IMG/VR virus record: IMGVR_UViG_3300046660_000716
Location: 1-64,000 of that record
Strand: one strand, 5' to 3'
Length of the DNA stretch: 64,000 nt
Part shown: positions 1 to 64,000 of the stretch, in pieces
Position numbering within the stretch: the stretch's first letter is position 1
Layout of the letters: the number at the start of each line of letters is the position of its first letter
The notes under the pieces: generated by a model
The model's input: the letters and a program-made list of their open reading frames with translations, nothing else
The model's database searches: none
What the model was told of the DNA's origin: nothing
Made by a program: the position numbers and the translations under genes

Positions 1-171
1 CAGGCGCTCGCGCAGCGCCTCGCGGGTGCACGCGTCGCCCAGCTCGGACTCGGTGGCCCTGATGGCGATGCCCGCGCCCTTGCGGTCGAAGCCTGGAGGC
101 GGGGTGAAGACGCCGGTCACGCCGCCGCCCATCGGGTCCTCCACCAGCACGACGAATGGTTCGCTGGCCAT
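1..171 (-). CDS. small hypothetical protein, runs off left edge; paralog of the next two genes
   Basis: ATG at 171 reads MASEPFVVLVEDPMGGGVTGVFTPPPGFDRKGAGIAIRATESELGDACTREALRERL; same pattern as neighbours; not in ORF track. Confidence 0.6.
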   Translation of the reverse strand, partial: MASEPFVVLVEDPMGGGVTGVFTPPPGFDRKGAGIAIRATESELGDACTREALRERL

Positions 172-175
172 AGAT

Positions 176-418
176 TTACTCCTCATCTTCTCTCTGGTAC
201 AGGCACATGTATCCGGTTTTGAAGAGCTCGAAGCCGCGCTGCTTCATCGCCTCCACGAGCGCCTCCTCGGTCTGGCCGCCTTCCGGCAGGGCATCCCAGG
301 TTGCCGAAATGGCCATTCTGGCCTCTTTCTCCGTGAAATTGTCCGGCGCCTGGAAGACGCAGGTGTGCGCCTCCCAGAGCGAGTCGCCGCCTTCCACGCT
401 CACGAACGGCCCGGCCAT
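176..418 (-). CDS. small hypothetical protein (tandem paralog)
   Basis: MAGPFVSVEGG...; start overlaps the stop of 418..627 (ATGA coupling). Confidence 0.7.
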   Translation of the reverse strand: MAGPFVSVEGGDSLWEAHTCVFQAPDNFTEKEARMAISATWDALPEGGQTEEALVEAMKQRGFELFKTGYMCLYQREDEE

Positions 419-627
419 CAGTTGACCTTCAGGTTGACGGTGGTCAGTTCGAAGCGGGTGAAGCCCAGGATTTCGAGGCGCTCGAAGAATTCCTCGTAGT
501 CGCCCAGCTCGTCCTTGTCCACCTCCAGGATGGCGCGCTCGGCCTGCTCGAAGGTCCAGCCTTCGGGGGCCACCACGTTGAGGGCGTTCTGGCCCTCCAT
601 GTTGTCGATGCACAGATGCAGTGCCAT
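418..627 (-). CDS. small hypothetical protein (tandem paralog)
   Basis: 69-aa ORF with AGGAG Shine-Dalgarno, coupled to the downstream gene. Confidence 0.7.
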   Translation of the reverse strand: MALHLCIDNMEGQNALNVVAPEGWTFEQAERAILEVDKDELGDYEEFFERLEILGFTRFELTTVNLKVN

Positions 628-637
628 GTGTCTCTCC

Positions 638-1405
638 TTATGCTATGGAGCGCGCCAGGGGTATGACGACGTTCCGTATGTTGTGGGTGATGTCTATCTC
701 GCTCTTGTCGATGTCGGTGCCGTCGCTGTCTATCAGGTACAGGGACCGGCCGGCGTGGCGCGCGAAGGCCGACGCCGAGTTGAACTCGCGGTAGAACCCC
801 GCGGGGAGGCGGAGCGCCGAGTACTCCGAGAGGAACTGCTGCAGCGTCGCCGCCGCCTCCACCCTGTCGGCGCGCTCGATCAGCCCGAGGACGTCGAGCA
901 CCATGCGCGTCACGAACTGGCGGTGCAGGTGGCGCTTCTCCTCCGGCACGCCCTTCAGGTCCACGGTCCCGCGCCTCGGCACGCCGTAGACCTCGACCGT
1001 CCCCAGCTTGGCGAACGCCGTGTAGCCGTTCTTGAGCTTGAACTTGGTGCCGTCGCTCAGCACCAGCCGGGCGGGAGGCGGGCCGGTAACGAACACCGCA
1101 TCCCGCTTGACCGAGAGGATCCGGTCGTCCCCGATGCTGTTGATCTGCAGCATGTTCTCCACGCGGCGCCGGATGCCGTCGGTGATCTTCCCGGAGAGCG
1201 CCTTCAGCTCCGGCGTCCTGGAGAGCTTGCCGATCGCGACGGACTGCTGGTGCTTCGGCAGGGCCTCGACCTCAGCCAGGACGGCGCGCGGAAGCAGCCC
1301 CTCGGACCGGATCACGGTCATGCCGGCCGAAACCATGTCGACCTCCGTGATCTGTCCGACGAACACGTCGACCGGCGCCGTGTAATTCATGCCTGGCAAA
1401 GCCAT
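638..1405 (-). CDS. family B DNA polymerase palm-like protein (short, no exonuclease domain)
   Basis: EVDMVSAGMTVI resembles PolB motif A (DxxS); ILSVKRDAVFV resembles motif C; only 255 aa. Confidence 0.5.
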   Translation of the reverse strand: MALPGMNYTAPVDVFVGQITEVDMVSAGMTVIRSEGLLPRAVLAEVEALPKHQQSVAIGKLSRTPELKALSGKITDGIRRRVENMLQINSIGDDRILSVKRDAVFVTGPPPARLVLSDGTKFKLKNGYTAFAKLGTVEVYGVPRRGTVDLKGVPEEKRHLHRQFVTRMVLDVLGLIERADRVEAAATLQQFLSEYSALRLPAGFYREFNSASAFARHAGRSLYLIDSDGTDIDKSEIDITHNIRNVVIPLARSIA

Positions 1406-1417
1406 CTGCTCTCCTAG

Positions 1418-2833
1418 TTATGCTGCCTTCGATGTCACGATCTGCTTGATGCGCTCGTTGAACTCCACGATGTACATCGGCGAGTTAGGCATGCGCACCA
1501 GGAACCCGCGCACGATGCCGCCCTTGCCGTCCTTCGACTCCTGCGAGGAGACGCTCATGCCCGACGGATCGCCGCCGTGCGAGGAGATGAACTGCTGGAA
1601 CATCAGCAGGAAGGTGTTGTCGTTGGCCATGGCTTCCTCGCCGATCGCCTCGTCCATCAGCCAGTCGGTCAGGCTGTCGGTAGCGTAGATCACGGCGGTG
1701 GCGCGGGGCGCGACCAGGGGGATGACCGGTTCCTCCGGCTCGTTGGCGACGATTGCCGGCTCATCCGCTGGGATCGGAGGAACCACCGCGGCCTCGGCCG
1801 TGCGCTCCTCGTTCGACACCGGGGGCAGAGCCTCGCCGGAGCCGTCGCCCGTGAGTTCAGTGAGCACCTCGGCTTCTGGTTGACTGGAAGCGTTGAGTAC
1901 CACTTCCAGGGTGACGTGCTGCAGTTGGGGCGCCACGCTGCCCTGTTGGACGAGCTCGTCGATTTTGGCGCGCGTCTCATTCGTTACCTGATCGACAACC
2001 TCGTACTCCAGCACGCTTTGTGGCCGGATCACAGGAGAAGCAAGTGCATCGTCGATGCCGTCGGCGGCCGGGGCTTTGGCCTGGGTCCGCGGCGGACTTG
2101 CGTCGTCCAGCACGCTCTGCAGGTACGCCGCGATGGCCTCGCCCTCGGGCCAGTCGCCGCCGCTCAGGGCCATGGCGTGCGCCGCCAGGTCGTTGCACAG
2201 GTCGTGGACGCGCTCGCCCCAGTCGACCGAGGAAGCGAACGGCTGGGTGATGGCCGGCCAGATCACGTCGTTGAAGAACTTCTCCTCGTCGGGCCACGCC
2301 TTGGTGGTGTCCAGCACTTCTTCGAACGAGATGCCGATGAAGGCGTCCGCCTCGGCCTTGATGAACTCGGGGGTGCGGTCGCGGCCGCCGGTGCGTTCGG
2401 CGAAGTTGGCACAGTCGCGGTCGTAGATCATGAAGACCTTGATCAGCCGCACGGGCTGGTCGCCGAACTTGCCGCCGAAGTCGCCGCGCGCCAGCGCCTC
2501 GTTGTGCTCCCTGGTGTCCTTCTCCAGGTCGCGCACGCCGTTGGCGTCCACGATGGTCAGGACCGCCGTCCCGCCCGGGGTCGGCTCGGGGATGGTGCCG
2601 TAGAAGTTCCCGTTGAACTCCGTGCGGCACGTCATCGCGCCCTTCATGTGCTGGTACTGCGCTTTCGTCACGAAGACGTAGTCGTCGCCCGGCCCGCGTC
2701 GCTTGCGGGTCGTGCTCTGCGGCCACTTCAGCAGGTTCTCCGGCCAGCCCTTCTGCAGGCGGGCCGCGAGCTCGGACTTGCCGGAGCCCGATGGGCCGCT
2801 GAATGCTACGATCGTGATGTGGTTCTGTGTCAT
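1418..2833 (-). CDS. guanylate kinase-like P-loop protein with long C-terminal extension
   Basis: FSGPSGSGKS Walker A, TTRKRR..DDYVFV, EFNGNFYGT are GMK hallmarks; ATG at 2833 with GAGG RBS. Confidence 0.8.
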   Translation of the reverse strand: MTQNHITIVAFSGPSGSGKSELAARLQKGWPENLLKWPQSTTRKRRGPGDDYVFVTKAQYQHMKGAMTCRTEFNGNFYGTIPEPTPGGTAVLTIVDANGVRDLEKDTREHNEALARGDFGGKFGDQPVRLIKVFMIYDRDCANFAERTGGRDRTPEFIKAEADAFIGISFEEVLDTTKAWPDEEKFFNDVIWPAITQPFASSVDWGERVHDLCNDLAAHAMALSGGDWPEGEAIAAYLQSVLDDASPPRTQAKAPAADGIDDALASPVIRPQSVLEYEVVDQVTNETRAKIDELVQQGSVAPQLQHVTLEVVLNASSQPEAEVLTELTGDGSGEALPPVSNEERTAEAAVVPPIPADEPAIVANEPEEPVIPLVAPRATAVIYATDSLTDWLMDEAIGEEAMANDNTFLLMFQQFISSHGGDPSGMSVSSQESKDGKGGIVRGFLVRMPNSPMYIVEFNERIKQIVTSKAA

Positions 2834-2921
2834 GTTTGTCCTCAAGGTTAAACGGATTGCAGGCCCGTATATCATTTGGTTGCGACGGCCTTCCGCCCAC
2901 AAAACTAGGGCGGTTTGGACT

Positions 2922-2940
2922 GAAGCATGATATAATTCCA
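2922..2940 (+). promoter_or_regulatory. putative promoter (TATAAT -10-like) in AT-rich divergent intergenic region
   Basis: GAAGCATGATATAATTC upstream of the RNAP gene; related GAAGCATATAATTC at ~49622. Confidence 0.4.
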
Positions 2941-3005
2941 CGTATTTTGTTTGATCAAGAAAGGCCGAACTATTCCATGTTCGCACATCAAAAGGGAGAA
3001 AACAC

Positions 3006-4415
3006 GTGAGAATCACACTGAACCCGCTCGACGAGGGCTTCGACCCGTTCTTCACCGTAACGGACCACTCGCCGGTGATCGAGAAGACCGGCAAGTTCTC
3101 GGACGGCGGCGTGTTCTCCGAGCGCATCTTCGGCCGCATCCCGTCGAGCGGCCGCGAGTACGCGTGCGACTGCCCGTCCACGCAGAAGCCCATCGAGGGC
3201 CGGTTCTACGAGGGCACGATCTGCCCCAAGTGCAACGCCGCCGTCACCTGCCGCGACACGGTGTTTTCCAAGAAGGGCTGGGTCGACCTGGGCGCGCACC
3301 AGATCATCAGCCCGCTCTTCTTCCAGTACTTCGCCAAGGTGGTCGGTCCGACCCAGCTGGCCAAGATCGTCCACCAGAAGCGCGTCCTGACCATGGACGG
3401 CATCATCAAGGTGGCGGACGACGCCGGACCGTTCGACAACATGGGCCTCGCCGAGTTCTCCCGGCGCTGGCCCGAGGTCCTGGACCACTTCGAGGCCAAG
3501 AAGAAGTCCGATCCGCGCGTCGCCGAGTTCGCCCGCATCATCCGCGAGAACCCGACGATGGTGATGACCTCCAAGATCCTGGTTTTCAACCACATCCTGC
3601 GCCCGGCGCTGGTCGTGGAGAAGCAGATGATCTTCGACGAGGTCAACAACCTGTACAACCTGCTGATCAGCAACGCGTCGGTGCTGAACGACTACACGCC
3701 GGAGGAGGCCACGGACGGCAACGTCAACGCGGTCCTGTGGCGCATCCAGGAGCGGGCGAACGAGATCTTCGACCACGTCCTGTTCGTGCTGTCCGGCAAG
3801 GGCGGCTACCTGCGCGGCCAGCTGCTCGGCAACCGCATCAACTTCTGCGGCCGCATGGTCATCACCCCGCTCGGCCCCGGCCACGAGCAGGACGAGGTCG
3901 AGGTCCCGTACCTGGCCTTCCTGGAGATGTACCGCTTCCAGCTGACCAACCTGACCGCCCGCATGAAGGGCATCTCGCTAGCGAAGGCCAACGACCTGTG
4001 GCACGAGGCCCAGACCAAGTTCGACCCGTCGATGTACGCGGCGATGCTCCAGCTGATCAAGCGCGGCCCGGACGGCCACGGCCTGTACGCGCTGCTGAAT
4101 CGCAACCCGACCATCGCGTTCGGCTCCATCCTGCGCGTGCGCATCACCGGCATCAAGCGCGACCCGCTCGACTACACGATGAGCGTGCACAACGGCATCC
4201 TGAAGCTGATCGGCGGCGACTACGACGGCGACGTCTGCGCCCTGATCCCGTTCCTGGACCGCGACTTCGCCGACGCCTTCCGCGTCTTCGACCCGCGCCT
4301 CATGATGATCTCGCGCGACGGCCCACGCGTCAACCGCGCCATGCTCATGGACAAGGACCACGTCCTGGGCCTGAGCGTGCTGACCGAGGACGATCCGCGC
4401 CTCATGGTCGCATAG
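3006..4415 (+). CDS. phage multisubunit RNA polymerase beta-prime subunit, N-terminal/catalytic part (split RNAP)
   Basis: GVFSERIFG, Zn finger CDC...CPKC, LSGKGGYLR, NRNPTI, catalytic GGDYDGD; ends shortly after the catalytic loop. Confidence 0.9.
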   Translation: MRITLNPLDEGFDPFFTVTDHSPVIEKTGKFSDGGVFSERIFGRIPSSGREYACDCPSTQKPIEGRFYEGTICPKCNAAVTCRDTVFSKKGWVDLGAHQIISPLFFQYFAKVVGPTQLAKIVHQKRVLTMDGIIKVADDAGPFDNMGLAEFSRRWPEVLDHFEAKKKSDPRVAEFARIIRENPTMVMTSKILVFNHILRPALVVEKQMIFDEVNNLYNLLISNASVLNDYTPEEATDGNVNAVLWRIQERANEIFDHVLFVLSGKGGYLRGQLLGNRINFCGRMVITPLGPGHEQDEVEVPYLAFLEMYRFQLTNLTARMKGISLAKANDLWHEAQTKFDPSMYAAMLQLIKRGPDGHGLYALLNRNPTIAFGSILRVRITGIKRDPLDYTMSVHNGILKLIGGDYDGDVCALIPFLDRDFADAFRVFDPRLMMISRDGPRVNRAMLMDKDHVLGLSVLTEDDPRLMVA

Positions 4416-4488
4416 CATTGCGCTACCGGAGGGAGTTGCGCCCCTCCGCACCTGGCCGCGAGGCCGTTACTACACTAGGAGCAACACC

Positions 4489-4761
4489 ATGCTTTTCCTG
4501 AAAGTCATGTACGACGACGGGCTGCCCGACACGTCGCGCGCGAAGTCGTTCAAGGTCATCCAGCTGGAGGACGACCTGCTGGTCGACTTCTTCAAGGAGT
4601 CGCCGGAGGTCCGCGGTCAGGGCGACTTCAACGAGAAGTACCTGCACACCGCCCGCGTCATGCGCGGCGGCGAGGTCGTCGAGCAGTTCGCCCTCAAGGG
4701 CACGGCGTACCTGATGACCGAGCGCGGCGCCACGATCGCCACCTACCAGCCGATCGGTTAA
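4489..4761 (+). CDS. hypothetical protein
   Basis: 90-aa ORF, AGGAG RBS, followed by terminator. Confidence 0.75.
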   Translation: MLFLKVMYDDGLPDTSRAKSFKVIQLEDDLLVDFFKESPEVRGQGDFNEKYLHTARVMRGGEVVEQFALKGTAYLMTERGATIATYQPIG

Positions 4762-4767
4762 ACAGCA

Positions 4768-4798
4768 GGCGAAGCCCCTCCGGGGCTTCGCCATTTTC
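4768..4798 (+). terminator. intrinsic terminator
   Basis: GGCGAAGCCCC-TCC-GGGGCTTCGCC followed by ATTTTC. Confidence 0.7.
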
Positions 4799-4811
4799 AT
4801 ACGGGATTCCT

Positions 4812-5144
4812 ATGAACCAACTGAGCTTCAAATACGGTGCGTCGTTCAATGTTGACGTTGATGCGCCGGTAGATATCGGCTGCTGCACGTACGCGGGCGA
4901 CCCATGTACTCCCACTCTAGACTACGTCAGCGATAGCCAGAACGATCTGGAGCGAAACATTCGCAATGACGAAGGTCACATCGTCGTCAACGATCACCTC
5001 CTGATCGGTAAGTCGCTGCACGACTTCCGCGGTGGCCCGGTCGTCTCTGTGCTGATCGCAATCCCGGATCCGCTGGACGATCCGAAAACGGCGACTCCGA
5101 TCGCCGTGGTCTTCGAGAACCCAAAAATGCCGGCGGTGGTCTGA
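4812..5144 (+). CDS. hypothetical protein (paralog of next gene)
   Basis: shares F.YG..FN, H.LIGK, GG..VSV and P..VVF..P with 5145..5483. Confidence 0.65.
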   Translation: MNQLSFKYGASFNVDVDAPVDIGCCTYAGDPCTPTLDYVSDSQNDLERNIRNDEGHIVVNDHLLIGKSLHDFRGGPVVSVLIAIPDPLDDPKTATPIAVVFENPKMPAVV

Positions 5145-5483
5145 ATGGCTACCCTCCACACCTTCGCCTATGGCGTTACGTTCAATGGCATCGTTGCCCT
5201 GCCAGGTGGTCGCACCCTGCGCTTGGACACCCTCGGCGAATCCGTCGACATGGTGAGCTACGTCGGCAACGACATCTTCAAGATCAAGGCGTTCCTGCTG
5301 GACCTCGTGCGCCCGCACACCGCACGCGCGCTGCAGTTCATCGATGAAGGCCACGAACTGATCGGCAAGCCCATGCTCAACATCGGCGGTGAGATCGTGT
5401 CCGTGATGCTGAAGACCGGCGAGTCCGAGCCCGTCCTGGTTGTGTTCCGCGAACCCACTCGCCTTAAGGGCGCCATCGAGTAG
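5145..5483 (+). CDS. hypothetical protein (paralog of previous gene)
   Basis: abuts previous stop; shared motifs. Confidence 0.7.
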   Translation: MATLHTFAYGVTFNGIVALPGGRTLRLDTLGESVDMVSYVGNDIFKIKAFLLDLVRPHTARALQFIDEGHELIGKPMLNIGGEIVSVMLKTGESEPVLVVFREPTRLKGAIE

Positions 5484-5656
5484 CCTTCTCCCCGAACCAA
5501 TCCGATGCGGGGTCCGAGCGACCCTCCCGCCCCGCACGTTCCACCACTCCCCATCAACCCCATCTCCATTAGGAGCACGACGGCGCCACCAACGCCCGGA
5601 GGGACCCGGCACGCACCCGCAACACGCCGGAATCCCCGAACCAAGAGGAACACCTC

Positions 5657-6187
5657 ATGCTCAGAAAACTCATCGCTGCCGCTCTGTCCGCAGCCCTGCT
5701 GGCCGCGCTACCCGCGCTGGCCCAAACCCTGACGTCCGAGGGCTCACCGGCCGCGCGCAACTGCCTGGTTGCCGCCGCCTGGATCGAGGCCCGCGGCCGA
5801 CCCGCCATAGAGGCGGAGGCCGTCATGCACGTCATCGTGAACCGCTCGAACCATCCGGCGTACGGAGGCACGGCCTGCGACGTGGTGCTGGCCAAGGGTC
5901 AGTTCCAGATGGTGCCCGCCGTCCGGTCAGCGCTCAGGCGCGTCCGCGACGGAACCGCGCCCGTGACGGTCATGTCCAAGAAACACGACGACCCGGAGAT
6001 CGCCCGGCTGATCGAGTGCGCGGAGCGCGTGCTCGAAGGCGGCGACGACCCGACGCACGGCGCCACGCACTTCTACTCGCCCAAGCTCCGCATAGCGATG
6101 AACCTGGACCGCGTCCCCTACTGGGCGCGCAGGATGCCGCTGACGGCCTCGCTCGGCGAGTTCCGCTTCCACCGCCTCCGGTCCTAG
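5657..6187 (+). CDS. SleB-like cell wall hydrolase (Hydrolase_2) with signal peptide
   Basis: WIEARG, AVMHVIVNR, VVLAKGQF, DPTHGATHFY, PYWA motifs; N-terminal signal peptide. Confidence 0.85.
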   Translation: MLRKLIAAALSAALLAALPALAQTLTSEGSPAARNCLVAAAWIEARGRPAIEAEAVMHVIVNRSNHPAYGGTACDVVLAKGQFQMVPAVRSALRRVRDGTAPVTVMSKKHDDPEIARLIECAERVLEGGDDPTHGATHFYSPKLRIAMNLDRVPYWARRMPLTASLGEFRFHRLRS

Positions 6188-6240
6188 CGATCCAAGGGCT
6201 GCCACGGGCCGATATCATGGTACCGAGCAAACACCCAAGT

Positions 6241-6265
6241 CCCCATGCCCCATTTGGGCATGGGG
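6241..6265. repeat. CCATGCC/GGCATGG hairpin family, copy 1
   Basis: CCCCATGCCC-CATTT-GGGCATGGGG. Confidence 0.7.
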
Positions 6266-6290
6266 CGCAAACAACGAAGGAGAAATTTGC

Positions 6291-7220
6291 ATGACGATGC
6301 CAACAGCAACGACCGACAACTTCGTCGGTCTCTTCGGTCGCCAGGCCCCGATCGGCCTCGACATACCGCAGTGGGTCACCGTGTACGTGCCGCACGGCGC
6401 GTGGCAGAAGCAGGAGGTCGGCGGGACCGTCGGCGGTTTCATGGCGGTCCTGGTGGAGGGCCTGGCGGTGATCGGGCTCACCGGGGTCACGATCGTCATC
6501 GACGAGAACGTGAAGACCTGGTCCATGCACAGCCTGAACGACCTCGGGGCCACGCTCAAGGGCGCGGTCGCGCCGAGCCGGCCCTACTTCCGGATCATCG
6601 TCTCCAACGTGGCGGCGGCCCTCGAGAACGACGGGGCGACCATGAGCGGCCCTCTGCTCGTCGTCACCAACGGCGAGGCGGTCGCCGTGCCGGAGGCGGT
6701 GCTGAGGGGCGGCGACGCGATCTGCGTGGACGTCGCCACCACGATGGTCGCCAAGACCACGCACCCGTACGAGCTGTCGAAGGACGCCATTCAGGAGCTG
6801 GGCGTCAAGGACCTGTACAAGCAGCCGCAGTGGGCCGAGAAGTGGTCGCGGACCGTCCTGCGCTCGACCACCGCCCTGATGGCGCTGAACGTCCTGGCCA
6901 AGCCCGAGCGCTTCGGCATGAACCGCTTCTTCTTCGCCTGCGACTTCCTCGACGAGACGATCATGCAGGCCGTCAACGCGCGGGGTGTTCGCCCTCGCTT
7001 CCGCGACGAAAAGAAGACGCGAACCAAGAAAACGAAAGACGCAGCTGCTGTTCAGCCCGATCCACCGACCGACGGCCCCGCTCCCGCGTCGGCCGCTGGC
7101 ATGGGCGAGGCGATCCTGGAGGCGGCATCCGTCGTCTTCGGAACCGACCACGTGCGCCAGACGGCCGACTTCCTCCAGATGTTCGCCGACCAGATCAACA
7201 CGCAACCGCAATTCGCATAA
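6291..7220 (+). CDS. hypothetical protein, first gene of the putative Ubl-system operon
   Basis: 309 aa, AAGGAG RBS, 9-nt gap to the next gene. Confidence 0.75.
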   Translation: MTMPTATTDNFVGLFGRQAPIGLDIPQWVTVYVPHGAWQKQEVGGTVGGFMAVLVEGLAVIGLTGVTIVIDENVKTWSMHSLNDLGATLKGAVAPSRPYFRIIVSNVAAALENDGATMSGPLLVVTNGEAVAVPEAVLRGGDAICVDVATTMVAKTTHPYELSKDAIQELGVKDLYKQPQWAEKWSRTVLRSTTALMALNVLAKPERFGMNRFFFACDFLDETIMQAVNARGVRPRFRDEKKTRTKKTKDAAAVQPDPPTDGPAPASAAGMGEAILEAASVVFGTDHVRQTADFLQMFADQINTQPQFA

Positions 7221-7229
7221 GGAACCACC

Positions 7230-9155
7230 ATGGAAGAGACCCAAGCACCGGCAGCACCGCCTCGACGCGCCAGCAGCCCGGTAGTAGCTCCGGTCAGGGA
7301 CCGGCCCGCCGGATCGAGCACGCTGCGCTCCCTGCGCGAGCTCTCGCCGGAGGCGGTGGCGGAGCTGAATAAGGCGCCGTCCATCCCGACGTACATGTAC
7401 GTCGACGTCTCCACCTGGTACGTGGCAGACCAGAAGGGCATCCCGATCAAGGCCATTGAGGTCAGCAGTGTCCCGACCGGCTACGCGCGCACCATGTACA
7501 TCTCCTGGCTGAGCGAGCAGCGCTCGTTCTGCTGGCGGGGTATGCGATATGTGTACTCATGCCACCCGGACGAGCACCCTGGTGAGGACGACGTAATCGT
7601 CGACCGCAGCTACCAGTTCCCCCATCTGAGCGACAAAGATCCGAGCGCCATCGACATCCCGATCCTCCACGCCCTGCACTACCTGCTGAGCGGCCATTCG
7701 ACCCAGGTCACGGTGGACGCCTACGCGCTGGGCGTGGACCCGCTCGCCGCGATCCGCGACTGGTCGGCCGACAAGGTCGCTGCGTTCGGCCAGTGGGCCG
7801 TGTACATCCGCGGCTCCGTGACCGCCACGACCTTCACCGTGCTGGAGATGGCGTCGCTCTACGAGTCCGAGACCGAGGGCATCCTGCGCGGACGCCTCGA
7901 CTGGGTGCGCTTCCCGGACGGCGACGGCTGCGGCAACGTCCTCGCGGTCAGCGAGCTCAGCTACGTCGGCGAGGACTTCGAGGACGAGCTTGGCGTGCCG
8001 CACTGGCGGGTCGGCGACGAGTGGACGGCCAACGTCATGGACCGCGACGGCATACTGCACGCCCACGTGGACGTCAAGAACTTCGGCGTTGTGCCACGAT
8101 CCCGCGCCCACAAGCTCATGGAGCTCGCGGCCAAGATGAGCGGTGCGGTCGTCTCCAAGCTGAATCTGGCCTCGGGCGGCAACACGTTCGCGGACATCGA
8201 GGGCTTCTCGATGGAATCGCTCGACCAGATGATCGCGTTCATCGGCAGCGACTCGGTGGACAGCCTCGTCACCTGGGAGCAGCTGAAGCGAGGCCACACG
8301 CACATCAACCAGGTGCCGATCAGCACAACGATCGGCTACGAGGTGAGCCACTGGGTGGACGCAGCGCTGAGCAAGCTCGTGTGGGCCGGCGCCGCAGAGA
8401 TCACGTCCGCCCTGCGCACAGGCCGCGAGATCAGCATGGACACAATCGACATAAGCGACTTCGCGAAGATCGAGTTCCCGCAGAACGACCTGATCGAGTC
8501 CATCAAGATGCTCAAGGGCGGCACCGTGCGCGTGATCCTGAAGGACGTGGTCTACCCGACCCAGGTCCTGCGCCGCGGCATCACCTACATCGAGGACGAC
8601 GCGGGTTCGGTGCTGAGCGACATGTCCATCAGGGCGTTCGACCTGGACTTCCGCGGCAACCTGACCAAGTTCCCGAACGCCACGGCGTACGCCGACGAGG
8701 CGTGCAAGCACATCGCGCGTCACACCAACATCTCCAGCGGCGGTCGCGTGTGCCTGGGCAACATCAACCAGGGTATGACCGAGGCCGAGATCGCCGCGCG
8801 CGGCGGCTTCGGCATGCCGTCCGTGGGGGACTTCCTGCAGATGCTCCGCCAGTGCAACCTGGACAGCGCGTACCACGGGGGCCGCGAGTTCGTCCTGGCC
8901 GACCCGGAATCGGTCGAGCAGGGCCACTACTCGAACGCGCCGAAGTGGCGCATCCCCGGCCTGCGCCGCATCGAGGTCGACGACTTCGCGGAGCTGCGCA
9001 AGCAGTTCGCAGCCCAGGCCGCCGCTGAGGCGGAGGAAGACGGCGAGGAGGCCGACCCGATCGCCGAGGGCGCCGCCGATGCCGAACCGGCGACGGAGGC
9101 CGAGCCGGAAACTACCGAAGAACCAACAGAGGAGGCCGCAGATGCCGATAACTAG
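7230..9155 (+). CDS. large protein with C-terminal prokaryotic E2 (ubiquitin-conjugating)-like domain
   Basis: HTNISSGGRVCLGN (8721-8762) matches the E2 HPNxxxxGxICL active-site pattern; adjacent ThiF gene; acidic tail. Confidence 0.7.
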   Translation: MEETQAPAAPPRRASSPVVAPVRDRPAGSSTLRSLRELSPEAVAELNKAPSIPTYMYVDVSTWYVADQKGIPIKAIEVSSVPTGYARTMYISWLSEQRSFCWRGMRYVYSCHPDEHPGEDDVIVDRSYQFPHLSDKDPSAIDIPILHALHYLLSGHSTQVTVDAYALGVDPLAAIRDWSADKVAAFGQWAVYIRGSVTATTFTVLEMASLYESETEGILRGRLDWVRFPDGDGCGNVLAVSELSYVGEDFEDELGVPHWRVGDEWTANVMDRDGILHAHVDVKNFGVVPRSRAHKLMELAAKMSGAVVSKLNLASGGNTFADIEGFSMESLDQMIAFIGSDSVDSLVTWEQLKRGHTHINQVPISTTIGYEVSHWVDAALSKLVWAGAAEITSALRTGREISMDTIDISDFAKIEFPQNDLIESIKMLKGGTVRVILKDVVYPTQVLRRGITYIEDDAGSVLSDMSIRAFDLDFRGNLTKFPNATAYADEACKHIARHTNISSGGRVCLGNINQGMTEAEIAARGGFGMPSVGDFLQMLRQCNLDSAYHGGREFVLADPESVEQGHYSNAPKWRIPGLRRIEVDDFAELRKQFAAQAAAEAEEDGEEADPIAEGAADAEPATEAEPETTEEPTEEAADADN

Positions 9156-9813
9156 AGCAGAGGTGGGTCGCCTCGAAATGCGACCCATCATGGCCAACAC
9201 CATGCGACGCCGCCTCAACCTGCTGGGAGTGGGCGGCGTCGGCAGCAACTTCATGCGGCTGATGTGCCACCACGAGGACGAGGTCATGGTCCGCATCTTC
9301 GACATGGACACGGTCGAGCTGCACAACCTGAACCGCGCGAGCATGTTCACGATCGACGACGCGTTCAGCAACGCGAGCAAGGTGAGCGCGATCGCTGCGT
9401 CGTGCAAGCGGCTCGCCAGCGAGCTGTCCGTTACCCCGAGCAACGCCGAGATCGACAGGGACACGGTGCTGCCCAAGGGCTTGGTGATCGACGCGCGGGA
9501 CACGCTGAACCCGACCAAGATCCCGGCGGCGACCTGGCTGAAGCTGGCCTACGACGGCGGCAGCGAGATGAGCTTCACCTGGCTGCCGCACATCGTCTCG
9601 AAACACGTCGTCGACCTGAGCAACGGTCGCAGCAACGCGTACGCCGTCGTGCCGAGCTTCTACGTGCCGGCGGCGCTGCTGTCCATCCTGGCCATGCGGT
9701 TCATGCAGTTCGAGAACTTCCTGGAGATCACCGAGATGCGCGCCGGCACCTTCCACATGAACCTTGACGAGATGGTCGACTCCGTCTCATACGAATGGGA
9801 GCCACCGCAATGA
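9142..9813 (+). CDS. ThiF/MoeB/E1-like adenylyltransferase
   Basis: LLGVGGVGS nucleotide-binding loop, FDMDTVELHNLNR, SKV, VIDARD; GAGGAGG RBS; overlaps end of the E2-like gene. Confidence 0.88.
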   Translation: MPITRAEVGRLEMRPIMANTMRRRLNLLGVGGVGSNFMRLMCHHEDEVMVRIFDMDTVELHNLNRASMFTIDDAFSNASKVSAIAASCKRLASELSVTPSNAEIDRDTVLPKGLVIDARDTLNPTKIPAATWLKLAYDGGSEMSFTWLPHIVSKHVVDLSNGRSNAYAVVPSFYVPAALLSILAMRFMQFENFLEITEMRAGTFHMNLDEMVDSVSYEWEPPQ

Positions 9814-10712
9814 GCGACACGCGCATCGAAATCGACCCAAGCACGGCGCGAGTCAGGTCCGTGACGTACCAGGACGTGACTGGCGAGATGATCACCGTCA
9901 CCGAAGGAGCGGTGGCGCCGGCCTTCGAGAACATCGCGTCGGCGCATCGCCACCACGCGCATTCCGATGTCGCCGACATGGCGACCCAGACCATGGCTGA
10001 GATCGAAGCGGCCATCGGCGAGCCGCCGATCATCTCGATCCAAGCTCCGGTGACCGAGGACGTGATGGTGCCGGAGGAGGACACGGCCGAAGTGCAGACC
10101 GTTCTACGCTTCCTCGAGGACGACTCGATCGACATGAAGCGCACCGTGGGCAAGATCCGCTCCCTGCCGCCGGAGCGCGTCCGCGACGCGCTCTCCGTGG
10201 CCTACGCCGACATCATCGGCGGCCGAGCCGGTCCTGCCCCGAGCATCGCCCGCGCTCTGCACATGGTGGTCTCGCCGTTCCTGACCGCGCTGCCGGGCCT
10301 GGTCCGCGACCACGGACCGCAGAACGAGCAGCTGCGCCGCCTCACCGCCGAGATCCTGGTGATCCTCAAGGGCGTGTACGTGGCCGAGTCCAAGTCGCGC
10401 AATAACACGCTGATCATCCGCCCCCTGCGCGGATCCGTCACGGGCCGCGACCTGACGCCGATGCAGCTGCTGCAGATGCAGCTCAAGATGTCGGCGACCC
10501 TGGAGCGCGAGCTGGCGGAGCTCGCCAGCAACGGCGGCTTCTGGAGCGTATTCATGAACGCCCACCAGTACCGCCAGATGGCGCTGCACTCCCCGGTCAA
10601 CCTGATCAACACCATCGCGGAGATGGGAACTTACCTCAAGGCTGTCTCGTTCAAGACCAAATTGGACAATCAACAGCTTAAGATTCTTCAGGCGTTCTTC
10701 CGTACTGCCTGA
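9810..10712 (+). CDS. hypothetical alpha-helical protein in the Ubl cluster
   Basis: ATGA overlap with the E1-like gene; ~300 aa. Confidence 0.75.
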   Translation: MSDTRIEIDPSTARVRSVTYQDVTGEMITVTEGAVAPAFENIASAHRHHAHSDVADMATQTMAEIEAAIGEPPIISIQAPVTEDVMVPEEDTAEVQTVLRFLEDDSIDMKRTVGKIRSLPPERVRDALSVAYADIIGGRAGPAPSIARALHMVVSPFLTALPGLVRDHGPQNEQLRRLTAEILVILKGVYVAESKSRNNTLIIRPLRGSVTGRDLTPMQLLQMQLKMSATLERELAELASNGGFWSVFMNAHQYRQMALHSPVNLINTIAEMGTYLKAVSFKTKLDNQQLKILQAFFRTA

Positions 10713-10745
10713 AGCACCAGCAACAATCCCACTCACTACGATTGA

Positions 10746-10765
10746 CGGGGCCGTGCACGGCCCCG
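10746..10765. promoter_or_regulatory. perfect 20-bp palindrome just upstream of an RBS
   Basis: CGGGGCCGTGCACGGCCCCG. Confidence 0.55.
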
Positions 10766-10781
10766 CTTGAAAGGAATCACA

Positions 10782-11522
10782 ATGGCAACAGCTACTCCAC
10801 GCGGCGCATCCTCCATCCCTGACCTGGAATTCCTGAAGGCGTACAACGACCCGAAGGCATCCAACGCCCAGATCCTGGAGGCCCTGCAAACCGACTGGAC
10901 TGCCGTGGGCGTCAAGCTGCGCTCCGCACGTCTGCAGCTGCACACCCTGGTGACCCGCACCGGCGGCGCCAAGGGTACCGCCGAAGCGAAGGACAAGGAC
11001 GACCTGGCGCTGGAAGCCCAGATCTTCAAGAAGCACGAGATCGTGCAGCCGCAGCCGAACGGCCCCTACATCTCGCTGCAAGAGCGCATCGACGCGGGCA
11101 AGATCAAGGTCAACTCCAAGCTGGAAGTGACCGAGCTGGAATCCAAGGGCGAGACCGCCAAGCCGGCCGCGAAGGCCGACGCCCCGGCCAAGGGCAAAGC
11201 TGACGCCAAGGCAGACAAGGCGAAGCCCGCCGACAAGGCCAAGGACTCGGGCAAGGCCGCCGCGGAAGAGCCAGCCAAGCCGACCAAGACCAAGGTAGCC
11301 GCCGATCCGCGCGCCTTCGTGTTCCAGGCCAACATCTTCAGCACGAACTACGAGTTCGCCGGCGCGTCGAAGAACGACGCCACCAACGCCCTCTTCACCA
11401 AGCTGCAAGAGCTGAACGTTAGCAAGGTCCAGATCTCCGACAACAACGGCCGCAGCTGCGGCTTCGCCGACATCGTGCACGGCGGCAAGTACAAGTTCAG
11501 CAAGCAGCTGACCGCGGCGTAA
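10782..11522 (+). CDS. candidate ubiquitin-like modifier: N-terminal domain, Lys/Ala-rich linker, C-terminal putative beta-grasp domain
   Basis: AAGGA RBS; last ~70 aa read as beta-beta-alpha-beta-beta-beta ending SKQLTAA; lies between the E1-like and JAB genes. CDS is solid, function is inferred. Confidence 0.5.
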   Translation: MATATPRGASSIPDLEFLKAYNDPKASNAQILEALQTDWTAVGVKLRSARLQLHTLVTRTGGAKGTAEAKDKDDLALEAQIFKKHEIVQPQPNGPYISLQERIDAGKIKVNSKLEVTELESKGETAKPAAKADAPAKGKADAKADKAKPADKAKDSGKAAAEEPAKPTKTKVAADPRAFVFQANIFSTNYEFAGASKNDATNALFTKLQELNVSKVQISDNNGRSCGFADIVHGGKYKFSKQLTAA

Positions 11523-11539
11523 AGGCGCGCCGGAAGGTA

Positions 11540-11563
11540 GCGATGGACCCGAGGGTCCATCGC
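11540..11563 (+). promoter_or_regulatory. stem-loop without U-tract after the Ubl candidate gene
   Basis: GCGATGGACCC-GA-GGGTCCATCGC. Confidence 0.5.
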
Positions 11564-11592
11564 GTCTAGACGAACACAAAGAAGGGTAAAGA

Positions 11593-12483
11593 ATGCGCAA
11601 CGATCACCTCATCAGCACGGGCCTGCAGCTTCACAGCAAGGCGTTCGTCGTGATGCCGCAGGACATCTGCCGCACCATGGCCGCGGCTCTGTCCGCCATC
11701 CCCGACCCGAGCCTCGAGTACGGCATGTACCTGAAGGGCGACTGGGATCCGAAGACCTGCACCGTCATCGTTCGCCCCGGCGAATTCTATGTACCGGAGC
11801 AGGTCGTGAGCGGCGCCTCCATCCAGTTCACCGAGGAGCCGCCCGGCCCGGAGTGGAACGTGGTCATCCACCGTCACCCGCCGGGCGTGAACCGCTTCTC
11901 CAGCACCGACGAGAACTCGATCAACGAGGAGTTCCTCGCCTCGGTCCTGTTCATGCCGCCGTGGGGCTTCCCCGACGCCGTGGTCAACATCCCGCTGGCG
12001 CCAGGCTCCAAGTTCCAGACCCGCGCCGTTGTCAATCCCGAGGGCACGCTGCTGGACATGCCAGAGGAGCTGACCGCCAAGATCAAGGCCAACGTCAAGC
12101 GCTACACGGCTCCGAAGGTCGAGAAGATGGGCGCCGGCCACGTCACCACCCTGGGACCGGACGAGCGCGCGTCCCTCCAGCGCGAGCTCGGCGAGAGCGG
12201 CCTGGATTTCGACAATGGTGGCTACGGACGTCCGCTGCCCGGCGTGGGCACCGGTAAGATCGGTCAGGCCCGCCAGGTGGCCGGCGGCGGCACCATCCGC
12301 GCGCTGGGCTACGAGCCTGACAAGGTCCGCCCGCGCATCCAGCCGATCCGCGGCGGCAAGGCCAAGCCGGGTCCGCTCAACGGCGACGCCGCCGGACTGG
12401 TGGCCGCAGGCTTCCACGCCTCCGACATCGAGGACATCGCCGACGCGCAGCGCGAGAGCCAGATGATCCGCGTGCAGGGCTAA
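11593..12483 (+). CDS. JAB/MPN+ (JAMM) metalloprotease
   Basis: upstream Glu in LEYGMYL and HRHPPGVNRFSSTD = HxH-x7-S-x2-D; low-complexity C-terminal half. Confidence 0.85.
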   Translation: MRNDHLISTGLQLHSKAFVVMPQDICRTMAAALSAIPDPSLEYGMYLKGDWDPKTCTVIVRPGEFYVPEQVVSGASIQFTEEPPGPEWNVVIHRHPPGVNRFSSTDENSINEEFLASVLFMPPWGFPDAVVNIPLAPGSKFQTRAVVNPEGTLLDMPEELTAKIKANVKRYTAPKVEKMGAGHVTTLGPDERASLQRELGESGLDFDNGGYGRPLPGVGTGKIGQARQVAGGGTIRALGYEPDKVRPRIQPIRGGKAKPGPLNGDAAGLVAAGFHASDIEDIADAQRESQMIRVQG

Positions 12484-12504
12484 CCACAACTACAAGGGAA
12501 TACA

Positions 12505-13245
12505 GTGGACAAAATCAAGAAGGTCAAGCTCTTCATGGGCTTGGGGGTGGCCGCGCTGCTGATACTCATCGGCCCGCTGCTTTGGATGCTGCTGCAGGCC
12601 GGGCTCGCTCTGAGCCTGGTCGGCGCGCTCGGCGTCGCCATGGCCGGGGCCATCCGACTGCTGCCGCTGGCCGGGCAGAAGCTGGAGAATAAGATCCTCG
12701 AACTGCGCAAGGCCGAGGCTCGCAAGAACCCGATCGAGCAGAAGCAGAACGAACTCCTGCGCCGCCGCAAGCAGATCGAGATGGCCAAGAAGGCGCTCGT
12801 CGGCGCCGGCTCCCAGATCGAGGGCATGGAGGACATGATCCGCGAGCAGGCCAGGAAGGACCCGGACTGCGACATGTCGCAGGAGCGCCGCGGCCTCGAG
12901 AAGATGAAGGCGTTCTACCAGGGCAACCTGGAGAAGCTGCGCTACCGCGAGGGTAAGATCGCCGAGTTCGCCAAGAACATCGAGCGCGACATCTTCAAGT
13001 GGGAATTCACCCAGAAGGGCAAGGCCACCATCGAGGGACTGAACGTTAACGACCAGGAATCCGTGCTGAACGAGATCCTGACCAGCGAGGCCAACCGCGC
13101 CGTCAACGACGAATTCAACCAGATCTGCGCCGAGATGGACATGGAAGTCAGCACCATGAACGCCCAAGGCGTGATCACTTACGAGGGCGGCCTGACGCTG
13201 GACATGACCGGCTACAAGGTGCCCGAAATGGCGAAGGTGAACTGA
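12505..13245 (+). CDS. membrane-anchored coiled-coil protein (possibly PspA-like)
   Basis: GTG start; two N-terminal hydrophobic helices then long charged helical region. Confidence 0.6.
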   Translation: MDKIKKVKLFMGLGVAALLILIGPLLWMLLQAGLALSLVGALGVAMAGAIRLLPLAGQKLENKILELRKAEARKNPIEQKQNELLRRRKQIEMAKKALVGAGSQIEGMEDMIREQARKDPDCDMSQERRGLEKMKAFYQGNLEKLRYREGKIAEFAKNIERDIFKWEFTQKGKATIEGLNVNDQESVLNEILTSEANRAVNDEFNQICAEMDMEVSTMNAQGVITYEGGLTLDMTGYKVPEMAKVN

Positions 13246-13246
13246 C

Positions 13247-13396
13247 ATGAACTACTGGAAGATCCTCAAGATCGCCGCGCCCATCCTGGTCGTGATCATC
13301 ACCGCCGTCGTCTGCGCCTTGGGTCAGCCCTCGTCGCCGGCCGACGCCCCGGCACCGGCTACCCAGCCGGCCGCCGGCCCCAACTACAACCTGTGA
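13247..13396 (+). CDS. small single-TM protein
   Basis: MNYWKILKIAAPILVVIITAVVCALGQPSSP...NYNL; fills the gap between neighbours. Confidence 0.6.
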   Translation: MNYWKILKIAAPILVVIITAVVCALGQPSSPADAPAPATQPAAGPNYNL

Positions 13397-13419
13397 CACC
13401 AACGATGAAGGACAGCACC

Positions 13420-14409
13420 ATGAACGTGATGCAACCGAAGTACATCAAGGGCCTGCTGGCCGCCATGCTGGTCATGATGGTTTCCGCCTTCGCCCACGCC
13501 GCGCCGGAAGAGGGCGGCCCGGCCGCCTCCTGCGGCGAGGACGCGCTGGAGATCGCCACCGGCGCCAAGGGCAAGGGCTACTCCCTGCTGTACGCGAACC
13601 TGGAGAAGGTCTGCGGCCAGGTCGTCCCGATGTGCGAGCACCCGACCAACGGCGGCCTGGACAACGTGAACGCGCTGTCCGTCAAGGAAGCCGACCTGGG
13701 CTTCGCCCAGTTGGACACCGCGAGCAGCATGAAGAGCGACGAGAACATCGCCGCCCTGGTCTCCGTGGCCACGCTGAACACGAACTTCATGCACACCGTC
13801 GTGTCGAGCTCCGGCTTCAACGTGCCCGGTCCGAAGAAGTGGGGCGGCATGAAGGACGGCGACCCGATCCAGGTGCAGCTGCGCTCCTTCTCCGACCTGA
13901 AGGGCCGCACGATCGGCGCCGTCGGCTCGGCCGACCTGCTGATCCGCCAGCTGAACAAGCAGCTGGGCTACAACATGACCATCCGCGGCTTCAAGAGCGA
14001 CGCCGACGCGATCCAGGCCATGAAGAACCCGGCCAACATCGTGGCCTTCGTGACGGTCAGCGGATGGCCGCACGGCGCCCTGAAGAACCTGACGCCGGAC
14101 AGCGGCCTGACCCTGGCGAGCTTCGACGCGGTCGTGGCCGCCCCGTACATCGTCAAGCCGCTGAACTACCGCAGCATGGCCGTGTACAACAGCAACACGC
14201 TGGGCGTGCCCAACCTGCTGCTGGCCCGCCAGTTCACGGGCGAGAAGGCCGCCCAGGTCAGCAAGCTGCGCGCCTGCATGGCCTCCAGCCTGACCAAGCT
14301 CCAGCAGGGCAAGTTCGAGCCGGGCTGGAACGAGATGAAGAGCCTGGACGGCGCCAACGACTGGCCGAAGTTCGTGCCGTCGTCGGCCGCCGCGCCGCGC
14401 AAGAAGTAA
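13420..14409 (+). CDS. TAXI-family TRAP-type periplasmic solute-binding-like protein
   Basis: signal peptide; IATGAKGKGY, TNGGLDNVNAL, ADLGFAQLD, SFSDLKGRTI. Confidence 0.8.
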   Translation: MNVMQPKYIKGLLAAMLVMMVSAFAHAAPEEGGPAASCGEDALEIATGAKGKGYSLLYANLEKVCGQVVPMCEHPTNGGLDNVNALSVKEADLGFAQLDTASSMKSDENIAALVSVATLNTNFMHTVVSSSGFNVPGPKKWGGMKDGDPIQVQLRSFSDLKGRTIGAVGSADLLIRQLNKQLGYNMTIRGFKSDADAIQAMKNPANIVAFVTVSGWPHGALKNLTPDSGLTLASFDAVVAAPYIVKPLNYRSMAVYNSNTLGVPNLLLARQFTGEKAAQVSKLRACMASSLTKLQQGKFEPGWNEMKSLDGANDWPKFVPSSAAAPRKK

Positions 14410-14676
14410 CCAACCGAGCATCAAACAGCTGCAGAGATGTGGCTGCCAGGAGCGTGACAGCGTACGCCGAATGGGCGCTGGTTCACGACGAAGGCTCCCA
14501 AAGCTAGCCAACGGGAGTCCGCAAGTAGGAGGGCAGGGTAGGTACTCGTGAGGCCGCCCGTCCCTCCGGGACCGCGATCAGGATCTGGCTGGACCGGATC
14601 CGGACCGAAACCCCGCGGAGGGGTATAGTGAGGGGGAAGCGGACCGCGCGGTCCGACCCCCTCGCGGTTTTTTTTT
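14410..14676 (+). ncRNA. candidate structured non-coding RNA ending in an intrinsic terminator
   Basis: no credible ORF; 5-6 consecutive stems; final long stem 14628-14665 plus T9. Confidence 0.35.
14628..14676 (+). terminator. intrinsic terminator
   Basis: GTGAGGGGG...CGGACC-GCGC-GGTCCG...CCCCCTCGC then T9. Confidence 0.75.
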
Positions 14677-14717
14677 GCCGGAACATGCAGCTATAGAGAC
14701 CCAAAGGCGAACCCATC

Positions 14718-16025
14718 ATGGCATTCAAAGACGTCACAATCTCCCGGCCCGTGTCCGTAGTGGCACCGGTCATCAGCAGCCTCGCGGGAGCCCTGCGCCG
14801 GTACGTCATGAGCGTGCTGCCGACCGAGTACGTGAGGGACTACTTCATCGACACGGAGCTTCCGATCGTGCGCTTCCAGCAGCGCCGCAAGTTCCGGCCG
14901 ATGATGCACTCGCAGCTGGACATTCGCAAGCTGCCGCTCCTGAGCATCAAGGTGGACTCGACGGCCGACCCATCGCCGTTCGCCACCGGCACGACGTTCT
15001 GGACCAGCACCCGCTTCCTGGACGACCCGACCCGGCTGGCCCGCCTGATCGTCGACGACGACAACCTGCGCTACGTCGGATACGAGACCGAGCGCATGGT
15101 CATGCGGTTCCAGGTGTCGTTCACCGTGGAGACTGACCTCAAGGCCGCCGAGCTGATGATGTACCTGCGCCGCAGCCTGCCGATCGACCAGAAGGTGTAC
15201 CTTAACGACGTGGACGTCGCCACCGAGGTGCCGATGGACGTGCTGCGCCCGATCTGGACCGACATGGGGCTGGGCGACGGCACGGACCCCGACGACGTGG
15301 CGGAATTCCGCGAGTACCTGACGGCCTCGACCGCCGGCCTGGTGGAGCAGGTGACGAGCTCCTCGACGGGCCGCCTCGTCTTCGCCTTCCACTACCGGGC
15401 GAACCCGATCGTCAACATCACCTCGGTCCCTTCCATGACGCCCATCCGGGACGGCAACGTCGTGACGAAGGCGCAGGTCGACATCCCGTTCGAGATGGAC
15501 GTCATGGTGCCGGTGGCGTACGCGCTGCGCCAGGAGCAGTCCCTGGGGTCGGTCACCCCCATAAACCCCACGCCGTTCGACATCGGCGACGAGGGCGCGG
15601 GGGCGTACTACAGCGCCCAGCACCGGACGCGCCCGCCGCAGACCGTGGCGGACAACCTGACGCTCGTCTACTTCACCGCGGTCGTGACGGCCGACGTGGA
15701 TCCCGCCCGCCCGGGCGCCCCCGACGTGACGGACCTGTCCACGTCCGTGGACGGCAGGATGCGGGCGTACATCCACGCCCTCCTGTCGGGCGGAGCACAG
15801 GACAAGGTCGAGGCCAAGCTCTGGCTGGACGGCGACGAGATCGGGGCCGGGTGGGAGTTCGACCCGGCCACGTGGGCGCTGACCATCGACAAGGTGGCGT
15901 TCCAGCCGCGCCAGAAGTACCACTTTGGACTGTACACCGACCTGTCCCGCCTCGACGAGCTCGCGCCGGTCGTCCGCAGGCCGCAGGCCCCGAGCCCCAC
16001 GTTCAAGCGCATCAACACCGTGTAG
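14718..16025 (+). CDS. hypothetical protein, probably virion structural
   Basis: 435 aa, beta-rich, phage-typical codon use, near structural genes. Confidence 0.6.
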   Translation: MAFKDVTISRPVSVVAPVISSLAGALRRYVMSVLPTEYVRDYFIDTELPIVRFQQRRKFRPMMHSQLDIRKLPLLSIKVDSTADPSPFATGTTFWTSTRFLDDPTRLARLIVDDDNLRYVGYETERMVMRFQVSFTVETDLKAAELMMYLRRSLPIDQKVYLNDVDVATEVPMDVLRPIWTDMGLGDGTDPDDVAEFREYLTASTAGLVEQVTSSSTGRLVFAFHYRANPIVNITSVPSMTPIRDGNVVTKAQVDIPFEMDVMVPVAYALRQEQSLGSVTPINPTPFDIGDEGAGAYYSAQHRTRPPQTVADNLTLVYFTAVVTADVDPARPGAPDVTDLSTSVDGRMRAYIHALLSGGAQDKVEAKLWLDGDEIGAGWEFDPATWALTIDKVAFQPRQKYHFGLYTDLSRLDELAPVVRRPQAPSPTFKRINTV

Positions 16026-16032
16026 AAGAAGA

Positions 16033-16057
16033 GCCCATGCCCTCCGCGGGCATGGGC
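16033..16057. repeat. CCATGCC/GGCATGG hairpin family, copy 2 (between convergent genes)
   Basis: GCCCATGCCC-TCCGC-GGGCATGGGC. Confidence 0.75.
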
Positions 16058-16062
16058 GTCCT

Positions 16063-16653
16063 TCAGGCGTTCACTGCTACGGCTGCTTGGGCGCCGTCGG
16101 GAACTTCTGCTCCCACGCTGCCTTTTGCGTCCTGATCCAGTTCTGGAGGCCGATGATCTGCTCCTCCATCAGGCTGGCCTTCTTGGCCTCCAGGGCGTGC
16201 TGCGTCTCCACCTCGCTCAGCTTGGGGCTGTCCTTGAGGCGCTCCGACTTCAGGCTGGCCGGCGGGTCCATCAGCTTTTGGGGCGTCTCCGGCCAGGGGG
16301 GTGTTGCTGTTGGCGGCGTTCCACACGCGCACAAAGCCAGCGCCAATAACGCCGCACTTGTCGTCATCCTGCTTGGTGACATAGATCGGTACCTCCTTGA
16401 TGATGGCGTCCGCCTTCTTGGTCACTGTGACGACCCTGTCGACGTACTCGGTTATGACCTTCACGTTTGCCTCGGCCTGCTGGACCTTGACCTCCGCGAC
16501 CTTCTCCACAACGGTCGCCTTCTCCTTGTCCCACCGCGCCTGGACGCGGCCCGAGCCGTTGGCGTCGCCCTTGAGGTAGGCGCCGCCGACCGCGAAGAGC
16601 AGAAGCAGCCCGATGCCGATGGACTTCCAGTTTTCTAGTAGGAACAGTGGCAT
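16063..16653 (-). CDS. i-spanin (Rz-like)
   Basis: N-terminal TM, coiled-coil, Cys; downstream of endolysin/holin; contains an embedded lipoprotein ORF. Confidence 0.8.
   Translation of the reverse strand: MPLFLLENWKSIGIGLLLLFAVGGAYLKGDANGSGRVQARWDKEKATVVEKVAEVKVQQAEANVKVITEYVDRVVTVTKKADAIIKEVPIYVTKQDDDKCGVIGAGFVRVWNAANSNTPLAGDAPKADGPAGQPEVGAPQGQPQAERGGDAARPGGQEGQPDGGADHRPPELDQDAKGSVGAEVPDGAQAAVAVNA
16077..16367 (-). CDS. o-spanin lipoprotein (Rz1-like), embedded in another frame of the i-spanin
   Basis: MTTSAALLALALCAC lipobox, Pro-rich mature part. Confidence 0.8.
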   Translation of the reverse strand: MTTSAALLALALCACGTPPTATPPWPETPQKLMDPPASLKSERLKDSPKLSEVETQHALEAKKASLMEEQIIGLQNWIRTQKAAWEQKFPTAPKQP

Positions 16654-16681
16654 GGCGTTCTCCGTGAGTGGATTGGGTGGG

Positions 16682-17140
16682 TTAGGAGGGGGTCTGCGGC
16701 GAGGCGTCGGCGACGGCCTGGTCCTTGCCCTCCGGGGAGGTCGAGTCGTTGACCGCCGAGTCGCAGGCGTAGCCGGCCGTGAAGGCCGAGGTGATGAGCT
16801 GGGAGGCGGTCAGGTTGTCCAGCTGGTTCGCCAGCAGGGCGGTGAGCGCCGCGGAGCCCAGGGTGATGAGCGCCAGCGCGGTCGCCTTCGGCTTTCGGCG
16901 GAACATGTAGTCCACGAAGTTCCCCTCGATCTCGCCGCGCAGCCACTTCTTGACGTAGTGGCCGATCATGCCGACCATGCCCACGCCGAAGAACAGCGTG
17001 ATGCGAGCGATCGCGTCGGCGCCGCCCAGGTCGGCGAAGAGGTTGAGGGGCTGGGCCACCGCCGCGCCCGAAAGCAGGACGGAGGCCAGGAGGACGATCG
17101 CAGCCGCGCAGGCGGCCATGTAGTTTCGGACTTTTTTCAT
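16682..17140 (-). CDS. putative holin
   Basis: 3-4 hydrophobic segments, between endolysin and spanins; MKKVRNYM N-terminus. Confidence 0.65.
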   Translation of the reverse strand: MKKVRNYMAACAAAIVLLASVLLSGAAVAQPLNLFADLGGADAIARITLFFGVGMVGMIGHYVKKWLRGEIEGNFVDYMFRRKPKATALALITLGSAALTALLANQLDNLTASQLITSAFTAGYACDSAVNDSTSPEGKDQAVADASPQTPS

Positions 17141-17169
17141 TTCGTTCTCGTTGTTGTGATGTTGCATGC

Positions 17170-18000
17170 CTACGCCACGGCCTTTCGGTACGCGTCGCAG
17201 GTCCCGGCCGGCAGGAGGACGATGCCGCGCTTGTAGGCATCGCTGAAGTGGTCCAGGCCATTGGACCCGCCGTTGACGATCCGGCGCGCGTGGCGCAGGT
17301 CGCCCTCGAGCAGCGCGTGCTTGGCCTCGACCACGTGGTCGCTGATGAACGCTGCCAGAATCAGGCCGGCGTACTTGGCGTCGCACGCCAGCGCCGGGTT
17401 GGCGGCCAGGTCCGCGCCGACCACCTTGCCGTACTTGATGTAGTTGTCGCGGCCGGTCAGCTGGACGTAGCCGCCGCCCGGGAAGCTCGCGCCGTCGCCG
17501 AACGCGCCGCCCCGGTTGCCGAGGTCGCGGCGGTTGTCGTACAGGTCGTATGGCTTGCCGCCCGGCGAGGTGTTGTACTTGCTGATGCCTTCCTTGATCG
17601 GCTGGAAGCCCTCGGTCTCGGCGCGGATCGTCGCCAGCGCCATCAGGATGACGGGGGCGTCGGTCAGCTTGAAGTATGCGAGGCCGGCCATCACGCCCGG
17701 CAGGTTCTTCTCGATGTTCGCGCGCGGCGTGACCGGGAACATCTTGGCCACGAGGTCGACGGTGAACAGGGAGGCGTCGTTCGCCACCAGGCCGGCGGAC
17801 AGGCCGAGCTCCGACTGCGTGCGCGGGCCGGCGACGCCGTCCGCGACGAGGCCGTGGGACTTCTGGAACGCCGTGACGGCGGCCGCCGTGCCCGGGCCGA
17901 ACTGGCCGTCCGGCAGGCCGCAGGGGAAGCCGGCGGCGGCCAGCGCGCGCTGCAGGGTCGCTACTTCGTCGCCGGTGCTGCCCAGGGTGAGTTGTGTCAT
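17170..18000 (-). CDS. modular endolysin: PG-binding domain plus glycoside hydrolase family 19
   Basis: DGQFGPGT..AVTAFQ..GLVADGVAGPRT (PG_binding_1); ATIRAET, GGGYVQLTGRDNY, RRIVNGGSNGL (GH19). Confidence 0.9.
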   Translation of the reverse strand: MTQLTLGSTGDEVATLQRALAAAGFPCGLPDGQFGPGTAAAVTAFQKSHGLVADGVAGPRTQSELGLSAGLVANDASLFTVDLVAKMFPVTPRANIEKNLPGVMAGLAYFKLTDAPVILMALATIRAETEGFQPIKEGISKYNTSPGGKPYDLYDNRRDLGNRGGAFGDGASFPGGGYVQLTGRDNYIKYGKVVGADLAANPALACDAKYAGLILAAFISDHVVEAKHALLEGDLRHARRIVNGGSNGLDHFSDAYKRGIVLLPAGTCDAYRKAVA

Positions 18001-18128
18001 GTCGATGAACCTCCATAAAGTTGTCAATCTGATGTTGCAGCAGGGCCGGCCCTCCGCCCCGATCGGCCTTCGTGGCCACAATCGCGGGACGCCAAACAAC
18101 CGAATAGAAAACTCGCCTGGACAACAAA

Positions 18129-20123
18129 ATGCTCACTCCCCCTAACTACGTCGATCTCTTCGATCGTCTGTACCCGGAGCAGCAGCTGACCGGCCTGACG
18201 GACGACGGACAGATCACCGTCGAGGAGCTGAACCAGAGATACGCCATCCAGCGCGCCAACCAGCGCACGATGATGACGGCCCTACAGGGCATCTGGCAGG
18301 CGCTCCCCGACGGCTCCCGCTTCGGCGACTTCGTGGCCCCCTTCTGGGAGGTCGCAGTCAGCCGCGTGTGGAACCTGGACGCGCCGCAGGTCGCGCTGCT
18401 CACCTACCGCCACGGCTTCGACGCCGCCGGCACCGGTCTGGACTTCCCCGAGGAGCGCATCGCGCTCCGCATGAACGACCTGGGCGGCGCCGAGTTCGGC
18501 AACGCCGCGGAGGTCCTGGTCTTCGTGGACGGCCGCCTCGTCGGCCCGTCGGCGTATCTGCTGAGCTCGGTCCAGGGCGGCTTCACCGTCTACCTGAAGA
18601 AGGAGGTCGGCGTCCGCGACGTGCCTATCCGCGTCGTCGCTCTCCGCAAGTTCGGCGAGCGCGGCGTCACGCACGGCGCGTCTCCGATGCTGTCGGCCGG
18701 CGCGGGCGACCCGTCCTCGGGCTACCCGATCACCGTGCAGGACCTGGGCGCATACGGTCCCGTGATGGACATCCGGTACTACCACCTGTTCACCCGGACC
18801 CCCGGAGACCAGTTCTTCCGCCCCGTGGACCTGGCCAAGTTCGTGGCCCGCGCGGACGACGCGACCCCGGCCGCCCTGTTCCTCTACCTGGACCAGGTGG
18901 TGGCGGGCCAGCTCTTCATCGTCGTCAACGTCGCGTCCTTCTGGAAGGCCGAGTACGAGACCCTCGTCACCGACGCCTCCGACGTGTGGCGCGTGAAGCT
19001 GACGTACCCGGACGGCCAGCCCGCCCCGGTGGCGCGCATCGAGGACGTGGACGTGTGGCTGGACGGCCGCCTGCTGCGCCCGAGCGTGGACTTCTGGCTG
19101 TCCTGGAACCGGCGCAACCCGACCAAGCCTCCGCACCTGATCTTCAAGGGCATCCCTCCGGGGCAGCGCCACCTCTTCGTGATCGCGAACGCCCCGTACG
19201 ACCAGGAGCTCGAGCTGACCATCGACGAGCCGGGCACCATCACCGACCCGCGCGCGATCTACGACCTGCCGCGAGCCCAGCACCTGCTGCGCCTGGTGGA
19301 CAACGTGGGCATCGCCTCCACGGGCGGCTACGTCGACAGCGTGGGCGACAGCATCAAGGTCGTCGCCGAGAACATCGGCGTGCACCTGAAGGGTCTGAGC
19401 GACGACCGGGAGCTGAAGTTCCGCGCCCGCTTCGTCTGGCCCCCGGGCCTGCTGGCCGCCGCCCTCCAGGGCTCGGTCGCGCAGACCCCGCTGGAGCGCC
19501 TCGTCGAGATGCTGCAGCCGTCCGGCGGCTTCGGCGTGGACTTCGTGGACAAGTACCGCGGCGAGAACCCGACCCCGGTGCCGCACCTGGACTACCGCCC
19601 CGAGACACGCCCCGGCTACTTCGGCGCGGGCTACTTCTGGACGCGAGACGAGCAGGCCGCGGCCCGCACGGCGTACGTGGCGGTGGACTGCCGCCCAGGC
19701 CAGAACGAGCACTTCGACCCCTGGCGCCAGGGCGGCGCGGACGGCCACGTGCTGTTCGACTGCCGCGTGCAGCCCGAGGTCCTGGTGGACGCCCGCGACG
19801 GCGCCGCCTCGATCTCGTACATCAACTCGCTGGACGCCCGGGAGGGCCACGGCAGCGGGCTGGCCGACTTCCGCTACGACACCGTGGGCCTCGTGCTCGA
19901 CGGCAGGTACGAGGGGGAGACCGGCCTGGTGGACGCCCGCAACGGCGGCTCCGTGAGTCTGCCCCAGCAGTTCTGGGGCCAGGCCGCGGCCCAGACCGGG
20001 AGCATCGACTTCCGCGAGGGCGCAGCCGACCAGCTGTCCGTCCGCCCGACCGACCCGGCCACGTGGCCCGACTGGGCTCGCCTGCACACGACCTCACTCT
20101 CGCTCGACTTCCGCGAGCAATGA
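18129..20123 (+). CDS. putative virion structural protein with C-terminal DxR repeats
   Basis: 664 aa; VFVDGRL and VWLDGRLL beta motifs; start of the fibre gene block. Confidence 0.6.
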   Translation: MLTPPNYVDLFDRLYPEQQLTGLTDDGQITVEELNQRYAIQRANQRTMMTALQGIWQALPDGSRFGDFVAPFWEVAVSRVWNLDAPQVALLTYRHGFDAAGTGLDFPEERIALRMNDLGGAEFGNAAEVLVFVDGRLVGPSAYLLSSVQGGFTVYLKKEVGVRDVPIRVVALRKFGERGVTHGASPMLSAGAGDPSSGYPITVQDLGAYGPVMDIRYYHLFTRTPGDQFFRPVDLAKFVARADDATPAALFLYLDQVVAGQLFIVVNVASFWKAEYETLVTDASDVWRVKLTYPDGQPAPVARIEDVDVWLDGRLLRPSVDFWLSWNRRNPTKPPHLIFKGIPPGQRHLFVIANAPYDQELELTIDEPGTITDPRAIYDLPRAQHLLRLVDNVGIASTGGYVDSVGDSIKVVAENIGVHLKGLSDDRELKFRARFVWPPGLLAAALQGSVAQTPLERLVEMLQPSGGFGVDFVDKYRGENPTPVPHLDYRPETRPGYFGAGYFWTRDEQAAARTAYVAVDCRPGQNEHFDPWRQGGADGHVLFDCRVQPEVLVDARDGAASISYINSLDAREGHGSGLADFRYDTVGLVLDGRYEGETGLVDARNGGSVSLPQQFWGQAAAQTGSIDFREGAADQLSVRPTDPATWPDWARLHTTSLSLDFREQ

Positions 20124-20150
20124 CAAACCCTCACACTACGAAGGCCCAAC

Positions 20151-21095
20151 ATGTCCCGCATCCAGTTTAAACTTTGGGAAGCGCCGCTGGCGACCCTGCA
20201 GCAACCGTACCCGACCGGCCTGGCCGAGGGCGAGGTCGCGATCGCCGCCGAGTCAGGCGCGATCTTCAAGCGTCCTGACAACCAGCCCGTCGCGCCGCTG
20301 GTGCAGGTCGGCCTGCCGGACCTGGGCGCCGGTTTCGCCGTCGATCCGGCCACGGGCAAGATCATCATCTCGGCCGAGTCGCTGGCTCAGGTGCTGACCC
20401 CGGCGTCGATCGGCGACGTGCTGACGCCAGAGGTGCTGGCCGCCGCGCTGACCCCGGAGGCTGTACTGGCAGCCATTCCGGTCGCCGGTCCGAACCAGGC
20501 CGGCTTGGTCAAGCCCGGCAACCAGTTCACGATCGACGCCAACGGCTTTCTGGTCTACAACGGCGGGGGCGGCGGTGCCGGCGGAGCTGCCGACACAGCG
20601 GCCAAGCTGCTGACGGCGCGCGCCATCCAGCTGACCGGCGATGTGACCGGCGCCGTGCAGTTCGACGGTTCGATCGACGTGGCCATTGTCACCCACATCG
20701 ACCAGGCGGCCATCGCCGCCGCCGTGAGCTCGGCCCAGGCCGGCGCCGCGCTGACCGAGGTGTCGTACACCGCGAACACCACGCTGCAGGCTAGCGACAT
20801 CGGCAAGCTGATCAACAACATCGGCGCGACCGCCGCCGTCCAGCTGCAGCTGCCGTCCGCGTCGGCCGTCGGCTTCAAGGGCGCCAGCTTCGAGGTCGCC
20901 AAGGTCGTAGACCAGACGATCGGCTTCAAGGCCGCCGCAGGTCAGTTCATCATGGACTCCTCGGCTGGCGGCACCCTGACCAACTCGACCGGCGGCGAGC
21001 TGCTGTCGACCGTCAAGATCCGCTCGACGAACTGCGGCGGCGGCGTGTACAAGTGGGCGATCGTCGCCGGCTTCGGCACCTGGACCACCGCGTAA
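20151..21095 (+). CDS. tail fibre-like protein
   Basis: ADTAAKLLTARAIQLTGDVTGAVQFDGS fibre motif, AGLVKPG, Gly linker. Confidence 0.7.
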   Translation: MSRIQFKLWEAPLATLQQPYPTGLAEGEVAIAAESGAIFKRPDNQPVAPLVQVGLPDLGAGFAVDPATGKIIISAESLAQVLTPASIGDVLTPEVLAAALTPEAVLAAIPVAGPNQAGLVKPGNQFTIDANGFLVYNGGGGGAGGAADTAAKLLTARAIQLTGDVTGAVQFDGSIDVAIVTHIDQAAIAAAVSSAQAGAALTEVSYTANTTLQASDIGKLINNIGATAAVQLQLPSASAVGFKGASFEVAKVVDQTIGFKAAAGQFIMDSSAGGTLTNSTGGELLSTVKIRSTNCGGGVYKWAIVAGFGTWTTA

Positions 21096-21131
21096 TCGCG
21101 CCCGACAACCCACAACTCTAGGAAGACAGAC

Positions 21132-21593
21132 ATGTCCGATACCGTCCGCCAGTACCTCACGTACATCCCGCAGTACGTCCGCAACTCCGACTTCCCGGGC
21201 GGCGCGTACGTCGACCCGCGCGCCTACTTCGAGCTGAACTTCGGCCCGACCGAGACGCTGAACACCGACGAGCACTTCTCGCGCCACTACAACGGCCAGG
21301 ACTGCCGCACCCTCGCCTGGGTCGACGGTCCAGACGACCACCTGTCCACCGGCAGCACCATCACCGTGGCGCAGATGGCCGCGGACCAGGGTCTGCGCAG
21401 CTTCTGCTCGCAGACGTTGACCATCGAAGAGGCCCTCGAAATCGCCAAGGCGTTCTCGCCTGCCCGCGAGAACACCTTCCCGAACTGGATGCCGGGCGGC
21501 GGCGACATCACCGTCACGTACTCGGAGTGCCGCATTGAGGCCGGTGCGATCGTCCAGGACCGCACCTCGGTGGTGGCTTCGGTGGAGGGCTAA
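21132..21593 (+). CDS. hypothetical protein (possible fibre chaperone)
   Basis: 153 aa, AGGA RBS, follows the fibre gene. Confidence 0.65.
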   Translation: MSDTVRQYLTYIPQYVRNSDFPGGAYVDPRAYFELNFGPTETLNTDEHFSRHYNGQDCRTLAWVDGPDDHLSTGSTITVAQMAADQGLRSFCSQTLTIEEALEIAKAFSPARENTFPNWMPGGGDITVTYSECRIEAGAIVQDRTSVVASVEG

Positions 21594-21597
21594 TCCC

Positions 21598-22848
21598 ATG
21601 ACCACATTCAAAATGGGGCTGGCGCCTTCTGCGGGCGCCAGCGATCAGATCATCCTGACGGGCCAGACGGTGGACGTCTCGATGGTGCCGGGCGATCCGA
21701 CCTACAAGGATGCCGGCGGGACCTGGAAGAAGGCCACGGCCGCCACGCTCGTTCCCGAGGGCGTAGTAGGTCCGTCGGCCAACAGCGTGGTCACCTTCGG
21801 CCGCGCCTCGCTGCTTTCCGGCCTAAACATCGGAAGCATGTACTACCTCGCGGCGACCGGCGGTCTGACGCTCACACAAACCACGGTCAAAATCGGCGTC
21901 GCCTTTAGCGCAACCGAGCTCCTGGTTGACATCGACACAGATGCCACTGCGGGTGCCTATGCCGGCAAGGCAGCATACATCGCTGGCGGCTACAACTCTG
22001 GTCAAACGCCTACGCGCGGCACGACCACTGAGAAGCTGACGTTCGCCACGGAGATCGTCAATTCGCAGGGCGTCACGATCTCCAACGGTCGCGCCAACGG
22101 CATGTCGCACGTGTCGTCCTCGGCGGGCTACGTGGCCGGCGGCTTCGGCGTGGCCAATCTGACGTACGTGGACAAGATGCCGTTCGCCACGGAAGTGTAC
22201 GCGCTGATCGCCGGTCGCAACAGCAACTCGTGCAACAGCAACGGCGCATCTGCATCGAGCTCGTCCGCAGGTTACACGCTGAGCGGCCAGGGCACTGTCG
22301 TCACCGAGTCGACGAACCGCGCGAAAATGCCGTTCTCCACGGAGGTGACAGCGCTGCTGTCAGCAGCTGGCGCACAGGCTCGTCTTTTGGATGCTGGCAC
22401 GCAGTCCAGCACGGCAGCCTATTCCGGCGGCGGCCAGACGGCGGATGGTTCGGGGCAATATTCGAGCATCGATCGCATGGTGTTTTCTACCGAGACCACC
22501 ACGAACAACGCCAGCAGCATGACCCGTTCCGGCTCAGTCCTGTCGGCATGTAGCTCGCTGGTCGCAGGTTACTACCACTCGAATAGTTCTCCGAACAGCA
22601 CGCTGATGAACAAGTTGACGTTTGCAACGGACACAGCTGCAACCGTGAACGTGGGAACCGCCGCATTGACGGCCACGTCGTCGGGCGGTGCGACAGCATC
22701 AAGCACTGCTGGCTACATCATCATGGGTAGCAGCACCGGCGGAACCATCTTGAACAAACTGGCCTTCGTAAGTGACACCGTCGCCTTGAGCACCGCGCAG
22801 CTCGTGCTGGGCCGCGTATCGCCGTTCATGTTTGCCAACCTGTCGTAG
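21598..22848 (+). CDS. Kelch-like beta-propeller virion/fibre protein, paralog 1
   Basis: N-terminal GLxxGxxYYL...KIGVAFSATELLVDI domain; six GYxxGG...(D/E)K(L/M)xFxT(E/D) repeats. Confidence 0.75.
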   Translation: MTTFKMGLAPSAGASDQIILTGQTVDVSMVPGDPTYKDAGGTWKKATAATLVPEGVVGPSANSVVTFGRASLLSGLNIGSMYYLAATGGLTLTQTTVKIGVAFSATELLVDIDTDATAGAYAGKAAYIAGGYNSGQTPTRGTTTEKLTFATEIVNSQGVTISNGRANGMSHVSSSAGYVAGGFGVANLTYVDKMPFATEVYALIAGRNSNSCNSNGASASSSSAGYTLSGQGTVVTESTNRAKMPFSTEVTALLSAAGAQARLLDAGTQSSTAAYSGGGQTADGSGQYSSIDRMVFSTETTTNNASSMTRSGSVLSACSSLVAGYYHSNSSPNSTLMNKLTFATDTAATVNVGTAALTATSSGGATASSTAGYIIMGSSTGGTILNKLAFVSDTVALSTAQLVLGRVSPFMFANLS

Positions 22849-22936
22849 CACTTCGGCCCCTCCGGAGCTTCCAACCGGAGGGATCGAACGTACCATTGTA
22901 GCGCCCCACAAAAACACACAGCAGAAAGATCCGGAA

Positions 22937-23683
22937 ATGACCACCCAAGACAGCAAGCAGCTCTCCATCGTCACCGTCGAAGACACGGCCAGCGTCCGCT
23001 ACGCCGATCTGCTGGCCCTGGTGCCGTTCGGCCAGTCGAAGTACCAGACCGAGCAGTTCCTGGTGAACCAGCACCGCACGCCCCACCGCCAGCTGCGCCA
23101 GATCCTGCTGCAGTACGACCAGCTGTGCTACACGCTGATCGGCAGCCAGAACAAGCAGGCCCAGACCGCGCTGGACCTGGACGACAAGCAGAACCAGATC
23201 GACCGCCTGGAGCACAAGATGGCAAAAGGCGACTTCGACAAATTCGACACGCGCGACGCGGAGATCAAGATCAGCAAACTCCGGCTGGAGATCGAAGAGA
23301 TCAACGTCGGCCGCCAGCAAGGCGCCAAGATGCTGGATGACGCGTTTGCGGAGAAAAAAACCTTCGAGAACGCGCTCGCCAAGGTCATTCCCGAGGTGCA
23401 GGCCCTCGAAGCCCAGGGCATCACCTTCGACGTGGCCGAGAAGGGCTACTGGTCGGAGCGATTCCTGGAGGATGCGCGTCTGACGCTGTTCGGCATCAAG
23501 ACCGGTCACCAGGTCGACAAGGAAATCATGCGCGCGATCACGCAGATGGAGCCGGAGGGCCGCGCCGCATTCATGCAGGGCCTCGGCATGGACCCACAGC
23601 TCCTGGAGCAGAGCGGTCTTCTCGACAAGCCGGTGCTGAAGCTCAGCGCACCATCGGCGCCTGAAGCGCCGCGACTCACCTAA
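22937..23683 (+). CDS. hypothetical coiled-coil protein
   Basis: 248 aa helical protein between propeller genes. Confidence 0.7.
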   Translation: MTTQDSKQLSIVTVEDTASVRYADLLALVPFGQSKYQTEQFLVNQHRTPHRQLRQILLQYDQLCYTLIGSQNKQAQTALDLDDKQNQIDRLEHKMAKGDFDKFDTRDAEIKISKLRLEIEEINVGRQQGAKMLDDAFAEKKTFENALAKVIPEVQALEAQGITFDVAEKGYWSERFLEDARLTLFGIKTGHQVDKEIMRAITQMEPEGRAAFMQGLGMDPQLLEQSGLLDKPVLKLSAPSAPEAPRLT

Positions 23684-23738
23684 CCAACACCCACGGTCCG
23701 CTCGTTTCCACGAGCGGGCCACAACCTGGAGTCCAAGA

Positions 23739-24974
23739 ATGACGACCTACACCAATGGCCCATCGGCTGCTGCCGCCAGCGGCGACGCTTTGATTCTGAC
23801 AGGCCAGAACACCGAAGGCAGCGGCCAGCCTGTCTACATGGACAACGCGACCGGCATCTGGAAGTTGGCCACCTCGTCCACACCGCGTCCGAGCGGCTTT
23901 TCCGCCGGCTCCGGAGCCGGGTCGAATGTCTACCTCGGTGGTCGCGTTCCTGGCTTCAGCGCCCTGTCGGTCGGCGCATCCTACTGGCTGCTGGACGGCG
24001 GCGGCATCGGCCTTTCGCCTGGCTCCATCCAGACCCGCATCGGCACCGCGATCAGTGCGACCGAGCTGTTGCTGGACATCGAGTTCTTCAGCTCGAATCC
24101 GACTGGCGTGGCGGGCTACACCGCACAGGGCGGCCCGTCGAACGCCAGTGGTTACCTGGACAAGATGCCTTTCTCCACCGAAGTGAACGCGCGTATTGGC
24201 ACCCAAGCCACCGCAGGCCGCTACTATGCCAGCGCGGTTTCCTCGTCGGTGGCCGGCTACGTTGTCGACGGCGGACAGGACTACAAGTCGTCCATCGACA
24301 AGCTGGCGTTCTCCACGGACGTGAGCGCCTTGATCGCCAGTCAGGCTGCGCCCGGCCACTATGCCGCGTTTTCTGGATGCATGAGTCCTACGGCCGGCTA
24401 CATTGCCGGCGGCTGGAATCCAAATATCTACACCTCCATCAAGGTTCTGACCTTCAGCAATGACGTGGTCAGCACGCTGAACGGTGCTCTGATCTCGCAG
24501 AATGCCACGTGGGGTGCCGGCTTTGCGAACTCGGCAAATGCATGGTTTGCTGGCGGTTTCGACCTGAATACAGGCCAGGGCATCTCGTACATCGTCCAGC
24601 TTCCATTCGCCACAAACACCCCCAGCCTCCTCGGTTCGACGCTGGTGTCGCAGGGTGGCCGCCAGGGTCCGATCGCTTATTCGTCTACCACTGGTTACAC
24701 CGGCGGCGGCGCCTCTGCCGTGGGAACTCGGGTTGACAAGTTTGTCTATGCGACCCTTGTTACCAGTGCTATCGGCCCAGGTGTGCCTCAACCGCTCACC
24801 GGTGGTCCGGCGTCCTTCGGCAACAGCCTGACTGGATACGCCGCGGGCGGACAGCAAGCCTCGTCGCTCTACAAGATGAGCTTCGCCACCGAGGGCACCT
24901 GGAGTATCCTCGGTGCACAAGTCACATCCACGTCGACCGTCGACAATACCGGCTTCGCGAACAACGGCGGCTAA
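23739..24974 (+). CDS. Kelch-like beta-propeller virion/fibre protein, paralog 2
   Basis: same N-terminal domain (RIGTAISATELLLDI) and repeats. Confidence 0.75.
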   Translation: MTTYTNGPSAAAASGDALILTGQNTEGSGQPVYMDNATGIWKLATSSTPRPSGFSAGSGAGSNVYLGGRVPGFSALSVGASYWLLDGGGIGLSPGSIQTRIGTAISATELLLDIEFFSSNPTGVAGYTAQGGPSNASGYLDKMPFSTEVNARIGTQATAGRYYASAVSSSVAGYVVDGGQDYKSSIDKLAFSTDVSALIASQAAPGHYAAFSGCMSPTAGYIAGGWNPNIYTSIKVLTFSNDVVSTLNGALISQNATWGAGFANSANAWFAGGFDLNTGQGISYIVQLPFATNTPSLLGSTLVSQGGRQGPIAYSSTTGYTGGGASAVGTRVDKFVYATLVTSAIGPGVPQPLTGGPASFGNSLTGYAAGGQQASSLYKMSFATEGTWSILGAQVTSTSTVDNTGFANNGG

Positions 24975-24986
24975 CCTAGGATCGTC

Positions 24987-26048
24987 ATGCACATCATCAT
25001 TCACTGCGATTCCATCCCGTTCGGCATGCGCTCCCTCGAGACGCACCCGCTGGGCGGGACCGAGTCGTCCGTCATCTCCCTGTCGCGTGAGCTCGCGCTG
25101 CTTGGCCACCAGGTCACGGTCGTGGCCAAGTGCCCGACGTACGAGTTCGCCGACGGTGTCGAGGTGATCCCCGCCGCCTCCGTCGACATGAAGCGCCTCT
25201 CCGGCGACGTCTTCGTGTCCGTGCGCGACGCGGGCGCCGTCCTGGCAATCGATCGGTCGAACTTCGGCAAAGTCGTCTTCTGGAGCCACGACGTCATGCA
25301 GCACCCGGCGTCGGAGCACCTGCTGAACGACACAGGCGGAGCGGTCTCGGAGCGCATCGACGCCATCGTGCTCGTGTCAGACTTCGTGCAGAGCCAGCTG
25401 CGCATCCAGCGCCAGCCGCATCTGCGCGACAAGCTGCACGTCATCCGCAACGGCGTGGACGACCGGTTCCTGGTCGAGCGCCCCGAGGGCGACGGGCTGC
25501 TGCACTGCACCTACCACTCCATGCCGTACCGCGGCCTGGTGTATCTGCTCGACGCGTGGCAGGCCATCCAGGCCGCCGTGCCGGAGGCCCGCCTTCACCT
25601 GCGCACCGGCAACCAGATCTACGGCGGGGGCGACGCCGAGAACCAGTGGCTCTGGAACCGGGCGAAGCGCGTGGGCGCCGAGCTGCATGGCCCTGTGTGT
25701 CAGAGGGATCTCATGGCCTCGCTGGCGGGCATGGACCTACACCTCTACCCGACCGACTTCGTCGAGTCCAGCTGCACGGCGACCATGATGTCCCTCGCCT
25801 CGGGCTGCGCAGTCGTGGCCACCGACCTGGGCGCGCTGAACGAGCAAGTGGACGGGACCAACGGCAAGCTCATCGACGGCCACCCTGGAACAAAGGGATA
25901 TGCGCAGGAGTTCGTCGCCACGACCGTCTCGATCCTGGCGGACCGTGCGCGCCTCCGGGCGATGCAGGACAAGGCCCGCACCTCCATGGCGGGACAGACG
26001 TGGAAACGGCGCGCCCAGCAGTGGGTCGCCATGATCGAAGGACTCTGA
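24987..26048 (+). CDS. GT-B fold glycosyltransferase (family 4-like)
   Basis: LGGTESSV, GHQVTV, WSHD, VIRNGVD, ESSC..MMSLASG.AVVATDLGALNE. Confidence 0.88.
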   Translation: MHIIIHCDSIPFGMRSLETHPLGGTESSVISLSRELALLGHQVTVVAKCPTYEFADGVEVIPAASVDMKRLSGDVFVSVRDAGAVLAIDRSNFGKVVFWSHDVMQHPASEHLLNDTGGAVSERIDAIVLVSDFVQSQLRIQRQPHLRDKLHVIRNGVDDRFLVERPEGDGLLHCTYHSMPYRGLVYLLDAWQAIQAAVPEARLHLRTGNQIYGGGDAENQWLWNRAKRVGAELHGPVCQRDLMASLAGMDLHLYPTDFVESSCTATMMSLASGCAVVATDLGALNEQVDGTNGKLIDGHPGTKGYAQEFVATTVSILADRARLRAMQDKARTSMAGQTWKRRAQQWVAMIEGL

Positions 26049-26049
26049 T

Positions 26050-27273
26050 ATGACGATTTACAAACTGTGGAACGGCGGCGGTTCCGCCGCCTCTGGCGAC
26101 GCCGTTGTGCTTTCTGGCGTCAGCTACCAAGGCACGCCGGTGCAGGGCCAGCCGATGTACAAGATCGCAGGCAGCACCTGGGCCATCGCCACCAAGGACA
26201 CACCGCGCCCGTCCGGCGTGTACTCCGGCTCCGGCACCATCACGCTCTTGGGACATGTGACGGGGTTGAGCGGACTTACGCGCGGTGCCACGTACTATAT
26301 GGCCGACGCGGGCGGTCTCTCGGCTGTGCCCGGGGCCGCTGTGGTGAAGATGGGTGTAGCCATCAGCGCTACCGATTTTCAGGTAGACATCAATATTTCC
26401 ACTCCGTACGTGTCCACAGGCCAAGCGATGTATGCAACGTCGGGCGCGGCAGCCACCGGTAATTCGACTTACATCGATCGCCTGCAGTTCTCCACCGAGG
26501 TCGTGACGGGGCTGGCCGGCGGCGTCGGCCTTGTGGCGGCGTACGACACGAACGGCTTCGCCTCGCTGTCAGCGGGCTACCAGGTCGGCGGGGGCAACAA
26601 CACGTCCACGACGAACATCGCGAAGATGCCCTTCGCGACGGAAGTTCTGGCCATGGCAACAGTGAAGAATTTCACAGACACTCAGCTGGCCTCGTCGATG
26701 GCTTCCTCCACCACGGGGTACACCTGCGGCGGTCAGAGCGCGGCCAGCGGCACCTACGATTACCTCGCCAAGCTGGTCTTCTCAACGGACACGCCGAGCT
26801 CCGCGACGGCGCGTATGGCCGTCGGCCGTTACCAGGCGGCGGGCTTCTCCTCGTCGTCGGCCGGATATGCCGTGGGCGGTAACTTCGGTAGCTCCAGCAT
26901 CGAGAAGATGGCATTTTCCAACGAGGTGTCAGTCCTGCTTTCCGGCAACCTGCCGGCGACGCGGTACTACTCGACCGGGTTTGCGTCCCCCACCGCCGGC
27001 TACACGAGCGGTGGCGTGAGCCAGCTGCTCATCAACAAGCTCACGTTCGCGTCGGACACCAACGCCAACACGGGTGCGTCTCTCAGCCAGACGCGCTACT
27101 ACGAAATGTCATCAGCCTCGGGGCTCATCGGATACCTGGCGGGCGGTTACGCTTCCAGTGTACCCACCACGCGGATCGATAGATTGACCTTTGCGACCGA
27201 TGCACAATCGATCGTCAGCGCCAACCTGTCCGTTGCACGCTACTCTGGCTGCGCATTCGCCAACATGTCGTAG
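26050..27273 (+). CDS. Kelch-like beta-propeller virion/fibre protein, paralog 3
   Basis: same N-terminal domain (KMGVAISATDFQVDI) and repeats; ends FANMS like paralog 1 (FANLS). Confidence 0.75.
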   Translation: MTIYKLWNGGGSAASGDAVVLSGVSYQGTPVQGQPMYKIAGSTWAIATKDTPRPSGVYSGSGTITLLGHVTGLSGLTRGATYYMADAGGLSAVPGAAVVKMGVAISATDFQVDINISTPYVSTGQAMYATSGAAATGNSTYIDRLQFSTEVVTGLAGGVGLVAAYDTNGFASLSAGYQVGGGNNTSTTNIAKMPFATEVLAMATVKNFTDTQLASSMASSTTGYTCGGQSAASGTYDYLAKLVFSTDTPSSATARMAVGRYQAAGFSSSSAGYAVGGNFGSSSIEKMAFSNEVSVLLSGNLPATRYYSTGFASPTAGYTSGGVSQLLINKLTFASDTNANTGASLSQTRYYEMSSASGLIGYLAGGYASSVPTTRIDRLTFATDAQSIVSANLSVARYSGCAFANMS

Positions 27274-27350
27274 CAGCCGCAGCTCCAAAGGATGCCGAAC
27301 GGTCCATTGCGGCCGTTCGGCCCCTCCTTTCAACGAATCACGGACACGCC

Positions 27351-28055
27351 ATGATCCCTCTCTACTTCGCTACCCCTTTCCGCCACGCGGCCAACCCACA
27401 CCTCGTCGGCTTCAACACGATCGACCAGAAGACACGTATCTTCGCACCAATCCGCGGCGCCGTGGCTGAGCTGCCCGTGGACGTCGCGCGCAACGCCCTG
27501 GTGGAGGACTTTCTGGCAAAGACGCAGGGCGTGGACGACGCGTGGCTGCTCTTCATGGACGACGACGTGCTCTTCCCGACCGACGCGCTGGACCTGTGGC
27601 TGGAGGCGCTGCGCGCCAATCCGACGTCGCCTGTCTTCTTCGGTGAGTACCCGCTGAAGAAGCGCACTTTCGAGCCGGCGTGCGTGTTCGATGCCGCCGG
27701 CGGCATCGTGACCGTGGCCACGGGCTGCATGTTCGTGCACCGCAGCGTCTTCGTGCACCTGCGCACCGACCGCGCCACCGCCTTCGGCCTGCAGCCGTAC
27801 GACGGTCGCTGGTTCATCTGCTCGGCTGAGAACCCGCTGGGTGGAGAGGATGCGTACTTCACGAAGACCTTGCTGGACGTCGGCATCGTGCCGGTGAAGA
27901 TCCCGGGCCTGGAGTGCGTCCACGTGGAGTTCAGTCGTAAAGCTGCATTCGGCCATCCGGACGTCGTCAAGGACGGCAAGATCCGAAAAGAAAAAGCTTA
28001 CATCTACGCGATCGAGCCCGACGCGCCGCTCTACGAACACATCGTTGAGCAATAA
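27351..28055 (+). CDS. GT-A fold glycosyltransferase (family 2-like)
   Basis: ARNALV, WLLFMDDD (DxD), TGCMFVHRSVF, GEDAYF. Confidence 0.8.
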   Translation: MIPLYFATPFRHAANPHLVGFNTIDQKTRIFAPIRGAVAELPVDVARNALVEDFLAKTQGVDDAWLLFMDDDVLFPTDALDLWLEALRANPTSPVFFGEYPLKKRTFEPACVFDAAGGIVTVATGCMFVHRSVFVHLRTDRATAFGLQPYDGRWFICSAENPLGGEDAYFTKTLLDVGIVPVKIPGLECVHVEFSRKAAFGHPDVVKDGKIRKEKAYIYAIEPDAPLYEHIVEQ

Positions 28056-28067
28056 CCTGCAGCATAT

Positions 28068-28097
28068 GAGGTCCATGCCGTCCGCGGCATGGACCTC
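28068..28097. repeat. CCATGCC/GGCATGG hairpin family, copy 3
   Basis: GAGGTCCATGCCG-TCCG-CGGCATGGACCTC. Confidence 0.75.
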
Positions 28098-28153
28098 CTC
28101 TCACCGCCGAGCCTCCGCGGACCCCACGAACCAACGACGAACGGAAGAAGAAC

Positions 28154-30043
28154 ATGACGAATCCCGGCGTGACCGCGCGCACAAAAATGTCCCTACGCGC
28201 GGGCCTCGGCATCAAGCCGGTAGCGGCGCTGCCGCAGGTAGAGGACGGAGACGTCACCCTGTACAACGGCCGCATCTGGATCGGCCGCATCTCGTCCGGC
28301 CTCAAGGTGGCGGTCCCCGCCGGCCCCGAGACCCCGCAGTACCCCCACTTCCAGGCCGTCGCCTCGACGCTGTGGCAGATCAGTCACGGCCTGAACACCG
28401 CCGGGACGCCGACCATCGCCGTGCGCGATGGCGCCGGCAATCCGCTGACGCCGATGGCCGTCACCGTGGTGTCCGACAACCAGACGAACCTGACGTTCAG
28501 CGCGGCCCAGTCCGGCAGCGCCTTCCTGCTGTTCGGCAACTCCATCTCGACGGACTCGGTGCACACCAGCAAGGTGCTGGTCGGCAGCCGCGGCATCACC
28601 GACTCGGGCAGCGCCCTGCAGGTCGACGGCGTGGACGTCTCGCTCCTGGGCCACGCGCACGCCTTCTCGACCCTGACCGGCAAGCCGACGACTCTGGGCG
28701 GCTACGGCATCACCGACGCGCAGAGCCTGATCGTCGCCGGGAGCGCCGCGCAGTACTACCGCGGTGACAAGACGTTCCAGACGCTGGACAAGGCAGCGGT
28801 CGGCCTGGGTCTGGTGGAGAACACCGCGCTGTCGACGTGGGCCGGCTCGGCCAGCCTGGTAACGGCGGGCAACCTCACCGCCGCGGCGCTGACCGTCTCC
28901 GGCTCCACCGTCTTCACAGGTCCGGTGACATTCAACGGAACGACGACCACGGTCAACGCGACCACTGTGACGCTGGCGGATCCGGTGATGACCCTGGGTG
29001 GCACCGCTGCGCTCACCGTGGACGACGGCAAGGACCGCGGCATCGAGTACCGATGGTACAACGGCGCGGCCAAGACGGGCTTCTTCGGCTTCGACCGTTC
29101 GACCGGTCGCATGACCTTCATCCCGGACGCCGTGAATGCCGGCGAGGTGTTCTCCGGCGCGGTGGGCGTGGTTGAGGCGAACCTGCTGGGGAACGTGACG
29201 GGCGCCGTGACCGGCAACGCCGACACCGCCACGAAGCTCAGCTCGGTCCGCTCCCTGTCGATCACGGGCGACGCCGCCTGGACGACGAACTTCGACGGCT
29301 CGGCCAACGCGACGGGCGCGCTGACTCTGGCCAACACTGCCGTGGCCGCGGGCGCGTACGGCTCCGGCACCCAGATCCCGACCTTCACGGTCGACGGCAA
29401 GGGCCGGCTCGTGGCCGCGGGGTCTGTCGCCGTGACGCCTCCCGCCTTCGCAGCGGTGACGGGCAAGCCTACCACGCTGGGAGGCTACGGCATCACGGAC
29501 GGCGCGCTGCAGGCCGACCTTCTGGCCCACACGGGCGGCGCCGACCCGCACCCGCAGTACTACAACCAGGTCCGAGGCGACGCCCGGTACTCGCAGCTGC
29601 TGAACGTCGTCGGGAAGAACGCCGTCAATACGGCCAGCACGAGCACCACCCTCGCCAACGCGACGGGCCTCTCGATCCAGCTCGCTGCGAACACGCTCTA
29701 CCGCGTCAGCATGATGGTGCGATTCTCTTCGACGAATGCCGGTACTGGCGTCAAGCTCGGCGTGACCGCACCGGCGTCCGCGACGGTGGCCCTGGCGGCG
29801 ACCATCCCGCGCGCCGCCGACGGCACGGGCTCGGCGTTCTACGGGCAGATCACGTCCTCTGGCGACTCCGTCCTGAGCAACGGCGTGGAGGCGGCCAACA
29901 CGACGTACATGGCGACCATCCTCGGTACCGTCCAGACGGGCGCCACCGCCGGTCCGCTCCAGGTGCAGCTCGCCACAGAGGTCAACAGCGTCTCGGTCTC
30001 CGTGGTGGCCGGCTCGGTCATCGTGGCCGACATCATTCCATAA
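28154..30043 (+). CDS. tail fibre protein
   Basis: two TGKPTTLGGYGITD repeats, ADTATKL...FDGS, VDGKGRL, DPHPQY fibre motifs. Confidence 0.85.
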   Translation: MTNPGVTARTKMSLRAGLGIKPVAALPQVEDGDVTLYNGRIWIGRISSGLKVAVPAGPETPQYPHFQAVASTLWQISHGLNTAGTPTIAVRDGAGNPLTPMAVTVVSDNQTNLTFSAAQSGSAFLLFGNSISTDSVHTSKVLVGSRGITDSGSALQVDGVDVSLLGHAHAFSTLTGKPTTLGGYGITDAQSLIVAGSAAQYYRGDKTFQTLDKAAVGLGLVENTALSTWAGSASLVTAGNLTAAALTVSGSTVFTGPVTFNGTTTTVNATTVTLADPVMTLGGTAALTVDDGKDRGIEYRWYNGAAKTGFFGFDRSTGRMTFIPDAVNAGEVFSGAVGVVEANLLGNVTGAVTGNADTATKLSSVRSLSITGDAAWTTNFDGSANATGALTLANTAVAAGAYGSGTQIPTFTVDGKGRLVAAGSVAVTPPAFAAVTGKPTTLGGYGITDGALQADLLAHTGGADPHPQYYNQVRGDARYSQLLNVVGKNAVNTASTSTTLANATGLSIQLAANTLYRVSMMVRFSSTNAGTGVKLGVTAPASATVALAATIPRAADGTGSAFYGQITSSGDSVLSNGVEAANTTYMATILGTVQTGATAGPLQVQLATEVNSVSVSVVAGSVIVADIIP

Positions 30044-30055
30044 GGAAACAACACT

Positions 30056-30472
30056 ATGACCATCCAGAAAAGTGTCATCGACGACCTCATTGCTTCCATC
30101 GAATCGGCGGCCGACGACGCCCGGGTCCGGATCGTAGGGGACCCCGTGCGGGTCGTCGAGTACCAGTCGGCCGAGCTCGACGCCAAGGCGTACGTGGCGG
30201 CCAACTACGAGGGCGACGTGCCGGTGTACATCCAGTGCTGGGCCGACGCGAAGCACTGGACCCCGAGGGAGGCGTGCGACGACATCCTGGGCGCCGCGAC
30301 GGCCTGGCGCGCCGCGCTGATCAACATCCGCGTGGCTCGGCTGCATGGCAAGCAGGGCGTCCGCGACGCCGCCCTCATCGAGGACGACGAGGTCGCCTTC
30401 CAGACGGCGCGCGCCGCCACCGACACCGCCATCGCGCAGCTCAAGTACATCCTGTCCCTCACAATCGCATAG
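30056..30472 (+). CDS. putative tail fibre assembly protein
   Basis: small helical ORF directly after the fibre gene. Confidence 0.55.
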   Translation: MTIQKSVIDDLIASIESAADDARVRIVGDPVRVVEYQSAELDAKAYVAANYEGDVPVYIQCWADAKHWTPREACDDILGAATAWRAALINIRVARLHGKQGVRDAALIEDDEVAFQTARAATDTAIAQLKYILSLTIA

Positions 30473-30481
30473 GAGAACCAC

Positions 30482-30961
30482 ATGAAGGTCGCATTCTACA
30501 AGGACAACTCGCACGTCTTCAACGCCCTGGTGTCCTGGTGGACGCGCGGCCCGTACTCCCACTGCGAGCTGATCATCGGCTACACCGGCGACGGTAAGGC
30601 CATCTGCTACTCTTCGTCCTTCCGCGACGGCGGCGTCCGCCTGAAGATCGTCGACCTGATCCCTGAGCACTGGGACATCGTCGACATCGGCGGCACCGAG
30701 AGCGACGCCATCGCGGCGGTGGCGTGGTTCGCCGAGCGCGTCGGCGCGAAGTACGACGTGATGGGCCTGGTGGGATGTGTCTTCCGCTCCGTGGCCGACG
30801 ACCGCGACAAGTACTACTGCTCGGAGGCCGTCGCCGCAGCGGTCGGCTTCCCCGAGTCGTGGCGCATGGACCCGAACACGCTCTACTCGGTCTTCACGCG
30901 CGCCGCGTCTTTGCCGGAAAAGGTTGGGGCCCAACAGCCAGTTGTCGTCCAACCAACCTGA
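30482..30961 (+). CDS. permuted papain-like (NlpC/P60, YiiX/YaeF-type) protein
   Basis: YSHCEL (His) precedes KYD...YYCSE (Cys). Confidence 0.75.
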   Translation: MKVAFYKDNSHVFNALVSWWTRGPYSHCELIIGYTGDGKAICYSSSFRDGGVRLKIVDLIPEHWDIVDIGGTESDAIAAVAWFAERVGAKYDVMGLVGCVFRSVADDRDKYYCSEAVAAAVGFPESWRMDPNTLYSVFTRAASLPEKVGAQQPVVVQPT

Positions 30962-30969
30962 GAGATACC

Positions 30970-31323
30970 ATGTCCGATCAAACAAACCAGCAGCAAGCCC
31001 CCGACGTCCAAGTCAACGTGCCCCTGTTCGTGTCCGAGGTGAACTTCATCACCGACGCGCTGAACAAGCTGCCGCACCCGCTGTCGCTGAAGCTGCAGCA
31101 GCTGGCCATGGCCGACCTGAACGCGCAGGGCATGGCCCGCCAGCAGCTGCTGCAACAGCAGGCCGCAGCGGCCCAGGCTGCGATCGATGCGGCCGAAGCC
31201 CTGAAGGACCAGTCGTCCGCGACCGCCGAGATCGCCGCCAACGGCGCTGCAGTGGTCGCCGCGACCGCCGAGGCGCTGGCAGTGGCCGAAGCCGTTCCGG
31301 TGCCAGAAGCGCCGGCTCAGTAA
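30970..31323 (+). CDS. hypothetical Gln/Ala-rich protein
   Basis: 117 aa from MSDQTN. Confidence 0.65.
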   Translation: MSDQTNQQQAPDVQVNVPLFVSEVNFITDALNKLPHPLSLKLQQLAMADLNAQGMARQQLLQQQAAAAQAAIDAAEALKDQSSATAEIAANGAAVVAATAEALAVAEAVPVPEAPAQ

Positions 31324-31332
31324 AAAAAAAAT

Positions 31333-31366
31333 GAAGGATCCCATGCCCTCTCGGGCATGGGCCTTC
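31333..31366. terminator. CCATGCC/GGCATGG hairpin family, copy 4; terminator for minus-strand genes
   Basis: A10 run then CCCATGCCC-TCTC-GGGCATGGG between convergent genes. Confidence 0.75.
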
Positions 31367-31373
31367 TCACTGC

Positions 31374-32123
31374 TTACTCGGCTGGGACCGCTTCGCTCCC
31401 GAAGAGGATGCGGTTCCGCTCGTTCTCCAGACGCGCCCTGTGCGTGGTGTCGCAGGGCTTAGCCAACTGGATCTCGATCCGCGCAAGGCGGGCGATGCCG
31501 TTCACCGAATTGATGATCCAGGCCGTCTCATCCGCCGTGGCGGCCTCGAAACCGCCAACCAGCTCGGAGTTGGCATCGATCACCATCTGACCATTGTTCG
31601 CCAGTGGCAACGCGAACGGGGCCACTCGGCCCTGGAAGATGTTGCGCAACGGTCGACGAAGCTGCGACATGATCTCCTCGTTGCGATCGAGGAGGAACTG
31701 CATCACCTCCGCATGGCCCTCGCCCATGCCTTCCACGATGGCGGATGCGTTGGCGCGGATCCACTGCTCGCGGAACACCTTCAGTTGCTCGGGCGTCCCG
31801 GTCCACTCCTCGTCGCCGCCGTCACCGACGATGATATCCGCCTCCCTGATCGTTGCCAGCGCGGTCAGCGCTGCCAGGTACTCGCGGTAGGCGGCAACGC
31901 GCTCCAGCGGAACATCGAGGCGCTCGAGGAGCACCCTGGCTGCTTTGACGCGCGTTTCGTGGTTGGACGTGACATGGTGCAGGGCGCGCGTCATGTCCTG
32001 GATGGTCGTCTCCTGGTCCCGGCCGATCTTTCGGCGCGTCTCCATGACGCCGAGAAGTTCGCCCACCTGCGCTCTCAGGCGCTCATTGTCGGCGCGCAGT
32101 GCCGCTTCTTCGACCGGGGTCAC
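31374..32123 (-). CDS. hypothetical protein
   Basis: 249 aa, coupled to the upstream gene. Confidence 0.65.
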   Translation of the reverse strand: MTPVEEAALRADNERLRAQVGELLGVMETRRKIGRDQETTIQDMTRALHHVTSNHETRVKAARVLLERLDVPLERVAAYREYLAALTALATIREADIIVGDGGDEEWTGTPEQLKVFREQWIRANASAIVEGMGEGHAEVMQFLLDRNEEIMSQLRRPLRNIFQGRVAPFALPLANNGQMVIDANSELVGGFEAATADETAWIINSVNGIARLARIEIQLAKPCDTTHRARLENERNRILFGSEAVPAE

Positions 32124-32803
32124 TTATCGACCTCGGCCATTGCGCCCACGTTCGGCACCAGCTTCGGCAGCGGCGGCAGCTCCGGCTCCGAACCGATCGC
32201 TTCCAGATTCTCCTGGAGCTGCTCGATCCAGCCGTTGGCCATGGTCACTTCGGCCACGCGCAGGCGCAGCTGCTCGTCGCGGCGGTCGAAGTCCTTCCGC
32301 GCGGCTTCCAGGTACTGCGCCTTCAGCTCGGGGCCGGTGATCTCGAACTTGGCCTTCTCGATCATCTCGTCGTACTGCTCGGCCTCGCCCAGTGGGCAGT
32401 CGACGTCCATGCACTCAGCCAGGTGAGCAAGTATGAAGTCCTTCAGCGCCTGGTGGTTCTGGCTCGGCGGCGTCCAGTCTTCGACACGCGCGACCATGGC
32501 CTCGTAGCGAGCGCGCACGGCCGCCTTGTACGCCTTGGCGTCCGTGTAGTACCGGATGTACTCGGCGCCGTTGGTCGCGGCCTTCTCGGCCCACGTCGCG
32601 TCGTCGAAGGCCAGAGCGCGGTCCAGGCGGTCCTTCGCCTCCTCGCGCTCGGTGTAGAAGTGCGGCGGGACGGAGATCGATGCCAGAGGAGCGTCGATGT
32701 TGTCGGCGCCCCCCTTGTAGAAGGCGTGTGCGAAGCGTGTCACCATTGCGGCGAGCGTGGTGCCTTGGTCGGACAGGATGTGGTGGGTGAAGTTGGACGG
32801 CAT
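32120..32803 (-). CDS. hypothetical helical protein
   Basis: ATG at 32803 with GAGGAG RBS. Confidence 0.7.
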   Translation of the reverse strand: MPSNFTHHILSDQGTTLAAMVTRFAHAFYKGGADNIDAPLASISVPPHFYTEREEAKDRLDRALAFDDATWAEKAATNGAEYIRYYTDAKAYKAAVRARYEAMVARVEDWTPPSQNHQALKDFILAHLAECMDVDCPLGEAEQYDEMIEKAKFEITGPELKAQYLEAARKDFDRRDEQLRLRVAEVTMANGWIEQLQENLEAIGSEPELPPLPKLVPNVGAMAEVDK

Positions 32804-32861
32804 GGTGTTGCTCCTCTCTTTTGGGTTCCCCTGCACCAGGGCAGTGCAGGGGCGTTGCGAT

Positions 32862-33179
32862 TCATTGGACCACGGTAGGGGTCCAGCGCGGGGGACTAGG
32901 GGGCTGTGGCGGGTCAGGCTGCCCCGCAGGCGCCACCTCTGGCGCGTAGCCGTTCGCGCGGTTGATTTCGTCGATCGCCACGTAGGCTTCGACGGCCTGA
33001 GCGGCCATCATCTGCGGGCCGGAGGGGGTCATGACCGTCACCAGCTGGGGCGCGGTCATCTTTGCGATCGCCTCCAGCGCCTGGCAGGCGCGCCCGATGG
33101 CGAACTGCAGCCGTCGCAGCTCGTCCATGGGAGTCAGGACGCTCAGCGACGGCGGAAGGACGTACTGCTCGTTGCTCAT
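32862..33179 (-). CDS. hypothetical protein
   Basis: 105 aa, ATGA overlap. Confidence 0.65.
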   Translation of the reverse strand: MSNEQYVLPPSLSVLTPMDELRRLQFAIGRACQALEAIAKMTAPQLVTVMTPSGPQMMAAQAVEAYVAIDEINRANGYAPEVAPAGQPDPPQPPSPPRWTPTVVQ

Positions 33180-33790
33180 GCTGCATCCTCCTTTTCGTTC
33201 TCATCTTCTTCATCGGTTTTGGTCGATGGCTCTTTCCCGATCTTCTTAGGGTCAGGCCACGCGGCCTTCGGAGGCTCCCACTTCGGAGTGCGCACCCACA
33301 CGAGAGGATCGCTGTCGTGCACGGGCGGAGCGCCGAAGATCAGCGCCACCGTGGCGTCGCGTGCGGGAACGGTTGTGTCCGTTCTGATCGAGTACCGCGC
33401 ATCGTAGTCCATCGTGTGTATGGTGGACCCCGGCACGGTAGGCCGCGCCTGATTGGTGGGCGATACAGCGGTGGGCTCCACCAGAGGCGGCGCCGAGTCC
33501 AGCAGCTCCCGGAACGATGCGATGGCGCGCTGGTTCTCCACATTGAGACAGTAGATCGCTCGGCCAGGGTACTTCCCGTTGGCGCCATCGTGGCGCAGGA
33601 CCACCATCACCCCGGCATCCACCATATCCACGAGATACTTGCGAACGCCGGAGGGGGTGAATCCAAGGATCATGGCAGCGTCTACGGCATCCATTTCCCC
33701 CTCGCTCAGCCGCTCCAAGAGCTTGCGCATGTTCTCGTGGCGACGACGGGTTGCAATCGTCGTTCTCTCCCTTGTGACTACGTCGTTCAT
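33176..33790 (-). CDS. winged helix-turn-helix protein
   Basis: LLERLSEGEMDAVDAAMILGFTPSGVRKYLVDMVDAGVM pattern. Confidence 0.65.
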   Translation of the reverse strand: MNDVVTRERTTIATRRRHENMRKLLERLSEGEMDAVDAAMILGFTPSGVRKYLVDMVDAGVMVVLRHDGANGKYPGRAIYCLNVENQRAIASFRELLDSAPPLVEPTAVSPTNQARPTVPGSTIHTMDYDARYSIRTDTTVPARDATVALIFGAPPVHDSDPLVWVRTPKWEPPKAAWPDPKKIGKEPSTKTDEEDENEKEDAA

Positions 33791-33800
33791 ACTAGCCCTT

Positions 33801-34157
33801 CTAGATCTTGAGAATGTTGCTGTCGGCAAGCTCGCTCAGGGACTTAGACACGCGCCCGATGGCCGCATGCAGCTCCTTGGCGATGGCGATTGCGTGGAAG
33901 GCCTCGTCCCGCGTGTCGCAGATGTAAACCAGGCCGGCCTTCGCCACCCACCTCTCCGCCTTGGTCGCCTTGAACGGCGATCCCTCGCCATCGACTGGGA
34001 ACTGGCTGTCGATCTCGAAGTACACGCGGCTCTGCGCCTCCTTGGTCACGAGGCGAGGCACCCAGTCGCAGAGGCTGCCCGTGACGCGGGGTGCTGGAAG
34101 CACCCACTTGTCCTTGAGCTTCATGCCGGTGCCCATCTTGTATTTCACTACTGCCAT
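33801..34157 (-). CDS. hypothetical protein
   Basis: 118 aa, AAGGAG RBS. Confidence 0.7.
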   Translation of the reverse strand: MAVVKYKMGTGMKLKDKWVLPAPRVTGSLCDWVPRLVTKEAQSRVYFEIDSQFPVDGEGSPFKATKAERWVAKAGLVYICDTRDEAFHAIAIAKELHAAIGRVSKSLSELADSNILKI

Positions 34158-34167
34158 GTGGTTCTCC

Positions 34168-35520
34168 TTATACGGCTTGGATGGCGTTCTGCTCGAAGCG
34201 CGTCAGCGCCGTGTACTCCCAGCGGCGGCGCATCTCAGCAGTCTTGCCGAGCGGCTCGCTCAGCACGATGCCGCTGTAGTACTGCGAGCCCTGCACCTTG
34301 TGGCACGTCAGCGCATTGGCGTAGTCCATGTGCAGGCACTTCTTGCGCGCCCAGCCCGGGGCCTCGTACAACGCGTCCTGGTTGCCGGGGTCCTGGAAGT
34401 ACGGCACCAGCACCGGGGCGATGATGCGGCGGCCGTCCTCGAGGTCGACCTCGATCTTGAAGGACTGAGCGCGCTCGTTGTAATCGTAGTAGTTGCCGGC
34501 GACCACTCCCAGCATACCGTTGACGACGTCGTACTCCTTGTTATTCTTCAGGAACACGACCTTGTCGCCCGGCACCGGGTACGGGTCGTCGCGGCCGAGG
34601 AAGTCCCGGACGTTGGCGTTCACGATGTGGCGCGTGGCGTTCTTGCCGACCACGATCTGCTCGGCGCGGGCCATGTGCTCGATCTTCAGCTGGGACCGGG
34701 GAACGCGGATCAACGTGGAGCCGCCGTCGCCCACCATCTTGCCCATGAAGGACAGCTCGTCGGTGCGGTTCTCGCGCAGGGCGCGGGAGTAGCGAATGAT
34801 CGGGCTGCCCTCGGCCTGCCGGTGGATCTCCGTAAGCTGGTGATCGACCGGGAGCGGGTTGTTCTGCCCGTCGAAGAAGACCGAGTCTCCCTCGTCGCCG
34901 TCCGTGACCGGGCCGAGCTGGAACTGGTCGCCGAGGTACAGGACCGGGACGCCGTAGCTCTCCAGGTCCTTGGCCAGGTTGCCGCCGACCATGCCGGCCT
35001 CGTCGCAGACGACCAGCTTCATGCTGGCAATCGCGCCGTTCGGATTGAGGATGAACTGCGCGTCGTCGTTGGCCTGCTCCTGCAGCGTGCGGATGCTCTC
35101 CACCAGCATCTCGATCTGGAGGTTGACCTGGTCGCGCTGCTCCAGCGGGATCGCCGACAGCGTGCCGCGCATCTTCAGCAGGGCGCTGCGCATCTCCTTG
35201 ATCTGCTCGTCCACGCCGTCCACCGGGATGTAGATGCTGGAGTGGATCGTCTTGGAGTAGATGAGTCCCTTGTTGCGCATCACCATGACGCACTTGCCGG
35301 TGAAGCCGACGGAGGCGACCTCGGAGCCATTCGGGTCCAGGCCGACGGCCTCCAGGGCGAAGAGCATCAGTGCGGACTTGCCGGAGCCCGCTGGTCCCGC
35401 CATCTTGAAGGTGAGCTTGTCAAACCCGAACTGGCGGCCGTGCTTGTACCATTTTACGAACTTGTCAATACCCCATAGCTGCTCTTCGGTGAGGTCGCTA
35501 CTACTAAGCGCTGTTGCCAT
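34168..35520 (-). CDS. RecD/Dda-like SF1B DNA helicase
   Basis: GPAGSGKS, DEAGMV, LGDQFQLGPV, LTEIHRQ, YANALTCHKVQGSQY, YTALTR. Confidence 0.9.
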   Translation of the reverse strand: MATALSSSDLTEEQLWGIDKFVKWYKHGRQFGFDKLTFKMAGPAGSGKSALMLFALEAVGLDPNGSEVASVGFTGKCVMVMRNKGLIYSKTIHSSIYIPVDGVDEQIKEMRSALLKMRGTLSAIPLEQRDQVNLQIEMLVESIRTLQEQANDDAQFILNPNGAIASMKLVVCDEAGMVGGNLAKDLESYGVPVLYLGDQFQLGPVTDGDEGDSVFFDGQNNPLPVDHQLTEIHRQAEGSPIIRYSRALRENRTDELSFMGKMVGDGGSTLIRVPRSQLKIEHMARAEQIVVGKNATRHIVNANVRDFLGRDDPYPVPGDKVVFLKNNKEYDVVNGMLGVVAGNYYDYNERAQSFKIEVDLEDGRRIIAPVLVPYFQDPGNQDALYEAPGWARKKCLHMDYANALTCHKVQGSQYYSGIVLSEPLGKTAEMRRRWEYTALTRFEQNAIQAV

Positions 35521-35677
35521 TTGTTGCTCCTGTGTGTCTGACACGCCCATGTTAAGCGGGCGACTGGTCGCTCTGGCGGTGGACGGGATGTCCCCCCTAA
35601 AGGGGGACTCCTCCCACCCCGGCGAGCCGCAAAAGACTAGTTGCCAACAGTTCGATGACAAAACACAAGAGGACACC

Positions 35678-36622
35678 ATGGCAAACTCACATCAGGGCCA
35701 GGTTCGGAATCTCAGCTTCGCCGGACTGATGCGGGGCAGGGTGGTGAAGAACGACGACGCGATGATGGACGGTCGCCTCGGGGTGTTCATCGCCTCCCTC
35801 ATCACCGAGGTGCCGAACACGCTCGAGGCCCCCACGCCGCAGACGCTGGTCATCCCGCCCGGCCTCTTCGCCAACGGGAAGGAGCTGAAGCTGCCGAGCC
35901 ACGTCAAGGGCGACAACTTCATCTGGGCCAGGCCGACCGCGTGGCTGGTCGAGAACGGCTCCAAGTCGAAGAACGCGGGCGGCTCCCACCGCATCCCGAA
36001 GGTCGGCACCATGGTGACGGTCTACTTCGAGAACGAGGACCCGAACAACTGCAGGTGGCTGCCGTTCAGCCCGACCATCAACGGCGACGCGATCGCCGGG
36101 TCGAACCTCGGCAAGGGCGTCAACCTCCAGGAGACGCTGGCGAACTGGCACGACCCGAAGAAGCGCACGGACATCCACGTGATCGCCGAGTACGACAGCG
36201 GCAACATCATCGCCGTCGACAACAACGACAACTCCAACAGCTTCGTCATCCGATGGGCCAACGGCCACACGCTGTCGATCGGCCACGCGGCCGAGTCCGG
36301 CATCGTGCTGCAGACCGGCAAGGGCCACCTCGTGCAGCTGGACGAGAACTCGGGCGAGATCCGCATCAGCACGCAGACGGGCAAGTCCCGCGCCGTGCTG
36401 AACGACAACGGCAACGTGTCCATCACCAACGAGGGAGACCTCACCACCGCGACCAAGGGCAACGTGTCGGTCTCGGCCCAGGGCAACGCGTCCGTGAGCG
36501 CCGGGGGAACGGTCTCCGTCAAGGCGGGCGGCGCGGCCACAGTGGAGGGATCGGACGTCACGGTCAAGGGCAAGAGCAGCGTCACGATCAAGGCGCCGTC
36601 TGTGAAAATTGTGGGAGGCTGA
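35678..36622 (+). CDS. baseplate central spike (gp5/gpV/VgrG-like)
   Basis: OB-fold-like GRVVKNDD..DGRL, WARP, IPKVGTMVTVYFENEDP; C-terminal 8-residue beta-helix repeats. Confidence 0.85.
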   Translation: MANSHQGQVRNLSFAGLMRGRVVKNDDAMMDGRLGVFIASLITEVPNTLEAPTPQTLVIPPGLFANGKELKLPSHVKGDNFIWARPTAWLVENGSKSKNAGGSHRIPKVGTMVTVYFENEDPNNCRWLPFSPTINGDAIAGSNLGKGVNLQETLANWHDPKKRTDIHVIAEYDSGNIIAVDNNDNSNSFVIRWANGHTLSIGHAAESGIVLQTGKGHLVQLDENSGEIRISTQTGKSRAVLNDNGNVSITNEGDLTTATKGNVSVSAQGNASVSAGGTVSVKAGGAATVEGSDVTVKGKSSVTIKAPSVKIVGG

Positions 36623-36623
36623 C

Positions 36624-36914
36624 ATGGGCAGCAAAGTAGCGTGCGTGGGCGACATCGGGGCGGGTGTCTGTCCGGTCAGGGGTCCGTACGTCGTCATCCT
36701 GGCGACGGGCGACTCAACCTTCGAGATCGACGGCAGGCAGGCGTGCCACGTCGGCTCCATCGGCGCGGCGTCCTGCGGCCACCCAACCGTGGCGCTCACC
36801 GGCGGTATGGCGACCATCAACGACAGCCAGCTGCACCGCATCGGCGACGTCGGGGTGTGCTCGGCCGGCGGACCCTACGTGGTGACCACGGGGTCCATAC
36901 TGGAAAGCGACTAG
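36624..36914 (+). CDS. PAAR-like spike tip protein
   Basis: VACVGD, ACHVGS..SCGH, LHRIGD repeats directly after the spike gene. Confidence 0.85.
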   Translation: MGSKVACVGDIGAGVCPVRGPYVVILATGDSTFEIDGRQACHVGSIGAASCGHPTVALTGGMATINDSQLHRIGDVGVCSAGGPYVVTTGSILESD

Positions 36915-36922
36915 GAGCGGCA

Positions 36923-37522
36923 ATGGAAGAAGCACTGAACGAGTCCATCCCGCTGATGCGGGCCGACGAGACGTACCGCCGGCAGGGCCGGCACATCATC
37001 GTGGCGCAGATCGAGAGCCTGGTCCCGCTGCACACCACGCTGGACCCGGCAATCTGGGGCGGCGGCAACACCAGCTACACGTGGAAGCGCGTGCAGACGT
37101 TCTACAGCCGCAGTCCGCTGGCGCGCAACAGCCAGCTGCCGATGCACTACTTCGCCGAGTACCTGGAGGACGACTACGTCATGTACGTTGGATGTCCGCT
37201 GACCAACAAGAGCTGGTTCCTCCAGCAGGCGGTGGCGGCCGGCGTGCTGCCCGTGCAGTACATGGACGCGATCCTGGTGGTGATCCAGGAGAACTACTCC
37301 GTGGAGAACGTGGAGCGGCGGCTGTGGCGCGTGCTGGCGAACAACCTGATCACGCCGATGATGCGCCTCTTCGACATCACGAAGGAGCGCGTCGTCTTCT
37401 TCGAGGACCTGGCGAACCGCGAGGCCGTGAACGGGCCGGACTGGCCCTTCCGCTGGCGCGAGCCGACGTTCCTCGACCCCCTGATGCTGCAGCTGCAGAT
37501 CAAGGACTTCATGAAAACCTGA
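36923..37522 (+). CDS. baseplate-cluster protein, possibly a degenerate Amidase_2 fold
   Basis: 199 aa; pattern similar to T7-lysozyme-like amidases but lacking Zn ligands. Confidence 0.55.
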   Translation: MEEALNESIPLMRADETYRRQGRHIIVAQIESLVPLHTTLDPAIWGGGNTSYTWKRVQTFYSRSPLARNSQLPMHYFAEYLEDDYVMYVGCPLTNKSWFLQQAVAAGVLPVQYMDAILVVIQENYSVENVERRLWRVLANNLITPMMRLFDITKERVVFFEDLANREAVNGPDWPFRWREPTFLDPLMLQLQIKDFMKT

Positions 37523-37536
37523 CCGGAGCATAGGAA

Positions 37537-37989
37537 ATGGGCATCTTCACCCAGTACGACTCGACGAGCCCGGACCTGGTCGACGAGGTGGCCCTGGCCG
37601 CCAAGAACCCACTGGAGATCGGCCGCCAGTACAAGCAGCTGGTCGTCGGCGCCACGACCATCACGGACCCCCAGTGGGAGATGTCCGGCATCGACTCGCT
37701 GCTCGACACCATGGTCAGCACGGACGACTTCGGCACCCAGTACGACTTCCTGCCGGACAAGATGTCCAGCGAACTGTACGACACCCACGAGCTGTGGGCG
37801 ATCCTCATGCGGATCAACGGCGCCCGCACCCGGGCGGACTTCCGCGGCCCCAAGCTGAAGTACGTCACGTCGGGCTACACGGGCCAGCTGCTCGCGATGC
37901 TGGCGATGGGGCAGAAGCGCGCCGCGGCCGCCGACAAGAAGGGCATCCCGACGCTGGAGGACCTGACAGTCCGCAAGGTGTTCGCGTAG
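37537..37989 (+). CDS. baseplate wedge protein (T4 gp53/LysM-like)
   Basis: PDKMSSELYDTHELWAILMRIN motif. Confidence 0.8.
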   Translation: MGIFTQYDSTSPDLVDEVALAAKNPLEIGRQYKQLVVGATTITDPQWEMSGIDSLLDTMVSTDDFGTQYDFLPDKMSSELYDTHELWAILMRINGARTRADFRGPKLKYVTSGYTGQLLAMLAMGQKRAAAADKKGIPTLEDLTVRKVFA

Positions 37990-37991
37990 CG

Positions 37992-38029
37992 AAAAAAAAG
38001 AGACGACCATGCCCTCCGCGGGCATGGTC
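37992..38029. terminator. CCATGCC/GGCATGG hairpin family, copy 5; terminator between convergent genes
   Basis: A8 run then GACCATGCCC-TCCGC-GGGCATGGTC. Confidence 0.75.
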
Positions 38030-38034
38030 CGTTT

Positions 38035-38256
38035 CTACGGCGTCGAGATCCAGATGCCGTACCGCAGGCGCTGGACGAGCGCCTCGTGGTACATCGCACG
38101 CAGGTCCTCCAGGTCTTTGGCCCCGGGCGTGAGGTTCACGGGATCGGTGCCCGTGTTGCCGAAGAGCTCAGGGAAGTTCGCTTTGATCACGTTGTCGGCC
38201 GCTTCGAGGGCGCTCGTCACGGTCTGCTGGATCCACAGCTCGTCGGAGGCGCTCAT
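38035..38256 (-). CDS. hypothetical protein
   Basis: 73 aa, ATGA overlap. Confidence 0.65.
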   Translation of the reverse strand: MSASDELWIQQTVTSALEAADNVIKANFPELFGNTGTDPVNLTPGAKDLEDLRAMYHEALVQRLRYGIWISTP

Positions 38257-38690
38257 GACGGGATCCCATCAAGTTCGATGACTCTCACCGCAAGCGAACG
38301 GGCGAGCTCGTTGAACCCGCTCAGCGCGGCTCCGAGGGCTATCGGCTCAGAATTGCCGATGTTGCGCACCATCTGCGCCGCGTACTGCATTCCGACGTGG
38401 TGCTCCATAGGGATGAGCACGATGTGGGTCAGCAGCTCGCCCGTCGCTTCCTTGATCTTGAGGAGTACATCGGAGGCGCTCATTGCGTACAGGTTGCCTT
38501 CGATCTTAACGCTGCTCTCGTTCTGGCCTCCCATCGTGCCCGCCAGCAAGACCAGAACGTGCGGCGTCACCGCGAAGTCGTTCGGCCGTGGGATCACGAG
38601 GAACGAGTCGGTGGACAGGTCCACCGGTTCCCTGCCGGCATGCAGCAGGCCGCCGAACGGTCCATATGCGTAAGCGTAGTATTCGCTCAT
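38253..38690 (-). CDS. hypothetical protein (paralog family with next two genes)
   Basis: LTHIVLIP...FNELARSLAVRVIEL. Confidence 0.7.
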   Translation of the reverse strand: MSEYYAYAYGPFGGLLHAGREPVDLSTDSFLVIPRPNDFAVTPHVLVLLAGTMGGQNESSVKIEGNLYAMSASDVLLKIKEATGELLTHIVLIPMEHHVGMQYAAQMVRNIGNSEPIALGAALSGFNELARSLAVRVIELDGIPS

Positions 38691-39127
38691 AGCGCCACCA
38701 CCCGGGTGGCAACCTCTTTGATGAGCTTATTGTAGGCCCGGACCACCCCGGCGGCGTAGTCGCGCGACTCCGGATTGGCCGACACGGACGGCGACATGCT
38801 CGGATCGATTCCCTTTGCAGCGCAGGCCTCGACGACGGCCCACGCCGAGGCGCAGTTGGCCTTGTAGTACTGACCTGGGATCACGGCGACGTGGGTCAGG
38901 CGGACGCCGGAGATCTGGAAGATCTCCTCAATGACACCCTGAACGTCCTGGGCCACGAGCGTGCGACCCTGGAGCAGGCCGACGGCCAACCGATCGATGA
39001 CCTCCGCGGTCACCAGGAAAGCCGCGCAGTCGCTGACCAGAGGCGGGCCGGCGAGGACGCCGCGCGGAATGGTGTCGTGCAGCAGCACGTCGTCGGAGAA
39101 CGCGTGCAGGTAGTGGACGAAGGTCAT
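38687..39127 (-). CDS. hypothetical protein (paralog family)
   Basis: LTHVAVIP...YNKLIKEVATRVVAL. Confidence 0.7.
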   Translation of the reverse strand: MTFVHYLHAFSDDVLLHDTIPRGVLAGPPLVSDCAAFLVTAEVIDRLAVGLLQGRTLVAQDVQGVIEEIFQISGVRLTHVAVIPGQYYKANCASAWAVVEACAAKGIDPSMSPSVSANPESRDYAAGVVRAYNKLIKEVATRVVAL

Positions 39128-40098
39128 TCTTGATCTCCAAGGTCGGGGGTGGGGAGGCGATACACGCGCACGGCGGCCTCCTTCACCATCTCGTTGAACG
39201 CATCGATTACCTCACCGGTTTCTCCATTTGCGCTACCAGCGATCTTGGCCGCCGCGCACAACTCCGCATAGCGGGAGATCGGGATGACTGCGGCGTTGTC
39301 GCAGAAGAGAGTGCTCTCGTCGAAGAACTTAGCCATGACTTCTTCGGGAGTTTCCATGCGGCTGAAGTCGATCGAAACGGAATCGATGGTGTTGACGATG
39401 ATCTCCACCAGTTGATCGCGGGTCAGCCCGTTCGCCGCCAGATCGAGGTCGAACGGCACGGGCGCATGCGCGGCGTCCTCGGAGTGCGTCATCGTGTGGG
39501 AGTCGCCGTCCGCGAAGATGTGCAGGTAGTGGCCGCCGTTCGCCTTCGTCTCGCGGCGGGCGTACTCGAGCGCGGCCTTCCAGCCCTGTCGCGCCGCGTA
39601 GGTCTCGCGGTGCAGGAAGAGGTAGTGCAGCGGGTGCATCGCCATGTCGTAGCGGCGGTCCAGGGCGAACTGCTCGAACGCCGCGATCTCCTGCGGGCAG
39701 CTCGATGCCAGCGCGGCGAAGAACGCGCGCGGTGGTTCCTGGATGTGCTCCAACGGGGTGACGGCGCCGGCCCACTTCTGCGGCTCGATGAGGTCCCACG
39801 CGCCGTCCGGCATGATGTCTTCCAGATGGGTCAGCAGCGTGACCACGCGGTCGTAGTACGCAGCGTGCGCGGCGGCCTGCTTCGGGTCCGGCACGAAGAC
39901 GGGCCAGTCCTCGGGGCGAATGCGGTAGTCGAGGGTGCCGCGCGGGTTGCCTTCGGGGGTCGGGCCGAGCATGGCGTGGATGCTGCGGCCTTCCTGCTTG
40001 GCGATCTCCTGCATTTTCATCGGGACGTGCAGCGGGATCATTTCGTTGTCGGGGATGGTGGGGCTTTGCGCCACTTCACCGGTGGTTCCTTGAATCAT
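39124..40098 (-). CDS. hypothetical protein with C-terminal paralogous domain
   Basis: HYLHIFAD...NAAVIP...FNEMVKEAAVRVYRL. Confidence 0.7.
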   Translation of the reverse strand: MIQGTTGEVAQSPTIPDNEMIPLHVPMKMQEIAKQEGRSIHAMLGPTPEGNPRGTLDYRIRPEDWPVFVPDPKQAAAHAAYYDRVVTLLTHLEDIMPDGAWDLIEPQKWAGAVTPLEHIQEPPRAFFAALASSCPQEIAAFEQFALDRRYDMAMHPLHYLFLHRETYAARQGWKAALEYARRETKANGGHYLHIFADGDSHTMTHSEDAAHAPVPFDLDLAANGLTRDQLVEIIVNTIDSVSIDFSRMETPEEVMAKFFDESTLFCDNAAVIPISRYAELCAAAKIAGSANGETGEVIDAFNEMVKEAAVRVYRLPTPDLGDQE

Positions 40099-40099
40099 G

Positions 40100-40699
40100 T
40101 CAGTTCCATTCTTTGCAAATGCCGAAGGTGGTGTAGCTGTTACGGAGGAGCCCGTTCTGCTCCATCCATTGACGAATGCTGAGCTTCGGGTCGGGGTCGA
40201 TGAAGAGCAGTGCGCGCTCGGGGAGGGCGCCAAAGTTCTTGAGGAACTTGTTGCCCGCGGTTGGCTGACCGATCAGCCAATCGTTCAGCTCGGCGAAGCA
40301 CTCGGAGTTCTCGTCGTAGGTCATGCCGAGGCTGATCGAGTAAGACGTTTCGGCATCCGCCAGGTCCATCGACTTCTGGATCCAGGGGTCCGGATGCTCG
40401 CTACCGTTGGCCAGCAGCTGCAGCACCTTGGCCGGCACCCTGACTGCGTAGATGCCATCGTTCGTCACGACCTTGTTCTTCACCGAAAACGCAACGATCA
40501 GGACGGGCGTGTCGGCCGTCGCTTCCTTCTGCAGCAGCGAAATACTAGCCGCGCGCAGGTGGGCCGCCGCGCGCTCGCTGTAGGGCACGATTCGGAACGC
40601 GCCCTGGCAGTCCTCGTGGCTGAGCGAAATCCCGAGGGCCTTGCCCGACGCGACGATGTGCTCTATGAACTGGTCTACTTTTTCCCTGCCGATACTCAT
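40100..40699 (-). CDS. hypothetical protein
   Basis: ~199 aa with purine-rich RBS. Confidence 0.65.
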   Translation of the reverse strand: MSIGREKVDQFIEHIVASGKALGISLSHEDCQGAFRIVPYSERAAAHLRAASISLLQKEATADTPVLIVAFSVKNKVVTNDGIYAVRVPAKVLQLLANGSEHPDPWIQKSMDLADAETSYSISLGMTYDENSECFAELNDWLIGQPTAGNKFLKNFGALPERALLFIDPDPKLSIRQWMEQNGLLRNSYTTFGICKEWN

Positions 40700-40765
40700 G
40701 CTCTTCTCCCTCATCGTTATTGGTAAAGACGACGGATAGGCCGGGTGGCCTATCCGTCATCGGTG

Positions 40766-42643
40766 TTACAGTCCGCTCAGCCCGAGGCCGTCCTGGCCAC
40801 GCTCCGGCACTTCCTGCATGGTGGCGTCGCCGGCCACCTCCGGGATGGCTGCGGGTCCGCCTCTGCGCGTAGGCGGAGCGTTCCGGCCACCCCTCGCCCC
40901 GGTCCTGCCTGGCCCCGAGGTGCCCTGCAGGGCGGCGGCGCTCCGGTCCGCTCTGCGGTCGTCGCGCGTGGTTCCGCCGGTCGGCGCCCCCTCGTCTGCG
41001 TCCCCACGGGCGGCGTTGGCGTCGTACTCCTTGCTCACCGCGTCGCTGAGCTCGCGCATGCCCCGGCACAGCTTCGGCGGCAGGTGCGCATCCTCGTACA
41101 GCTTCATCTCGTTGATGTCGCCGTTGGCGTCGCGGTCGAACGGCTGGCCGAAGAAGTCCAGGCCGGCCTTCCGCTTGCCGCGCATCTTGCCGAGCCGCAC
41201 CGTCAGGAACAGCTGGTCCAGCGCCTCGCTCGTCACGCGGCCCTGGAAGATGACGCAGTCGGCGTTCTCGTAGACGTTGATCGACTCGCCCACGTTGGAC
41301 GCGCCGAGCGACTTGACCGCGTCCATCTTGCCGGAGGCGATCGCCTGCTCGAACTTGACGTACGCCTCGCGGTTCAGCTGCATGCCCGTGACCACCGGGA
41401 TCGAGTAGCGCTTGGCGATCCCGCTGAACTCGTCGACCACGGCGCCCAGCTCCAGGTGGCGCTGGTCGCGGAAGTTCTCCACGGCCTTGATCCGCTTGAT
41501 GTAATCCTGCACGATCATGACTACTTCGTAGCCCTCCATGTACAGGTCGTGGATCATGGCCTCCAGGTCGGCCGTGCTGATCGAGCGCGACTGGCGGTAC
41601 TTGAACACGAAGCGGCACGTCTCGGAGGAGAACGCGTTGTCCATGGCTCGCACGATGTCGTCCACGTTGGAGCCGCGGAGGTCGATGTGCGAGCCGAGCG
41701 CGAACGACAGCATCCGCTCGATCGTCTCGTAGACGTCGTTCTCCATCGTGACGAAGAGGACGGCCGGCTTGCGGGTCGGGTCCTTGGTCACGAACTCCGG
41801 GTTGAACCGGGGGTCGCAGGCCCACATCGCGTCCGAGATCAGCATGCCCGACTTCCAGTCGCCGGAGCGGCCGAAGTGGACGTACACGCGGGATCCCTCG
41901 TAGCCTCCGCCCAGCATGTCGTTCAGCAGGCGGACGCCCGTGCGGACGACCGACTGGGGCTTGTTGCGCGCCGCGTGGGTCGAGCGGATCGCGGCCTCGA
42001 ACGAGGAGCGGCCCGTGGTGAAGTCCTGCGCCTCCTGGGAGGACGACGCCTTGACCTGGCGGCCGCGCTGCACGACGCGCTCGAGGGCGGTCATGACGTT
42101 GTCGTTGAAGTCCGAGACCTCGCCCATGTCGCCGGCGTCGATGCGGTCGGCGGTCTCGCGGAACAGGCCGCGCGCCTTCCACAGGTACGCGAAGCGGAGG
42201 CGCGTGGAGGCGTAGTTGTCGACGTAGTGGATGTCCTCGTCGCTCATCTCGTTCTCGAGGATGTATCCCTCGGCCGCGTGGCCCGTGTTGTTGACGTACG
42301 CGTCGAAGAACGCCGAGTGGTAGTCCGCCCACTCCGTGTCCTCCAGGACGCGGGTCTCGATCGCCGGGATGGTGCGGGCGCCGTGCTTGAGGACGGCCCG
42401 GCCGACCGCGCGCGCCAGCGAGATGCGCCACACGATGTCCTGGCTGTCGCCGTACTCCATCTCGTCGATCTCCTCCAGGAACTCGAGGAGCTTGCTGCGG
42501 AGGCGGTGCGTGGAGGAGATGTTGGTGGTGAGGAACGACAGGGTCATCAGGACGAGGATGTGCTCGCCGATGTCGAACCTGCAGCGCTCCGGCTCGTTGC
42601 TGCGCTTCTCGTCCTGTGCGTCGTCGATGTATGACTTAGCGAT
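40766..42643 (-). CDS. DnaB-like (SF4) replicative helicase; start uncertain (ATG 42547 or ATC 42643)
   Basis: TGVRLLNDMLGGG, GRSGDWKS (Walker A variant), FVTMEN, IVQDYI, VVTGMQLNR. Confidence 0.85.
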   Translation of the reverse strand: MAKSYIDDAQDEKRSNEPERCRFDIGEHILVLMTLSFLTTNISSTHRLRSKLLEFLEEIDEMEYGDSQDIVWRISLARAVGRAVLKHGARTIPAIETRVLEDTEWADYHSAFFDAYVNNTGHAAEGYILENEMSDEDIHYVDNYASTRLRFAYLWKARGLFRETADRIDAGDMGEVSDFNDNVMTALERVVQRGRQVKASSSQEAQDFTTGRSSFEAAIRSTHAARNKPQSVVRTGVRLLNDMLGGGYEGSRVYVHFGRSGDWKSGMLISDAMWACDPRFNPEFVTKDPTRKPAVLFVTMENDVYETIERMLSFALGSHIDLRGSNVDDIVRAMDNAFSSETCRFVFKYRQSRSISTADLEAMIHDLYMEGYEVVMIVQDYIKRIKAVENFRDQRHLELGAVVDEFSGIAKRYSIPVVTGMQLNREAYVKFEQAIASGKMDAVKSLGASNVGESINVYENADCVIFQGRVTSEALDQLFLTVRLGKMRGKRKAGLDFFGQPFDRDANGDINEMKLYEDAHLPPKLCRGMRELSDAVSKEYDANAARGDADEGAPTGGTTRDDRRADRSAAALQGTSGPGRTGARGGRNAPPTRRGGPAAIPEVAGDATMQEVPERGQDGLGLSGL

Positions 42644-43010
42644 GATGCGCTCCCTCTGCTACCGGGGTAGCACCGAACATGACATCCGCCAGTTGGCGGA
42701 GCTCGGGGGAAGCGACCGGGGCTGTGACGCGGACGCCGCCCGGCACCAGCAGGCCGTCGGCTTCCGACAGCAGATTCCGCACCAGCGCCATTATGGCCGC
42801 CTGGGTACGGGGAATTTCGATGAAGCACGAGTCGCTGACGGCGTCCTTCGAGTTGAACGGGGACAGGCGGAGGACCTCCTCACCTTTCACCGCGAGGACC
42901 TCGAGTCCGGTGCAGCGCCCCATCCCGTTGCGGCCCTTGTACAGGGTCGAGCGATCGGGGGCGTCGGCCGTCTGCGGCTCTGGTTGAAATTCGAATCGTA
43001 GTGATTCCAT
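42636..43010 (-). CDS. hypothetical protein
   Basis: 124 aa, AAGGA RBS. Confidence 0.6.
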   Translation of the reverse strand: MESLRFEFQPEPQTADAPDRSTLYKGRNGMGRCTGLEVLAVKGEEVLRLSPFNSKDAVSDSCFIEIPRTQAAIMALVRNLLSEADGLLVPGGVRVTAPVASPELRQLADVMFGATPVAEGAHHR

Positions 43011-43061
43011 GATCTGGTGCTTCCTTTCTTGGTGCTGTGGTAACGACTGGATGATATTGAT

Positions 43062-43604
43062 CTAGTCGGTCTTCTTGCTTTGGGCGGCGAGATCCAAGCG
43101 CTCGATCGCTTCCGCGTACTGGTTGACACGCTCATCGCTGCTGAGCATGTCCTGGAGGAGGCGCATCATCGGCCCCTGCGGATCGGGGCGGACGCCCCAC
43201 TCGATGCGCTCGACGCTGCAGCCGGCGAGCAGCGGACGGTCCTTCGCGTACAGGGCGGCCATCAGCTGGCCCGTCAGTGCCGGATCGACGGCGGTCAGGT
43301 AGATGCAGAGTTTGCGGCCGGGCTTGAAAGTCGTGATCTCTTCGGCGTACGTAAGGCGCGCCTTCAGCTCGTCCGAGAGCTCGCGGCTTATGCCGCCGTT
43401 GACGATGTCGCTGTTGAACTGCAGGCGCGCCTGCACGGCTGGAACGAGGGCTTGGCGGACCTCCTCGAATGCGCCGTCATGGTGCGTGCCGTAGACCAGG
43501 CGGTCCAGCAGCTCCAGGTAGGCTGCGCCCAGCGCGCTGGGCACGGACTCAGCCAGCTCGATGGCGTACTTGTGGTTGGCGGGCTGCTTAGCTTGGTCGG
43601 ACAT
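43062..43604 (-). CDS. hypothetical protein
   Basis: 180 aa in a coupled minus-strand run. Confidence 0.65.
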   Translation of the reverse strand: MSDQAKQPANHKYAIELAESVPSALGAAYLELLDRLVYGTHHDGAFEEVRQALVPAVQARLQFNSDIVNGGISRELSDELKARLTYAEEITTFKPGRKLCIYLTAVDPALTGQLMAALYAKDRPLLAGCSVERIEWGVRPDPQGPMMRLLQDMLSSDERVNQYAEAIERLDLAAQSKKTD

Positions 43605-43905
43605 CGTGTTCCCCTTTGAGGCAGCTTGCGATGGTGAAGTGCTCCGGCTTGTAGTTCTTGAGCCACTTCATGCCGTGCTCGTCGATGAAGTAGTCCATCA
43701 GCTGGCGCACCGTCCAGTCTTCCAGCAGGACCGCGCGCACGACCGCGTCCTGCGGCGCGACGGAGTAACCGCCCTCGGTGACGTACTCGCGCGTCTCGAC
43801 GGCCTTCAGCCGCAGCTCGAACTCCAGCGCATTGAGCCGGTCGATGGCCTCGAAGTTGGCGAGGATGAGGTTCATGCCCGCGAATTTGGCCGGGTTCCCC
43901 ATCAC
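43588..43905 (-). CDS. hypothetical protein
   Basis: 105 aa, overlapping neighbours. Confidence 0.65.
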   Translation of the reverse strand: MMGNPAKFAGMNLILANFEAIDRLNALEFELRLKAVETREYVTEGGYSVAPQDAVVRAVLLEDWTVRQLMDYFIDEHGMKWLKNYKPEHFTIASCLKGEHDVRPS

Positions 43906-44216
43906 AGTTCTCCCAGCGTGGAGTGGACCTCGAACGCGCCCGAGTCGTGATCGTGCAGCCAGCTCGCGCCGGCTTCCTCAGCGAACCACGCGTAGATGTA
44001 CTCCAGCGTCTCGCCGGCCGGACCGGTCTCGAACGCCAGGGCCATCGCCTCGTGGACGGTCATGCCCTCCTTCATCACGAACATGCCCGTGCCCTTGTGC
44101 TTCAGGCGCAGGTCGAACTTGATCTCACCGAAGTGCTTTTTCAGCAGCCCGGTCAGCATGGCGTCGGGCCACGTCTGGTCAGCCGCGATGTCCGGTAGTT
44201 TGTCTTCAATCAGCAT
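43902..44216 (-). CDS. hypothetical protein
   Basis: 104 aa, overlapping neighbours. Confidence 0.65.
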   Translation of the reverse strand: MLIEDKLPDIAADQTWPDAMLTGLLKKHFGEIKFDLRLKHKGTGMFVMKEGMTVHEAMALAFETGPAGETLEYIYAWFAEEAGASWLHDHDSGAFEVHSTLGEL

Positions 44217-44698
44217 GGTTTCTTTCCGTGTCTTGATGGCTGCGCGTCGATCTCGAGATCAGCCAGCTGGCTGTCGGCTTTGATCCAGACGCAGCCGGCT
44301 TTTCGGATGCCCTTGAGGGCAGCTTTGGTGTCGCAGGCCATCGCCGCCTCCCTGTCGGGGAACGGCATCGTGGTGTACGGCGCTTCGTCCTTTGAGAGCG
44401 TGAAGCTGTAGCGGCCGGCGTAGGAGCCGGTCAGGCGGCTGACGAGGCGGATGTCGAACCACGGCCCGGCGTAGTCGGACGGGAGTCGGGAGTCCGCCAG
44501 CGGGTCCGGCATGAGGTCCAGCTGGTTCGGTGGCCACTTCCAGATCCACGTCAGCTTGGCAGTCTCCGTGAACCAGAAGCGGGCCGTCGCCGGAGTGTGG
44601 TGCTCGTCCGGAACCAGCACCGCGTCCTCCGGGTCGCCGGTCCACCCGTTCGACCCGGCCCAGAGGCCGGACCGCTTCTCCCTGATCAGGCGGCTCAT
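44210..44698 (-). CDS. hypothetical Trp-rich protein
   Basis: 162 aa, ATGA overlap with the nuclease gene. Confidence 0.65.
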   Translation of the reverse strand: MSRLIREKRSGLWAGSNGWTGDPEDAVLVPDEHHTPATARFWFTETAKLTWIWKWPPNQLDLMPDPLADSRLPSDYAGPWFDIRLVSRLTGSYAGRYSFTLSKDEAPYTTMPFPDREAAMACDTKAALKGIRKAGCVWIKADSQLADLEIDAQPSRHGKKPC

Positions 44699-45906
44699 GC
44701 CGTGGCGAGGGGCGCCGTCAGCTCGCGCACCTCCTCCTCGGTGATGCCCTCCGTGCCGGGGATCGTCTCGTGCATGTACTGGGTCAGGCGGGACTCGCCG
44801 GGGCGGTTCGGATCGCGCAGATACGCCAGGCGGTTGTCGCGCACGCTGGTCTCCTCCAGCTGGGCCTCGGTCTGCTCGACGGCCTCGCCGTCGTCCGGGA
44901 CCTCGCTGATCGGGCGGGCCGTGCTGACCAGCTCGATCGAGTGATCGTTCACCAGCGCCCCGCGCACGATGGATAGCTCCTCGATGCCGATCGGGAAGTC
45001 GCCCATCTTGACGCGCAGGCGGTGCGACGCGCCGACGGCGGCGCGCAGCTTCATGACGATCGTGTCCGGTGCGTCGGACATGTCGAGGATCTCGCCGGCC
45101 ACCACGGTGTTGTAGATCGGCGCCAGCGTGTTAACCACGAACTCGACCTTGACGTCCCAGCCGGTCTTGTTGCGCTTCATGTCCAGCACGTCGAAGCCCT
45201 TGTCCTCCTCCTCGCCGTGGCACCAGCGGGTCCAGGAGCCGGAGTAGCCCACGCGCTTCTTGTGGCGGAAGCGCTTGTGGATGTGGCCGAACTGGATGGC
45301 GCCCGTGCAGTGCTCGAGCAGGAACTCGGCCTCGTGGCACGGGGTGCCGCCGTAGTGGCGCTCGCCCTCGTTGATCTGCGACCAGCCGGCCGCCACGTCG
45401 ATCTCGCCGTGTCCGAAGATGCCGTCGTAGTAGATCGGCTGCTGGCCGTCCTCGCCGCCGAAGAAGAACGGCGCGTAGAAGTCGCTGTAGTCGGTCGGGT
45501 ACTCCTCGGGCATCCACAGGACGTTGAAGCCCGGCAGCAACTCCTCGGCGCAGGCGGTGGTGATGATGCGGAAGTTGGCGAACTCGGTCTCCAGCGCGTG
45601 GTAGTTGCCCAGCTGGAAGAAGTCGTGGGTCAGCGTGCCCTTGATGATGCGGCACGGGATACCCTTGGCCTGGCAGATCTGCGCGAGCCGCAGCATCGCG
45701 CGGCCGGACGCCTTGGAGTCGTCGCTGTCCAGACCCAGGCGGCTGTGGAACCAGTCGCCGTCCTGGACGAAGGCATCGACCTGGGCCTGTTCGAGCCACG
45801 GGAAGAAGATCGTGTTGAGCTCGTTCTCCAGGCGGGTGGCCGGGACGGCGCCCCAGTGGAGGTCGCCGAGGTGGGCGATACGTGCGGTCTTGACTGGTGC
45901 GGTCAT
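44695..45906 (-). CDS. SbcD/Mre11-like metallophosphoesterase nuclease
   Basis: GDLHWG, GDWFH, KGTLTHD, FGHGEI, FGHIH, YSGSW motifs. Confidence 0.85.
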   Translation of the reverse strand: MTAPVKTARIAHLGDLHWGAVPATRLENELNTIFFPWLEQAQVDAFVQDGDWFHSRLGLDSDDSKASGRAMLRLAQICQAKGIPCRIIKGTLTHDFFQLGNYHALETEFANFRIITTACAEELLPGFNVLWMPEEYPTDYSDFYAPFFFGGEDGQQPIYYDGIFGHGEIDVAAGWSQINEGERHYGGTPCHEAEFLLEHCTGAIQFGHIHKRFRHKKRVGYSGSWTRWCHGEEEDKGFDVLDMKRNKTGWDVKVEFVVNTLAPIYNTVVAGEILDMSDAPDTIVMKLRAAVGASHRLRVKMGDFPIGIEELSIVRGALVNDHSIELVSTARPISEVPDDGEAVEQTEAQLEETSVRDNRLAYLRDPNRPGESRLTQYMHETIPGTEGITEEEVRELTAPLATA

Positions 45907-46559
45907 GGTTGCTCTTTCGATTCGTTTTGTTGGTCTTCCGATTCGCGCCTGGCCTGCTGGCGGGCCATCGCAATGTCGGCGTACTTGGTGAGCCAATCTC
46001 GGCCCTGCTCGTTTCCCTTGGCCATGCTATCGAGCTGCTCGGGGTTCAGGCTGCGACCGTAGTGAGTCCAGATCTCCATGCCGAAGTGCGCGGAGTTGTT
46101 CGGTTCCGGACGCATGATGCCCGCGCTGCCGATCATGCGGATGCGGTCGCTGGCAAGCAGGGCATCCCAGCGGTCGGCCGACTGCTTGAGGCGCTTGATC
46201 GCCTCGACCATGACCTCGGCATCCATCACGGCGTCCTCTGGCAGACCCAGCGCCGCGTGGACCATTGCAAATTCGTTGCCCATGGTGTGCGCGACGTGCT
46301 CGAGCTGCTTCTCGCGCGGCGCCGGTGACACGAGGCCGCCGAAGACCAGCGCGGCCTCCCACGTCAGACCGATCCGGTAGCCGTCCCAGTGGTCGACGAT
46401 CTCGCCGTCGGGGCCGGTGACGGAGGCCGAGCCGCCGTCTTCCTCGATGCCCTGGGCCTTGAGGCAGGCGGCTACGCGCCCGGTCACGCTGTCGTCGAAC
46501 TTACCGCCGTCCGTCATGCGGCCTTCGACATGGTATTGGGAAGTGTCGGTCATGGTCAT
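45903..46559 (-). CDS. hypothetical protein
   Basis: MTMTDTSQ start overlapping the upstream stop. Confidence 0.65.
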   Translation of the reverse strand: MTMTDTSQYHVEGRMTDGGKFDDSVTGRVAACLKAQGIEEDGGSASVTGPDGEIVDHWDGYRIGLTWEAALVFGGLVSPAPREKQLEHVAHTMGNEFAMVHAALGLPEDAVMDAEVMVEAIKRLKQSADRWDALLASDRIRMIGSAGIMRPEPNNSAHFGMEIWTHYGRSLNPEQLDSMAKGNEQGRDWLTKYADIAMARQQARRESEDQQNESKEQP

Positions 46560-47095
46560 TTCTTCGCCAGCGAGAAGGAGAAGGTGAACGGGAGGCGCAT
46601 CTCGGGACCCCACGGCTTGTCGTTCCAGCCGGTGAAGTAGCTGTTGTCCGCCAGGAAGTAGTTCCAGGCCTTCCAGCCGAACTTCCACTGGATGCCGAGC
46701 GCGGTGGTGCGCAGACAGAACGCGCCGTTCGGGCCGGTGGCGTAGAACTCCGGGCTCGGACCCGGCTCGTAGCGCACCACGGTCCACTCCTTCGGGTCGA
46801 ACTCGACGCCCAGCAGCCAGTACTCCAGGCCGTAGGCAGGGTTGCGGTACAGCCACTTGACGTGCGTCCAGTAGGTGCCGATCTGGCCCGCCGGGAGGCC
46901 GGCGTCCAGGTCCGCGTCGAACGTGTCGAACCACTTCAGCCACGAGGGCAGCGTCGGGCCGACGTGCATGACGCCGCGGTCCCACACCTCCCCGGGGCGG
47001 GCGAAAAGCGGCGCCCACCAGTAGACGAAGGCGAAGCAGAAGAGCGTGAACGCGAAGTCCAGCAGGGCGATGAACGGATAGAGAAGTCGCAGCAT
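46556..47095 (-). CDS. hypothetical aromatic-rich membrane-anchored protein
   Basis: N-terminal TM; WLYRNPAYG. Confidence 0.7.
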   Translation of the reverse strand: MLRLLYPFIALLDFAFTLFCFAFVYWWAPLFARPGEVWDRGVMHVGPTLPSWLKWFDTFDADLDAGLPAGQIGTYWTHVKWLYRNPAYGLEYWLLGVEFDPKEWTVVRYEPGPSPEFYATGPNGAFCLRTTALGIQWKFGWKAWNYFLADNSYFTGWNDKPWGPEMRLPFTFSFSLAKK

Positions 47096-47123
47096 GGCGT
47101 TTCCTTTGGTTGTGGTTGTTGTT

Positions 47124-47522
47124 CTAGATCAGGTCGTTGCGCATCACGGAGTACATCCGCATGGCCTTCTTGTACATCTGCAGCGCCACGCGCTGCGTGT
47201 TGGGGTGCTTGTCGAGCTTGGCGAGAAAGCCTTCGATCGTGTAGCTGCCGCCGGGCGTGTGGGACCCGGCCTTGTAGTCCACGTGCAGAGAGTGGAAGAG
47301 GCGGCCGCCGACGTACCGCTGGTGCTGGAAGTCGGTGATGCTGCAGACGCACAGGTAGATCGAGCCGGTGTCGTCGCCGTTGCCGATCACCCTCGTGGTG
47401 ATCTGGTGGAACCGCTTGCGGTAGGGGTACGATCGCTGGGCGTTGATGTACAGCATCGACTCCTCGTTGATGCTGAAGACCTGCCGAGGCACCAGCTTCG
47501 GCGTTTCCATCGCGGGCGTCAC
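47124..47522 (-). CDS. hypothetical protein
   Basis: 132 aa. Confidence 0.6.
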   Translation of the reverse strand: MTPAMETPKLVPRQVFSINEESMLYINAQRSYPYRKRFHQITTRVIGNGDDTGSIYLCVCSITDFQHQRYVGGRLFHSLHVDYKAGSHTPGGSYTIEGFLAKLDKHPNTQRVALQMYKKAMRMYSVMRNDLI

Positions 47523-48091
47523 GGCGCCGCGCTTCCGGTGTCGGCCGATGCGCCCGATTCACAGGTAGCTGTTGCGGCGGGCTGTTTGGGCTGCCAGTGC
47601 AGGGTGGCGGTCACGCTGCAGTAGGCGCACGGGTCGTGGGCGTACACGGCGTACATGCTGATCTTCTCCAGCACCGCGCTGAAGTGATCCCGGAGGTGCG
47701 GATCTTCCAGCCACCTGGCGTCGATCAGGATCTGGTTGTCGCCCTGGCCCCGGGCGGCCTGCGCAAGCAGGGCTGTGAGCTGGTAGCGCATGAAGTTGCG
47801 GTAGCTTTCGAGGGCGCGGACCTCGTCGGTCAGGCTGAGAAGGAGCGCGTGGGCGGCGCGCAGCGGATCCGTCTCCCCGGCCCGCTTCCGCCTCTCCTCC
47901 GCCTCGACGAGCGCCAGGCAGATGCAGATGGACGCGCAGAAGACGAAGGACCCGACCGCCAAGGGAACGGCGATCTTCTGCGCGATGACGCCGGCCGTGA
48001 AGAGCCACCAGTCCATGACCAGATGGCAAACGAGAAGAGCCACGAGCGCAACGCGGCGCGTGACAAATATGGTCGTGCGGTTGAAGTTCAT
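47519..48091 (-). CDS. hypothetical two-TM protein
   Basis: two hydrophobic helices after MNFNRT. Confidence 0.6.
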   Translation of the reverse strand: MNFNRTTIFVTRRVALVALLVCHLVMDWWLFTAGVIAQKIAVPLAVGSFVFCASICICLALVEAEERRKRAGETDPLRAAHALLLSLTDEVRALESYRNFMRYQLTALLAQAARGQGDNQILIDARWLEDPHLRDHFSAVLEKISMYAVYAHDPCAYCSVTATLHWQPKQPAATATCESGASADTGSAAP

Positions 48092-48498
48092 GGCTGTTTC
48101 CCTTGCTTTGGCACCATTGCTACGTGCGTGAGGACGAATTCGCGGACCGTCCCGTCCGGATCCACTTTTGCGGCGTATCCGCCGGGAACGAAATCGGCGA
48201 ATTCGCTCATGGGGGCGAGGGTGTTCGGTATGGGGCGCATCGCGGCCACCGCGCACCCCTCGTCATCGACATCCAGGCGCACTACGCGGTGCGTGATGTC
48301 ATCGATGCTGATGGTGAGGCCCGGCTGCTCCTTGACCGTGCCGAAGAACGATCCGTTCTCGACTCGGTCTGCCGCGCCGTTGACCATGGCCATGATCACT
48401 TCCCTGGGGTACACCCGCCCGTTCCTCGTGCGCTCACCGGCTTTGATGATTACCACGGTCTTCAGCTTGTCGTCGTCCGGTGCTTGTGTGTCTGCCAT
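48088..48498 (-). CDS. truncated/degenerate T4 gp21-like prohead protease homolog
   Basis: TRNGRVYPREVI and ISIDDITHRVVRL; no GELxHP or SSRG. Confidence 0.5.
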   Translation of the reverse strand: MADTQAPDDDKLKTVVIIKAGERTRNGRVYPREVIMAMVNGAADRVENGSFFGTVKEQPGLTISIDDITHRVVRLDVDDEGCAVAAMRPIPNTLAPMSEFADFVPGGYAAKVDPDGTVREFVLTHVAMVPKQGKQP

Positions 48499-48594
48499 CT
48501 TGAATCTCCTGTAGGTTGCGGTTGCAAGCGAATGATATCGGCGCCGAACACTTGTTTAGAAGTCATCCCTTTTCCCACGCAGAGGAACGCCACA

Positions 48595-49566
48595 ATGTCC
48601 GCCCAACCGAAGACCCTGAGCAGCCTGTCGCTGATCGCCGTATCCTTCCCCAACGCCGAGAACCTCCGCGACCTCACCCAGTTCGTGCTGACCCGCGACG
48701 AGGTGCCGCACGCCGAGATCGAGGACAACCTGCGCCAGATCTCCCGCCGCTTCGAGCGCTTTCCGCTGAAGGGCCGGACCCTGGACCTGTACACCAACAA
48801 CCGCATCCACCTGCTGAGCAACAAGGACACCGTGAAGGTGCCGACCGTGCTGCCGGGCTGGCGCGTCGCGGGTGACCGCGGCGTCGTCGCCTACGTCAAC
48901 ATCTCGCAGTACGTCCCGGCGGCCGGCGCGCACTCGATGGACGTGCGCAAGCTGTTCGGCTTCATGGTGTTCGGCGAGGTCCTGGTGGACGTGTTCGACC
49001 AGTGGGCCAAGGTCGCCAACAGCGTCCAGCTCGCCAAGTCCGCGTCCGTCGTGTACGCCCGCATGATGCACAAGGTCGTCGACAAGCTGACCGGCGTCGG
49101 CATGGACCAGCTGCGCAGCGACCAGGTGAAGTTCATCTTCGCCAAGTACTTCCTGGTCAACATGCTGGGTCGCGCAGCCAACGAGTCGGCCGACACCCTG
49201 GCGCAGAGCGCCACCCGCGGCTCGGCGATGAACGCCCTCGGCGACTTCGAGAGCGGCGTCGCGGCGCAGTGCGGCGCGACCACGCAGAAGGACCTGTACT
49301 CGCTGGGGATCCTGGACTTCCTGGACGCGCTGTCCAAGTCCGCCCCGTGGCTGAACCGCATGTCGGGCCGCTCGTTCGTGCAGAACTACAGCTCGATGTA
49401 CGGCGCGCCCGCCCTGCTGGGCGCCGAGGACGCGGGGTACTTCCTGGCCCTGGTCGCCACCCACCAGGCCGGAGCCGAGATCATCGCCGGGTTCTCCTTT
49501 GATCCGGTGTACGGCAAGGAGGGCGACGACACCCTCGACGCCCTCGCGGCGCTCGTCCGCACCTGA
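48595..49566 (+). CDS. hypothetical protein
   Basis: 323 aa from MSAQPK, GAGGA RBS, strongly biased codon use. Confidence 0.75.
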   Translation: MSAQPKTLSSLSLIAVSFPNAENLRDLTQFVLTRDEVPHAEIEDNLRQISRRFERFPLKGRTLDLYTNNRIHLLSNKDTVKVPTVLPGWRVAGDRGVVAYVNISQYVPAAGAHSMDVRKLFGFMVFGEVLVDVFDQWAKVANSVQLAKSASVVYARMMHKVVDKLTGVGMDQLRSDQVKFIFAKYFLVNMLGRAANESADTLAQSATRGSAMNALGDFESGVAAQCGATTQKDLYSLGILDFLDALSKSAPWLNRMSGRSFVQNYSSMYGAPALLGAEDAGYFLALVATHQAGAEIIAGFSFDPVYGKEGDDTLDALAALVRT

Positions 49567-49725
49567 CCCGGCGGTCTCCCGGTGCGTCTGTCTTTGGAGC
49601 CGTAAAGGCCCCCCGAAGACAGAAGCATATAATTCAGTTGGAGACCCAGAAAGTAGTCTTCGCGTTCGTGGCCCTTACCCGACCACCGGGTAAGGGCATT
49701 CATAATTCCTAGAAGGAGTCAGTAC

Positions 49726-51315
49726 ATGTCCCAAGCAACCATGAAGTCATTCGCAGATCTGCGCACCGCTGGAGTAGTTACCCGTCCAGGCGCCAGCGTG
49801 CACACCGGTTCCAAGGCTCAGCCGCCACAGCTGAACCCTCGCTCACGTGGTCGCCATCGCGCGCCCACCGTCGTGCGAGCGCGACCGGTATACGATCCGG
49901 TGACTAAGCCCCAAGAGTCCCTGGGGCAATTGGCTGCTATCATCGAGGCCGTATACAACGGCCGCGGCATCCAGCACGTGCTCCCGCTGTCCGACCACAT
50001 CGTCCGCTGCCTCACGGCCGTGGCGCTGCGCAAGGACCCCGGCTTGCCGCACGAAAAGACTGCGCTGCGCGCGGTCGAGAACATCGTCACCCAGGCCGCG
50101 GTCGGGGTGGACGGCCACTTCCACGCAACCCGCACCCGCCGCCTCCTGACCATGCTGGCCGAAACGCCAGCGGTCGACGAGCTGGGCAACCTGGTGCGCA
50201 TCAACAAGCGCAAAGAACCATTCACCCTCGAGGTCGTTGAGCGCCCCAAAGACGCAGCCAACGCCCGCGAGGTCTACGAACTTTGGGTCCCAATCGACGA
50301 CACCCTCCTCGGGCGCCTCGAAACTTCCAAGATCACCAAGCTGGACAGCATCCGCTCCAGCTCCATGGTCCATCTCCGCAACACCGTTCCGGACATCGGC
50401 TGCGCAATCGCAACGACGGCGCTCTCAATCAACGGCTACACCAGCAACGGTATGCCGATCACCGACCTGCTGCGCACGAACTTCCCGACCATCTCCTGGG
50501 TCGAGAACGTGATCAGCGATCTGCGCTCCATCCTCACCGACGAGGACGAAGCGTCGCGCGGCTACCTCTTCATCACCTTCGTCGAGGGCGAGAACGCCAT
50601 GGAGATCGAGGAGTACGCGGCGCTGGCCGAGGAGCTCGAAACCATCAAGGTGGTCGACGGCGCCCCGACGACCGAGCGCGACCGCGTCCGGGCCAAGTAC
50701 ATGGGCAAGAAGGCGCACTTTGACGGCCTCAAGGCGAAGTGGAAAGCCGTGCAGCGCGACATCGACGTGATCCAGCAGGAGGCGCTGGCGATCGCCGATA
50801 ACGTGCTGGCCTACGTCCGCTTCAAGCGCGACGAGAAGGAGTACGCGCGCAGCGTGGAGGCGATGCGCGCGGGGAACAACGAGCCGGAGCCTGCCAAGGC
50901 CGGCCCGAAAGTGGTGGCTCCAACCAAGCCACGCGTCGCCCGGCAATCGGAAATGACGCCGGACTCAGCTGCAGCGCTGGTCCGCATGACGAGCGATACG
51001 GAGATCGAACTGTCGGCTCCGATGTTCAACGCTGTGGCCCTCGGGCTCAGCGAGGTCGCCAACAAGCGCGACCTCCTCGCGATCGGCCTGGACGGCGGGC
51101 GCGAGTGCTTGGCGATCTATCCGGGCGTGGTGTGGGAAGCGGTCATCGGACCGATGGACCACGCGCTCGACATCGATCGCATTGAGACGGATGTGCGCAT
51201 GGTGGTCATCGCACCCCGTCGCGTCGGCAACATGGGACTGGACATGAGCCAAGCCCGCATGCTGATGGTGCACGAGTATGAGAACTACTTCAGCCCTGTG
51301 GTAGAGCTGGAGTAA
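49726..51315 (+). CDS. hypothetical protein with central coiled-coil
   Basis: 529 aa, AAGGAG RBS. Confidence 0.75.
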   Translation: MSQATMKSFADLRTAGVVTRPGASVHTGSKAQPPQLNPRSRGRHRAPTVVRARPVYDPVTKPQESLGQLAAIIEAVYNGRGIQHVLPLSDHIVRCLTAVALRKDPGLPHEKTALRAVENIVTQAAVGVDGHFHATRTRRLLTMLAETPAVDELGNLVRINKRKEPFTLEVVERPKDAANAREVYELWVPIDDTLLGRLETSKITKLDSIRSSSMVHLRNTVPDIGCAIATTALSINGYTSNGMPITDLLRTNFPTISWVENVISDLRSILTDEDEASRGYLFITFVEGENAMEIEEYAALAEELETIKVVDGAPTTERDRVRAKYMGKKAHFDGLKAKWKAVQRDIDVIQQEALAIADNVLAYVRFKRDEKEYARSVEAMRAGNNEPEPAKAGPKVVAPTKPRVARQSEMTPDSAAALVRMTSDTEIELSAPMFNAVALGLSEVANKRDLLAIGLDGGRECLAIYPGVVWEAVIGPMDHALDIDRIETDVRMVVIAPRRVGNMGLDMSQARMLMVHEYENYFSPVVELE

Positions 51316-51325
51316 CCTGTACGAG

Positions 51326-51391
51326 CCCCTACCCTTCGCGGGGTAGGGGCGTCACTTTTCGAAGGGGCCGCGAACGCGCCCCTTCTTTTTT
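51326..51391 (+). terminator. tandem hairpins / intrinsic terminator
   Basis: CCCCTACCC-TTCGC-GGGGTAGGGG and GAAGGGGC...GCCCCTTC-T6. Confidence 0.7.
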
Positions 51392-51424
51392 CACACCGAA
51401 TTCACTCGACCGGAGCACACGAAA

Positions 51425-51916
51425 ATGGAAAACTTCTTCAACCTGGTTCGCCAAGAGCAAGACAAGGCGGCCCGCGAAGAGCGCCTGAAGCCCAACGAGT
51501 TCGACATCCGCTGCTGCCAGCGCCTGGAGGCGGCCGGCGTCGAGGCGTTCGACAAGCGCACGCGCAAGTTCCCCGAGGACAGCATCTACATGGGCTCCCT
51601 GCACGGCTGGATGTTCGAGTTCCACCGCGGCTACATCATCGCGGAAGGCCCCGGCATCCCGCTGGTACCGTACGCCTGGAAGCTGCACGAGGACCACGGC
51701 CAGCACGTGCGCGTCGACGGCCACTGCGGCTGCCCGGCCCCGTACGAGCAGCACAACGGCCTGGCGATCGGGAAGTACCACGTGGACACGGACGCAGGCC
51801 TCCAGGCCTTAGTTACCGTGATCCGTAAAGTCGTATCAGACGCGGCCGTGACCGTGAAAGGCATGGAAACCGACAAAGCCGCACAGGCGCGAAAGGATAG
51901 CAATGGACAAAGTTAA
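51425..51916 (+). CDS. hypothetical protein
   Basis: 163 aa; VRVDGHCGCPAP, YHVDT. Confidence 0.7.
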   Translation: MENFFNLVRQEQDKAAREERLKPNEFDIRCCQRLEAAGVEAFDKRTRKFPEDSIYMGSLHGWMFEFHRGYIIAEGPGIPLVPYAWKLHEDHGQHVRVDGHCGCPAPYEQHNGLAIGKYHVDTDAGLQALVTVIRKVVSDAAVTVKGMETDKAAQARKDSNGQS

Positions 51917-52319
51917 CATCATACCGGAAGAGATGATCATCCTGCAGCTCAAGGACGAACTCCCGAACCGCAACCCGACCATCTCGGATCGGCGCCGCCC
52001 GCTCCTGCAGATCGGCATAGCCGACGTCTCTCTGCGCCCGATCGTCGCCCGCGGTCGCAAAGTCCTGCAGGACAGCGACCCGATGGGTTTCAGCCTGAAG
52101 TCGGTCGAGGTCATGCTCACGCCGGACGAAATGCAGCTCGTTCGCTTCCGGGACGAGCTGGGCTGGTGTAACGTCGGGAAGCACACGATCCTGACCGCCG
52201 CGAGCATCCGCGTATTCGAGGGCGTGGCGATCAAGATCTACGCCGAATTCAACCTGCCCGGCGTAGCCGCTCCGACCTCGTACTTCTGCACCGACGCAGT
52301 CGTGCATCCCTATCTTTGA
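51903..52319 (+). CDS. hypothetical protein
   Basis: 138 aa, AAGGA RBS. Confidence 0.65.
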   Translation: MDKVNIIPEEMIILQLKDELPNRNPTISDRRRPLLQIGIADVSLRPIVARGRKVLQDSDPMGFSLKSVEVMLTPDEMQLVRFRDELGWCNVGKHTILTAASIRVFEGVAIKIYAEFNLPGVAAPTSYFCTDAVVHPYL

Positions 52320-52332
52320 AAGGACTGACCAA

Positions 52333-52797
52333 ATGAATCCAGCTCCACTTCTTGCCATCCTGCTCGGCGCGATCGGCTCATCCATCGGCATCTACTTCGG
52401 GTACCAGTGGGGGTACCGCGCGGCGTTCCGGCAGATCAAGAACGAGCCGGCGCCGGCAACCCCGCTGCGCGCGCCATCGATTGTCGGCGCCTTGGTCACC
52501 ATCCGCCAGCTCGCAGCCGCGATCGACCGCGATGACGCGTTCAGCGAGTTCGTCAAGAATCGGCTCTCCAGCTACCTGGAGGGCGCCGAGGCGGAATGGT
52601 CTTCGCTGCAGAGCCAGGACGAGCAGTGGATAGACCGGCCTCCAACCCGGAACGTCTTCTGCAAGGCACTCATCGCGGAGGGGTTCTACGTGGTGTGGCG
52701 ATCGATCGCCCAGAACCGCAGCGTGCTCTACATCTGCGCGGCCAACAACCTGGCTGCGCGCCAAGCACTGCAGGCCAAGCTGAAGGAGGCTGCGTGA
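52333..52797 (+). CDS. membrane-anchored hypothetical protein
   Basis: N-terminal TM then GYQWGY. Confidence 0.65.
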   Translation: MNPAPLLAILLGAIGSSIGIYFGYQWGYRAAFRQIKNEPAPATPLRAPSIVGALVTIRQLAAAIDRDDAFSEFVKNRLSSYLEGAEAEWSSLQSQDEQWIDRPPTRNVFCKALIAEGFYVVWRSIAQNRSVLYICAANNLAARQALQAKLKEAA

Positions 52798-53318
52798 TGG
52801 ATCACCTGACCGTGAACTGGACCGGGTTCATTTGGGTGCTCATCCTCATGGGATGGGCGTACATCGCCGGCAGGAGCAGCGGCGCGAAGAGCGAGCGCCT
52901 GAGCGCCATGCGCGGCGCCCTGCAGGATGCCGAGTACGCGACCCGCCGCGCCAAGATGGAGATCGCCAGGCGCAACAGCCCACCGGTCCTGACCGTCTCC
53001 GTGGAGAAGGCCATGGCCGCGTGCGGCGAGCACCTCACCATCCAGCTCGCCCAGCAGCCGAACGACATCTACTCGCGCAGCCTCATGCGATTCGTGTCCG
53101 AGGACCTCCGCCAGTGCCTGACCGAGGCCGAAGAGACCGGCTTCGGATGCGTCCTCGACTGCAGCAACGAGACATGGATCTTGGACGGCGGCCTCGAGCG
53201 GTTCCTCAAGAAAATACTCAACGCGTCCGGCTTCGACATAGCCTTCACCGATTCGGACGACCTACCTATGTGCAAGATATTCTTCACCGTGCGTGGAGAG
53301 AAAGCGACCCAAGAATGA
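52797..53318 (+). CDS. membrane-anchored hypothetical protein
   Basis: TGATG coupling; N-terminal TM. Confidence 0.65.
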   Translation: MDHLTVNWTGFIWVLILMGWAYIAGRSSGAKSERLSAMRGALQDAEYATRRAKMEIARRNSPPVLTVSVEKAMAACGEHLTIQLAQQPNDIYSRSLMRFVSEDLRQCLTEAEETGFGCVLDCSNETWILDGGLERFLKKILNASGFDIAFTDSDDLPMCKIFFTVRGEKATQE

Positions 53319-53773
53319 CCATCCTGAAAGACCCGACCTTCAAGATCCTCCCGGGGACCCCCGCCAGCTTCCTGGCCTCCGAGGAGGTGGCCGACAACCG
53401 CCTGCGCTCCCGCGCAGCCATGTGCCTGCACGTCATCATCACCGCGGCGCTGTGCAACTATCCGGCCGTCATCGCTGCCATCGAGAACAAGGGCACCGAC
53501 TTCAGCTACCTGGCAACCATGGCTGCCGAGATCTCCGAGTGCCACGAGGCGTACGCCCGCGTGGCGCGGTCCGAGTCCAAGGACATGGCGGCTGACATCG
53601 CTCTGTACCTAAAGATCTCCGCGCGCACGGCCAAGTTCACGGAGGAGCTCGGCGTGAAGTTGGTGTCGATCGCTTTCGACACCCAGCTCACCGGGTGCAA
53701 TGGGACCCAGGACATCGACGAAAAGATTCTCTTCCCCCTGCGCTCGCTGGGCTACACGGCGACTTCGGCATGA
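53315..53773 (+). CDS. hypothetical protein
   Basis: ATGA coupling, MTILKDP start. Confidence 0.6.
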   Translation: MTILKDPTFKILPGTPASFLASEEVADNRLRSRAAMCLHVIITAALCNYPAVIAAIENKGTDFSYLATMAAEISECHEAYARVARSESKDMAADIALYLKISARTAKFTEELGVKLVSIAFDTQLTGCNGTQDIDEKILFPLRSLGYTATSA

Positions 53774-53925
53774 CGGCCGAGTTCCTGCGACTCGGCGCCT
53801 ACGTCCTCGTGGTGGCCTCGGCCTTTATGATCGGCTATTCCCGCGGCCGGGCCTCGGCGGTCGCCGAGCAGGCCATGAAAGACACCGCCAAGCACCTGGC
53901 ACTCTACGAGAAGGACGGCGAATGA
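53770..53925 (+). CDS. small membrane protein
   Basis: MTAEFLRLGAYVLVVASAFMIGYSRG; ATGA coupling. Confidence 0.55.
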   Translation: MTAEFLRLGAYVLVVASAFMIGYSRGRASAVAEQAMKDTAKHLALYEKDGE

Positions 53926-54626
53926 ACCACGCACTCTACAACGAAGTCCGCGACATCGCGGTCCAGTTCCCCATCACGCTCCTAACACGAGGATCCACAA
54001 TGAGCGCACCGGAAGTACCACTCTTCCTCTGGCAGACGCAGTCGCCGACGTACCGCGGGAAACCGCGCATCCGCCGGCTCGACGATGGTCGCTACAGCCT
54101 GGACATGACGGACTCGGAGCAGAGCCCGATCGGATGCATGCTGTACTACATCCACTACGGTAACACGACCCTGTACAAGCTGGCGCCGGACCCGACCGGC
54201 GCCCCGCACGACGGCGGAGAGCACAAGCTCCGCATTCGCGGTCGTATCGAGGATCTGATCGCCTACCTGGAGATCATCGTCGAGTGCTTCGTCGGCGATC
54301 GCTTCATCGACGGCCGAGCGGAGATGATGACCTGGCACGCTGACCTGAAGCGTATCTCGGAGCCGCTGAAGTTCACGGTGATGAAGAAGCGGGCTGCGCG
54401 CCCGGAAAGCGGGGCGTACACGTTCGATCTCGCCAGGGCGGCCGATACGCTGCTCGGCATCGAGCAGCCCGACGCACCAGTCGAAGGCTTCCGCCTGATC
54501 GACAACAGCCGCGGCACCGACGTCATCATGACGCAGAAGAAGCCGTACAAAATGACCCTCAGCGATAACGGCTTGCAGCTGTGTACCGAATCACTCGAAC
54601 CAACCAATCCAACCATGAAGGAGTAA
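53922..54626 (+). CDS. hypothetical protein (alternative start 54000)
   Basis: ATGA coupling; second ATG with GAGGA RBS. Confidence 0.6.
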   Translation: MNHALYNEVRDIAVQFPITLLTRGSTMSAPEVPLFLWQTQSPTYRGKPRIRRLDDGRYSLDMTDSEQSPIGCMLYYIHYGNTTLYKLAPDPTGAPHDGGEHKLRIRGRIEDLIAYLEIIVECFVGDRFIDGRAEMMTWHADLKRISEPLKFTVMKKRAARPESGAYTFDLARAADTLLGIEQPDAPVEGFRLIDNSRGTDVIMTQKKPYKMTLSDNGLQLCTESLEPTNPTMKE

Positions 54627-54630
54627 CAAG

Positions 54631-55749
54631 ATGAGCCTCAACCTCTTAGACGTAGTGACCGTGCAGAAGCCCAAGCCAGCCAACCTGAACAAGGCAGAGC
54701 TGGAGGAGCTGAACGCGGCCCGCTTCGCTGCCGAGCTCTCGCTGAACACTATCGGCAAGGCCATGGCGAAGTCCAACGCAGCTCGCTCGGTCAAATACAG
54801 CGAAGAATGCGAAGCCATGGCGACGGCCGGCAAAATCATCGCAGCGCAGCAGAACGCCGCCGAGATCGAGCTGATGACGGCATTCTTCCACCGCACCGGC
54901 TCCCTGCCGGCCAACGCGGAGCAGCAAGCGATCGAACTGGACACCTACTACCGCAATGACGTAAAGGTGGAAAAGGGCCTGGGACGGATCGACGTCATCG
55001 ACCGCTTCAATCAGACGCCGCGCGTCGCCATGCCGGACCTGATGGAGATCTCCCGCATCGCCAACATGATCGTCATCCCGTTTGACTACCTCAACCCGCA
55101 GAGCTACAAGGATGAGAGCTACGAGATGCGCCAGTCGATCCAGCGGTTCCGCGACGCGGCGGTAAAGGCCAGCATGCAGATGTACGTCATCTGCCCGCTG
55201 CGCCACTACTCCATCCTGGAGCACCTGCGCGCCACGGATGCAAACCTGCCGATCGCGGCCAACGCATTCTCGCAGAACTTCGACGTGCTGGGGATGATGA
55301 TGCCGGCGATGATGATGTTCTCCGACAAGCTGCAGAACCTGGAAGGCGACATTCGCCAGCTCTACAGTAAGGTCGACACGCTCGATGCCGGAATGAAGGG
55401 CGTTGTGCGCGGCATGGAAAGCATGACGCAGAAGCTGGATGCGCTGCAGGCGACCGTGGAGAAACAGCAGCTCGAGCTGATCCGCCAGAAAGCGGAGCAG
55501 GCCGAGATAAAGCGCGCCGAACAGGCACGCGCCGCCGAGCGTACCCGCGCCGAGTATGTGTGGTACATGCCGTACGAACCTCTGGCGTTCGCCGTGCCCA
55601 AGGGCAAGACGATCCTGGATGCCGATTTCGGCTACCTCGGCCCATGCTGGGGTCCAGACTTCGATGCCATCGTGGCGGCGGCCCTGGAACTGAGCGTCCG
55701 CAAGGGTCAGCGCGCCAAGCTGGAAAACGTCATCGATCGCCTCTGGTGA
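54631..55749 (+). CDS. hypothetical coiled-coil protein
   Basis: 372 aa, AAGGAG RBS. Confidence 0.75.
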   Translation: MSLNLLDVVTVQKPKPANLNKAELEELNAARFAAELSLNTIGKAMAKSNAARSVKYSEECEAMATAGKIIAAQQNAAEIELMTAFFHRTGSLPANAEQQAIELDTYYRNDVKVEKGLGRIDVIDRFNQTPRVAMPDLMEISRIANMIVIPFDYLNPQSYKDESYEMRQSIQRFRDAAVKASMQMYVICPLRHYSILEHLRATDANLPIAANAFSQNFDVLGMMMPAMMMFSDKLQNLEGDIRQLYSKVDTLDAGMKGVVRGMESMTQKLDALQATVEKQQLELIRQKAEQAEIKRAEQARAAERTRAEYVWYMPYEPLAFAVPKGKTILDADFGYLGPCWGPDFDAIVAAALELSVRKGQRAKLENVIDRLW

Positions 55750-55753
55750 CGCC

Positions 55754-55876
55754 ATGGCCATCCACAAACTGACCATCTTGTTTGGCGTCGCCTCGACTGT
55801 CATCATGCTCACTGTCAGCTACCTCGCGGTGGCCGACTACGAGCAGCGGCACGAGGCGGCGGTTCTGAAACGCTGA
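55754..55876 (+). CDS. small membrane protein
   Basis: MAIHKLTILFGVASTVIMLTVSYLAVADYEQRHEAAVLKR. Confidence 0.45.
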   Translation: MAIHKLTILFGVASTVIMLTVSYLAVADYEQRHEAAVLKR

Positions 55877-55880
55877 TGCA

Positions 55881-55921
55881 GGGGTGCGGCTTCGGCCGCA
55901 CCTCCCGCTTATTCTTTTTTG
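55881..55921 (+). terminator. intrinsic terminator with UUCG loop
   Basis: GGTGCGGC-TTCG-GCCGCACC followed by a T-rich tract. Confidence 0.65.
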
Positions 55922-55988
55922 AAGTCGGAATAGCCATATTAGACCATTAACATTCGTCTGCAATGAATCCCATCCACGGAGAGAAACG

Positions 55989-56891
55989 ATGACCATAGCA
56001 GCACTGAAGCAAATGATCCCAGCAATGCCGACTGCGCGCGAAGCGCTCGACTCCCTGACCGACCTGTTCGGCATCATCCAGACCTTGAAGGTGCCGGTTC
56101 CGGATGACCGGCACGCGATGATTGCGCGTGCGCGCTCCTTCGTGGAGGCGGCAGCCCTGCACCGCGGGCTCGGCCCGGACGTCGATGGCAGCTCGGATAT
56201 GCCGGGCTCGCGCGCCATCGCCTGTAACTGCTCGCCCGGCGAGTCGTGCTTCCAGCGCCTGGACGGAACGATCGCGTGCGAAGACACGACCGGCGCCGCC
56301 CCGGCCCGCATTTTGGTGCGCTTCGACGGCAAGCAGATCGCCCGCACCTACGAAGAGCTTCCGCGCCAATCCGAGCTCATCGGTGACTTCAAAGAAGGCT
56401 TGCCGCTCTACCCGGTCGAAGCCCGCTGGCCTCTGGTCAAGCGCGAGCGCATGATCGGCGGCGGCATCGAAGACGTGGTCGCCACGGCTCTGAAGGAGAA
56501 CACCATGCTCGACGCCATCATGACGGCGTGCATCTGGGAGGGCGAGCGCGTCATCGGCGGCATCATGCACCAGGTCCGCACCGCCGTGCCGACCTTCAAC
56601 GTCGAGCAGTGGGACACCTGCTACGGCCACGTCATCGACCGCATCGTCACGAGCTGGATGAGCCAGCGCGTTACCACGGACCCGAACCACCTCAAGACCC
56701 TCGCGCGCGACACCTTCGAGCGCATGTACGGCATCGAGCCTAGCGCCCGCCTGGACGGTGAGTCGTTCATCTACCTAGACGGCGACATGAACGACCAGTG
56801 GCACGAGTTCAACCGGGGGTACGCCTCCGCGTACGCGGCGATCACCGCCGACGTCTACCTGACCCTGGAAAAGACGGGGTACCGCAAGTGA
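55989..56891 (+). CDS. hypothetical protein
   Basis: 300 aa, GGAG RBS. Confidence 0.7.
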   Translation: MTIAALKQMIPAMPTAREALDSLTDLFGIIQTLKVPVPDDRHAMIARARSFVEAAALHRGLGPDVDGSSDMPGSRAIACNCSPGESCFQRLDGTIACEDTTGAAPARILVRFDGKQIARTYEELPRQSELIGDFKEGLPLYPVEARWPLVKRERMIGGGIEDVVATALKENTMLDAIMTACIWEGERVIGGIMHQVRTAVPTFNVEQWDTCYGHVIDRIVTSWMSQRVTTDPNHLKTLARDTFERMYGIEPSARLDGESFIYLDGDMNDQWHEFNRGYASAYAAITADVYLTLEKTGYRK

Positions 56892-57118
56892 GCCTCAACG
56901 GCTTCGTCAACCAGCCCGTCACCGTCCGCGTGAACGGGGTCGACTGGCACCTCTTCGACATCCAGTTCGAAACGCCGGACGGCACCTACAGCGTCTACAT
57001 GTACGCGATCAGCGACGAGCACGCCCGCCTGATGCTTGCGGACCTCAAGCTCAACGGCAAAGTCACGGGCCAGGTCCTGGGCTCCATGCCCGCGGACGGC
57101 GACCCACTCTCACTCTAA
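56888..57118 (+). CDS. hypothetical protein
   Basis: GTGA coupling; 76 aa. Confidence 0.6.
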   Translation: MSLNGFVNQPVTVRVNGVDWHLFDIQFETPDGTYSVYMYAISDEHARLMLADLKLNGKVTGQVLGSMPADGDPLSL

Positions 57119-57131
57119 CCAAGGCAATCCA

Positions 57132-59027
57132 ATGATCGATCTGAAGAACAAGGCCAGCATCGTTGCGGCACTGGCCGCCGTGCTCTCCGAGGCGAACCAC
57201 GTCATCATCCATGTCCGCACCATGCGCCAGGGCTCGCAGACGCTGACCTTCAACGAGACCATCAAGGACTTCGAGGTCCAGTACCCGTCTGACCTGCTGG
57301 CCTACGCCATGGTCGTCGCCTACGACGACGTGCGCCAATACGGCATCTCGCGCGGCGACGGCCGCCCGTTTATCGAGCAGCGCGTGATGGGCGAGGTGCG
57401 CGAGCGCCTACTGAACTGGATCAAGGACGCCGACCGCGCTGGCCTCGTGGCGCCGGGAACGTCCGGCTACCAAGCCGCGCTGAGCGCCGTGGACGGCGCC
57501 TTGGTCGTGGCGGTGCAGCTGCCCTCGTACGGCCTGGAGCACGACAGCAACGACGTCTGGCTGATCTCCAGTAGCAAGGCCGCGCTGGATGCACACGGCA
57601 CTCACTACAGCCACGGCCTGCTACCGATTCCGGTCTCGCCCCGCGACGCCGACGCACCGGATTACTCGACGTTCAGGGCGCCGACCCAGACCATCCAGGA
57701 GCCGCGCAAGGAGCGCCGCACGCACGTTCGCGGCGAGACCGTGGAAGTTCCGGTTCCCCTGCTGGCCAACACCAGGAAGAGCGACCGCACGATCAACGAC
57801 ATCATCGGTATTCCAGTCAAGCCGGGCATGACGCCCGAGCAAGCGCGCACCGCCCGCATCATGGACGCCATGAACACACAGGCCGGCGCGTTCCTCGACC
57901 GTGTGGGTCCGTTCCGCATGCGTTCCGCGCCGTTCATGCTGCGCGACATGTTTGCCGACGAGGAGTTCTCCGGCGCCGTCATGGCGCTGATCGACGGCGC
58001 ACCGCCCAAGGAGCCGACGGCCTACGACATCTCCTACATCCAGGACGAGCTCGGTCTGGAGACCTCCGAGGTGCTCCCGCCGGCTGATCTGGTGGCAGAG
58101 ATCCGCCGCCTGCGCCATGTGGAGGAGAGCTACGTCGCTATGACGGCGAAGTCGGATCCCGAGCCGGAGGTCCACGCGCCGACCGCGCGCAAGCGCTACG
58201 CCCACCGCAGCGGCTCGATGGGCGGCGGCGTCATCTACCACGAGTTCGACGGCGGCCAGCAGTACAACGTCCTCTGGACGGGCGGCGTTGAGATGCCCGG
58301 CCCGGACGGCGAGTACGACCAGGAGGACATCGACCGCTTCGTGGCCGAGGGCACCTGGATCGAGGTGCCGGTGACGTCCTGCGACAGCACGGCGCTGTAC
58401 GAGCACTTCTGCTCCTTCGCGTGGGGCCGCAACTACCGGCAGCTGTCGAGCCACATGCGGGCGCAGATGTACGATCGCGCCGTGGCGTTCATCGACAACA
58501 TCAAGCTGGCCCCGCCCAAGCTCAACGAGGGCGAGAAGGCCCCCATCCGCGAGCTGGCGCTGGCCTGCGGCTTCAAGCTGAAGGACCAGGGCAACGGCGT
58601 CGCCGACCTGAACCCGTACGTGTACGAGTTCGCCGCGCGCCTGATGTCCGGCTCGTCCGGCACCGACTTCCAGAGCCGCGCTCGCCCGTGGCTGGTGGCC
58701 TGCTTCGGCGAGGCCCAGCTGTCGGACACCCACAACCGCAGCGATCGCTTCATGGAGGAGGCGGCCGAGCTGTACCAGGCCCGCGGAGGGAACCTGGCGG
58801 ACTACATCATCCTGGGACAGTACGTCTTCGGCCGCCCGGTTGGCCAGACGTCCCAGGAGGTCGGCGGCGTGATGCTGACGCTGGCCTGCCTGTGCCTGAA
58901 CGAGGGCATCAATATGCACGACTGCGCCGACACCGAGCTGGCTCGCGTGTGGGGCAAGCTGGAGGTCATCCGTCAGAAGGACGCCCAGCGCATCGCCGGC
59001 CAGCCCCTCCCGGGCAGCGCCGAATAA
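57132..59027 (+). CDS. multidomain protein with C-terminal MazG-like (all-alpha NTP pyrophosphatase) domain
   Basis: FQSRARPWLVACFG...RFMEEAAELYQA...SQEVGGVMLTLACL. Confidence 0.6.
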   Translation: MIDLKNKASIVAALAAVLSEANHVIIHVRTMRQGSQTLTFNETIKDFEVQYPSDLLAYAMVVAYDDVRQYGISRGDGRPFIEQRVMGEVRERLLNWIKDADRAGLVAPGTSGYQAALSAVDGALVVAVQLPSYGLEHDSNDVWLISSSKAALDAHGTHYSHGLLPIPVSPRDADAPDYSTFRAPTQTIQEPRKERRTHVRGETVEVPVPLLANTRKSDRTINDIIGIPVKPGMTPEQARTARIMDAMNTQAGAFLDRVGPFRMRSAPFMLRDMFADEEFSGAVMALIDGAPPKEPTAYDISYIQDELGLETSEVLPPADLVAEIRRLRHVEESYVAMTAKSDPEPEVHAPTARKRYAHRSGSMGGGVIYHEFDGGQQYNVLWTGGVEMPGPDGEYDQEDIDRFVAEGTWIEVPVTSCDSTALYEHFCSFAWGRNYRQLSSHMRAQMYDRAVAFIDNIKLAPPKLNEGEKAPIRELALACGFKLKDQGNGVADLNPYVYEFAARLMSGSSGTDFQSRARPWLVACFGEAQLSDTHNRSDRFMEEAAELYQARGGNLADYIILGQYVFGRPVGQTSQEVGGVMLTLACLCLNEGINMHDCADTELARVWGKLEVIRQKDAQRIAGQPLPGSAE

Positions 59028-59055
59028 CAACACCCAACGCTAGAGGAATCGCAAC

Positions 59056-60108
59056 ATGAGTGAAAACAACGAGACCCAAACCCCGCAGGTTGTCGCTGCG
59101 TCGAGCCTGGGCACAGACCTGGACGTGGACGCTGTAACCGGCGCACCACCGGTGGCGGACACGACCGCCGACTCGCCGGCCCCGCTGACCCCGCCATACT
59201 ACTCGCCGGCCTGCATCCCGGACTTCATCACGTTCACCGGCGTGGACGCGTTCACCGACGTGAACGAGCTGATCGCCATCTCGAAGGACTACCCCGTCGA
59301 GTGGGGCGTCCTGTTCTCCCCGTCCCGCCAGGGCGCCGAGAACCGCTACCCACCGCTGAACGCCGTGCGCGAGATGCTGTACGGCGAGGCCGCCACCAGC
59401 CAGGAGGCCCACCACCTGCGCTTCGCCGCCCACCTGTGCGGCGACGATGCGAAGGCGCTGCTGGACGGCGGGACGTCGCCGCACGACGACATGATCGGCC
59501 GCGCGTTCCACCGGGTCCAGGTCAACACCACCTCCAAGCGGTTCTCCTACGATCCGCTGGCGACCTGGGGTCACGAGCTGGGCGTGGACGTCATCCTGCA
59601 GTGCCGCGGCGAGTTCCCGACAGGCGACGAGTCCCGCAAGCTGAAGTGGCTCTTCGATCTCTCCGGCGGCCGCGGGGCATCCCCGTCGCGCTGGCCCCGC
59701 CCGACCCACGACGACCGCTCGCGCCTGCTGGGCTTCGCCGGCGGCCTGAACCCGGACAACGTGCACCAGCACGCGATCGACATCGGCGGCTGGTCGCGCA
59801 GCTACTGGCTGGACATGGAGACCGGCGTCCGCGACGAGAACGATCGCTTCAGCCTGGAGAAGTGCCGCGCCGTGCTGATGGCCGTCTACGGTCCGATGGT
59901 CGACCGCGAGCCGGTCACGCCGGAAGTCGAGGTAGTGGATGCAACGACGGAGGAGTACGAGACCGACGAGCTCGGTGATCCAGTCACGTACCGCGCGATT
60001 GCCGGCACTCCGCCGGTGTACGACAACACGACCGTCACCACCACCGTGAACTCCGTGACGGGTCAGGTGTACACCACGTCCAACGTGGCTTCCGACCGGA
60101 GCTCCTGA
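59056..60108 (+). CDS. phosphoribosylanthranilate isomerase (TrpF)-like TIM-barrel protein
   Basis: TFTGVD, EWGVLFS, AAHLCG, RVQVN, LFDLSGGRG, GFAGGLNPDNV, WLDMETGVR. Confidence 0.75.
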   Translation: MSENNETQTPQVVAASSLGTDLDVDAVTGAPPVADTTADSPAPLTPPYYSPACIPDFITFTGVDAFTDVNELIAISKDYPVEWGVLFSPSRQGAENRYPPLNAVREMLYGEAATSQEAHHLRFAAHLCGDDAKALLDGGTSPHDDMIGRAFHRVQVNTTSKRFSYDPLATWGHELGVDVILQCRGEFPTGDESRKLKWLFDLSGGRGASPSRWPRPTHDDRSRLLGFAGGLNPDNVHQHAIDIGGWSRSYWLDMETGVRDENDRFSLEKCRAVLMAVYGPMVDREPVTPEVEVVDATTEEYETDELGDPVTYRAIAGTPPVYDNTTVTTTVNSVTGQVYTTSNVASDRSS

Positions 60109-60476
60109 TGGCCGACCAGACCGAACCGACTCAGCCGGTCGCCCGCACGGGCCACTGGCGCGCGATCCCGCTCCACGGCGGCGGCGCCGCGATCCTCGAC
60201 GAGGAGATGAGCGTGCTCATCGAAACGACGGCGGAGCGCGCCCAGACCCTCGCCCTGGTGCACAACTCGTTCATCGAGGGGGCGCCGGAGACCACCGTGC
60301 GCATCGCGCGCATGATGCTCTTCGGCGAGTTCATCAAGGAGTTCGAGGAGCGCGTCGCCAAGCTCGTGATGGGCAGCAACGACGAGCACATGCGCGAGTG
60401 GGAGAGCCGCGTCCGCAGCGTCACCAACGACATGCGCGACTACCTCCACAAGGGCGTCTCGGCGGAGATGGGCTGA
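60108..60476 (+). CDS. hypothetical protein
   Basis: TGATG coupling. Confidence 0.65.
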   Translation: MADQTEPTQPVARTGHWRAIPLHGGGAAILDEEMSVLIETTAERAQTLALVHNSFIEGAPETTVRIARMMLFGEFIKEFEERVAKLVMGSNDEHMREWESRVRSVTNDMRDYLHKGVSAEMG

Positions 60477-60829
60477 TGCACGACATCGAGAAGGAGAGGG
60501 CGAACCGGGAGGGCCTCGCCAGCCTGACCCGGATGTACGCCGCGCAGGACCGAGAGCGCACCGGCACCATGGTGAGCTTCGACGACAGCACCCACTGCAT
60601 GAAGATCCTGGACGACAGCTACGGCAAGCTGACCGTCCGGATCGGGTCGCTGAAGGACGGCAAGGCGGTGCACGTCGTCCGGTTCCGCAAGAAGCCGGGC
60701 ATGGGCGTGATCTACACGTTCAAGAGCTCGGTCAGGCTCAGCGACATCGCCATCGAGGCGGCTCAGATTGCGGCGCTGGAGCAGGAAGCCGTCCTGCACG
60801 ACGAAGCCGTCAAACACTACAGAACCTAG
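60476..60829 (+). CDS. hypothetical protein
   Basis: TGATG coupling. Confidence 0.65.
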   Translation: MHDIEKERANREGLASLTRMYAAQDRERTGTMVSFDDSTHCMKILDDSYGKLTVRIGSLKDGKAVHVVRFRKKPGMGVIYTFKSSVRLSDIAIEAAQIAALEQEAVLHDEAVKHYRT

Positions 60830-60841
60830 CAAGGAGAACCA

Positions 60842-61150
60842 ATGAACCACGAACTGAAGACCGATCCCGAAGTGTTCGGCGACGTGCTGCGCGGCGCGAA
60901 GGACTACGAGATCCGCCTGGACGACCGCGGCTTCGCGGTCGGGGACACGCTGCTGCTGCGCGAGACGCTGCACACCGGCGCCGAGATGCGCGCCGGCAAG
61001 CCGCTGGTGTACACGGGTCGCACCATCACCGAGACGGTCGGGCACATCCTGAAGGGCTACGGCCTGGCTGAGAACTGGGCGATCCTCAACTTCGCCGGCC
61101 GGATGCGCGTGAACGGCTCTGTCAGCATCGGTCCATCGGCGACGTCATGA
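60842..61150 (+). CDS. ASCH/PUA-like (DUF3850-type) protein
   Basis: HELKTDPEVFGDVLRGAKDYEIRLDDRGFAVGDTLLLRE. Confidence 0.8.
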   Translation: MNHELKTDPEVFGDVLRGAKDYEIRLDDRGFAVGDTLLLRETLHTGAEMRAGKPLVYTGRTITETVGHILKGYGLAENWAILNFAGRMRVNGSVSIGPSATS

Positions 61151-61632
61151 AAGTCGTATTTCCGGGCGTAGTGATTTCGCAGCTCTCAAGCGAGCTGAGA
61201 GCACTGTGCATTGATCGACACAAAGAGCCGACTCCGTCGCCGGAACACGGCTTCAGGTGCTGGCACGAGACCGATCCGATGCAGAGCGAAAATGTTCTCT
61301 TCTGTCGACAGCTGCTATCCATTGCTGCCGATCATCGGTATTTCAAGAGTACCGACGGACCCAAAGCTATGGACGTTCTACTTCGCTGGCTCTACCATGA
61401 CGAGACCCTCGATGAGATCGCGCTGCACCTCAACCTCTCGTACGTGCGCATCCGGCAGCTGCACATGAAGGCATTGAATACACTTAGGGGGATTGTGTAT
61501 CCGCTCCTGCGCGAGATCGACCATCCGACCGATGCGCCTCCTCCAGACAGGCCGGATCCGATGGAGCGGCAAGAACTGCGAATTCGTGAGATGAACGCAG
61601 AAATTCGGTATCGGGCGCGCCTCACCGATTGA
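61147..61632 (+). CDS. protein with sigma-70 region 4-like HTH
   Basis: YHDETLDEIALHLNLSYVRIRQLHMKALNTLR. Confidence 0.7.
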   Translation: MKVVFPGVVISQLSSELRALCIDRHKEPTPSPEHGFRCWHETDPMQSENVLFCRQLLSIAADHRYFKSTDGPKAMDVLLRWLYHDETLDEIALHLNLSYVRIRQLHMKALNTLRGIVYPLLREIDHPTDAPPPDRPDPMERQELRIREMNAEIRYRARLTD

Positions 61633-61639
61633 TTATCGC

Positions 61640-61666
61640 AAGAGGGGCTCCGGTCCCTCTTTTTTT
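61640..61666 (+). terminator. intrinsic terminator
   Basis: AAGAGGGGC-TCCG-GTCCCTCTT plus T run. Confidence 0.75.
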
Positions 61667-61694
61667 GACCGCTCGGCGCCGGGAACCAGCAAGA

Positions 61695-61722
61695 TTGACA
61701 CAGCGGCTCTGGCCCATATCAT
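61695..61722 (+). promoter_or_regulatory. sigma70-like promoter
   Basis: TTGACA-N16-TATCAT upstream of the topoisomerase gene. Confidence 0.6.
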
Positions 61723-61762
61723 GTCACCGTAGGAACCCGAAAAACCGATCAGAGGACGATCC

Positions 61763-64000
61763 ATGAGCAGCAAACAGAAGAAGAGTTACGAGGCGGAAGA
61801 CATCCAGACGCTGGAGATCATCGAGGCCATCCGCCTGCGCCCCGGCATGTATCTGGGCAGCGCGGACGACGACGGCGTGGCGGTGGCCACCCGCGAGGTG
61901 ATCGACAACGTGGTCGACGAGCACCTGAACGGCAACGGCGACGTCGTGCTGATCTCCATCAACGAGGAGACCGGCGTGATCTCAGTCGAGGACCGCGCTC
62001 GCGGCATCCCGGTCGAGGAGCACCCGCAGCACCCGGGCGTCTCCACGCTGGAGGCCGTCCTGACCAAAGCCCACACGGGCGGCAAGTTCGGCAAGAGTTA
62101 CGGCATCTCCGGCGGCCTGCACGGTACGGGTCTGAAAGCGGTCACCGCCACATCCACCCACCTCCGTGCCACCGTCTGGCGCAACGGCCTCGAGAGCGTC
62201 CTGGTGTTCAACAACGCCAAGATCGTCGCGCCGCTGGCGTCGACCCCGCTGCCGAAGTCCCAGGCCAAGCTGACCGGCACGCGCATCGAGTTCGTGCTGG
62301 ACAAGACCGTGTTCAAGGACGCCACCAGCCTGGTGCCGAACCGCGAGACCCTGCGCCGCATGCTCCGCGAGCGGGCGTACATCAACGCCGGCCTGACGCT
62401 GACGCTGAACTGGGCCGGGCAGCCGAGCGAGACCTTCTTCGAGCGCGACGGCATCGCGGCCTTCGCGGCCCACCTGGCTGACGGTAAGCAGATCTTCAAG
62501 AAGCCGTGCTACTTCCAGAACCCGGAAGACTCCGAGGTGCGCGTCGCGGTGGCCCTGGCCTGGACCTCCGGCTACGGTCGCGACAACGTGCAGGGCTTCA
62601 CCAACAGCGTGCGCCAGAGCGAGGGCGGTACCCACATCACCGGCCTGAAGATGGCTGTACCGCAGGTCATGCGCGCCTACGTCGAAGCGAACGGGATCTT
62701 GACTGGAAAGGACAAGGACCTGAAGATCGAGGCGCAGGACTTCTTCGAGGGCGTGATCGCGCTGGTGAGCATCCGCCACAAGTCGCCGGTCTTCAAGGGT
62801 CAGCACAAGGGCGGGCTGTCCAACACCGACGCCCAGGGCGCAGTGATCAAGGCGGTCAACACCGCGCTGGCGCAGTGGCTGGAGGAGAATCCGAAGGAGG
62901 CTCGCTCGGCCGCCCTTCGCGCGGTCGGTGCCGCCAAGGCCCGCATCGCCGCATCCAAGGCCCGCGAGGCCGTGCGCAAGAACGACGCCGGCACCTTCGG
63001 CATGAAGAACTTCGGCAAGCTGAAGGACTGCGCGTCCAAGGACCCGACCATCAACGAGCTCTTCCTGGTCGAGGGCGACTCCGCGGGCGGCAGCGCCAGC
63101 ATGGGCCGCAACCGCGAGACCCAGGCCATCTACGCCCTGCGCGGCAAGCCGCTCAACTCCTGGGAGGCCGACGCCAACCAGGTAATGAGCAACAACGAGC
63201 TGTCCGACCTGGCCGCCGCCGTGGGCACCGGCCTGTTCAACGACCAGATGACGCAGGAAGAGATCGATGAGCTGATGGCCAAGCTCCGGTACCACAAGAT
63301 CGTCATCCTGGCCGACGCCGACATCGACGGCTCGCACATCGACTGCCTGCTGAACGGCCACTTCTACAAGCACATGCTGCCGCTGATCGAGCGCGGTCAT
63401 ATCTACATCGGGCAGCCCCCGCTGTACCGCGTGACCGAGCGCGGCAAGCACACGTACCTGAAGGACGAGACGGCCCTGCGCGCGTTCTTCCGCAAGCGGG
63501 CCAAGGCGTCCATCGGGGACGACAAGGACCTGCTGGCCCTGGCCGGCGTCGCCACCCAGGTGCGCGGCGCGTTCGAGAAGGCCGCGTCCAGCGTCGGCGT
63601 GACCGCGGCGGACATCTCGCAGGCGTTCGAAGCGGTGATCAGCTACGACCAGAACCGCGAGGACTGGCTGATGGCGTTCGCCGAGCGGCTGGTGTCCATC
63701 CGCGAGCGCGACTGCGAGGCCGTGGAGGCGGGCATGCTGGAGAACGGCGCCGTCATCATGTCCGGCCTCGAACCGAGCGGGCGCTTCTTCACCACGGTGG
63801 TGAACGACGTGTTCTACGGCGCGGTGGCCGAGACGTGGAAGACCATCGGCGAGCTGATGGACGACGACTCCTTCGCGAACATCAACCACGGCGAGCCGCG
63901 CTCGATCGGCGAGCTGGTGTCGCGCGATCTCTTCCAGCTGGCCAAGGAGATCGAGCGTATCTCCACCAAGGGCATCTCCATCCAGCGCATCAAGGGGCTG
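61763..64000 (+). CDS. gyrB: type IIA topoisomerase / DNA gyrase subunit B, truncated by window edge
   Basis: read directly (absent from ORF track): IRLRPGMYLGS, EVIDN, HTGGKF, GGLHGTG, LFLVEGDSAGG, LRGKPLN, DADIDGSHI. Confidence 0.92.
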   Translation, partial: MSSKQKKSYEAEDIQTLEIIEAIRLRPGMYLGSADDDGVAVATREVIDNVVDEHLNGNGDVVLISINEETGVISVEDRARGIPVEEHPQHPGVSTLEAVLTKAHTGGKFGKSYGISGGLHGTGLKAVTATSTHLRATVWRNGLESVLVFNNAKIVAPLASTPLPKSQAKLTGTRIEFVLDKTVFKDATSLVPNRETLRRMLRERAYINAGLTLTLNWAGQPSETFFERDGIAAFAAHLADGKQIFKKPCYFQNPEDSEVRVAVALAWTSGYGRDNVQGFTNSVRQSEGGTHITGLKMAVPQVMRAYVEANGILTGKDKDLKIEAQDFFEGVIALVSIRHKSPVFKGQHKGGLSNTDAQGAVIKAVNTALAQWLEENPKEARSAALRAVGAAKARIAASKAREAVRKNDAGTFGMKNFGKLKDCASKDPTINELFLVEGDSAGGSASMGRNRETQAIYALRGKPLNSWEADANQVMSNNELSDLAAAVGTGLFNDQMTQEEIDELMAKLRYHKIVILADADIDGSHIDCLLNGHFYKHMLPLIERGHIYIGQPPLYRVTERGKHTYLKDETALRAFFRKRAKASIGDDKDLLALAGVATQVRGAFEKAASSVGVTAADISQAFEAVISYDQNREDWLMAFAERLVSIRERDCEAVEAGMLENGAVIMSGLEPSGRFFTTVVNDVFYGAVAETWKTIGELMDDDSFANINHGEPRSIGELVSRDLFQLAKEIERISTKGISIQRIKGL

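Follow-up and report, generated by a model that had tools for sequence, protein, structure and literature searches.

To examine a candidate ubiquitin-like conjugation locus in a virus, we analyzed bases 1-64000 of the uncultured virus contig IMGVR_UViG_3300046660_000716, which is 259,338 bp long (hereafter, this whole 64,000-nt stretch is called the window). The window belongs to a jumbo phage, and it encodes an RNA polymerase subunit, DnaB, a Dda helicase, SbcD, structural proteins, and endolysins. Between positions 6291 and 12483 we found six co-directional open reading frames on the + strand, at 6291-7220, 7230-9155, 9079-9813, 9795-10712, 10767-11522, and 11593-12483. All of them have the codon-position GC composition typical of coding genes (GC3 of 0.87-0.91, GC1 > GC2). 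The genes are closely packed, with a gap of 9 nt, an overlap of 14 nt (using the corrected start of the ThiF gene), an overlap of 19 nt, and gaps of 54 and 70 nt. The comparison with orthologues showed that the ThiF gene starts at 9142 (Met22 of the open reading frame), and the gene of the ubiquitin-like protein (Ubl) most likely starts at the ATG at 10782, resulting in a protein of 246 aa. The features of the block are the following:

6291..7220 (+), g1, a conserved accessory protein of 309 aa of unknown function, always immediately upstream of the E2 gene
7230..8393 (+), N-terminal part (about 390 residues) of the 641-aa E2 protein, a variable region of unknown fold and a candidate substrate- or partner-binding part
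8394..9029 (+), predicted UBC/E2-like catalytic domain (residues 389-600), with His498-Thr-Asn500 at 8721-8729, the catalytic Cys508 at 8751-8753, and the Asn543-Leu-Asp-Ser546 motif at 8856-8867
9030..9155 (+), acidic low-complexity tail of the E2 protein, overlapping the start of the ThiF gene
9142..9813 (+), E1-like ThiF-family adenylyltransferase of 223 aa from the corrected start (the open reading frame opens at 9079), with the nucleotide-binding loop GVGGVGS at 9226-9246
9795..10712 (+), g4, a conserved accessory protein of 305 aa of unknown function, whose C-terminus is conserved to the last residues
10782..11135 (+), N-terminal globular domain of the Ubl protein (residues 1-118 of the 246-aa form), a "cargo" domain of unknown function
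11142..11306 (+), disordered Ala/Lys/Pro/Thr-rich linker of the Ubl protein
11313..11522 (+), predicted ubiquitin-like beta-grasp domain (residues 178-246), ending in KQLTAA directly before the stop codon
11593..11997 (+), JAB/MPN+ (JAMM) metalloprotease domain of the 296-aa protein, with Glu42 at 11716-11718, His93 and His95 at 11869-11877, Ser103 at 11899-11901, and Asp106 at 11908-11910
11998..12483 (+), variable C-terminal half of the JAB protein, with a short conserved motif near the end

An earlier note, made from the sequence alone, had proposed that these genes form a phage-encoded E1, E2, Ubl, and JAB conjugation operon. All the motifs on which it relied are present, and each of the four proposed roles received independent support. 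The E1 matches the Pfam family ThiF (PF00899) with an E-value of 2e-12 and 47.2 bits, above the curated cut-off of 28.1. It contains GVGGVGS and DMDTVELHNLNR. All orthologues start at Met22, and GxGGxG, D54, D56, R65, K80, D117, and D120 are invariant over 7 sequences, including distant ones. However, no cysteine is invariant among them.

In the E2, the sequence HTNISSGGRVCLGN is found at 8721-8762 and includes Cys508. In 21 diverse homologues, H498, N500, C508, G510, N543, and S546 are invariant, the consensus is HPNIxxxGxVCLGDL, with Pro or Thr between the His and the Asn, and the spacing between His and Cys (+10) is that of canonical E2s. The Pfam family UQ_con is the only recurrent one, and was hit by 6 of the 21 members, whereas the scans of the single E2 protein against Pfam, NCBIfam, and PADLOC were negative. 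When we used a profile of the family to search the PDB, about 60 of the 64 hits were E2 enzymes, almost only eukaryotic, including UBE2C (E 0.0032, the best one), UBE2D, UBC9, UBE2F, and UBE2T, and the alignment covers both the HPN-Cys stretch and the N-x-D-S motif. These E-values are weak (0.003-1), and the UBC fold itself could not be confirmed, because AlphaFold gave a pLDDT of only 30-60 for residues 395-600. Distant variants of the protein keep HPN/HAN, the Cys, and N[LF]DS[PS]. The N-terminal region was modelled with a pLDDT of 70-90 over residues 40-350, but Foldseek against the PDB gave only meaningless matches (TM 0.05). This region is poorly conserved and is shorter in distant relatives of 324-442 aa, while the acidic tail is not conserved in orthologues.

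The C-terminal domain of the 246-aa protein was modelled with a pLDDT of about 90 and has the beta-beta-alpha-beta-beta order. The top hits of Foldseek in the PDB are NEDD8, the Bil Ubl (8tyz_B, 8tyx_A), SUMO1, Caldiarchaeum ubiquitin, and Ufm1, with TM of 0.5-0.6 on the target and probabilities of 0.9-1.0, although the E-values are only 0.01-0.2. The hits in the viral library are also dominated by Ubls. Interestingly, Q-x-TAA is found in 45 of 46 homologues: 10 end there, 30 carry one type of extension, 3 a second type, and 2 have other tails. Such unrelated extensions after a conserved end are as in Ubl precursors, but the terminus is Ala-Ala, not the Gly or Gly-Gly of characterised Ubls. 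Distant cassettes have a protein in the same position that ends in PAAG, LAAA, SAAN, or KQLVAA plus an extension. The N-terminal domain of the protein (pLDDT above 90) is highly conserved, notably in a DWTAVGVKLRS block, and has no family match. The linker has a pLDDT below 50 (residues 121-175) and varies in length and sequence among homologues.

The 296-aa protein keeps the full E...HxH-x7-S-x2-D set, in this phage with HRH. Prok-JAB (PF14464) is the only Pfam family hit, by 5 of 5 orthologues (best E 8.6e-5), even if the window copy scores 0.019, below the cut-off. E42, H93, H95, S103, and D106 are invariant in 6 sequences, including the 37%-GC relative. We could not assign the two remaining genes. 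For g1, there was no match in Pfam, PHROG, NCBIfam, PADLOC, or the PDB-profile searches, and for g4 there was no family or PDB match. Both are nevertheless conserved in position: orthologues of g1 are 42-45% identical in the related loci L002 and L004-L007, 30% in L009, and 23% in L010, and those of g4 are 29-33% identical but lack its first 79 residues or so.

To assess whether these genes are inherited together, we looked at their context in other contigs. The same gene order is kept in at least nine other large-phage contigs (L002, L004-L007, L009, L010, L013, and L014), spanning 36-65% GC and up to 353 kb in length, and the genes are co-conserved in order in every related phage locus examined. 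The set was not found in cultured phages, and pattern scans found nothing in 185,579 species' genomes. The E2 family has only 41 representatives among 1.84 billion, and every context examined is a large-phage contig. The set does not match the models of Bil, CBASS, Bub, or PRTRC: the only PADLOC hits among the six proteins are weak ones of the ThiF domain to CBASS E1-E2 models.

Taken together, these results suggest that the block most likely encodes a phage-autonomous, reversible Ubl conjugation system, a reading to which we give a probability of around 0.7. In the absence of biochemical data, the chemical steps, the direction of transfer, and the target are all inferred. The modifier would present a flexible tail ending in KQLTAA after its beta-grasp domain. 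In relatives whose gene continues past this point, the JAB protease would first remove the extension, whereas in this phage the mature end is encoded directly. The E1 would then adenylate the terminal alanine with ATP. Since the E1 has no conserved cysteine, the activated tail probably passes straight to Cys508 of the UBC-like domain, or by way of an E1 Tyr/Ser oxyester as in Bub systems, to give a thioester. There is a precedent in BubCD for an E1 without a catalytic cysteine that still conjugates (PMC11601596). The modifier would be transferred to an amino group of a target chosen by the large N-terminal region of the E2 protein and/or by g1 and g4, thus attaching its N-terminal domain to the target through a long linker, and the JAB protease would reverse the mark. 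No E3 or target is identifiable. The block keeps a fixed position beside RNA-polymerase and replication genes across very divergent phages. Hence, we think that it serves the infection programme of the phage rather than being a recently captured host defence island. The purposes suggested in the earlier note, such as the tagging of host defence proteins, remain guesses.

Alternatively, these enzymes might serve in the exclusion of other viruses or plasmids, i.e., as a Bil-like immune system tagging proteins of competing phages, for example tail proteins, in a co-infected cell. All characterised bacterial Ubl systems (Bil, type II CBASS, probably Bub) act in anti-phage immunity, Bil works by tagging a phage tail protein (PMC11601596), and the Bil Ubl is among the Foldseek hits. 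Yet, this seems unlikely given the near absence of PADLOC matches, the restriction of the E2 family to large-phage contigs in the contexts examined, the lack of hits in the pattern scans of species' genomes, and the fixed syntenic position across phages from 36% to 65% GC, which points to long vertical inheritance rather than a mobile defence island. A sulfur-carrier or thiocarboxylate pathway, where the JAB would only trim a ThiS/MoaD-like carrier donating sulfur to a cofactor, nucleoside, or DNA modification, as in CysO/Mec and QbsE/QbsD, is even more doubtful. The best named matches of the E1 are ThiF and MoeB, it lacks a conserved cysteine like MoeB, and JAB-processed carriers with C-terminal extensions have been described (PMC1779556). 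However, the UBC-type domain with invariant HPN and Cys is always adjacent, and the modifier, with its Ala-Ala end and an extra domain of 120 residues on a long linker, is unlike the small Gly-Gly carriers. Furthermore, in agreement with the earlier note, which found no thiamine or molybdopterin synthesis genes nearby, we found no ThiS, MoaD, ThiG, MoaE, rhodanese, or desulfurase family among 55 other predicted proteins of the window at E <= 1e-4.

A role in virion assembly without covalent tagging, where the beta-grasp protein and the JAB would act as assembly chaperone and processing protease like the lambda/T1 pair of TAPI and TAPK, is comparably improbable. Ubl plus JAB pairs in phage tail-assembly clusters are the only previously described phage case (PMC1779556), but here an E1 and an E2 with intact catalytic residues are always present, there is no NlpC/P60 domain, and the neighbours are an RNA-polymerase subunit, a cell-wall hydrolase, and, in relatives, DNA ligase, not tail genes. 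Finally, the negative single-sequence scans and the weak E-values to known families might suggest a chance assembly of unrelated hypothetical genes or an inactive relic. This is made very unlikely by the invariance of all catalytic residues across deep divergence, the conserved gene order in at least nine loci, and the confident beta-grasp model.

This type of machinery has so far been tied to bacterial anti-phage defence rather than to phages. The Bil systems (BilA Ubl, BilB E2, BilC JAB protease, BilD E1; operon type 6d of Iyer et al. 2006, PMC1779556) have the same four parts on separate genes in one operon, and their Ubl is among the best structural matches of the modifier (TM 0.56-0.59). 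But Bil is host-encoded immunity, and 6d-type E2s are reported to lack the classical histidine, whereas the phage E2 has the classical His-Pro/Thr-Asn and an extra N-terminal region of about 390 residues. The Ala-Ala terminus, the N-terminal domain and long linker of the modifier, and the lack of a conserved Cys in the E1 also differ. Eukaryotic and archaeal (Caldiarchaeum/Asgard-type) ubiquitin cascades share with the block the HPN motif with Cys 10 residues after the His, the downstream N-x-D-S-P motif, and the combination of a JAB/MPN+ protease (Rpn11-like in the cascades) with a beta-grasp modifier, and classical E2s are the only sequence-level relatives detectable. In contrast, the phage block has no RING or other recognisable E3, its E1 is a minimal adenylation domain of 223 residues without a Cys domain, the modifier ends in Ala-Ala, and the similarity to E2s is weak, with the fold unconfirmed.

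In Bub (6E/DUF6527) operons, the E1 also lacks a catalytic cysteine yet supports conjugation, and a JAB trims a Ubl precursor to expose the reactive end (PMC11601596). The Bub E2 uses serine, however, and the operon has a DUF6527 serine protease and a JAB-E1 fusion, whereas here the E2 cysteine is invariant, JAB and E1 are separate genes, and no DUF6527 hit was found. In type II CBASS, an E1, E2, and JAB trio (the Cap2 E1-E2 fusion and Cap3) acts on a protein C-terminus, and the weak PADLOC and NCBIfam hits of the ThiF domain are to Cap2-type models. Here E1 and E2 are not fused, a dedicated beta-grasp modifier is present, and there is no CD-NTase or effector gene in the window. Finally, the Ubl-system parts previously reported in viruses of prokaryotes are the lambda/T1 tail-assembly Ubl (TAPI) with JAB (TAPK) (PMC1779556) and the E1-like genes of Asgard archaeal viruses (bioRxiv 10.1101/2021.07.29.454249). 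Those viruses carry only part of a system, Ubl plus JAB or E1 only, while here all four predicted activities are encoded together.

The contig IMGVR_UViG_3300046660_000716 (259,338 bp), of which the window is the first 64 kb, has about 65% GC and is a jumbo phage. The window encodes a phage-type multisubunit RNA-polymerase subunit, a DnaB-like helicase, a Dda-like helicase, an SbcD-like nuclease, structural and head-decoration proteins, and endolysins. By the RNA-polymerase subunit, the nearest cultured phages are Yersinia phage phiR1-37 and Bacillus phages AR9 and PBS1, at only 32-33% identity, and when the protein at 14718-16025 is also considered, phiR1-37 and the AR9/PBS1 group remain the closest, at 22-33% identity. 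None of them has a detectable relative of the E2 or ThiF protein. More generally, megablast of the six-gene block and tblastn of the E2 and ThiF proteins against 50,697 cultured-phage records found nothing. The features of the window used in the following analysis are:

1418-3193, region to which a guanylate-kinase-like gene of relatives corresponds
3006-4415, RNA-polymerase subunit gene
4489-4761, small gene
4768-4792, + strand, strong terminator (bidirectional hairpin)
9142, + strand, corrected start of the ThiF gene (E1-like)
9795-10712, + strand, g4, conserved protein of the block without detectable relatives outside these phages
10782-11522, + strand, gene of the candidate ubiquitin-like (Ubl) modifier
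13393-14409, gene of a 338-aa protein, two genes downstream of the JAB gene
14718-16025, second protein used to find cultured relatives

The earlier note had described six co-directional genes including E2-like, ThiF, JAMM and candidate Ubl proteins. All six + strand ORFs exist at the positions it gave, all show the codon-position GC pattern of real genes in this genome, and all the motifs that it listed are present. Two starts were revised. Orthologues move the ThiF start to 9142, so that its overlap with the E2 gene is 14 nt, and the modifier gene probably starts at the ATG at 10782. The window copy of g4 also has about 79 extra N-terminal residues that are absent from orthologues, and its true start may thus lie further downstream. 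The protein g4 is conserved right up to its last residues (...LKMLQAFFRTA, or ...RAS, or ...RTN). A promoter scan found no sigma-70-like sites. No + strand terminator-like site lies inside the block. The only convincing one between 4400 and 14800 is upstream of the block at 4768-4792, just after the small gene at 4489-4761, where a hairpin of 11 pairs, 9 of them G-C, is followed by a T-run on the + strand.

The ThiF gene belongs to the E1/ThiF-MoeB adenylyltransferase superfamily, as it passes the curated threshold of Pfam PF00899 (2e-12, 47.2 bits against a cut-off of 28.1). Its other named matches in the NCBIfam and PADLOC scans are ThiF, MoeB, the archaeal SAMP-activating E1, and Cap2-type E1-E2 models, all far below those models' own cut-offs. 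A PDB profile search with the ThiF alignment was not informative. In seven orthologues, including two very distant ones, the GxGGxG loop, D54, D56, R65, K80, D117, and D120 are invariant. However, no cysteine is invariant, whereas a canonical thioester-forming E1 has a conserved catalytic cysteine in or near the crossover loop. Tyr137, Ser141, and Ser144 are invariant in that region. Hence, the protein looks like an active adenylating enzyme that cannot form the usual E1 thioester. The E1 of the Bub system, which also lacks the cysteine yet supports conjugation, is a published precedent (PMC11601596).

Single-sequence Pfam, PADLOC, NCBIfam, and PHROG scans of the 641-aa E2 protein found nothing useful, as was the case for g1, g4, and the Ubl protein. 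AlphaFold of the full protein gave only pLDDT 30-60 for residues 395-600, where the order of the secondary-structure elements is compatible with a UBC fold but unreliable, and Foldseek of this model was meaningless. A PDB profile search with a shallow alignment of 9 sequences gave no link either. We broadened the profile with distant homologues, and an exhaustive search with the C-terminal domain found only 41 representatives among 1.84 billion proteins. In an alignment of 21 diverse members, His498, Asn500, Cys508, Gly510, Asn543, and Ser546 are invariant. The consensus reads HPNIxxxGxVCLGDL, which is the canonical E2 active-site string, with the His-to-Cys spacing (+10) of UBE2D. UQ_con was the only Pfam family hit repeatedly, by 6 of 21 members, although the best E-value (0.006) is below threshold. 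A profile of this alignment searched against PDB sequences returned 64 hits at E <= 10, and nearly all of the 60 listed are E2 enzymes (UBE2C E 0.0032, UBE2D, UBC9, UBE2F, UBE2T). The alignment covers both the HPN-Cys stretch and the downstream N-x-D-S-P motif. More distant cassette variants keep HPN or HAN, the Cys with a slightly shorter loop, and N[LF]DS[PS]. These results suggest that this is a UBC-type E2 domain, as the earlier note had proposed, that it is of the classical kind, and that it is fused to an N-terminal region of about 390 residues without detectable relatives.

The gene at 10782-11522 has 46 homologues. AlphaFold with a 27-sequence alignment gave a confident N-terminal domain (residues 8-118), a disordered linker (residues 121-175), and a confident C-terminal domain (residues 178-241, pLDDT about 90) with the beta-beta-alpha-beta-beta order of a beta-grasp fold. 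While a PDB profile search with the sequence gave nothing or noise, Foldseek of the model against the PDB returned almost only ubiquitin-like or beta-grasp domains among the top 50. These include NEDD8, SUMO1, Smt3, Ufm1, Caldiarchaeum ubiquitin, and the Ubl of the bacterial Bil system, with target TM-scores of 0.5-0.6. A search against viral structures added only further Ubl-type hits and nothing for the N-terminal domain. The most telling feature is the C-terminus. The string KQLTAA is conserved in 45 of 46 homologues (one has RQTTAA). Ten proteins, including the window's, stop exactly after it, thirty continue with one conserved type of extension, three with an unrelated second type, and two with other tails. 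The extensions seen in orthologues are not encoded elsewhere in the window. In more distant cassettes the protein in this position ends ...KQLVAA plus 32 residues, ...PAAG, ...LAAA, or ...SAAN. A fixed internal end with interchangeable extensions is how Ubl precursors look. The unusual point is that the conserved end is Ala-Ala, and not the Gly or Gly-Gly of characterised ubiquitin-like modifiers.

The window copy of the JAB protein scores below the curated threshold of Prok-JAB (PF14464; E 0.019, 15.3 bits against a cut-off of 25), and a PDB profile search with the JAB alignment was not informative. However, all five orthologues hit Prok-JAB and nothing else (best E 8.6e-5). The residues of the zinc site, Glu42, His93, His95, Ser103, and Asp106, are invariant in 6 sequences, even in a 37%-GC relative. 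Because the modifier of this phage needs no trimming, the protease here would mainly act as a deconjugase.

The order g1 - E2 - ThiF - g4 - Ubl - JAB is kept in L002 (253 kb), L004 (97 kb), L005, L006, and L007, in L009 (IMG/VR, 64 kb), in L010 (37% GC), in L013 (353 kb, 57% GC), and in L014 (235 kb, 36% GC), all of them loci of related phages, with occasional extra small genes inserted. The relative L015 (229 kb, 40% GC) has a rearranged variant, at 970-3592 and 7001-9992, with two ThiF-family genes, a 630-aa protein with a JAMM-like H-x-H-x7-S-x2-D string, a NADAR-domain gene, an E2-type protein (553 aa) with HPNI...C and PNFDSP, and a 208-aa protein ending ...SAAN. In a further cassette variant, on a metagenome contig, a 72-aa gene lies between the ThiF-adjacent gene and the later genes and might be a free-standing small Ubl. 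The ThiF family has about 97 clusters, many on contigs of 80-350 kb, and almost all lack a functional name in the source databases. A scan of 185,579 species' genomes, limited to two peptide patterns, found no E2 relative. PDB profile searches with g1 and g4 and a Pfam scan of their orthologues also found nothing, and the two proteins have no detectable relatives outside these phages.

The block lies next to RNA-polymerase subunit genes in both the high-GC and the low-GC lineages. In L009 the subunit gene homologous to window 3006-4415 is split (1057-3737). Residues 1-370 match at 1063-2160 and residues 372-462 at 3465-3737, and the insert of about 1.3 kb carries a 310-aa ORF (2224-3156), possibly an intron or a homing element. 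Three relatives carry a TerD / TerC / vWA-TerF-like / TelA cluster of tellurite-resistance-type stress genes (L004:1-3326, L005:62-3663, L006:37-3647), just beyond the guanylate-kinase-like gene that corresponds to window 1418-3193.

The evidence fits a phage-encoded reversible Ubl conjugation system, although its chemistry, targets, and biological purpose are all inferred. We favour a role in the phage's own infection programme because of the deep, syntenic, apparently vertical conservation, the main rival being an exclusion role against competing phages. A sulfur-carrier role is unlikely, given the always-linked E2 with its invariant cysteine and the absence of sulfur-transfer genes in the window. 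The 338-aa protein at 13393-14409, which is conserved in L004, has a marginal match to the NMT1_3 family, a periplasmic-binding-like fold (29.4 bits against a cut-off of 27), and to phrog_6856. It is the only hit in the neighbourhood with a name from the thiamine area, but we do not read it as a thiamine gene. A role in tail assembly was also considered and rejected.

A broader reading, which is only tentative, is that a whole deep clade of RNA-polymerase-encoding jumbo phages (36-65% GC, up to 353 kb) depends on its own vertically inherited ubiquitin-type system as part of the core infection programme. In this system, a cargo-bearing modifier with an Ala-Ala terminus would be activated by a cysteine-less E1 and covalently attached to host or phage proteins by an E2 of the classical eukaryote-type HPN class. 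If so, this would be the first viral system that writes and erases Ubl marks in the bacterial world, and large phages might be a reservoir of classical-type E2 enzymes outside eukaryotes and archaea, which bears on how the ubiquitin system arose.

Ubiquitin-like conjugation in bacteria has recently emerged as an anti-phage weapon (Bil, type II CBASS, Bub). A complete, conserved set on the phage side would show that viruses of bacteria also write and erase such marks, as eukaryotic viruses do. The block belongs to none of the catalogued families, i.e., Bil, type II CBASS, Bub, or PRTRC. For Bil and the other defence Ubl systems of PADLOC-DB 2.0, only weak CBASS E1-E2 hits to the ThiF domain were found (E 7e-5 to 0.05), and nothing for the other five proteins. 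Type II CBASS has a CD-NTase plus effector next to Cap2/Cap3, and no such family was found among 55 other proteins of the window. For PRTRC, no component model was among the NCBIfam hits, and there is no ParB family in the window. We found no paper describing a complete E1, E2, Ubl, and JAB set in a bacteriophage, and a survey of 224 jumbo-phage genomes mentions none (PMC7824862), although our literature search was not complete and prior description cannot be excluded. The known cases in viruses of prokaryotes are partial: a Ubl plus JAB in lambdoid tail-assembly clusters (PMC1779556) and E1-like genes in Asgard archaeal viruses.

What the first reader, a model, noticed from the sequence alone, without database searches (positions are those of the whole stretch)
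9142..9813. E1-like enzyme lacks Zn-binding CxxC pairs and a crossover-loop catalytic Cys
Seen: only two Cys (LMCHH, ASCKR), both in the N-terminal Rossmann half; the segment where MoeB/E1 enzymes carry the thioester Cys reads GRSNAYAVVPSFY. Inference: the Ubl-adenylate may be attacked directly by the E2 Cys, skipping the E1 thioester, or another nucleophile such as Tyr or Ser is used. The E2/E1 gene overlap suggests a stoichiometric complex.
Basis: partly seen in the sequence, partly recalled or inferred. Interest (0 to 1): 0.6.

Follow-up and report, generated by a model that had tools for sequence, protein, structure and literature searches.

The report
Cysteine-free E1 enzyme in jumbo phage
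An uncultured giant phage carries its own ubiquitin-like protein-tagging genes, and its activating enzyme (E1) has no conserved cysteine and no zinc site, only one invariant tyrosine where other E1s hold their catalytic residue, so it must hand on its cargo by an unusual route.

Summary
Window 9142-9813 encodes a 223-aa E1/ThiF-fold adenylating enzyme. It has two Cys (C42, C88), neither conserved. None of 69 homologs has a CxxC motif, and three have no Cys at all. All ATP/Mg residues are invariant, so the enzyme looks active.

[quoted passage not shown] It lies nine residues before the Pro of the following helix, the same spacing as the catalytic Tyr of bacterial Bub E1s.

The gene sits in a module conserved in six jumbo-phage contigs:
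- a 641-aa protein with a C-terminal UBC-type E2 domain (H498-x-N…C508);
- the E1, usually overlapping the E2 gene;
- an unknown protein;
- a 251-aa protein with an invariant KQLTAA end, often followed by variable extensions;
- a JAB peptidase.

Best reading: a phage-encoded conjugation pathway in which E1 adenylates the KQLTAA protein, holds it on Tyr167 as an oxyester, and passes it to E2 Cys508. Direct attack by the E2 Cys on the adenylate is the main rival, and computation cannot separate the two. I rate it a new variant of a known kind. No close relative was found in cultured phages or in 185,579 prokaryote genomes.

The parts
6291..7220 (+). Conserved 309-aa protein of unknown function, the first gene of the module
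   Evidence: Homologs sit directly upstream of the E2-like gene in L002, L006, L007 and L009. No Pfam, PHROG, NCBIfam or PADLOC hit.
7230..9155 (+). 641-aa protein. The N-terminal ~400 aa are variable and of unknown function; the C-terminal part is a UBC-type E2 domain (residues ~398-580, nt 8421-8969).
   Evidence: 20 homologs, with the C-terminal 200 aa highly conserved. AF2 model of residues 398-600 has pLDDT 83. All top-50 Foldseek hits are E2 enzymes, but with weak E-values of 0.01-0.2. VIA Z 6.2-7.7, about 120 residues aligned, rmsd 3.3-3.6 A. Atlas structure hits are UQ_con, Prok-E2_B, Prok-E2_D and E2-CBASS.
8721..8753 (+). E2 active-site motif H498-T-N-I-S-S-G-G-R-V-C508
   Evidence: H498, T499, N500, I501, G505, V507, C508, L509 and G510 are invariant in 20 sequences. 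Translation verified. The His-to-Cys spacing of 10 matches the HPN...C of canonical UBC enzymes (own knowledge).
9129..9135 (+). Ribosome-binding site GAGGAGG for the E1 gene, inside the 3' end of the E2-like gene
9142..9813 (+). E1-like adenylating enzyme, 223 aa, with no Zn site and no conserved Cys (the finding)
9226..9243 (+). Nucleotide-binding Gly loop G29-V-G-G-V-G34
   Evidence: G29, G31, G32 and G34 are invariant.
9301..9336 (+). D54-x-D56 ... N62-L-N64-R65 ATP/Arg motif of E1 enzymes
   Evidence: Invariant in 69 of 69. Aligns with the DFD...SNLQRQ motif of MoeB and ThiF in hhalign.
9490..9501 (+). D117-A-R-D120, the Mg/adenylate Asp motif
   Evidence: D117, R119 and D120 are invariant in 69 of 69. 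hhalign places the motif opposite ThiF D-C-T-D.
9583..9660 (+). Crossover-loop equivalent, residues 148-173, with no Cys; Tyr167 is at nt 9640-9642
   Evidence: Y167 is present in 67 of 67 informative sequences, while loop positions 150-166 are 17-80% conserved (most below 65%) and the loop varies in length. AF2 pLDDT is below 50 at 166-169.
9265..9267 (+). Cys42, not conserved
   Evidence: Cys in 24 of 69 homologs.
9403..9405 (+). Cys88, not conserved
   Evidence: Cys in 8 of 69 homologs.
9795..10712 (+). 305-aa protein of unknown function, overlapping the E1 3' end. Only the C-terminal ~190 aa are conserved.
   Evidence: No family hit.
10767..11522 (+). 251-aa candidate modifier or substrate: a conserved N-terminal domain, a low-complexity linker, and a ~70-aa C-terminal domain ending in the invariant K-Q-L-T-A-A (nt 11502-11519)
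   Evidence: 46 homologs keep the motif. 13 end exactly at A-A; the rest carry extensions of 12-54 aa of at least two unrelated kinds. The fold was not established.
11593..12483 (+). JAB/JAMM metallopeptidase, 296 aa, with E42 and H93-x-H95 ... S103-x-x-D106
   Evidence: The motif residues are invariant in 5 loci. Prok-JAB is hit by 4 of 5 members, best E 8.6e-05. Translation verified.

Best explanation
The ORF is a minimal, stand-alone E1-type adenylating enzyme of an uncultured clade of jumbo phages. It belongs to a phage-encoded ubiquitin-like conjugation module: an E2-domain protein, the E1, an unknown protein, a 251-aa protein ending in KQLTAA, and a JAB peptidase.

Proposed mechanism:
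1. Where the 251-aa protein carries a C-terminal extension, JAB trims it to expose the terminal Ala. In this window the protein already ends at Ala-Ala.
2. E1 binds ATP-Mg and adenylates that C-terminal Ala.
3. E1 has no cysteine to use, so the invariant Tyr167 on the flexible crossover segment attacks the adenylate and forms a tyrosyl oxyester, as in bacterial Bub E1s.
4. The cargo passes to Cys508 of the E2 domain as a thioester.
5. From there it goes to a still unknown target, and JAB can also reverse that conjugation.

What is shown: the E1 fold and an intact adenylation site, the absence of Cys and Zn in the whole family, the invariance and position of Tyr167, the E2-like fold and motif, the JAB motif, the conserved C-terminus of the 251-aa protein, and the conserved gene order. 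What is inferred: every chemical step, the identity of the cargo, and the physical E1-E2 contact.
For: - E1 fold and active site: Pfam ThiF above its cut-off. AF2 pLDDT 89.5. Foldseek E about 1e-9 to UBA5, MoeB, Cap2, MccB and ThiF. VIA Z 16-18. The G-loop, D54, D56, N62, N64, R65, D117, R119 and D120 are invariant in 69 sequences.
- No thiol route: no conserved Cys, no CxxC, and three Cys-free members.
- Tyr167: 67 of 67, in a low-confidence, length-variable loop.
- Comparison with Bub E1s: BubCD-like proteins were fetched from four genomes. The invariant Bub Tyr (ORF position 389 in L100, close to Citrobacter Y370 after the roughly 18-residue offset) lies 9 residues before the Pro of Q-P-A-V that starts the next helix. 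Tyr167 lies 9 residues before P176 of V-P-A-A. hhalign pairs exactly those helices: FMQFENFL with CMAFNDFL, and PAA with PAV.
- Published chemistry: Bub E1 forms a Ubl~Tyr oxyester (10.1101/2024.11.21.623953).
- E2: invariant H-T-N ... C508, and only UBC-fold matches.
- Cargo: invariant KQLTAA, either terminal or followed by unrelated extensions. A C-terminal Ala is an accepted E1 substrate end in Cap2 systems.
- JAB motif intact.
- Module order is conserved in L002, L004, L006, L007 and L009. E2/E1 overlaps of 4-14 nt occur in 4 of 5 loci.
Against: - No experiment exists, and no residue-level structural superposition of Tyr167 on a catalytic residue could be made with these tools.
- The helix register with Bub is not significant by sequence alone (hhalign P 0.46).
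- Tyr167 is also the first residue of a conserved Y-x-V-V-P-S-F-Y-V-P motif, so its invariance could be structural or could serve tail binding.
- The E1 is no closer to Bub E1s (hhalign E 1.4e-10) than to MoeB (1.8e-9) or ThiF (1.4e-8), so the Tyr may be convergent.
- The E2 here uses Cys, unlike the Ser of Bub.
- The fold of the 251-aa protein's C-terminal domain is unknown.
- S172 and Y137 are also invariant and were not excluded as nucleophiles.
Confidence: 0.45

Rival explanations
1. Direct hand-off. E1 only adenylates the cargo, and Cys508 of the tightly bound E2 domain attacks the acyl-adenylate in the E1 active site. There is no covalent E1 intermediate, and Tyr167 only shapes the loop or binds the cargo tail.
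For: Cap2 with its E1 Cys mutated (C548A) still forms conjugates in vitro because the neighbouring E2 Cys can act in its place (10.1101/2022.03.31.486616). The E2 and E1 genes overlap or abut in the same E2-then-E1 order as the Cap2 domains. E2 Cys508 is invariant.
Against: This reading does not explain why Tyr167 alone is invariant in an otherwise variable, flexible loop, at the Bub catalytic spacing. A thiolate acceptor does not need an E1 residue, yet families without one (such as MoeB, by own knowledge) do not fix a loop residue.
Confidence: 0.3
2. This is not a conjugation E1. The enzyme adenylates a C-terminus for other chemistry, as MccB, PaaA, AclA or ThiF do (cyclisation, amidation, sulfur transfer), and the E2-like and JAB neighbours serve another purpose.
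For: Structural matches to MccB, PaaA and AclA are as good as those to true E1s. These enzymes need no catalytic Cys (review PMC12596934, listed; its text was not read).
Against: The E1 is tightly linked to a UBC-type domain with an invariant HxN...Cys and to a JAB peptidase in all six loci, which is the signature of conjugation systems (PMC1779556). There are no sulfur-transfer or RiPP tailoring genes in the module.
Confidence: 0.08
3. The protein is a degenerate or scaffolding pseudo-E1 that has lost catalysis along with its Cys and Zn sites.
For: Loss of Cys and Zn together could suggest decay.
Against: Every nucleotide- and Mg-binding residue is invariant across 69 sequences down to 26% identity. 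The fold is predicted with high confidence.
Confidence: 0.03
4. One of the two Cys (C42 or C88) is the thioester site after all.
For: None beyond their presence in this one sequence.
Against: They are present in only 24 and 8 of 69 homologs. Three homologs have no Cys at all. Both lie on Rossmann-half helices rather than on the crossover segment.
Confidence: 0.01

Closest known systems
Bub (6E/DUF6527) pathway E1s, BubCD and BubBD (Ye et al., bioRxiv 10.1101/2024.11.21.623953; PDB 9ea4, 9ea5, 9eae, 9eav)
   Same: The E1 has no crossover-loop Cys. A single invariant Tyr lies in that loop, 9 residues before the Pro that opens the next helix. Similar fold: VIA Z 16.5 over 200 residues aligned to 9eav. 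A JAB peptidase processes a pro-form of the cargo.
   Different: The Bub E2 uses Ser (with His/Asp or Lys/His); the phage E2 keeps HxN...Cys. Bub E1s are fused to JAB or to E2, while this one stands alone. There is no DUF6527/BubE protease in the phage genome. There is no special sequence kinship. Bub is bacterial and presumed to act in defence; this module is phage-borne.
Type II CBASS Cap2/Cap3 (Ledvina et al. 2023; PDB 7to3, 7tqd, 7tsq)
   Same: The E2-then-E1 order, a JAB partner, a cargo that need not be a beta-grasp Ubl and can end in Ala, and an E1 Cys that is dispensable in vitro. PADLOC E1-E2 models hit the Rossmann half weakly, E 6e-05.
   Different: Cap2 is one polypeptide with a linker domain and a crossover-loop Cys (C548). 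Here there are two genes, no Cys and no CD-NTase. The E2 domain is closer to the canonical UBC type with HxN.
BilABCD (Chambers et al. 2024; 10.1101/2023.09.26.559546)
   Same: The Ubl / E2 / JAB / E1 gene set. JAB exposes the reactive C-terminus. There is no E3.
   Different: BilD has tandem IAD-AAD domains, a mobile CYS domain (C417) and a four-Cys Zn site. None of these is present here.
MoeB/ThiF sulfur-carrier adenylyltransferases
   Same: The size (about 220-250 aa), the single adenylation domain, the fold (Z about 17), and the ATP motifs, which align.
   Different: MoeB has two CxxC pairs and C187. Its partners end in Gly-Gly. The NCBIfam ThiF and MoeB equivalog scores lie far below their cut-offs (40.8 against 275 bits).
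UBA5 (minimal homodimeric E1 for UFM1)
   Same: Best Foldseek match (6h78, E 2e-9). Its catalytic residue sits at the C-terminal end of the crossover loop, next to the following helix.
   Different: UBA5 uses Cys250, and it has a C-terminal UFM1/UFC1-binding tail.

Membership tests
E1-like / ThiF adenylation-domain superfamily | Rossmann-type GxGxxG nucleotide loop | tested here: met
   G29, G31, G32 and G34 are invariant.
E1-like / ThiF adenylation-domain superfamily | Conserved Asp, Asn-x-Asn-Arg and Asp motifs for ATP-Mg and the Arg finger | tested here: met
   D54, D56, N62, N64, R65, D117, R119 and D120 are invariant in 69 of 69. They align with the MoeB and ThiF motifs.
E1-like / ThiF adenylation-domain superfamily | Family model above its curated threshold, and a fold match | tested here: met
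   PF00899 scores 47.5 bits against a cut-off of 28.1. Foldseek E about 1e-9. VIA Z 16-18.
Thioester-forming E1s (UBA1, UBA5, ATG7, Cap2, BilD) | Conserved catalytic Cys on the crossover loop or on an inserted CYS domain | tested here: not met
   No conserved Cys column in 69 sequences, three Cys-free members, and no insertion domain.
Thioester-forming E1s / MoeB-ThiF | Structural Zn bound by two CxxC pairs (present in many members but not all) | tested here: not met
   No CxxC in any of 69 sequences. MoeB, as a control, has CxxC at 172-175 and 244-247.
MoeB/ThiF sulfur-carrier adenylyltransferases | Equivalog-level sequence match and a ThiS/MoaD-type Gly-Gly partner | tested here: not met
   TIGR02356 scores 40.8 bits against a cut-off of 275. 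The candidate cargo ends in Ala-Ala and shows no similarity to ThiS.
Bub (6E/DUF6527) pathway | Invariant Tyr on the E1 crossover loop | tested here: met
   Y167 in 67 of 67, with the same 9-residue spacing to the helix Pro as in four fetched BubCD-like proteins. The register is only suggestive.
Bub (6E/DUF6527) pathway | E2 with a catalytic Ser instead of Cys | tested here: not met
   Invariant Cys508 ten residues after H498.
Bub (6E/DUF6527) pathway | BubE (DUF6527, PF20137) protease in the operon | tested here: not met
   No PF20137 match in the complete 259-kb genome. The control genome gave a match.
Bub (6E/DUF6527) pathway | E1 fused to a JAB or E2 domain | tested here: not met
   Stand-alone 223-aa protein. 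The family members are mostly 220-260 aa (up to 332 aa) and carry no JAB or E2 domain.
CBASS Cap2/Cap3 | Single E2-linker-E1 polypeptide next to a CD-NTase | tested here: not met
   The E2-domain protein and the E1 are separate, overlapping genes. No CD-NTase or other defence model was hit in the module.
CBASS Cap2/Cap3 | JAB (Cap3-like) peptidase partner | tested here: met
   JAMM motif intact. Prok-JAB is hit by 4 of 5 members.
UBC-fold E2 (for the upstream 641-aa protein) | UBC fold | tested here: inconclusive
   Every top structural hit is an E2 and the whole core is covered, but the scores are middling: Foldseek E 0.01-0.2, VIA Z up to 7.7. No Pfam hit above threshold.
UBC-fold E2 (for the upstream 641-aa protein) | HPN-type motif followed by the catalytic Cys | tested here: met
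   H498-T-N ... C508 is invariant in 20 sequences.
Ubiquitin-like beta-grasp modifiers (for the 251-aa protein) | Beta-grasp fold | tested here: inconclusive
   The Atlas structure search gave no named beta-grasp family. hhalign against ThiS found nothing.
Ubiquitin-like beta-grasp modifiers (for the 251-aa protein) | Conserved small-residue C-terminus, exposed directly or by peptidase cleavage of a variable extension | tested here: met
   KQLTAA in 46 homologs. 13 end at A-A; the others have unrelated extensions.

The most novel reading that the evidence does not exclude
Jumbo phages run their own ubiquitin-like conjugation pathway through a mixed relay not described so far. A Cys-free, Zn-free E1 holds the cargo as a tyrosyl oxyester (Tyr167) and passes it to a canonical HxN...Cys E2 thioester. 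The pathway thereby tags phage or host proteins with a ~25-kDa modifier, possibly not a beta-grasp protein, that ends in Ala-Ala.
Probability: 0.3. Interest if true: 0.8.

Novelty: new variant of a known kind. Interest (0 to 1): 0.62.

Why it matters
E1-E2-JAB conjugation systems in prokaryotes have so far been characterised as bacterial anti-phage defences (CBASS Cap2/3, Bil, Bub). In my literature searches I found no paper describing such a module on a jumbo phage, in particular one with a Cys-free E1.

If the module is active, phages also tag proteins covalently, possibly to remodel the host, to build virions or to counter defence.

Mechanistically it would be the second, independent case of an E1 working without cysteine. 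It would be the first pairing of a Tyr-type E1 with a thiol E2. That bears on how the thioester cascade evolved and on how much E1 chemistry can vary.

The system is small (a 223-aa E1, a ~200-aa E2 domain and a defined C-terminal motif), so it can be reconstituted directly in E. coli.

Tried and rejected
- Complex prediction (E1 x2, the E2 domain, ATP, and residues 176-251 of the 251-aa protein as partner) gave no verdict: scores 0.14 and 0.02 against a mark of 0.32. It counts neither for nor against binding.
- Residue-level mapping of the C-terminal half by sequence failed. hhalign of the family against E. coli MoeB and ThiF covers only residues 21-138. A profile of the C-terminal half found nothing relevant in the PDB. 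hhalign of that half against BubCD-like proteins was not significant.
- A PDB sequence search with the 641-aa family found nothing. With the JAB family it gave only chance hits.
- tblastn of the E1 and of the JAB against 50,697 phage records found no match, and megablast of 7000-13000 found none either.
- PADLOC hit nothing for the E2, JAB or cargo proteins.
- PRTRC cassette idea: the Atlas and BFVD showed PRTRC-type E2 and ThiF look-alikes, but no NCBIfam PRTRC model hit the E1 or the other module proteins. I dropped it.
- The 90-aa ORF 4489-4761, which ends in Gly, was considered as a Ubl. It is not conserved next to the module in related contigs, so I dropped it.
- AR9/PBS1 were checked for the module, because the flanking 435-aa gene has homologs there. 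It is absent.
- The read-mapping tools were not used.
- No alternative genetic code was used.
Full report
**Context.** The window is the first 64 kb of a complete 259,338-bp virus record with direct terminal repeats. GC is about 65%. It carries a split multisubunit RNA polymerase beta' gene of the phiKZ/AR9 kind at 3006-4415 (phrog_2987). It is therefore an uncultured jumbo phage. No cultured phage shares DNA with the region.

**The observation.** The ORF 9142-9813 (+) gives 223 aa with two Cys, C42 and C88, and the quoted stretch is residues 162-174. The 9142 start is right. A GAGGAGG site lies 6 nt upstream, and homologs begin with the same M-x-I-T-R-x-D-V. The public call from 9190 is probably short. 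The gene overlaps the stop of the upstream gene by 14 nt.

**The protein is an E1-type adenylating enzyme.**
- Pfam ThiF is above its threshold, although only for residues 24-108.
- The AF2 model is confident (pLDDT 89.5).
- Foldseek finds UBA5, MoeB, Cap2, MccB and ThiF at E about 1e-9.
- VIA-align gives Z 16.4-18.2 for dozens of E1s, with no subfamily standing out. BubCD 9eav scores Z 16.5.
- The Gly loop, D54/D56, N62-L-N64-R65 and D117-x-R119-D120 are invariant in all 69 family members, and hhalign pairs them with the MoeB and ThiF motifs.

The adenylation site looks intact.

**Cys and Zn are missing in the whole family.** Among 69 homologs (26-61% identity) the most frequent Cys column is C42, with 24 of 69. 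C88 has 8 of 69. No sequence has a CxxC, three sequences have no Cys at all, and only two have a stray Cys in the loop segment. E. coli MoeB, fetched as a control, shows CxxC at 172-175 and 244-247 plus C187.

**What is conserved instead.** In the segment between strand 142-147 and helix 174-187 the sequence and length vary. Conservation is 17-80% at positions 150-166, mostly below 65%. Tyr167 is present in every informative sequence (67 of 67). AF2 confidence drops below 50 exactly at 166-169.

The Bub paper reports the same pattern. BubCD has no crossover-loop Cys, its only invariant loop residue is Y370 within a disordered stretch, and it forms a Ubl~Tyr oxyester (10.1101/2024.11.21.623953).

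I fetched four BubCD-like JAB-E1 fusions from genomes that carry DUF6527. Their invariant Tyr is at ORF position 389 in L100, which corresponds to Citrobacter Y370 after the offset seen in the Rossmann match. It lies nine residues before the Pro of Q-P-A-V that opens the next helix. Tyr167 lies nine residues before P176 of V-P-A-A. The only register hhalign finds for these helices pairs FMQFENFL with CMAFNDFL and PAA with PAV. An ungapped back-extension from that register puts Tyr167 on the Bub Tyr. MoeB C187 is eight residues before its P195.

This register is not significant by sequence alone (P 0.46), so I treat it as suggestive. The family is not measurably closer to Bub E1s than to MoeB or ThiF.

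**Neighbourhood.** Six contigs (the window, L002, L004, L006, L007, L009) share the following gene order, next to the RNAP beta' gene:
- a 309-aa protein;
- the E2-domain protein;
- the E1;
- a variable unknown protein;
- a 251-aa protein;
- the JAB peptidase;
- a 435-aa protein.

Two window genes, 12505-13245 and 13393-14409, are insertions that the relatives lack.

*E2-domain protein.* The 641-aa protein has a variable N-terminal 400 aa and a highly conserved C-terminal domain with invariant H498-T-N-I...G-x-V-C508-L-G. Its AF2 model (pLDDT 83) matches only UBC E2 enzymes. The scores are middling: Foldseek E 0.01-0.2, and VIA Z up to 7.7 with about 120 of 150 residues aligned. The Atlas look-alikes are UQ_con, Prok-E2_B, Prok-E2_D and E2-CBASS. 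The His-to-Cys spacing of ten equals that of canonical UBCs (own knowledge).

*JAB.* The JAB protein keeps E42, H93-x-H95, S103 and D106, and 4 of 5 members hit Prok-JAB.

*Candidate cargo.* The 251-aa protein is the best cargo candidate. 46 homologs keep K-Q-L-T-A-A. Thirteen end exactly there, and the rest continue with 12-54 residues of at least two unrelated kinds. A conserved end that is either terminal or followed by variable extensions is the usual mark of a modifier exposed by a peptidase. A C-terminal Ala is an accepted end in Cap2 systems. Its fold is not established.

*Gene overlap.* E2/E1 overlaps of 14, 4, 11 and 8 nt occur in four of five loci, and one locus has a 27-nt gap. This fits translational coupling. 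It does not prove a complex.

**Mechanism.** The E1 is active-looking but has no thiol, the E2 keeps its thiol, and a JAB and a cargo with a fixed C-terminus are present. The module is therefore most likely a conjugation pathway.

For the step after adenylation I favour a Tyr167 oxyester followed by transfer to Cys508. The reasons are the invariance, the flexibility and the Bub-like position of the Tyr. The main rival is direct attack of Cys508 on the adenylate, for which Cap2 C548A is a precedent. Non-conjugating adenylate chemistry of the MccB/PaaA type and a dead scaffold are unlikely, given the neighbours and the intact ATP site.

**Distribution and novelty.** All 69 homologs come from metagenomes, several on contigs of 230-260 kb. 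A pattern scan of 185,579 species genomes found only generic ThiF relatives, at most 35% identity to any substantial part of the Rossmann half. IMG/VR gave one more locus. Phage records gave none. Other phage-borne E1-fold proteins exist (crAss001, Acinetobacter phage ME3, a PRTRC-type ThiF) but share only 11-15% identity. Literature searches found no description of a jumbo-phage E1-E2-JAB module.

I therefore rate it a new variant of a known kind. The parts are Cap2/Cap3-like in layout and Bub-like in the E1 loop, the E2 motif is canonical, and the module sits on a phage.

**Limits.**
- No residue-level structural superposition and no distances could be obtained.
- The one complex prediction gave no verdict.
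- The targets and the biological role are unknown.

Noticed in passing
window 13393-14409 (+) and 12505-13245 (+): There are two genes between the JAB gene and the conserved 435-aa gene that the related contigs lack. One is a 338-aa protein with a hydrophobic N-terminus and an NMT1/TctC-like solute-binding domain (PF16868, 8e-07), which is unusual cargo for a phage. The other is a 246-aa phrog_27316 protein.
   Followed up: partly
window 9190 versus 9142: The public gene call for the E1 starts at 9190 (207 aa). The conserved N-terminus and a GAGGAGG site support 9142, which adds a conserved N-terminal helix (M-x-I-T-R-x-D-V). By analogy with MoeB, this helix may reach into the partner subunit's ATP site.
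   Followed up: partly
window 14718-16025 (+): The 435-aa protein (phrog_21946) that closes the conserved block has distant homologs (about 23% identity over 94% of its length) only in the Bacillus jumbo phages AR9, PBS1, Goe21, Internexus and BpSp. This ties the clade to the AR9-like lineage. AR9 lacks the E1-E2-JAB genes at that place.
   Followed up: yes
window 4489-4761, 4812-5144, 5145-5483 (+): Three small adjacent ORFs of 90, 110 and 112 aa. The first hits phrog_10337 and ends in Gly. The last two end in similar V-V-F-x-x-P stretches and may be paralogs. They are not conserved next to the module in related contigs.
   Followed up: partly
window 5657-6187 (+): A SleB-type cell-wall hydrolase (PF07486, 5e-14) with a signal-like N-terminus. 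It is conserved upstream of the module in L002 and L009.
   Followed up: no
contig holding P0068 (ENA ERZ27295583, 228,973 bp; no DNA available): This distant jumbo-phage contig carries two ThiF-like genes about 5 kb apart (241 aa and 332 aa), each preceded by a protein of about 480-550 aa. Some phages therefore seem to have two such modules. A NADAR-domain gene lies between them.
   Followed up: no
P0135 (homolog of window 10767-11522): One 175-aa homolog of the KQLTAA protein has an N-terminus that hits FAD/NAD oxidoreductase Pfam families. It is probably a chimeric or misassembled short contig (843 bp).
   Followed up: no
L011-L088 (genome-contig hits such as L015, L018, L051): Many Sphingobacterium and Chryseobacterium genomes hold a ThiF-like gene matching residues 7-159 of the phage E1 at 24-28% identity. 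This is a bacterial E1-like family whose context I did not examine.
   Followed up: no
L100, L101, L104 (G257, G055, G234): 8 of 401 sampled genomes in the class of G001 matched DUF6527 (7 above the family's cut-off). Three of the six regions fetched encode JAB-E1 fusions with the conserved G-Y-L-A-x-V-x-E-D-Q-P-A-V motif. They served here as Bub comparators.
   Followed up: partly

Follow-up and report, generated by a model that had tools for sequence, protein, structure and literature searches.

An uncultivated giant bacteriophage encodes a predicted ubiquitin-like protein (Ubl) that ends in Ala-Ala instead of Gly-Gly and is flanked by the phage's own predicted E1, E2 and JAB peptidase genes, so that the locus looks like a phage-borne ubiquitin-type tagging system with an unusual tail. 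The gene was found in the window, here the 64,000-nt stretch covering positions 1 to 64,000 of IMG/VR record IMGVR_UViG_3300046660_000716, which derives from a complete 259-kb virus genome. It occupies positions 10782-11522 on the plus strand, from the ATG at 10782 to the stop codon at 11520-11522, and encodes 246 aa, with a Shine-Dalgarno sequence (AAAGGAA) 7 nt upstream of the start. A scan for promoters and terminators around the gene found nothing above shuffled sequences. The sequence-only reading that prompted this analysis had noted a beta-grasp order in the last ~70 residues, a short tail of small residues, a Lys-rich linker and an N-terminal domain, and this observation is confirmed, apart from a correction to the linker given below.

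The protein has three parts. In the AlphaFold2 model, the N-terminal domain (aa 1-121; 10782-11144) is confidently folded, with pLDDT of 86-97, and consists of helices and two hairpins. Its conserved core spans about aa 10-70 (EFLxAYN...DWTAVGVKLRS), and N22, N28, L35, V44, L46, R47, S48, R59 and G94 are invariant. The linker (aa 122-173; 11145-11300) is disordered, with pLDDT below 50. The beta-grasp domain (aa 174-241; 11301-11504) has strands at 179-185 and 188-194, a helix at 197-210, a strand at 216-220, a short bridge and 3-10 turn at 225-230 and a last strand at 236-241, with pLDDT of about 92-96, and is followed by the tail QLTAA (aa 242-246; 11505-11519). The segment order given in the sequence-only reading matches this model. 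Foldseek hits in the PDB are Caldiarchaeum ubiquitin, SUMO1, NEDD8 and the bacterial Ubl of the Bil E1-E2-Ubl complex (8tyx, 8tyz), at probability 0.99-1.0 and TM by target of 0.5-0.6. VIA-align gave Z of 5.3-7.5, with nearly all of the 50 listed matches in the ubiquitin superfold. These scores are modest (Foldseek E-values of about 1e-2; Z below 8), and Pfam, PHROGs and PADLOC gave no hit for the Ubl. A fold other than beta-grasp, or a tail lacking conservation, had been set out beforehand as grounds for dropping the modifier reading; the predicted fold is a beta-grasp, and the tail is conserved.

The Ala-Ala end is conserved far beyond chance. A homolog search returned 47 sequences, and all 45 full-length homologs at the 90% clustering level carry (K/R)Q(L/T)TAA. 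A HMMER search extended the family to 53 representatives; among 49 representatives clustered at 50% identity, the final dipeptide is AA in 35, AG in 6, GA in 4, GG in 1 and SG in 1, with 2 others. Conservation stops exactly after this dipeptide: 17 representatives end there, 18 carry 1-5 extra residues and 14 carry longer, mutually unrelated extensions of up to about 50 aa and of at least four types, which is the pattern of Ubl precursors. For example, two near-identical homologs, P0043 and P0044, differ only in having or lacking a 48-aa extension. The position and length of the tail are those of conjugated Ubls, but the usual terminal Gly (mostly Gly-Gly) is absent. In contrast to the tail, the Lys-rich composition of the linker belongs to the window's protein, with 14 Lys in a 58-aa stretch (K/A/D/P-rich) against 0-2 in the 22 homologs of one alignment, which are Thr/Ala/Ser/Pro-rich; one distant member, from locus L013, also has a basic linker.

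The gene lies in a conserved module, all on the plus strand. Upstream, a conserved 309-aa protein of unknown function (6291-7220) precedes a 641-aa protein (7230-9155; 485-641 aa across the family) with a C-terminal UBC-fold E2 domain at about aa 385-600. Its active-site motif HTNISSGGRVCLG is at 8721-8759, with Cys508 at 8751-8753, and one related locus, L010, has HPNIGSGGSVCLG. The H, N, I, G, V, C and G of this HxN...C region are invariant in 24 sequences, and the profile aligns to the HPN...C motif of UBE2F. The model has a pLDDT of 84, and all of the top 50 Foldseek PDB hits are E2 enzymes, though at weak E-values of about 1e-2. Sequence-only PDB searches of this protein and of the JAB protein gave nothing significant; the E2 assignment rests on the motif plus the fold.

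Next in the module is a minimal ThiF-type E1 of 207 aa (9190-9813; Pfam ThiF, 2e-12), with the motifs GVGGVG at 9226-9243, DMDTVELHNLNR at 9301-9336 and DARDT at 9490-9504. Its PDB hits are UBA7, MoeB, MccB and BubCD, the last a weak sequence match. In an alignment of 36 homologs, the adenylation motifs (GxGGxG, DxD, NLNR, K64 and DxRD) are intact and invariant, but no Cys is. Between the E1 and the Ubl is a protein of unknown function (9795-10712), which varies from 204 to 594 aa in relatives, has a conserved C-terminus (KL..QQLK.LQAFFR) and gave no Pfam, PHROG or PADLOC hit. Downstream of the Ubl is a 296-aa JAB/JAMM metallopeptidase (11593-12483), with Glu42 at 11716-11718 and HRHPPGVNRFSSTD at 11869-11910. 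The complete E...HxHx7SxxD motif is conserved in five loci and in L010, L011 and L014, although the Pfam Prok-JAB hit is weak (0.019). The same components occur in the window and in related loci L001, L007-L011, L013 and L014. In L013 the gene order is shuffled, and a region related to the 309-aa protein is fused to the E1; the shuffled order argues for a functional rather than a merely inherited linkage.

The family was found only in uncultivated jumbo-phage contigs. Megablast of the 6-kb region and tblastn of the Ubl, the E2 domain, the E1 and a distant AT-rich Ubl found no match among 50,697 GenBank phages, in which the window's own record may be masked. Pattern scans of IMG/VR and JGI metagenomes returned only 1 and 4 loci. 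No member was found in 185,579 prokaryote species genomes, where the scan gave a single false positive, an ABC-transporter binding protein that shares DWTAVGVK. The N-terminal domain was likewise without a convincing match: a profile search against the PDB gave a Med22 hit at E 0.005 that we judge spurious, a Pfam scan of 15 members, AFDB clusters and BFVD gave nothing convincing, and ESM Atlas feature and shape searches yielded only weak HTH, trihelix and Myb-like hints on which we do not rely. "Cargo", the term used for this domain in the sequence-only reading, is a label and not a finding; its fold and function are unassigned.

The best explanation, which we hold with fair confidence, is that the gene encodes the modifier of a phage-borne ubiquitin-type conjugation cascade. 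What the computational analysis itself shows is that the C-terminal 73 residues form a ubiquitin-like beta-grasp with a five-residue flexible tail, that the last two residues are small, that conservation ends directly after them, and that the gene is always accompanied by a ThiF-type adenylating enzyme, a protein with a UBC-fold domain carrying HxN...Cys, and a JAMM peptidase. The mechanism is our inference. In this view the E1, probably a homodimer like MoeB and ThiF, would bind the beta-grasp, thread the QLTAA tail into its ATP site and adenylate the terminal Ala carboxylate. The acyl group would pass to Cys508 of the E2 domain, either directly or through a non-cysteine E1 intermediate, because the E1 has no conserved Cys, and then to an amino group of a target, tethering the N-terminal domain to that target through the flexible linker. 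The JAMM peptidase would remove the extensions in those relatives that carry them and probably reverse conjugates, while the window's protein already ends at Ala-Ala and would need no processing. A predicted E1-Ubl complex gave an ipSAE of 0.37 against 0.00 in three controls, with Ubl residues 240-246 touching E1 residues 13, 15-18, 102-106 and 119-123, in the GxGGxG and ARDTL motifs. This is only weak support and could reflect memory of E1-Ubl complexes; neither adenylation nor isopeptide linkage was assayed here. There is precedent in the Bil and Bub systems, where JAB peptidases expose the Ubl C-terminus and Ubls carry diverse N-terminal domains (PMC10557695, PMC11601596, PMC11601603). However, all characterised protein-conjugated Ubls that we could check use a C-terminal Gly, and in E. 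aridi BilA an Ala following that Gly blocks conjugation (PMC10557695), so an E1 that adenylates Ala is an inference. The short, Cys-less E1 leaves the route from adenylate to E2 unclear, no biochemical data exist, and no E3, target, phenotype or benefit to the phage is known.

The interpretation offered in the sequence-only reading is thus partly supported. The beta-grasp, the conserved and functional-looking boundary of small residues, the preceding N-terminal domain and flexible linker, both conserved across the family, and the flanking E1, E2 and JAB genes all hold, but the suggestion that linker lysines could accept chains does not concern a conserved property. It had also stated that Cap2 can conjugate through a C-terminal Gly or Ala. 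We could not verify this, as the Cap2 preprint (bioRxiv 10.1101/2022.03.31.486616) mentions only the C-terminal glycine of V. cholerae cGAS, and a 2025 E1 review did not confirm it.

Its alternative, that the JAB peptidase cleaves after the internal His-Gly-Gly (aa 233-235) to expose a canonical di-Gly end, is contradicted by the comparative data and is very improbable. Gly234 is nearly always Gly, and Gly-Gly is present in the window and in close homologs, but the dipeptide is GG in only 19 of 49 representatives and GD in 13, others having GA, NG, GE and further variants. It also lies in the turn before the last core strand, such that cleavage would remove part of the fold, and the residues after it (Y237, K241, Q242, T244, A245 and A246) are among the most conserved of the protein.

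Two other possibilities were considered and rejected as unlikely. The beta-grasp protein could be a carrier of an activated acyl or thiocarboxylate group, as in ThiS, MoaD, CysO and QbsE, with the E1 adenylating the tail for sulfur transfer or small-molecule biosynthesis, for example of a nucleotide or cofactor modification made by the phage, and the JAB peptidase trimming the precursor or releasing a product, as Mec+ and QbsD do. The MoeB/ThiF-sized E1 without a conserved catalytic Cys would fit, and JAB peptidases accompany sulfur-carrier beta-grasp proteins with C-terminal extensions in the CysO-Mec+ and QbsE-QbsD systems, a point of established knowledge not tested here. However, sulfur-carrier pathways have no E2, whereas a UBC-fold protein with invariant HxN...Cys is always present here; no rhodanese, cysteine desulfurase or biosynthetic enzyme was detected among the module's proteins; and sulfur carriers are small single-domain proteins ending in GG, without a conserved 120-aa N-terminal domain. 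Slightly less improbable is that the beta-grasp is a non-covalent adaptor or regulatory subunit, as UBX, PB1 and RBD domains are, or a virion or assembly protein, whose tail binds a partner, for example by plugging the E1 or JAB active site, while the neighbouring enzymes act on another substrate. Many beta-grasp domains are not conjugated, RBD, PB1 and UBX domains score as well as ubiquitin in the fold searches, the terminal residues are not Gly, and the module lies near lysis and tail-fibre genes in related contigs. Yet the small dipeptide followed by no, short or long unrelated extensions is hard to explain without processing and use of the free carboxylate, no other candidate substrate with a conserved tail is encoded in the module, and the predicted complex places the tail at the E1 ATP site.

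Among known systems, type II Bil (BilABCD) also has a beta-grasp Ubl (BilA), sometimes with an N-terminal domain, separate E1 (BilD) and Cys-dependent E2 (BilB) proteins, a JAMM peptidase (BilC), and a conserved small C-terminal residue followed by a few non-conserved residues that the JAB removes (PMC10557695). [quoted passage not shown] The E2 domain here sits at the end of a 485-641-aa protein, the module has two extra conserved proteins, and it lies in phage genomes, not bacterial defence islands. PADLOC gave no hit for the Ubl, the E2 protein or the JAB, only weak E1-E2 (Cap2-like) matches to the E1. The Bub (6E/DUF6527) operons share an E1 without a catalytic Cys and JAB processing of a precursor (PMC11601596, PMC11601603), but the Bub E2 uses Ser, whereas the E2 here keeps HxN...Cys, Bub Ubls end in Gly, and no hit to the DUF6527 (PF20137) serine protease was found in our module. 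The Bub E1 uses a crossover-loop Tyr in oxyester chemistry; in the phage E1, Y121 (in LAYDGG, after the DxRD motif) and Y151 are invariant, which, with neither a structure nor an assay to assign them a role, speaks neither for nor against such a step.

In type II CBASS, an E1-type adenylation of a flexible C-terminal tail, transfer to an E2 Cys and a JAB (Cap3) that cleaves exactly after the last residue are all found, but the Cap2 substrate is a CD-NTase and not a beta-grasp, and E1 and E2 are fused in Cap2. Eukaryotic Ubl precursors (ubiquitin, SUMO, NEDD8 and UFM1) have a beta-grasp, a short flexible tail and variable extensions removed by a protease before E1 activation, with a Gly or Gly-Gly terminus and cysteine-protease or JAMM DUBs of other families. 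There is no sequence similarity to them (6-15% identity in structural alignments). Phage lambda-type tail assembly proteins with ubiquitin-like and JAB domains (Iyer, Burroughs and Aravind 2006, PMC1779556) are also phage-encoded beta-grasp and JAB proteins, but have no E1 or E2, a point not tested here.

A more far-reaching possibility, which we put forward only tentatively, is that a clade of uncultivated jumbo phages carries its own complete cascade, activated on a C-terminal alanine by an E1 that has no catalytic cysteine and hands the modifier to a canonical HPN-Cys E2, and uses it to attach a conserved, possibly nucleic-acid-binding, N-terminal domain covalently to host or virion proteins. 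Bacterial ubiquitin-like conjugation (type II CBASS, Bil and Bub) has so far been described as host machinery, mostly antiphage; this would be a viral use of it, offensive or structural. If the module works as proposed, the small E1 and the compact module would be attractive for protein-ligation tools. The terminal-residue rule would also loosen, since a naturally conserved Ala-Ala end, with distant relatives drifting to AG, GA and GG, would show that the requirement is "small" and not "Gly", and would provide a natural series for studying E1 and JAB specificity. Finally, the roles in the arms race would widen, as the conservation of a full E1-E2-Ubl-peptidase set across high-GC and low-GC jumbo phages suggests that viruses of bacteria use protein tagging for their own ends, such as host takeover, counter-defence or virion assembly.

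The window is part of a complete, 259,338-bp virus record with direct terminal repeats and has a G+C content of 65%. Its multisubunit RNA polymerase beta' piece (3006-4415) is most similar, at 33%, to that of the Yersinia jumbo phage phiR1-37, and next to the AR9/PBS1 group. The ORF of interest is real, running from the ATG at 10782 to the stop at 11520-11522 and encoding 246 aa, with an AAAGGAA ribosome-binding site 7 nt upstream. Between the stop of the preceding gene (10712) and this start lies a perfect G+C-rich hairpin, GGGGCCG-TGCA-CGGCCCC, at about 10745-10763, which has no T-run and was not called as a terminator. It may be an RNA-stability or attenuation element that sets expression of the Ubl apart from that of the enzymes.

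An AlphaFold2 model built on 23 homologs shows three parts: a confidently folded N-terminal domain (aa 1-121, pLDDT 86-97), a disordered linker (aa 122-173, pLDDT below 50) and a C-terminal domain. The latter has strands at 179-185 and 188-194, a helix at 197-210, a strand at 216-220, a short bridge and turn at 225-230 and a strand at 236-241, followed by the tail QLTAA (242-246), which is the segment order proposed in the sequence-only reading. That reading would have been undone by a prediction of some other fold, but the C-terminal domain is a ubiquitin-like beta-grasp, as far as prediction can show. Foldseek against the PDB returned Caldiarchaeum ubiquitin, SUMO1/2, NEDD8, UFM1 and the bacterial Ubl of the Bil system (8tyx, 8tyz), with probabilities of 0.99-1.0 and TM by target of 0.5-0.6, although the E-values are only about 1e-2. 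An aligner that does not depend on Foldseek listed 50 matches with Z of 5.3-7.5, all to residues about 173-246, and almost all of these are ubiquitin-superfold domains (RBD, SUMO, ubiquitin, ISG15, SAMP1 and Bil Ubl). Searches of AFDB clusters, BFVD and the ESM Atlas gave the same picture. No single score is strong, and it is the agreement between methods that carries weight.

The most informative result comes from the tail, the conservation of which had likewise been put forward as a point on which the idea could fail. All 45 full-length homologs from the 90%-identity search carry (K/R)Q(L/T)TAA. An exhaustive HMMER search of 1.84 billion representatives identified 53 family members, all of 170-304 aa apart from two fragments of 72 and 89 aa, and most show both the N-terminal and the beta-grasp part. 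In an alignment of 49 of them, the five-residue tail keeps its length, and its last two residues are AA in 35, AG in 6, GA in 4, GG in 1 and SG in 1, with 2 others. Conservation stops exactly after this dipeptide: 17 proteins end there, 18 continue for 1-5 residues (S, A, N, C, YQ, GA, AK, DIG and others) and the remaining 14 carry longer extensions of at least four unrelated kinds. Unrelated extensions after the AA dipeptide were seen in the homologs P0002-P0034, P0024, P0028 and P0044, and in the related locus L011 at 8518-9201. Two of the longer types are conserved modules of about 50 aa each, '...WPGMxYEQGV...NPMED' and '...HDELV...ESLDV', and these may be released peptides with a function of their own rather than mere pro-peptides. 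The near-identical pair P0043 and P0044 differ only in having or lacking one such extension. The pattern is one of an invariant small dipeptide at a fixed distance from the last strand, with dispensable extensions of any sequence, and the drift from AA to AG, GA and GG within one family argues that the two alanines occupy the place of the canonical di-glycine.

Two further proposals of the sequence-only reading, that a JAB peptidase might cleave after the internal His-Gly-Gly (233-235) to expose a di-Gly end and that lysines of the linker could accept chains, did not hold. The internal motif is not a processing site, since the dipeptide is GG in only 19 of 49 representatives and GD in 13, it sits in the turn before the last core strand, and the residues after it are among the most conserved of the protein. 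The linker lysines are not conserved either; the window's protein has 14 Lys in 58 residues, whereas the 22 aligned homologs have 0-2 and are Thr/Ala/Ser/Pro-rich. One distant member, at L013:6001-6597, with a tail ending in 'RQTLAG', independently has a Lys/Arg-rich linker (KPAAKATPKTTAKTPAKPKA...RRRPR), so that basic linkers have arisen at least twice in the family. The linker is therefore a variable spacer, and chain formation on its lysines cannot be a family property. The lysines that are conserved are K45 in the N-terminal domain and K207, K215 and K241 in the beta-grasp.

In the window and in eight other loci (L001, L007-L011, L013 and L014), all from metagenomic contigs, several of them 50-250 kb with the same RNAP subunit nearby, the gene is accompanied by the same partners. 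One is a 485-641-aa E2 protein whose C-terminal about 215 aa are highly conserved, with H, N, I, G, V, C and G invariant in the motif HTNISSGGRVCLG (HPNIGSGGSVCLG in L010, HPNVHESMLCVG in L013). A profile of this region aligns precisely to the HPN...Cys active site of UBE2F, although without significance, and its AlphaFold2 model (pLDDT 84) finds only E2 enzymes among the top 50 PDB matches. In the window, the end of this protein (9020-9155) carries a 45-aa acidic Ala/Glu/Pro/Thr-rich tail that its relatives lack; the annotated E1 ORF from ATG 9079 would overlap it, but the called E1 starts at 9190.

The E1 is a ThiF-family protein of 207-248 aa (207 aa in the window, 9190-9813), for which Pfam gives ThiF at 2e-12 and the weak PDB hits are UBA7, MoeB, MccB and BubCD. 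The motifs GxGGxG, DxD, NLNR, K64 and DxRD are invariant, but there is no invariant cysteine in 36 homologs. In the same alignment Y121 (in LAYDGG, just after the DxRD motif), Y151 and S156 are invariant, which recalls the Cys-less, Tyr-using E1 of Bub systems, yet the partner E2 keeps a canonical HxN...Cys site. The E1 of the distant relative L010 (6001-6747) ends in '...NATQLAA', which resembles the Ubl tail (KQLTAA or KQMSAA) and could be chance, or a pseudo-substrate or self-modification tail.

The other members are a variable protein of 204-594 aa, of unknown function but with a conserved C-terminus, the Ubl itself, and a JAMM peptidase with the complete E...HxHx7SxxD motif. In L011 two tandem JAMM paralogs (9278-10114 and 10124-10831) follow the Ubl gene, which could separate processing from deconjugation. 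In L013 the gene order is E1-unknown-E2-Ubl-JAB, with the conserved upstream protein of the module fused to the E1, and the association therefore survives rearrangement. L014 comes from an AT-rich phage, so the module spans phages of very different base composition. In L009 only, a 212-aa Cys-rich ORF (6617-7255) that looks like a mobile (homing-endonuclease-like) insertion lies between the E1 and the next module gene. In the window, two genes (12505-13245 and 13393-14409) that are absent at this place in L001 and L008 lie between the JAB and the conserved 435-aa protein (14718-16025, phrog_21946). One is a phrog_27316 membrane-anchored coiled-coil-like protein and the other a secreted NMT1/TRAP-type solute-binding-like protein (Pfam NMT1_3, 8e-7), which is unusual cargo for a phage.

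A complex predicted with two E1 copies, ATP, Mg and Ubl residues 170-246 scored an ipSAE of 0.37 (median of three runs), against 0.00 for three controls, which rates only as weak support. The confident contacts involve Ubl residues 205, 208-209, 213-218, 225-228, 230 and the tail 240-246, and, on the E1 side, residues 13 and 15-18 (the GxGGxG loop), 102-106 (the Asp motif) and 119-123. However, the model may know this geometry from solved E1-Ubl complexes, and we therefore take the result only as consistent with the proposal, not as proof. The geometry is the canonical one, with the tail in the adenylation site.

The module is proposed to work like the Bil, Bub and Cap2 conjugation systems, but it does not qualify as any of them. 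Compared with Bil, there is no conserved Gly, no IAD-AAD-CYS E1 and no PADLOC recognition of the Ubl, E2 or JAB. Compared with Bub, the E2 has Cys, not Ser, and no DUF6527 protease was found in the module. In Cap2 terms, the substrate here is a beta-grasp, and E1 and E2 are separate proteins. Ubls with diverse N-terminal domains are already known in Bil and Bub operons (PMC11601603), so that part of the architecture is not new. Full-text literature searches found no description of a phage-encoded E1-E2-Ubl-JAB module, and the 2021 survey of 224 jumbo phages mentions ubiquitin only in passing. The family is absent from 50,697 GenBank phage records and from species-representative prokaryote genomes, although these absences reflect the limits of our searches and are not proof of novelty. 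What is new, as far as we could find, is the conserved Ala-Ala end, the minimal Cys-less E1 paired with a canonical HPN-Cys E2, and the location in phage genomes.

The observation of a candidate modifier ending in Ala-Ala is confirmed. Its interpretation is supported in part, in that the Ubl with a small-residue tail stands whereas the linker-lysine and internal-HGG ideas are rejected. The fold (by prediction), the conservation of the tail, the precursor-like boundary and the presence and intact motifs of E1, E2 and JAB rest directly on the analysis, and the mechanism is inferred from them. In this view, the E1 adenylates the terminal Ala, and the acyl group is transferred to Cys508 of the E2, either directly or through a non-Cys E1 residue; the invariant Y121, in the segment after the Asp motif, recalls the Tyr oxyester of Bub E1 (PMC11601596). 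The Ubl would then be ligated to target amines, and the JAB would process extension-bearing precursors and reverse conjugates. The chief uncertainties are whether an E1 really activates a terminal alanine, how the Cys-less E1 passes the modifier on, and what the phage tags. The N-terminal domain, with its conserved core 'EFLxAYN...DWTAVGVKLRS', is more conserved than the beta-grasp and consists of helices and hairpins; it is of unknown function, has no convincing match in any of the searches, and the HTH/trihelix hints are too weak to use. The window's protein ends at AA and would be ready for activation as made, and its conserved N-terminal domain would be tethered to the target through the flexible linker.
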